Source: a virus
Lineage: Duplodnaviria > Heunggongvirae > Uroviricota > Caudoviricetes
Length of the DNA stretch: 38,669 bases
Direction: 5' to 3' (one strand)
Virus record (IMG/VR): IMGVR_UViG_2541047843_000002
Shown here: positions 1 through 38,669 of the stretch, piece by piece
How the letters are laid out: every line of letters starts with the position of its first letter
Numbering within the stretch: position 1 is the stretch's first letter
Program-made: the position numbers and the translations under genes
Notes under the pieces: model-generated
Database searches by the model: none
What the model saw: only the letters and a program-made list of their open reading frames with translations
What the model was told of the DNA's origin: nothing

Positions 1-1143
1 CTATGCTGTTTTGATATCTACGATAATCCAGTCTTTACCACGATCATCATTGTATCGGTCGGTCATTTTTCTGGATTTATGGCCTAACAACTTTTGCGTA
101 TCCAGACCCTGTTCCCGATATAACCGTTCTGACAGAGATCGCTGCTCATGAAATGTGGGCGCAGTTCCTTGCTCCCATTTTATGCCACATTTTTCCCGGG
201 CCTTTTTAAAAGCCGTTGTCAGAGTATTCGCAGAAACCTGGTCTCCTCTGTTTGCTTGAGAGGTAGTGTGACGGTAATGGACCAGATATTTACTAACAAC
301 AGCATCCCTGCACTGAGATATAACTTCACGAAGGGTAATATTCAGAGCATCGCATTTCAGGTTAAGCGGAATAGCAAGTTTTGAACCGGTTTTTTCCTGA
401 GTAATGTGCAACATGTCGTCCCATATATCAGAGAATTTCAAATTGCAGATATCGCCTAAACGTTGTCCAGTAACAAGAGCAAGTAGCATGCCGCATTTTA
501 AATAGGGCTGCCGTCTGCTTACGCTGTCAAATATTGCCTGCCATTCGGGCAGTGACAATCTTTGGCGGTTTACTCGATTTCGTGGTTGTTTTGTTGCCTG
601 CGCTGGGTTAAATCCTGGCGGAACATGTCCTGCGTGTTGTGCTTCTTTGAAGACGTCGATCAACACCATTCTCACGACTTGCGCCATCCTGTTATGACCT
701 TCAGCCTTTACAGCATCAATTATTTCGGCAATATCAAGTGCGGTAATATCCTTGAGGTGTTGCATTCCACAATGCTCACGGAAAAGACGAATGGGTTTGC
801 CTTTTTGCCGATAGGAGTTGGGTCTTAGTTCATTATGTTGCAGCCTGTCCTCTTGGATAGAAATATATTTATCAAGCCATTCTGTCACCGTAATGTCTGA
901 GCGCCTGCCTTTCATTCTTTCCAGACGCTCATTGACGCTTAATATTTGTCTGGTACGTTGTTCAGCAATAATGGTATTTGCTTCAGTAGCAACTTGTTTT
1001 GCTTCATTCTCATCAGTTCCTAAGCTATGAAAACGACCGGATAGTGGATGTTTGTATTGCCAATATACCTTTCCGGTTCGCTTATCTAATTTGCAATATA
1101 AATTGGGTATAGAGATTTTGTGAGATCGGGGTCTAGCAGCCAT
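1..1143 (-). CDS. int: phage integrase (tyrosine recombinase)
   Basis: 380-aa ORF with stop codon at 1-3; C-terminal region resembles the lambda Int catalytic region (PTFHEQRSLSERLY..LLGHKS..RY) but the protein is not lambda Int; overlaps xis by 11 nt. Confidence 0.9.
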   Translation of the reverse strand: MAARPRSHKISIPNLYCKLDKRTGKVYWQYKHPLSGRFHSLGTDENEAKQVATEANTIIAEQRTRQILSVNERLERMKGRRSDITVTEWLDKYISIQEDRLQHNELRPNSYRQKGKPIRLFREHCGMQHLKDITALDIAEIIDAVKAEGHNRMAQVVRMVLIDVFKEAQHAGHVPPGFNPAQATKQPRNRVNRQRLSLPEWQAIFDSVSRRQPYLKCGMLLALVTGQRLGDICNLKFSDIWDDMLHITQEKTGSKLAIPLNLKCDALNITLREVISQCRDAVVSKYLVHYRHTTSQANRGDQVSANTLTTAFKKAREKCGIKWEQGTAPTFHEQRSLSERLYREQGLDTQKLLGHKSRKMTDRYNDDRGKDWIIVDIKTA

Positions 1144-1369
1144 CAGCGATTATCCTTTGGAGTTTTGGGTTTGCGTTTATTGGGAGTTGCGGTTCTGCAA
1201 GCGTTCCTACAAAACGGGAATTTCGGTCAATCATCCAGTAGCGACCAACTTTTATAGCGGGTGGGGCCATCATTTTCCCTTGCGCGTATTTTTTCAGAAC
1301 TCGCTCACTTGGTGCTAAGTCCCCAAATTCTTCTTTAGCCCAGTCCTGTAAAGTGATTAGTCGAGACAT
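1133..1369 (-). CDS. xis: excisionase-like protein
   Basis: 78-aa ORF immediately upstream of and overlapping int, the typical xis position; small basic protein; identity assigned by position and size. Confidence 0.7.
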   Translation of the reverse strand: MSRLITLQDWAKEEFGDLAPSERVLKKYAQGKMMAPPAIKVGRYWMIDRNSRFVGTLAEPQLPINANPKLQRIIADGC

Positions 1370-1508
1370 TTGTCCTCCTCTTAGCTGCTGAGGGAGTTTG
1401 TGACCGATATATCTGACATGATATTAAGCTCATGGCAGGTACATCTCTTGACTGGTCATAGAGATAAATTTAATGCTGAGAAATGCAGTATTGAATTTAT
1501 CAATTTTT

Positions 1509-1748
1509 CTATTTCCTGCGCATGTCACGTAACTTCTTAATGTGTTCTGCCGTTTCGATCTCTTCTGCTATCCGATCTGCATCAGCTTTATTCACAGGTT
1601 CAAAGTCATGATTAAAGCGGAACATGCTGGCGATACATGTTCTGCCTTTTCGGATGTAGTGAACTTTGTTGTGGGTAGAACGCAGGATTTTGCAGGGAGT
1701 GCCGTGGTGGTCGACGTACCAGGTGTTAGGGTCAATCACTCTGAACAT
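1509..1748 (-). CDS. hypothetical early-left accessory protein (79 aa)
   Basis: ORF tiled with neighbouring minus-strand genes in the int-proximal accessory region; no motif recognised. Confidence 0.5.
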   Translation of the reverse strand: MFRVIDPNTWYVDHHGTPCKILRSTHNKVHYIRKGRTCIASMFRFNHDFEPVNKADADRIAEEIETAEHIKKLRDMRRK

Positions 1749-2061
1749 TCTTGACCTTGTGTTGTGCGGATTGATATTCAGTGCTGATATTCACCTTTAT
1801 AGCGAACACCTTTACCGGTTTATCGCCAAAGTGCGGATGTGTGATTGTCTTCACTTCATATCCGTCATACGGAACATCAATTCTGCGACTGGAATCGTCG
1901 CGCTTCGGATATCCCTTTGTGATAATCAGGCGGTCATATTCCCGGAACATAATTCGCTTATTCCAGTAGTCATTACACAAGCGATACTCTTCCGTTTTCT
2001 CTCCGCGAATCATGGCATCGAAGTATTCACTTTTAACAGCAAGTTGCAGGTTAGCCATCAC
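1732..2061 (-). CDS. hypothetical protein, possibly ASCH/PUA-like fold (109 aa)
   Basis: ORF overlapping neighbours by a few nt (operon-like tiling); domain assignment from memory only. Confidence 0.45.
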   Translation of the reverse strand: MMANLQLAVKSEYFDAMIRGEKTEEYRLCNDYWNKRIMFREYDRLIITKGYPKRDDSSRRIDVPYDGYEVKTITHPHFGDKPVKVFAIKVNISTEYQSAQHKVKNVQSD

Positions 2062-2279
2062 TTAATCCCCCTTTGTTTGCGGATAAGCTCCAGATCTTGC
2101 TGGCAACTGGCGCAAGTCCGACAACCCTGAACGGCCAGGCGTCTTCGTTCATCTATCGGATCGCCACACTCACAACAATGAGTGGCAGATACAGCCAGGT
2201 AGTTCAGGCGGCGCATTTTTATTGCTGTGTTGCGCTGTAATTCTTCTATTTCTGATGCTGAATCAATGATGTCTGCCAT
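2058..2279 (-). CDS. TraR/DksA-family C4 zinc-finger protein
   Basis: 73-aa ORF with CxxC...CxxC motif (CCECGDP...CRTCASC) typical of phage TraR-like proteins. Confidence 0.7.
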   Translation of the reverse strand: MADIIDSASEIEELQRNTAIKMRRLNYLAVSATHCCECGDPIDERRRLAVQGCRTCASCQQDLELIRKQRGIK

Positions 2280-2472
2280 CTTTCATTAATCCCTGAACTG
2301 TTGGTTAATACGCTTGAGGGTGAATGCGAACAATAAAAAAGGAGCCTGTAGCTCCCTGATAATTTTGCTTTTCATGTTCATCGTTCCTTAAAGACGCCGT
2401 TTAACATGCCGATTGCCAGGCTTAAATGAGTCGGTGTGAATCCCTTCAGCGTTACCGTTTCGCGGTGCTTCT

Positions 2473-2655
2473 TCAGTACGCTACGGCAAATGTCATTGAC
2501 GTTTTTGGAAACTGCTGTCTGACTTTTTTGATTTCAGAATTAGCCTGACGGGCAATGCTGCGAAGGGCGTTTTCTTGCTGAGGTGTCACTGAACAAGCCC
2601 CATGTCGGCAAGCATAAGCACACAGAATATGAAGCCCGCTGCCAGAAAAATGCAT
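2473..2655 (-). CDS. small hypothetical protein (lambda orf61 position)
   Basis: 60-aa ORF tiled directly after the orf63-like gene. Confidence 0.4.
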   Translation of the reverse strand: MHFSGSGLHILCAYACRHGACSVTPQQENALRSIARQANSEIKKVRQQFPKTSMTFAVAY

Positions 2656-2665
2656 TCAGTGGTTG

Positions 2666-2857
2666 TCATACCTGGTCTCTCTCATCTGCTTCTGCTTTCG
2701 CCACCATCATTTCCAGCTTTTGTGAAAGGGATGTGGCTAACGTATGAAATTCTTCGTCTGTTTCTGCTGGTATTGGCACAAACCTGACTCCAATTTGAGC
2801 AAGGCTATGTGCCAAATCAATACTCGTTCTTAACTCAACAGGAGATGCTTTGTGCAT
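2666..2857 (-). CDS. lambda orf63-like small protein
   Basis: 63-aa ORF downstream of exo in the leftward operon; matches my recollection of lambda orf63. Confidence 0.55.
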   Translation of the reverse strand: MHKASPVELRTSIDLAHSLAQIGVRFVPIPAETDEEFHTLATSLSQKLEMMVAKAEADERDQV

Positions 2858-3018
2858 ACCGCCCCCCGTTTATTATTTATCTCCTCAGCCAGCCGCTGGG
2901 CTTTCAGCGGATTTCGGATAACAGAAAGACCGTGAAATACCCAGCCTCGCTTTGTAACGGAGTAGACGAAAGTGATCGCGCCTACCCGGATATTATCGTG
3001 AGGATGGGTCATCGCCAT
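2830..3018 (-). CDS. lambda orf60a-like small protein
   Basis: 62-aa ORF overlapping the exo 3' end by 10 nt and orf63 by 28 nt, as small genes do downstream of exo in lambda. Confidence 0.45.
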
Positions 3019-3689
3019 TGCTCTCCAAATACAAAACCAATTTCAGCCAGTGCTTCGTCCATTTTTTCGATGAACTCCGGCACCATCTCGTCAAAACTCG
3101 CCATGTACTTTTCATCCCGCTCAACCACGACATAATGCAGGCCTTCACGCTTCATTCGTGGGTCATAGTTGGCAAAGTACCAGGCATCTTTTCGTGTCAC
3201 CCACATGCTGTACTGCACCTGGGCCATGTAAGCCGACTTTATGGCCTCGAAACCACCGAGCCGGAACTTCATGAAATCCCGGGAGGTAAACGGGCATTTC
3301 AGCTCAAGGCCATTGCCGTCACTGCATAAACCATCGGGAGAGCAGGCGGTGCGCATACTTTCGTCGCGATAGATGATCGGGGATTCAGTAACATTCACGC
3401 CGGAAGTGAATTCAAACAGGGTTCTGGCGTCGTTCTCGTACTGTTTTCCCCACGCCAGCGCCTTAGCATTAACTTCCGGAGCCACACCGGTGCAAACCTC
3501 AGCCAGCAGGGTGTGGAAGTAGGACATTTTCATGTCAGGCCACTTCTTTCCTGAGCGGGGCTTTGCTATCACGTTGTGAACTTCTGAAGCGGTGATGACG
3601 CCGAGCCGTAATTTGTGCCATGCATCATCCCCCTGTTCGACAGCTCTCACGTCGATCCCGGTACGCTGCAGGATAATGTCCGGTGTCAT
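3009..3689 (-). CDS. exo: lambda exonuclease (Red alpha)
   Basis: 226-aa protein essentially identical to lambda Exo as recalled ([43 protein letters not shown]...). Confidence 0.95.
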
Positions 3690-4471
3690 GCTGCCACCTT
3701 CTGCTCAGTGGCTTTCTGTTTCAGGAATCCAAGAGCTTTCACTGCTTCGGCCTGTGTCAGTTCTGACGATGCGCGAATGTCGCGGCGAAATATCTGGGAA
3801 CAGAGCGGCAATAAGTCGTCATCCCATGTTTTGTCCAGGGCAATCAGCAGAGTGTTAATCTCCTGCATGGTTTCATCGTTAACCGGAGTGATGTCGCGTT
3901 CCGGCTGACGTTCTGCAGTGTATGCGGTATTTTCGACAATGCGCTCGGCTTCATCCTTGTCATAGATACCAGCAAATCCGAAGGCCAGACGGGCACACTG
4001 AATCATGGCTTTATGCCGTAACATCCGTTTGGGATGCGACTGCCACGGCCCCGTGATTTCTCTGCCTTCGCGGGTTTTGAATGGTTCGCGGCGGCATTCA
4101 TCCATCCACTCGGTAACGCAGATCGGATGATTGCGGTCTTTGCGGTAAATCCGGCATGTACATGATTCATTGTCCTGCTCAAAGTCCATACCATCAAACT
4201 GCTGGTTTTCATTGATGATGCGGGACCAGCCATCAACGCCCACCACCGGAACAATGCCGTTCTGCTTATCAGGGAAGGCGTAAATTTCTTTCGTCCACGG
4301 ATTAAGGCCGTACTGGTTGGCGACGATCAACAATGCGATGAACTGCGCATCGCTGGCATCACCTTTAAATGCCGTCTGGCGAAGAGTGGTGATCAGTTCC
4401 TGTGGGTCGACAGAATCCATGCCGACACGTTCAGCCAGCTTCCCTGCCAGCGTTGCGAGTGCTGTACTCAT
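3686..4471 (-). CDS. bet: Red beta single-strand annealing protein
   Basis: 261-aa protein matching lambda Bet; 4-nt overlap with exo. Confidence 0.95.
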
Positions 4472-4476
4472 CCGTT

Positions 4477-4773
4477 TTATACCTCTGAATCAATATCAGC
4501 CTGATGGTGAGCAATGGTTTCAACTATGTACCGGATGTGTTCTGCCATGCGCTCCTGAAACTCAACATCGTCATCAAACGCACGGGTAATGGCTTTTTTG
4601 CTGGCCCCGTGGCGTTGTAAATGATCGATGCATAGCGATTCAAACAGGTGCTGGGGCAGGCCTTTTTCCATGTCGTCTGCCAGTTCTGCCTCTTTCTCTT
4701 CACGGGCGATCTGCTGGTAGTGACGCGCCCAGCTCTGAGCCTCAAGACGATCCTGAATGTAATAAGCGTTCAT
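4477..4773 (-). CDS. gam: Gam, RecBCD inhibitor (98-aa short form)
   Basis: [21 protein letters not shown]...IDSEV matches lambda GamS. Confidence 0.95.
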
Positions 4774-4848
4774 GGCTGAACTCCTGAAAATGGCTGTGAA
4801 AATATCGCCCGCGAAATGCCAGGCTGATTAGGAAAACAGGAAAGGGGG

Positions 4849-4992
4849 TTAGTGAATGCTTTTGCTTGATCTCAGTTTCAGTATTAATATCCATTTTTTA
4901 TAAGCGTCGACGGCCTCACGAAACATCTTTTCATCGCCAATAAAAGTGGCGATAGTGAATTTAGTCTGGATAGCCATAATTGTTTGATCCAT
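4849..4992 (-). CDS. kil: Kil, FtsZ-targeting host-killing peptide
   Basis: Internal ATG of the track ORF 4849..5037 gives [47 protein letters not shown] (47 aa), the lambda Kil sequence as recalled; start lies inside the cIII 3' end as in lambda. Confidence 0.85.
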
Positions 4993-5083
4993 TTTTTGGG
5001 ACTCCTGGCTGTGAAGTGGTTTACTGAATTTGGCCACCTGAACAGAGGTGATATGCTCACCTCAGAACAACACAGGTGCCATA

Positions 5084-6231
<1,148 letters not shown>

Positions 6232-6450
6232 CTCGGTGGCCAGTTTTTGTTGACCACTTCACTGATTAAGTATGTCGATAAGGCGTTTCCATCCGTCACG
6301 TAATTTACGGGTGATTCGTTCAAGTAAAGATTCGGAAGGGCAGCCAGCAACAGGCCACCCTGCAATGGCATATTGCATGGTGTGCTCCTTATTTATACAT
6401 AACGAAAAACGCCTCGAGTGAAGCGTAATTGGTATGCGGTAACGCCGCGC

Positions 6451-6819
6451 TCAGGCGGCCTTGATAGTCATATCATCTGAATCAAATATTCCTGATGTAT
6501 CGATATCGGTAATTCTTATTCCTTCACTACCATCCATTGGAGGCCATCCTTCCTGACCATTTCCATCATTCCAGTCGAACTCACACACAACACCATATGC
6601 ATTTAAGTCGCTTGAAATTGCTATAAGCAGAGCATGTTGCGCCAGCATGATTAATACAGCATTTAATACAGAGCCGTGTTTATTGAGTCGGTATTCAGAG
6701 TCTGACCAGAAATTATTAATCTGGTGAAGTTTTTCCTCTGTCATTACGTCATGGTCAATTTCAATTTCTATTGATGCTTTCCAGTCGTAATCAATGATGT
6801 ATTTTTTGATGTTTGACAT
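6451..6819 (-). CDS. ea10: Ea10-like early protein
   Basis: 122-aa ORF between cIII and ral; matches lambda Ea10 as recalled. Confidence 0.75.
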   Translation of the reverse strand: MSNIKKYIIDYDWKASIEIEIDHDVMTEEKLHQINNFWSDSEYRLNKHGSVLNAVLIMLAQHALLIAISSDLNAYGVVCEFDWNDGNGQEGWPPMDGSEGIRITDIDTSGIFDSDDMTIKAA

Positions 6820-6838
6820 CTATTCATATCCTCATAGA

Positions 6839-6865
6839 TAAAAAATCGCCCTCACACTGGAGGGC
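6839..6865 (-). terminator. candidate intrinsic terminator in the leftward operon (between ral and ea10)
   Basis: On the minus strand GCCCTC-CAGTGT-GAGGGC hairpin followed by GATTTTTTA. Confidence 0.4.
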
Positions 6866-7001
6866 AAAGAAGATTTCCAATAATCAGAACAAGTCGGCTC
6901 CTGTTTAGTTACGAGCGACATTGCTCCGTGTATTCACTCGTTGGAATGAATACACAGTGCAGTGTTTATTCTGTTATTTATGCCAAAAATAAAGGCCACT
7001 A

Positions 7002-7202
7002 TCAGGCAGCTTTGTTGTTCTGTTTACCAAGTTCTCTGGCAATCATTGCCGTCGTTCGTATTGCCCATTTATCGACATATTTCCCATCTTCCATTACAGG
7101 AAACATTTCTTCAGGCTTAACCATGCATTCCGATTGCAGCTTGCATCCATTGCATCGTTTGAATTGTCCACACCATTGATTTGTATCAATAGTCGTAGTC
7201 AT
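7002..7202 (-). CDS. ral: Ral, restriction alleviation protein
   Basis: 66-aa protein MTTTIDTNQWCGQFKRCNGCKLQSECMVKPEEMFPVMEDGKYVDKWAIRTTAMIARELGKQNNKAA matches lambda Ral. Confidence 0.9.
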   Translation of the reverse strand: MTTTIDTNQWCGQFKRCNGCKLQSECMVKPEEMFPVMEDGKYVDKWAIRTTAMIARELGKQNNKAA

Positions 7203-7272
7203 ACGGATAGTCCTGGTATTGTTCCATCACATCTTGAGGATGCTCTTCGAACTCTTCAAATTCTTCTTCCAT
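7186..7272 (-). CDS. 28-codon acidic ORF upstream of ral (lambda orf28-like?)
   Basis: ATG at 7272, MEEEFEEFEEHPQDVMEQYQDYPYDYDY, stop overlapping the ral start; too short for the ORF track. Confidence 0.3.
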   Translation of the reverse strand: MEEEFEEFEEHPQDVMEQYQDYPYDYDY

Positions 7273-7415
7273 ATATCACCTTAAATAGTGGATTGCGGTA
7301 GTAAAGATTGTGCCTGTCTTTTAACCACATCAGGCTCGGTGGTTCTCGTGTACCCCTACAACGAGAAATCGGATAAACTCTATTCACCCCTACAGAGAGC
7401 AAAAGAGAAACGCCG

Positions 7416-7997
7416 ATGAACAACTCATGGTGGCAGGAACTAATGCATTTTTTCCTGCAAGGAATGACACTTAAACAGTTGATTCATATGCTAATCATCC
7501 TGATCATATTGATTATTGTTATGCCGGTAAGCGTAAAAGAATGGATAAACCTGCATAATCCAGAAATCCTTCCTCATTACTGGATGTATTACATCCTGTT
7601 GTTTTGCGTTAGCTATGTGCTTAACGGCGTTGTTAATTCCGCTTATCACGCTGTGACTGAAAGAATTGAGGTATTCGCTGCTCAGAAGCGCAAATCTAAA
7701 GAAGAAAAATATGTGCAAGATTTGTTTGATTCGTTAACTCTTGGAGAAAGAGCGTATTTGGCATTCGCTGTAGCCGCTAATAACCAGCTACAAACGGAAA
7801 AGGGCGCTCATGAATCAATTTCATTGCTCAAAAAAGGACTCCTCGTTCGAAGGCCTCCTGCTGTTGGATATCCTGATACCGACCGTTTCGTTATCCCTGA
7901 AAGCTATAGACATGAGTGCTACATTAGGTTTGCCGGGAAGGCAGACAGCCTTATGGATGAACTTATCGCTCAGGATAAGCATGGCAAAAACAAGTAA
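7416..7997 (+). CDS. sieB: SieB superinfection exclusion protein
   Basis: 193-aa protein with N-terminal hydrophobic segments, opposite in orientation to the leftward operon between ral and N as in lambda. Confidence 0.85.
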   Translation: MNNSWWQELMHFFLQGMTLKQLIHMLIILIILIIVMPVSVKEWINLHNPEILPHYWMYYILLFCVSYVLNGVVNSAYHAVTERIEVFAAQKRKSKEEKYVQDLFDSLTLGERAYLAFAVAANNQLQTEKGAHESISLLKKGLLVRRPPAVGYPDTDRFVIPESYRHECYIRFAGKADSLMDELIAQDKHGKNK

Positions 7998-8013
7998 TTA
8001 GCAAATGAATTTA

Positions 8014-8286
8014 TCATCTCGCCGTCAGTTGTTTTGATTTCCGGTAGCCTGCCGCGTAAAGAGCTACGTTCGGAAGACAAGTTGAACCTTCATATTTTCT
8101 GGTCAACGTTGTCAGAGTTATCACTTCTGCTCTCATTGCTGGTTTGAGCTTGCATTGCAAGACCACTCGTGAAGGGGTTGGCCTGTGTAGCTTGTCGGAG
8201 CTGATCGCCTCCTGACTTTGCAGATTTGCGCGACGAGCTCTACGGCGAGAAGCTGCGGTGCCTTTAAATTCTGTTTTTCTGGACAT
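8014..8286 (-). CDS. N: N-type transcription antiterminator (non-lambda N)
   Basis: Internal start MSRKTEFKGTAASRRRARRANLQ gives an arginine-rich motif N-terminus; GGGAGGAA RBS upstream; first gene downstream of pL/nutL; C-terminus recalls the N family of Stx phages H-19B/933W (from memory). Confidence 0.75.
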   Translation of the reverse strand: MSRKTEFKGTAASRRRARRANLQSQEAISSDKLHRPTPSRVVLQCKLKPAMRAEVITLTTLTRKYEGSTCLPNVALYAAGYRKSKQLTAR

Positions 8287-8385
8287 GGATTCCTCCCGAA
8301 TAAACTTTGGCGATGCAATCTCGAAGCTCCTCCTGAGACGGTTGCTTCGGCATTGCATCCCACAGCTTATGTGGTTGGGTGATCT

Positions 8386-8429
8386 GGCTTTTCAGCCACG
8401 TAGTCGAGAGTCGACGTTGTTTAAAGAGC
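8386..8429 (-). promoter_or_regulatory. nutL: boxA (GCTCTTTAAACAA) plus boxB hairpin (GGCT-GAAAA-AGCC) separated by a 23-nt spacer containing a small dyad
   Basis: Read on the minus strand in the leader between pL and N; same architecture and the same GAAAA pentaloop recur at nutR. Confidence 0.55.
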
Positions 8430-8475
8430 CTGCCAGTCTGTTCCATTTGGCTTCCAGCGTCCTGCTGACGGTTAA

Positions 8476-8504
8476 ATAGTACGATATGTACTTTACAAGA
8501 TCAA
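8476..8504 (-). promoter_or_regulatory. candidate pL promoter (-35 TTGATC, 17-nt spacer, -10 TACTAT) with overlapping palindromes (candidate OL operators)
   Basis: Minus-strand sigma70-like hexamers about 190 nt upstream of N; palindromes AGTACGATATGTACT (8478-8492) and TACAATTTGTTGTA (8505-8518) overlap the -10 and -35. Confidence 0.4.
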
Positions 8505-8697
8505 TACAATTTGTTGTAAGTTGGCGTGGTTTTTTATAACGCTTTGTATTTAATAGTGTTGTTTTTTAGCGTGGATGTATTGCCTCGGCGATGTAAGGAG
8601 AGATCAGAATTGCGTGGTTTAGTGGGTTGCATCTATTTATTTTTCAATAAATATAATTGGTTATGTGTTTTTAGGTGGGCGAACGTGAGGCAAAGAA

Positions 8698-8719
8698 AAC
8701 CCGGCGCTGAGGCCGGGTT
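8698..8719 (-). terminator. intrinsic terminator ending the cI operon (t-imm analogue)
   Basis: AACCCGGC / GCCGGGTT 8-bp stem with 6-nt loop, followed on the minus strand by TTCTTTG; sits 3 nt after the stop of the 250-aa gene. Confidence 0.5.
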
Positions 8720-8722
8720 GTA

Positions 8723-9475
8723 TTATGCTGCAAGTCTCTTAACCCAAGTCTCTCTTTTGGAGAATGGTAGAACTTGGCTTGATTCATGGAAGAGTAAGGA
8801 GAGTTGTTGCATTTGATCACCAATTGCTTCGCTGTCTATAACAACAAATCTGTTGTTATACTCCTCACTTGAAGCTTTAAGATCAATTAGTTTCCCAAGC
8901 AATGAGTAAGCACTATTCCAGCTTCCTCCGTGTTTCACGCTTGATGTAAAAACGTATTTAGGTATGTCGGTTTTTATTGTTACAGGGACGGTAATTTGAT
9001 GTCCACTCAAGCCATATACGTTTTCACGAAGAGAAAGTGCGTCTCTAAGCTCTGTGTGATATAGATAATCAATAACCATACTTTCAAACTTTTCAGCTTG
9101 AACTGGCTGATACCAGTCTAACGACAAAGTTGATGCGAGTATACCAGCTCTAATTATGTTCGATGTAATCGCACCGACATCCTTTTCTGTTGCCCAAGCA
9201 ATGATTTCTCCTCGAGCATTGAGTTCTGCGCCTTCTTTAAGCAGTAATTGTCGTATCTCATCAAGTCGTTTTTTGGTAAGCGAGATCCCTCTTGCCTCCA
9301 TATTCATTAAGGCATCGCATCTGTCACTAACTAAATACCTACCATTGACTTCACGGATAAAGGCACCGACATGCTCTCCATCATCACAGTAAGTGAATGG
9401 ACTGATAATTCTCAAGGTCTTGCCTATTGGATGGCATTCGAAACCTAGTTGTGAGATCACTGTTGAGCACATCAT
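8723..9475 (-). CDS. hypothetical protein, 250 aa; second gene of the cI-linked accessory operon (candidate defence/exclusion component)
   Basis: ORF whose ATG overlaps the stop of the upstream gene (ATGA); terminator immediately downstream; no domain recognised; no obvious transmembrane segment. Confidence 0.65.
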   Translation of the reverse strand: MMCSTVISQLGFECHPIGKTLRIISPFTYCDDGEHVGAFIREVNGRYLVSDRCDALMNMEARGISLTKKRLDEIRQLLLKEGAELNARGEIIAWATEKDVGAITSNIIRAGILASTLSLDWYQPVQAEKFESMVIDYLYHTELRDALSLRENVYGLSGHQITVPVTIKTDIPKYVFTSSVKHGGSWNSAYSLLGKLIDLKASSEEYNNRFVVIDSEAIGDQMQQLSLLFHESSQVLPFSKRETWVKRLAA

Positions 9476-10029
9476 ATTCCAAACCCCATTTGCCCCGACT
9501 CATCTTCAAGCGGTAAAGGTATTCTCCCAGAGTAAGTTATGTTCAGATGTTTACAGAAGTAATTCCAATACCCTACCAGGTCATCTGGGTTTATGTCATC
9601 TTCGATTGGAAACGCTATTCTATCACTATAGTATCCAGCTTCTTCATAGTATACATGGTAGTGAGCACCGTAAATGATATCTTGGTACTTCGGATGATCG
9701 ACCTTGTAACTATTCGTGTGTTTGTCAAAGTGATAGGTATCTACCGCGAAAACCCTCTTGTTATGATAGAAAGCAATAATATTTATTTTAGGGTAAGAAA
9801 TCGGGTCATCAGGTTCTGAATCCTGATCTGGTTTCCATTTCAGTTCAAACTTTAGCCCTTGTATAGGTATACAATCCTCATCCAAGGGGATGATATGGGC
9901 TTGTAGCCACATATCAGAGCGACTTGGTTTCTGTTTCCATTTAACGCCAGAAAAGTTAACTATTTTTTTACAATAAAGTACTTTATCAACTTCTACTTGG
10001 CTTGGCTGATAATCATCTATTTTTGCCAA
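9472..10029 (-). CDS. hypothetical protein, 185 aa; first gene of the cI-linked accessory operon (candidate defence/exclusion component)
   Basis: ORF begins 39 nt after the cI stop; only upstream in-frame start is TTG at 10029 (first ATG is codon 40 at 9912); Tyr/Asp/His-rich; no domain recognised. Confidence 0.6.
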   Translation of the reverse strand: MAKIDDYQPSQVEVDKVLYCKKIVNFSGVKWKQKPSRSDMWLQAHIIPLDEDCIPIQGLKFELKWKPDQDSEPDDPISYPKINIIAFYHNKRVFAVDTYHFDKHTNSYKVDHPKYQDIIYGAHYHVYYEEAGYYSDRIAFPIEDDINPDDLVGYWNYFCKHLNITYSGRIPLPLEDESGQMGFGI

Positions 10030-10068
10030 TGTTTACCGCCCTGTAAATTGTAGATAAAAGTGGTTTCA

Positions 10069-10728
10069 TCACCCAAACGTCTCTTCAGGCCATTGGCTGG
10101 CGATAACTTTCCCCACAACGGAACAACTCTCATTGCATGGGATCATTGGGTATTGTGGGTTTAGTGGCTGTAGAAACACCTGACCGCTATCCCTGATCAG
10201 TTTCTTGAAGGTAAATTCATCACCACCAAGTCTGGCTATGCAGAAATCGCCGGGCTCAACAGCTTGCTCAGGGTCAACCAGAATTAACATCCCGTCAGGA
10301 AAGCTGGGTTTGGAACCTGTTGGTGCGGTCATTGAGTTACCTTCAACCTCAAGCCAGAATGCAGAGTCACTGGCTTTTTTGGTTGTGCTTACCAATCTCT
10401 CCGCATCGCCTTTGGTAAAGGTTCTGAGTTCTGGAGAGAACATCCCAGCCTGAACATGAGAAAAAACAGGGTACTCATATTGTTTTTTAACTGGGGCCGA
10501 TGAGTATTCGCCAACAGGTGAAAATGTCCCGTCGTGGTTGAATGATATGTTATCAATACCAAGGTATTTAAACACCACACCAATATCACTAAGAGATGGA
10601 TGACGAGATCCGCGCAACCAGTGTCCAATCCCACCCTGCGTCATACCTAGCTCTTCGGCTAACTTCTCTTGAGTTATGCCGAGCTCTTTCATTCTGGATC
10701 TAGCCAGTTCATACCATTTCATTTTCAT
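10069..10728 (-). CDS. cI: CI-type prophage repressor (HTH plus LexA-like S24 peptidase domain)
   Basis: N-terminal XRE-type HTH ([25 protein letters not shown]) and C-terminal autocleavage domain with Ala-Gly site and Ser...Lys dyad (EVEGNSM ... FTFKKL); divergent from cro; start at internal ATG with AAGGA RBS. Confidence 0.85.
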
Positions 10729-10840
10729 GTCCTTATTATTACGCTCTGTACTGGAACCATCCATGCACAATGTGTATTTTTACTTGTATTCGCAAAGTAC
10801 ATATTGTATTTTTTTTATTCGTGTTTACTATGGAGGGCAT
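10729..10840. promoter_or_regulatory. OR-like divergent promoter/operator region between cI and cro
   Basis: AT-rich 112-bp intergenic region between divergent repressor genes; contains dyads (e.g. TACTT-N9-AAGTA and AAGTACATATTGTA) related to those at the candidate pL. Confidence 0.5.
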
Positions 10841-11056
10841 ATGAGCAACCTACGAAAATATCGAGAGTCACTGAATATCTCTCAAACAACACTTGCTAAG
10901 GCAGTTGGATGCACACAGGGAGCTATCGGACATTGGGAATCTGGTCGTCGCTTCCCAGACCTTAAAACATGCCGTGCTCTTGTTGCGTGCCTAAACAAGT
11001 TAGGCGCAAAAGTCAGTCTTGATGACGTGTTCCCGCCGGAACACAAAGCCGCTTAA
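10841..11056 (+). CDS. cro: Cro-like HTH regulator
   Basis: 71-aa XRE-type HTH protein (ISQTTLAKAVGCTQGAIGHWESG) divergent from cI with GGAGGG RBS; not lambda Cro. Confidence 0.8.
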   Translation: MSNLRKYRESLNISQTTLAKAVGCTQGAIGHWESGRRFPDLKTCRALVACLNKLGAKVSLDDVFPPEHKAA

Positions 11057-11066
11057 TAAGCGGATC

Positions 11067-11112
11067 CGCTCTTTGTAACAACGGACATTCGTCCTACGTC
11101 GCTGAAAAGCGA
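11067..11112 (+). promoter_or_regulatory. nutR: boxA (CGCTCTTTGTAACAA) plus boxB hairpin (TCGCT-GAAAA-AGCGA)
   Basis: Lies between cro and cII; same boxA, 23-nt spacer, GAAAA-loop boxB layout as nutL; a 12-bp perfect palindrome AGCGGATCCGCT directly follows the cro stop. Confidence 0.55.
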
Positions 11113-11197
11113 GTTCCAAGATATCTGACCAACTAAGGCCATATGCGTTTCCACGCATACCTTTCAACTAACTATTCACTATTGGAAATCTTAAGAA

Positions 11198-11494
11198 ATG
11201 GAAAGAACAAGTTACAGCAAACTATCACAGCGTGACGTTGATCGCGCAGAAACAGATTTACTTATCAATCTGTCAGCTATTACCCAGCGCGGTCTGGCAA
11301 AGATGATTGGCTGTCATGAATCGAAGATAAGCAGAACGGACTGGAGATTTATTGCTTCGGTCTTGTGTGCTTTCGGAATGGCATCAGACATCAGTCCGAT
11401 TAGCAGGGCTTTTAAGTATGCGCTTGATGGACTCACCAATAAAAAACGCCCGGCGGCAACCGAGCGTTCTGAACAAATCCAGATGGAATTCTGA
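11198..11494 (+). CDS. cII: CII-like lysogeny activator (mosaic: lambda-type C-terminus)
   Basis: 98 aa; C-terminal TNKKRPAATERSEQIQMEF matches lambda CII as recalled, N-terminal portion differs. Confidence 0.8.
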   Translation: MERTSYSKLSQRDVDRAETDLLINLSAITQRGLAKMIGCHESKISRTDWRFIASVLCAFGMASDISPISRAFKYALDGLTNKKRPAATERSEQIQMEF

Positions 11495-11526
11495 GGTCAT
11501 TACTGGATCAATCCACAGGAGTCATT

Positions 11527-12426
11527 ATGACAAATACAGCAAAAATACTCAACTTCTGCAGAGGTAACTTTGCCAAACAGGAGCGTAATGTGGCAGATCT
11601 CGATGATGGTTACGCCAGACTATCAAATATGCTGCTTGAGGCTTATTCAGGCGCAGATCTGACCAAGCGACAGTTTAAAGTGCTGCTTGCCATTCTGCGT
11701 AAAACCTATGGATGGAATAAACCAATGGACAGAATCACCGATTCTCAACTTAGCGAGATTACAAAGTTACCCGTCAAACGGTGCAATGAAGCCAAGTTAG
11801 AACTCGTCAGAATGAATATTATCAAGCAGCAAGGCGGCATGTTTGGACCAAATAAAAACATCTCAGAATGGTGTATCCCTCAAAACGAGGGAAAATCCCC
11901 TAAAACGAGGGATAAAACATCCCTCAAATTGGGGGATTGCTATCCCTCAAAACAGGGGGACACAAAAGACACTATTACAAAAGAAAAAAGAAAAGATTAT
12001 TCGTCAGAGAATTCTGGCGAATCCTCTGACCAGCCAGAAAACGACCTTTCTGTGGTGAAACCGGATGCTGCAATTCAGAGCGGCAGCAAGTGGGGGACAG
12101 CAGAAGACCTGACCGCCGCAGAATGGATGTTTGACATGGTGAAGACCATCGCGCCATCAGCCAGAAAACCGAATTTTGCAGGGTGGGCTAACGATATCCG
12201 CCTGATGCGTGAACGTGACGGACGTAACCATCGCGACATGTGTGTACTGTTCCGCTGGGCATGCCAGGACAACTTCTGGTCCGGTAACGTGCTGAGCCCG
12301 GCCAAACTCCGCGACAAGTGGACCCAGCTCGAAATCAACCGTAACAAGCAACAGGCAGGTGTGACAGCCTGCAAACCAAAACTCGACCTGACAAACACTG
12401 ACTGGATTTACGGGGTGGATTTATGA
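11527..12426 (+). CDS. O: replication initiator O
   Basis: 299-aa protein matching lambda O; contains ori iterons internally. Confidence 0.95.
   Translation: MTNTAKILNFCRGNFAKQERNVADLDDGYARLSNMLLEAYSGADLTKRQFKVLLAILRKTYGWNKPMDRITDSQLSEITKLPVKRCNEAKLELVRMNIIKQQGGMFGPNKNISEWCIPQNEGKSPKTRDKTSLKLGDCYPSKQGDTKDTITKEKRKDYSSENSGESSDQPENDLSVVKPDAAIQSGSKWGTAEDLTAAEWMFDMVKTIAPSARKPNFAGWANDIRLMRERDGRNHRDMCVLFRWACQDNFWSGNVLSPAKLRDKWTQLEINRNKQQAGVTACKPKLDLTNTDWIYGVDL
11875..11998 (+). repeat. ori-lambda: four iterons (ATCCCTCAAAACGAGGGA-like) followed by an AT-rich stretch
   Basis: Direct repeats atccctcaaaacgaggga / aaatcccctaaaacgaggga / atccctcaaattggggga / atccctcaaaacaggggga then acaaaagaaaaaagaaaag, inside the O coding frame. 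Confidence 0.85.
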
Positions 12427-13124
12427 AAAACATCGCCGCACAGATGGTTAATTTTGACCGTGAGCAGATGCGTCGGATCGCCAACAACATGCCGGAACAG
12501 TACGACGAAAAGCCGCAGGTACAGCAGGTAGCGCAGATCATCAACGGTGTGTTCAGCCAGTTACTGGCAACTTTCCCGGCGAGTCTGGCTAACCGTGACC
12601 AGAACGAACTGAACGAAATCCGCCGCCAGTGGGTTCTGGCTTTCCGGGAAAACGGGATCACCACAATGGAACAGGTTAACGCAGGAATGCGCGTAGCCCG
12701 TCGGCAGAATCGACCATTTCTGCCATCACCCGGGCAGTTTGTTGCATGGTGCCGGGAAGAAGCATCCGTTATCGCCGGACTGCCAAACGTCAGCGAGCTG
12801 GTTGATATGGTTTACGAGTATTGCCGGAAGCGAGGCCTGTATCCGGATGCAGAGTCTTATCCGTGGAAATCGAACGCGCACTACTGGCTGGTTACCAACC
12901 TGTACCAGAACATGCGGGCCAATGCGCTGACTGACGCGGAATTACGACGCAAGGCTGCCGATGAACTGACCTGTATGACAGCGCGAATTAACCGTGGTGA
13001 GACGATACCTGAACCAGTAAAACAACTTCCTGTCATGGGCGGCAGACCTCTAAATCGTGTTCAGGCGCTGGCGAAGATCGCAGAAATTAAAGCTAAGTTA
13101 GGACTGAAAGGAGCAAGTGTATGA
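12423..13124 (+). CDS. P: replication protein P (DnaB helicase loader)
   Basis: 233-aa protein matching lambda P; 4-nt overlap with O. Confidence 0.95.
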   Translation: MKNIAAQMVNFDREQMRRIANNMPEQYDEKPQVQQVAQIINGVFSQLLATFPASLANRDQNELNEIRRQWVLAFRENGITTMEQVNAGMRVARRQNRPFLPSPGQFVAWCREEASVIAGLPNVSELVDMVYEYCRKRGLYPDAESYPWKSNAHYWLVTNLYQNMRANALTDAELRRKAADELTCMTARINRGETIPEPVKQLPVMGGRPLNRVQALAKIAEIKAKLGLKGASV

Positions 13125-13411
13125 CGGGCAAAGAGGCAATTATTCATTACCTGGGGACGCATAATAGCTTCTGTGCGCCGGACGTTGCCGCGCTAACAGG
13201 CGCAACAGTAACCAGCATAAATCAGGCCGCGGCTAAAATGGCACGGGCAGGTCTTCTGGTTATCGAAGGTAAGGTCTGGCGAACGGTGTATTACCGGTTT
13301 GCTACCAAGGAAGAACGGGAAGGAAAGATGAGCACGAACCTGATTTTTAAGGAGTGTCGCCAGAGTGCCACGATGAAACGGATATTGGCGGTATATGGAG
13401 TTAAAAGATGA
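13121..13411 (+). CDS. ren: Ren
   Basis: 96-aa protein matching lambda Ren; overlaps P by 4 nt. Confidence 0.9.
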   Translation: MTGKEAIIHYLGTHNSFCAPDVAALTGATVTSINQAAAKMARAGLLVIEGKVWRTVYYRFATKEEREGKMSTNLIFKECRQSATMKRILAVYGVKR

Positions 13412-13436
13412 CCATCTACATCACTGAGCTAATAAC

Positions 13437-13468
13437 AGGCCTGCAGGTAATCGCAGGCCTTTTTATTT
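13437..13468 (+). terminator. tR2-like intrinsic terminator between ren and ninB
   Basis: AGGCCTGC / GCAGGCCT 8-bp stem, 8-nt loop, then TTTTATTT. Confidence 0.6.
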
Positions 13469-13484
13469 GGGGGAGAGGGAAGTC

Positions 13485-13925
13485 ATGAAAAAACTAACCT
13501 TTGAAATTCGATCTCCGGCACATCAGCAAAACGCTATTCACGCAGTACAGCAAATCCTTCCAGACCCAACCAAACCAATCGTAGTAACCATTCAGGAACG
13601 CAACCGCAGCTTAGACCAAAACAGGAAGCTATGGGCCTGCTTAGGTGACGTCTCTCGTCAGGTTGAATGGCATGGTCGCTGGCTGGATGCAGAAAGCTGG
13701 AAGTGTGTGTTTACCGCAGCATTAAAGCAGCAGGATGTTGTTCCTAACCTTGCCGGGAATGGCTTTGTGGTAATAGGCCAGTCAACCAGCAGGATGCGTG
13801 TAAGCGAATTTGCGGAGCTATTAGAGCTTATACAGGCATTCGGTACAGAGCGTGGCGTTAAGTGGTCAGACGAAGCGCGACTGGCTCTCGAATGGAAAGC
13901 GCGATGGGGAGATCGGGCTGCATGA
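13485..13925 (+). CDS. ninB: NinB (Orf/recombination mediator family)
   Basis: 146-aa protein from internal ATG (MKKLTFEIRSPAHQQNAIHAVQQILPDPTKP...) matching lambda NinB. Confidence 0.9.
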   Translation: MKKLTFEIRSPAHQQNAIHAVQQILPDPTKPIVVTIQERNRSLDQNRKLWACLGDVSRQVEWHGRWLDAESWKCVFTAALKQQDVVPNLAGNGFVVIGQSTSRMRVSEFAELLELIQAFGTERGVKWSDEARLALEWKARWGDRAA

Positions 13926-14449
13926 CTATCAAATCAAATACGCCAGCACACGACAAGGACTGCTGGCAAACGCCGCTTTGGCTTTTTGATGCACTGGATA
14001 TTGAGTTTGGATTCTGGCTGGATTCGGCAGCGAGCGACAAAAATGCTCTGTGCGCTCACTGGCTAACTGAGGACGACGACGCGCTCAATTCTGAGTGGGT
14101 AAGCCACGGTGCAATCTGGAATAACCCACCGTACAGCAATATCAGGCCGTGGGTGGAAAAAGCCGCTGAGCAGTGTATACAACAGCGACAGACGGTAGTG
14201 ATGCTTGTGCCAGAGGATATGTCTGTCGGATGGTTCAGCAAGGCTCTGGAGAGTGTTGACGAAGTTCGTATTATCACTGATGGACGGATTAATTTTATCG
14301 AACCATCGACAGGGCTGGAGAAGAAGGGAAACAGCAAAGGCTCCATGCTGCTGATTTGGCGACCGTTCATCAGTCCTCGACGGATGTTTACTACCGTATC
14401 CAAAGCGGCATTGATGGCGATCGGGCAGGGCGTCAGGAGGGCTGCATGA
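13922..14449 (+). CDS. phage N6-adenine DNA methyltransferase (Dam-like, orphan)
   Basis: 175 aa from ATG overlapping the ninB stop; contains NPPY motif ([10 protein letters not shown]) typical of amino-MTases; occupies the ninC/ninD position. Confidence 0.75.
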
Positions 14450-14622
14450 GACGACAGCGACGAAGCATCACCGACATAATCTGCGAAAACTGCAAATACC
14501 TTCCAACGAAACGCTCCAGAAATAAACGCAAGCTAATCCCAAAAGAATCTGACGTAAAAACCTTCAATTACACAGCCCACCTGTGGGATATCCGGTGGCT
14601 AAGATATCGTGCGAGGAAATGA
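14446..14622 (+). CDS. ninE: NinE
   Basis: 58-aa protein [29 protein letters not shown]... matching lambda NinE as recalled; start overlaps the MTase stop. Confidence 0.8.
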
Positions 14623-14966
14623 CAATGGATTATTCACAGTTAAGTGATTTTGAAATTAACAGAATGGTAGGAGACATAATTTTTAAAGGCCTTTGGGCAA
14701 GTAAACCGGAAACATCAGGGAATAACACCAACAAATGGTATTACGGAAATGCTGATACAACTTTTGAGCCATTAAATCATTTGCCTGACTACTGCAATGA
14801 TCCGAGCGCTTCATGGCCGATTATTGAGAAATACAGGATTTCTATCTTAGACCAGTTAACTGAATGGTGTGTGGATGCAAAAGGCGTAAGCCCAATATTT
14901 GATACCAGACCTCTCCGCGCCGCCATGATTGTCTTTCTCCTGATGCAGGAGGCCAATAATGCTTAG
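14619..14966 (+). CDS. hypothetical nin-region protein (115 aa, DUF2591-like?)
   Basis: ORF starting at ATG overlapping the ninE stop with GAGGAA RBS; family name from memory only. Confidence 0.55.
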
Positions 14967-15153
14967 CCCATCTCAATCCCTTCAATACCTGAAAGAAAGC
15001 ATAGAGCGGGCTTCAATGTGCACAGAGTGGATTCTATCTAGGTTTAGCGCATACAGAAGATTGCCGGTAAAGGGCATGCCAAGCAAGTCGATGCTGCATA
15101 TGCAAAAGAATGCGCGCTGGAAGGTATGGCGAGAACACAGGTTATGTGGCTGA
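14959..15153 (+). CDS. NinF-like N-terminus fused to unrelated sequence (possible recombination-scar ORF)
   Basis: First ~15 residues [17 protein letters not shown] resemble lambda NinF, the rest does not; 3' end of a different gene is present in another frame downstream. Confidence 0.35.
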
Positions 15154-15172
15154 AAGAGGGGGTTATTAAGGC

Positions 15173-15535
15173 GTGAATACCTACAGCATCACATTACCCT
15201 GGCCTCCGAGCAATAATCGCTATTACCGCCATAATCGCGGGCGCACGCACGTCAGCGCAGAGGGGCAGGCATACCGCGATAACGTCGCCCGAATCATTAA
15301 AAACGCAATGCTGGATATCGGCCTGGCTATGCCTGTGAAAATCCGCATTGAGTGCCACATGCCGGATCGCCGTCGCCGTGACCTGGATAATCTGCAAAAA
15401 GCCGCTTTTGACGCACTCACTAAAGCAGGTTTCTGGCTGGATGATGCTCAGGTCGTTGATTACCGCGTTGTGAAGATGCCTGTTACCAAAGGTGGGAGGC
15501 TGGAACTGACCATCACCGAAATGGGGAATGAATGA
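15173..15535 (+). CDS. rusA: RusA Holliday-junction resolvase
   Basis: 120-aa protein matching DLP12/phage 82 RusA as recalled. Confidence 0.9.
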
Positions 15536-15672
15536 TGTTTGAGTTTAATATGGCAGAACTTCTTCGCCACCGCTGGGGGCGTCTGCGCTTATATCGTTTC
15601 CTCGGTTCTGTTTTGACCGATTACCGAATACTGAAGAATTACGCCAAAACCCTGACAGGAACAGGAGTATGA
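15532..15672 (+). CDS. ylcG: YlcG-like small protein (46 aa)
   Basis: ATG overlapping the rusA stop; [46 protein letters not shown]; too short for the ORF track. Confidence 0.55.
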
Positions 15673-15757
15673 AGTCAGAGATAACAATCAACTAATACTG
15701 TTTTGTTGATTTTTGCTTGTAATTGGCGTTCTGGTCTGATTTTTGTGGAGTAAGTTG

Positions 15758-16141
15758 ATGCGTGATATTCAGATGGTTCTTGAGCGTTGGGGTGCGTGGG
15801 CGGCTAATAATCATGAAGATGTGACCTGGTCGTCCATTGCCGCCGGTTTTAAGGGATTAATTCCTTCAAAAGTAAAATCTCGCCCGCAATGTTGTGACGA
15901 TGACGCGATGATCATTTGCGGGTGCATGGCCCGTCTGAAAAAGAACAACAGCGATTTACACGATTTATTAGTAGATTATTATGTATGTGGTATGACATTC
16001 ATGTCACTGGCAAGTAAGCATTGCTGCTCGGATGGTTATATCGGGAAAAGGTTACAGAAGGCTGAGGGCATAATTGAAGGGATGTTAATGGCATTAGATA
16101 TCCGGTTAGATATGGATATCGTTGCTAATAATTCTAATTGA
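15758..16141 (+). CDS. Q: late-gene antiterminator Q (phage 82/DLP12 QuuD type)
   Basis: 127-aa protein from internal ATG ([22 protein letters not shown]...), Cys-rich zinc-binding region; followed by promoter-like AT-rich DNA and a terminator. Confidence 0.85.
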
Positions 16142-16280
16142 TATGCAATTGTTTACTAAAAGTTATTAAAAATGGGGCGTGGAAACGCCCCCAAAATAAA
16201 GGGTAATATATAACAGAAGGTTTATATAGTAAGAAGCAAGGTAGTGCTTCTAAAGGAAGTGGCTTGAGGGCTCCACTTAT

Positions 16281-16318
16281 ATGTTGCGGAGGCAAAGCCT
16301 CCCGCAACATATCTTTTT
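16281..16318 (+). terminator. tR'-like intrinsic terminator downstream of Q
   Basis: ~12-bp imperfect stem (ATGTTGCGGAGG / CCTCCCGCAACAT) followed by ATCTTTTT; about 140 nt after the Q stop, where pR'/qut would be expected. Confidence 0.55.
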
Positions 16319-16329
16319 CGTAAGTCAGA

Positions 16330-17412
16330 TTAGAACTGATAAACCAGACCTACAGCGACGATGTCGTCGGTATCAATACCAGCTGTTTTGGTAAACTTAC
16401 TATCGTCAATTAAGTTGATTTTGTAATCAACAAAAGTGGACATGTTTTTATTAAAGTAGTAAGTAGCACCGACATCGACATACTTGACTAAGTCTCGGTC
16501 ACCATGAACACCAAGGTCTTTACCTTTTGACTGAAGGTAAGCAACAGATGGACGCAGACCGAAGTCAAACTGATATTGTGCTACTGCTTCAAAGTTTTGT
16601 GCTTTGTTTGCAATATGGTTATTACCAAAAACGGTCATATTCTGAGTTTCAGAATATGTGGTAGCCAGATAGATATTGTTCGCATCATATTTCAGGCCTG
16701 CAGCCCATACTTCCGCATTTTTGCCGGAGGCATTGAATTTGCTCTTACCATAGGCGACCTGACCGTCAGTGCGATCTGATTTAGCATAGGTTGCACCCAC
16801 GCCGAATCCTTCATACTCATAAGTAGTGGAGAAACCGAAACCATCACCATTGGCTTCAGTTACGTCAGTGCGGTCATTTTTACCCTGATACTGAGCAGCA
16901 AAGTTCAGGCCATCGACCAGACCAAAGAAGTCGTTGTTACGATAAGTTGCAACACCAGTAGTGCGACCAGTCATGAACACATCTGTTTGGGTCCAGGTAT
17001 CACCACCGAATTCTGGCAGAACGTCAGTCCACGCACCGATGTCGTATGCTACACCGTAGTTACGGCCGTAATCGATTGAGCCGTAATCACCAAATTTCAG
17101 GCCTGCAAATGCAAGACGGGTTTTGTCTTTGGAAGAACCTTGAGATTCAGCACGGTTGCCTTTGAATTCATATTCCCACTGACCGAAACCAGTCAGTTGA
17201 TCGTTGATTTGGGTTTCACCTTTGAAGCCAAGACGGGCATAAGTAGTATCACCATCATCTGCATCATTAGAGGAGAAGTAGTGCTTGGCATTAACTTTCC
17301 CGTATAGATCCAGCTTGTTACTGTCTTTATTATAAATTTCAGCTGCCTGAGCAGACATCGCCATCAGTACTGATGCAGCTACAGCAGAAATTGCCACTGT
17401 TAATTTTTTCAT
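16330..17412 (-). CDS. nmpC: outer-membrane general porin (OmpC/NmpC/Lc family), intact
   Basis: 360 aa from internal ATG with signal peptide [23 protein letters not shown], porin-like beta-strand pattern and C-terminal ...VGLVYQF. Confidence 0.9.
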
Positions 17413-17839
17413 TGTACGCCCTTTTTTTGAACTATTATTAAAAAATGATGTCACTGCGCGATAAATATTCATCTAATCAATGTGATTATTTCAAGATGTA
17501 AGTTTTAGTTTCTCATTTAATTTGTGAAGTAGATCTCTATTTTTATCTGAACCTTTTCTATCTAATCCTATTCATGGCTCTTGTCTGAACAAAAATAAAT
17601 CTATTAGCTAATTTATATTAATGGCACTTATTTATAAGTGCTCTATAATTCTTTAGCTTAATTTAAACAAACTAAAAATAACATTGGAAATTATTAACTG
17701 GTTATTTGTTGAAGTTTTCTTATGCATTTGTGGTGGTGTTTTGAACACTCGGTGGCATTCTCACAAATATCATTTAGTAGTTTACGTACGTAAAAAATTG
17801 GTTATGCTGTTAAGAGTGGTTACTTCGTCACACAGCTTA

Positions 17840-17871
17840 AACCCGCCGTCGAGCGGGTTTTTCCATTTTTT
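17840..17871 (+). terminator. intrinsic terminator upstream of the lysis cassette
   Basis: AACCCGC-CGTCGA-GCGGGTT hairpin followed by TTTCCATTTTTT. Confidence 0.5.
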
Positions 17872-18000
17872 GAGTCTCGATATTAGCTGATAACCCAATA
17901 CCTGAGTTATTCACTGACTCCGAATCTGTTACGTTTCTGCCTTTATTGCGATACGTAGTATCCCCTTAATTTACACCCGCTTTGTCTGCGAGGTGGGGTT

Positions 18001-18216
18001 ATGAAATCCATGGATAAGTTAACAACGGGTGTCGCCTATGGTACCTCAGCAGGTAGTGCCGGGTACTGGTTTTTACAGTTGCTCGATAAAGTCACGCCCT
18101 CACAGTGGGCGGCAATAGGTGTGCTGGGTAGCCTGGTATTTGGCCTGCTGACGTACCTGACAAACCTTTATTTCAAGATTAAAGAAGATAAGCGCAAGGC
18201 TGCGAGAGGTGAATAA
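18001..18216 (+). CDS. S: class II holin (phage 21 S-type pinholin)
   Basis: 71 aa, two hydrophobic segments, charged C-terminus ([11 protein letters not shown]); dual-start MKSM motif. Confidence 0.9.
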
Positions 18217-18713
18217 TGCCTCCATCATTACGAAAAGCCGTTGCTGCTGCTATTGGTGGCGGAGCAATTGCTATAGCATCAGTGTTAATCACTGGCCCAA
18301 GTGGTAACGATGGTCTGGAAGGTGTCAGCTACATACCATACAAAGATATTGTTGGTGTATGGACTGTATGTCACGGGCATACAGGAAAAGACATCATGCT
18401 CGGTAAAACGTATACCAAAGCAGAATGCAAAGCCCTCCTGAATAAAGACCTTGCCACGGTCGCCAGACAAATTAACCCGTACATCAAAGTCGATATACCG
18501 GAAACAATGCGCGGCGCTCTTTACTCATTCGTTTACAACGTGGGTGCTGGCAATTTCAGAACATCGACGCTTCTTCGCAAAATAAACCAGGGCGATATCA
18601 AAGGCGCATGTGATCAGCTACGTCGCTGGACATATGCTGGCGGTAAGCAATGGAAAGGTCTCATGACTCGTCGTGAGATTGAGCGTGAAATCTGTTTGTG
18701 GGGTCAGCAATGA
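18216..18713 (+). CDS. R: SAR endolysin (lysozyme with N-terminal signal-anchor-release domain)
   Basis: 165 aa; Gly/Ala-rich weakly hydrophobic N-terminus ([18 protein letters not shown]) followed by lysozyme-like domain. Confidence 0.9.
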
Positions 18714-19171
18714 ACAGAGTAACCGCGATTATCTCCGCTCTGGTTATCTGCATCATCGTCTGCCTGTCATGGGCTGTTAATCATTACCGTGATAACGCCA
18801 TTACCTACAAAGCCCAGCGCGACAAAAATGCCAGAGAACTGACGCTGGCGAACGCGGTAATTACTGACATACAGATGCGTCAGCGTGATGTTGCTGCGCT
18901 CGATGCAAAATACACGAAGGAGTTAGCTGATGCGAAAGCTGAAAATGATGCTCTGCGTGATGATGTTGCCGCTGGTCGTCGTCGGTTGCACATCAAAGCA
19001 GTCTGTCAGTCAGTGCGTGAAGCCACCACCGCCTCCGGCGTGGATAATGCAGCCTCCCCCCGACTGGCAGACACCGCTGAACGGGATTATTTCACCCTCA
19101 GAGAGAGGCTGATCACTATGCAAAAACAACTGGAAGGAACCCAGAAGTATATTAATGAGCAGTGCAGATAG
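18710..19171 (+). CDS. Rz: Rz i-spanin
   Basis: 153 aa from internal ATG; N-terminal TM segment and coiled-coil body; matches lambda Rz. Confidence 0.85.
18930..19112 (+). CDS. Rz1: Rz1 o-spanin lipoprotein, embedded in the +1 frame of Rz
   Basis: 60 aa with lipobox LVVVGC and Pro-rich tract [15 protein letters not shown]. Confidence 0.8.
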
Positions 19172-19202
19172 AGCTGCCCATATCGATGGGCAACTCATGC
19201 AA

Positions 19203-38669: not shown

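Follow-up and report, generated by a model that had tools for sequence, protein, structure and literature searches.

A two-gene cassette in the rexAB position of lambdoid prophages as a candidate cytoplasmic anti-phage module

Two adjacent genes, here called A and B, lie directly downstream of the repressor gene in a 38,669-nt stretch of tailed-phage DNA (IMG/VR record IMGVR_UViG_2541047843_000002; hereafter, the window). The pair is best explained as a mobile accessory cassette of two genes that occupies the hotspot between cI and N in lambdoid prophages. From its position, from the lysogenic expression expected there and from a distant match to a candidate family of the PADLOC collection, we infer a defence function, and with slightly better than even confidence A-B was taken to be a lysogen-expressed cytoplasmic anti-phage module that acts by superinfection exclusion or abortive infection.

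Both genes are located on the minus strand. Gene A (9472..10029) starts with TTG and encodes a soluble, beta-rich protein of 185 aa, and gene B (8723..9475) encodes a protein of 250 aa that contains a DUF1828 domain and a restriction-endonuclease-like domain. These coordinates and lengths agreed with those of a first-pass annotation made from the sequence alone, as did the ATGA at 9472..9475 of the minus strand, where the stop codon of A overlaps the start codon of B. This 4-nt overlap was read directly from the sequence and was kept in each of the 80 related IMG/VR loci; it is compatible with translational coupling of A and B. The inferred operon opens with the gene for a cI-type repressor (10069..10764, minus strand), the product of which matched Pfam Peptidase_S24 (1e-28) and HTH_3 (2e-10) and is labelled as a LexA family protein in RefSeq at the equivalent coordinates of Nissle 1917. 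Its stop codon, TGA (10069-10071), is separated from the TTG at 10029 by a spacer of 39 nt (10030..10068, minus strand), also read directly, which contains the right-hand cassette junction and, ahead of the TTG, the purine-rich sequence cAGGGCGGtaaaca, which resembles a Shine-Dalgarno site. The same 39-nt gap was present in 24 IMG/VR loci. As had been claimed, gene A can start only at this TTG or at codon 40, Met40 being the sole in-frame alternative. The TTG start was supported because the N-terminus MAK-x-DDY was conserved in all A homologues; the start codon of the A homologue was GTG in seven and ATG in three of ten related loci examined. A hand-counted G+C content of about 40%, lower than that of cI and N, was borne out by measurement: the content was 38.2% for A, 40.6% for B and 39.6% for A and B together, compared with 46.4% for cI, 49.6% for N and 50.3% for the whole window.

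Comparison with phage lambda located both ends of the cassette. The window was approximately 95% identical to lambda across the C-terminal domain of cI, and cI residues from about 95 to 232 were identical to those of lambda cI. According to the alignment, divergence began 1-2 nt past the cI stop codon, and homology resumed at t_imm, directly after the stop codon of the last cargo gene. Positions 8600-8719 of the window were 90.8% identical to lambda 35710-35826, lambda rexB ending at 35825, and megablast homology to lambda ended at the rexB stop codon. Therefore, the pair fills the rexAB slot exactly. The alignment shows a 1.35-kb A-B cassette swapped for rexA-rexB nucleotide for nucleotide, and the earlier placement of the genes in the rexAB position could be sharpened to the nucleotide level, with both junctions aligned.

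The intrinsic terminator that had been proposed downstream of the pair was recovered by a terminator scan and by folding at 8690..8719 of the minus strand. It is homologous to the t_imm region of lambda and is shared with that phage. Its stem of 8 bp, six of them G-C pairs, extends over 8719..8698 and is followed by UUUUCUUU; the folding energy was -17 kcal/mol (z = -3.4). This terminator marks the left-hand cassette junction and would end the inferred cI-A-B transcript. cI and A are not separated by a terminator, and no Rfam family was found within 7900-11200. The frequency of promoter-like sites in the region did not exceed that in shuffled sequence, and therefore no internal promoter is claimed. 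It is most likely that A and B are co-transcribed with the repressor in the lysogen, the transcript ending at the shared t_imm terminator.

The rexAB pair is the oldest known abortive-infection system. It resembles A-B not only in occupying the slot that runs from the stop codon of cI to t_imm but also in comprising two genes on the repressor strand, for which lysogenic co-transcription with cI is expected. However, RexA and RexB have no sequence similarity to A or B, as had been stated at the first reading: when A and B were scanned against PADLOC, the PDC-M24 models alone were matched, and neither the Rex models nor BstA was. RexB is a polytopic membrane protein (Owen 2021, PMC8585504), whereas no transmembrane segment was found in A or B, the maximum Kyte-Doolittle 19-residue scores being 0.45 and 1.19, respectively, with a score of 3.03 for the SieB control. 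No signal peptide was found in either protein, and the AF2 models of both were globular and confident. Since A and B have no membrane segment, their mechanism must be cytoplasmic and cannot be a RexB-like channel depolarisation.

The cI-N region has been described as a mosaic hotspot with rexAB and bstA and with a highly transcribed lysogenic promoter (PMC8585504). In the Salmonella prophage BTP1, the defence gene bstA lies directly downstream of cI, has its own terminator and is highly expressed in the lysogen (PMC8585504). A-B is similar to bstA in that it is a prophage-borne element directly 3' of a cI repressor gene; BstA, however, is a single protein without homology to A or B. In PhiR11_1, the backbone of which is near-identical to that of the window, the A-B slot is occupied by another pair of cargo genes. 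Because no PADLOC match was obtained for this cargo, it adds no support to the view that the slot is invariably filled by a known defence system.

The first-pass annotation had recognised neither a membrane segment nor a catalytic motif in the two proteins and had considered their assignment to a described defence family impossible from sequence reading alone. The first of these statements was upheld by the hydropathy analysis, but a conserved His/Asp cluster in A had been overlooked. The last requires amendment, since B is a DUF1828 protein and the pair is a divergent relative of the candidate family PDC-M24. This distant match and the nuclease-like fold of the C-terminal domain of B had also been overlooked.

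The match of B to Pfam DUF1828 scored 33.5 bits (cut-off 22), and 29 of 29 homologues matched the same model. The fold of this N-terminal domain (about residues 1-120) is like that of type III secretion chaperones, and the C-terminal domain, from about residue 129 to 250, adopts a restriction-endonuclease-like alpha/beta core fold. DUF1828 proteins often consist of DUF1828 and DUF1829, but no DUF1829 match was found for B or its homologues. Conserved features of the C-terminal domain were GxSG(H), T177 and D198. In a wide alignment of B, only G155, S157, G158, T177 and D198 were invariant, whereas H159 and K173 varied in distant members. The beta-2 start and beta-3 positions carry GxSG(H159) and K173/T177, and a conserved D...(D/E)xK catalytic motif on beta-2/beta-3 is absent, which distinguishes this domain from PD-(D/E)xK nucleases such as Can2/Card1, PspGI and NgoMIV. 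Because this motif is lacking and H159 and K173 are not invariant, nuclease activity of B is doubtful, although a non-canonical active site is possible.

Protein A contains the invariant residues R92, D97, H104, N106, G121, H123 and H125. Judging from sequence and secondary structure, the Asp/His/Asn/His-x-His cluster (D/H/N/HxH) among them is a putative metal centre. The C-terminal tail, E-x-x-SGQ, is also conserved and is predicted to be disordered. No fold match for A was found in PDB or BFVD. The match of A to Pfam DUF6978 reached 22 bits, under the gathering cut-off of 29.6; the aligned segment, residues 104-164, contains both the H-x-N and the H-x-H motif and corresponds to the C-terminal part of DUF6978, and the N-terminal half of A was unmatched. 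A weak DUF6978 match was also obtained for 5 of 15 divergent A members (best E 1e-4), in every case under the gathering cut-off. When A and B were compared with all PDB chains, both as single sequences and as profiles, no real homologue was found, and neither protein matched NCBIfam. SAKe6AC-LB, a designed Kelch propeller, seemed to match A (E 4e-6 and 2.9e-12), but no stretch of the match was individually significant, and it was rejected as a repeat artefact.

The only family-level indication of function came from PADLOC. Residues 2-249 of B aligned to positions 4-254 of the 256-residue PDC-M24B model (E 4.7e-10), and the matches of B and its distant relatives to this model were full length, with E values from 3.5e-5 to 1.8e-15. 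The match of A to PDC-M24A was weak (E 4.8e-4), confined to residues 104-163 and below the usual thresholds. Three PDC-M24A sub-models were matched, likewise weakly, by three, three and one of the 15 divergent A members; two of four distant A members matched PDC-M24A (2e-4 and 1e-3), one of them over nearly the full length. A-type proteins matched no other PADLOC models. PDC-M24 also resembles A-B in arrangement, as it consists of two adjacent same-strand genes with A before B. However, A matches weakly and over only part of its length (E 5e-4 to 1e-3), and therefore PADLOC probably would not call the system. The A-B clade, moreover, is linked to the repressor operons of prophages; the PDCs, in contrast, are 145 candidate families defined with cassettes that lie inside BREX, DISARM and type I R-M loci (bioRxiv 10.1101/2024.01.29.577857). 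PDC-M24 itself is the cassette CAS_00098 (FAM_00129>>FAM_00065), a candidate with no proposed mechanism (Payne et al. 2024, bioRxiv 10.1101/2024.01.29.577857). Judged by these distant matches, A-B would be a divergent branch of this candidate family that is borne by prophages.

A literature search found no functional study on the RefSeq proteins of A and B, on DUF1828, on DUF6978 or on PDC-M24. The only published phage-resistance data for the prophage of Nissle 1917 (Bury 2018) were considered as evidence on A-B and were set aside: the 'phage repressor' cloned in that work maps to another gene, the cII-like gene at 11198..11494, and the data are therefore silent on A-B.

Homologues always occurred as a pair. 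A was directly upstream of B not only in all 80 IMG/VR loci but also in 8 of 8 genome loci and in every other locus examined; the arrangement was retained in members just 21-28% identical and in a Pseudomonas D3-like phage. Such an obligate, strictly co-inherited pair, with overlapping and translationally coupled genes and a nuclease-like fold in one partner, might also be expected of a toxin-antitoxin-like addiction or stabilisation module, in which one protein would be toxic and the other neutralising, so that the prophage would be stabilised or its loss punished, without a primary anti-phage role. This explanation was considered unlikely. Proteins of 185 and 250 aa are large for a type II pair, and neither a DNA-binding antitoxin domain nor a match to any toxin-antitoxin family was found in Pfam, NCBIfam or PADLOC. 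Furthermore, A-B relies on the repressor operon and not on an autoregulated promoter of its own, and no homologue of B was found among 72,556 plasmids, in which addiction modules are common. Since many toxin-antitoxin systems are themselves defence systems, this explanation overlaps with the anti-phage reading.

The pair was also almost always located directly downstream of a repressor gene. In 46 of 48 distinct cases, the nearest upstream same-strand ORF encoded a repressor of the HTH or S24 type, and the distant locus L011 had no obvious repressor; the loci were retrieved with patterns from the clade of A-B itself, and this linkage may not extend to the wider family. At 60% identity, the partner repressors formed about 22 clusters, one of which included lambda cI; pairwise identities were as low as 9-20%, and some partners were short HTH proteins without S24. 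Therefore, it is the expression context that is common to the loci, not one particular repressor. The almost invariable adjacency to RecA-cleavable S24-type repressors, always within the immunity region, would be accounted for if A-B were an accessory of lysogeny control, acting on the stability of the repressor, on SOS induction or on the choice of its own phage between lysis and lysogeny, but we regard this as distinctly improbable. With repressors so diverse, some of them lacking S24, a specific protein-protein partnership is unlikely. In addition, the same-backbone phages PhiR11_1 and lambda manage without A-B, and relatives from the family were found inside BREX, DISARM and R-M loci rather than in the immunity regions of prophages.

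At a threshold of at least 99% identity, A-B was present in 239 of 5426 complete E. coli genomes (~4%). Medically relevant strains were among the carriers, which included the probiotic Nissle 1917, the type strain ATCC 11775, NU14, MS7163 and ExPEC XM; lineages that cause urinary-tract and other extraintestinal infections were represented, and the pair was also present in an Stx1a phage. Members of the family were also found in phages or prophages of Yersinia, Xenorhabdus, Providencia, Thorsellia, Aeromonas and Pseudomonas. Carriage by extraintestinal pathogenic and probiotic E. coli, together with a low G+C content typical of morons, could suggest a host-fitness gene pair unrelated to phages, which, like bor or lom, would be active in the lysogen and serve stress tolerance, colonisation or virulence. 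However, A and B are cytoplasmic, the lifestyles of the family's hosts differ greatly, and the sole family-level signal is the match to a defence candidate; a role of this kind was accordingly given little credence.

Second codon positions were 81-94% identical between A-B and homologues with 65-82% B identity, and 75-76% identical in the two most distant ones, whereas third codon positions were only 32-48% identical, near saturation. This pattern indicates that A and B are real coding genes under strong purifying selection. The TTG start of A, the low G+C content and several antisense ORFs of 78-96 aa that overlap the A-B region might be read as signs of chance ORFs in AT-rich DNA or of decaying pseudogenes, but this reading has practically no chance of being correct, as it was refuted by full-length homologues down to 21-30% identity with conserved motifs and by the codon-position pattern, and the confident AF2 models and the 100% identity of the A-B sequence in many genomes and in functional phages also stand against it.

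For the lysogen-expressed anti-phage module that we favour, a tentative scheme can be outlined. Both proteins would be made in coupled, low amounts, as the non-ATG start of A and the ATGA overlap may suggest, and would form a complex in which the chaperone-like DUF1828 domain of B holds the conserved disordered C-terminal tail of A. A protein or the DNA of an infecting phage would then disturb this complex and release an effector activity, residing in either the putative metal site of A or the endonuclease-like domain of B. The released activity would attack nucleic acid or another essential target, and phage growth would thereby be blocked. In a more specific version, which is possible but rather unlikely, A would have a previously unseen fold with a His-rich metal centre and be the effector, and B, with its chaperone-like domain and a degenerate nuclease-like domain, would act as sensor and keeper, restraining A through its tail until a phage cue is received.

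If this version is true, an A effector kept by B would represent a mechanistically new cytoplasmic defence, swapped into the rexAB slot by lambdoid phages and carried by about 4% of complete E. coli genomes. The make-up of the pair is unusual, with one protein of no known fold and another with an unusual combination of domains, and the pair fills the rexAB slot exactly and is found with at least 22 types of repressor in phages of hosts from E. coli to Pseudomonas. These features make it a well-defined candidate for a new mechanism of defence, and one that is easy to test. Work on the phenotype of A-B would provide the first experimental test of PDC-M24, as well as a function for DUF1828. If active, A-B would affect the host range of phages used in therapy and the uptake of Stx phages.

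Two minus-strand genes, A (9472..10029, 185 aa, TTG start) and B (8723..9475, 250 aa), lie directly downstream of the cI-type repressor gene (10069-10764; HTH_3 and Peptidase_S24 domains). The first-pass annotation had assigned this pair to the rexAB slot, and alignments with lambda located both junctions at nucleotide resolution. On the repressor side, residues about 95-232 of the window cI were identical to lambda cI, and the DNA was about 95% identical to lambda up to the TGA codon and unrelated from 1-2 nt past it. On the other side, window 8600-8719 matched lambda 35710-35826 at 90.8% identity (megablast), and rexB ends in lambda at 35825; the window, lambda and phage PhiR11_1 were near-identical across the terminator hairpin and divergent right after the last cargo stop codon. 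Therefore, the ~1.35-kb A-B cassette exactly replaces rexA-rexB, with the cI stop codon and t_imm, the lambda terminator after rexB, as its junctions. The intrinsic terminator that had been proposed past the second gene was found a few bases beyond B as an 8-bp stem (8719..8698) with six G-C pairs, followed by UUUUCUUU; its fold was -17 kcal/mol (z = -3.4 relative to shuffles).

PhiR11_1 shares the sieB-N ... cI-cro-cII backbone and the terminator with the window and carries other cargo in the slot, in agreement with a paper in which the cI-N interval is called a mosaic hotspot with rexAB and bstA (PMC8585504). This cargo consists of two hypothetical genes (PV340547.1, 3620-5000) encoding proteins of 163 aa and 283 aa, neither of which matched any PADLOC model. 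The window cI was found to be a hybrid, with an N-terminal DNA-binding domain unlike that of lambda cI and a lambda-identical C-terminal domain, and authentic lambda cI precedes the same cassette in three IMG/VR loci (L037, L040 and L096). This combination suggests recombination within the common cI C-domain and t_imm as the way in which the cassette moves. Just past N, a SieB superinfection-exclusion gene was found (7416-7997, plus strand; Pfam SieB, 2.5e-22; PHROG 1301), so there is a second exclusion-type gene near A-B in the immunity-left region.

The terminator scan found no terminator between cI and A, and promoter-like sites in the region were no commoner than in shuffled sequence, which makes cotranscription with cI, as predicted from the anatomy, the simplest reading. 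The spacing of 39 nt between the cI TGA and the A start and the ATGA overlap of the A stop with the B start, both noted earlier, were borne out by the window sequence. It had also been stated that A could start only at TTG or at codon 40. Met40 was indeed the sole other in-frame start, and TTG is the real one because the N-terminus M-A-K-x-D-D-Y opens every A homologue at the equivalent codon. The A start was non-ATG in most lineages: the window has TTG, and the 10 related loci examined have GTG (7) or ATG (3); in the same 10 loci, B started with ATG in 9, and the 4-nt ATGA overlap was present in 7. The weak, coupled start of A seems to be a conserved trait by which the A:B ratio is limited or fixed.

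As had been estimated from two lines of sequence, the G+C content of A (38.2%) and B (40.6%) was below that of the flanking cI (46.4%) and N (49.6%); that of the whole window was 50.3%. A and B were compared with homologues whose protein identity was 53-82%. Identity at second codon positions was 81-94% wherever B identity was at least 65% and 75-76% in the two most distant pairs; at third positions it was just 32-48%. NG86 dS was saturated, and A diverged faster than B in all comparisons made. A and B are both genuine genes, and the antisense ORFs of the region are by-products of the coding strand. No Rfam match was found within 7900-11200.

The proposed check of whether homologues occur as a pair beside repressor genes gave a positive result. 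B directly followed A in 8/8 genome loci (Yersinia, Providencia, Xenorhabdus, Pantoea, Thorsellia and Izhakiella) and, with the same 4-nt overlap, in 80/80 IMG/VR loci, and the order was kept even where A members were just 21-28% identical. It was also kept in a Pseudomonas D3-like phage with an unannotated A-like ORF. In Pseudomonas phage VB_PaD_phPA-G (PP083311.1), an unannotated A-family ORF at 3483-4004, downstream of a CI-like repressor, has the MAK start, D..H.N and H.H motifs and a GQMGF tail, and shares 4 nt with a B-like hypothetical gene annotated at 4001-4756. Among 48 distinct ORFs immediately upstream of A on the same strand, 43 contained HTH_3 and 42 Peptidase_S24, and a few were short CI-type HTH proteins. 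Two were DUF3024 inserts, for which cI is expected further upstream, like in an Izhakiella locus (L003). The partner repressors formed 22 clusters at 60% identity, lambda cI among them, and the repressor-to-A spacer was mostly <160 nt. Considering that the order held everywhere examined and that the repressors were of many types, it may be concluded that A-B is an obligate pair tied to the repressor operon and not to one particular repressor. Genes between repressor and A were a 113-aa DUF3024 gene (L003, 5044-5385; L055 and L057, 3052-3393) and a 114-aa hydrophobic ORF in Thorsellia (L009, 5010-5354); therefore, the slot can take three cargo genes.

The 1.5-kb A-B segment was present at >= 99% identity in 239/5426 complete E. 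coli genomes, including Nissle 1917, ATCC 11775, NU14 and MS7163; the Nissle 1917 copy (WP_001062368.1 and WP_000968518.1) lies in the prophage at icd. Seven of 50,697 phage records, representing five distinct phages (ev017, ev207, PhiR57_1, PhiR63_2 and Stx1_121427), and none of 72,556 plasmids carried it. Both protein families are small: 47 clusters were found for B and 21 for A, and an HMM scan with the A profile over 1.84 billion representatives yielded just 20 proteins at E<=1e-3. An enterobacterial A/B junction (B identity 82%) on a 518-bp contig with 43% G+C from an Actinomadura rugatobispora assembly (NZ_JBHSON010000334.1) is almost certainly contamination of the actinomycete assembly.

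B matched PDC-M24B, a subunit of the PADLOC candidate defence family PDC-M24, over its full length (E 4.7e-10), and A matched PDC-M24A just weakly and in part (E 4.8e-4); distant relatives scored 3.5e-5 to 1.8e-15 for the B type and 2e-4 to 1e-3 or nothing for the A type. The PDCs are 145 'phage defence candidates' that were derived from cassettes located inside BREX, DISARM and type I R-M loci and are termed untested by their authors (bioRxiv 10.1101/2024.01.29.577857); PDC-M24 corresponds to cassette CAS_00098 with 153 occurrences. B was above the Pfam threshold for DUF1828 (residues 26-110), A matched DUF6978 below threshold, the PHROG matches (2017 and 1960) were both without known function, and NCBIfam gave no matches for either protein. 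As the first reading had it, neither protein resembles RexA or RexB and neither contains a membrane segment. A-B is not a RexAB homologue and, lacking a membrane subunit, cannot function as RexB does.

The AF2 model of B (pLDDT 84) has two domains. In an alignment down to 31% identity, the canonical D...(D/E)xK residues of its nuclease-like domain were absent; C3, G11, C14, S25, P26, D32-G33-E34, D51, L56, R70 and G89-E90 were conserved in the N-domain, and G155, S157, G158, P164, T177, G194 and D198 were invariant in the C-domain, with H159 nearly so. Ten positions were invariant in 15 A sequences with identities as low as 21%, the polar ones being K22, R92, D97, N106, H123 and H125; H104 was nearly invariant, and the C-terminal SGQ motif was largely conserved. 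H104 and H123-x-H125 lie near each other in sequence on beta-strands, which suggests a putative three-histidine metal site. The A tail was invariant in the close family, yet its pLDDT was <50 in the AF2 model, the usual signature of what would be a partner-binding peptide. A match of A (residues about 76-115) to SAKe6AC-LB, a designed six-bladed Kelch propeller (PDB 8pjr; E 4e-6 by sequence, 2.9e-12 by profile), was rejected: no stretch was individually significant, and it looks like the weak matches of one beta-hairpin summed over six identical blades.

No experiment on A or B was found in the literature covered, outside which lay Brenes & Laub 2025, possibly on cargo of this hotspot. The sole published phage-resistance work found on a Nissle prophage concerns a cII-like gene and not A-B. 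In that study, a 410-bp 'phage repressor (pr)' fragment of Nissle 1917 prophage 3 in pUC19 reportedly lowered lambda and Stx-phage plating about 200-fold (Bury 2018). The cloning primers matched the window exactly at 11152-11170 and 11501-11519, flanking a cII-like gene (11198..11494, plus strand), so what was cloned is not the cI repressor but the CII-family activator homologue. A surplus of CII that drove the incoming phage into lysogeny would account for the drop in plating.

Two independent circumstantial lines, the rexAB slot and kinship with PDC-M24, make a candidate defence function of A-B plausible. The best-supported reading, on balance a probable one, is that A-B represents a divergent branch of PDC-M24 in prophages and encodes a cytoplasmic anti-phage module of two proteins that is expressed in the lysogen. 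A specific mechanism, doubtful as a whole, is that a chaperone-like domain of B would hold the A tail, a phage cue would release the complex, and either the A histidine cluster or the nuclease-like domain of B would act as effector. Among the alternatives, a toxin-antitoxin-like module that stabilises its carrier is improbable, and an accessory of lysogeny control and a fitness moron without relation to phages are each very unlikely; an artefact was excluded. The anti-phage reading of A-B is no surprise for specialists, given that the cI-N hotspot is familiar and that there are many candidate systems. The pair does offer a clean, widespread target, one of whose proteins is of unknown fold.
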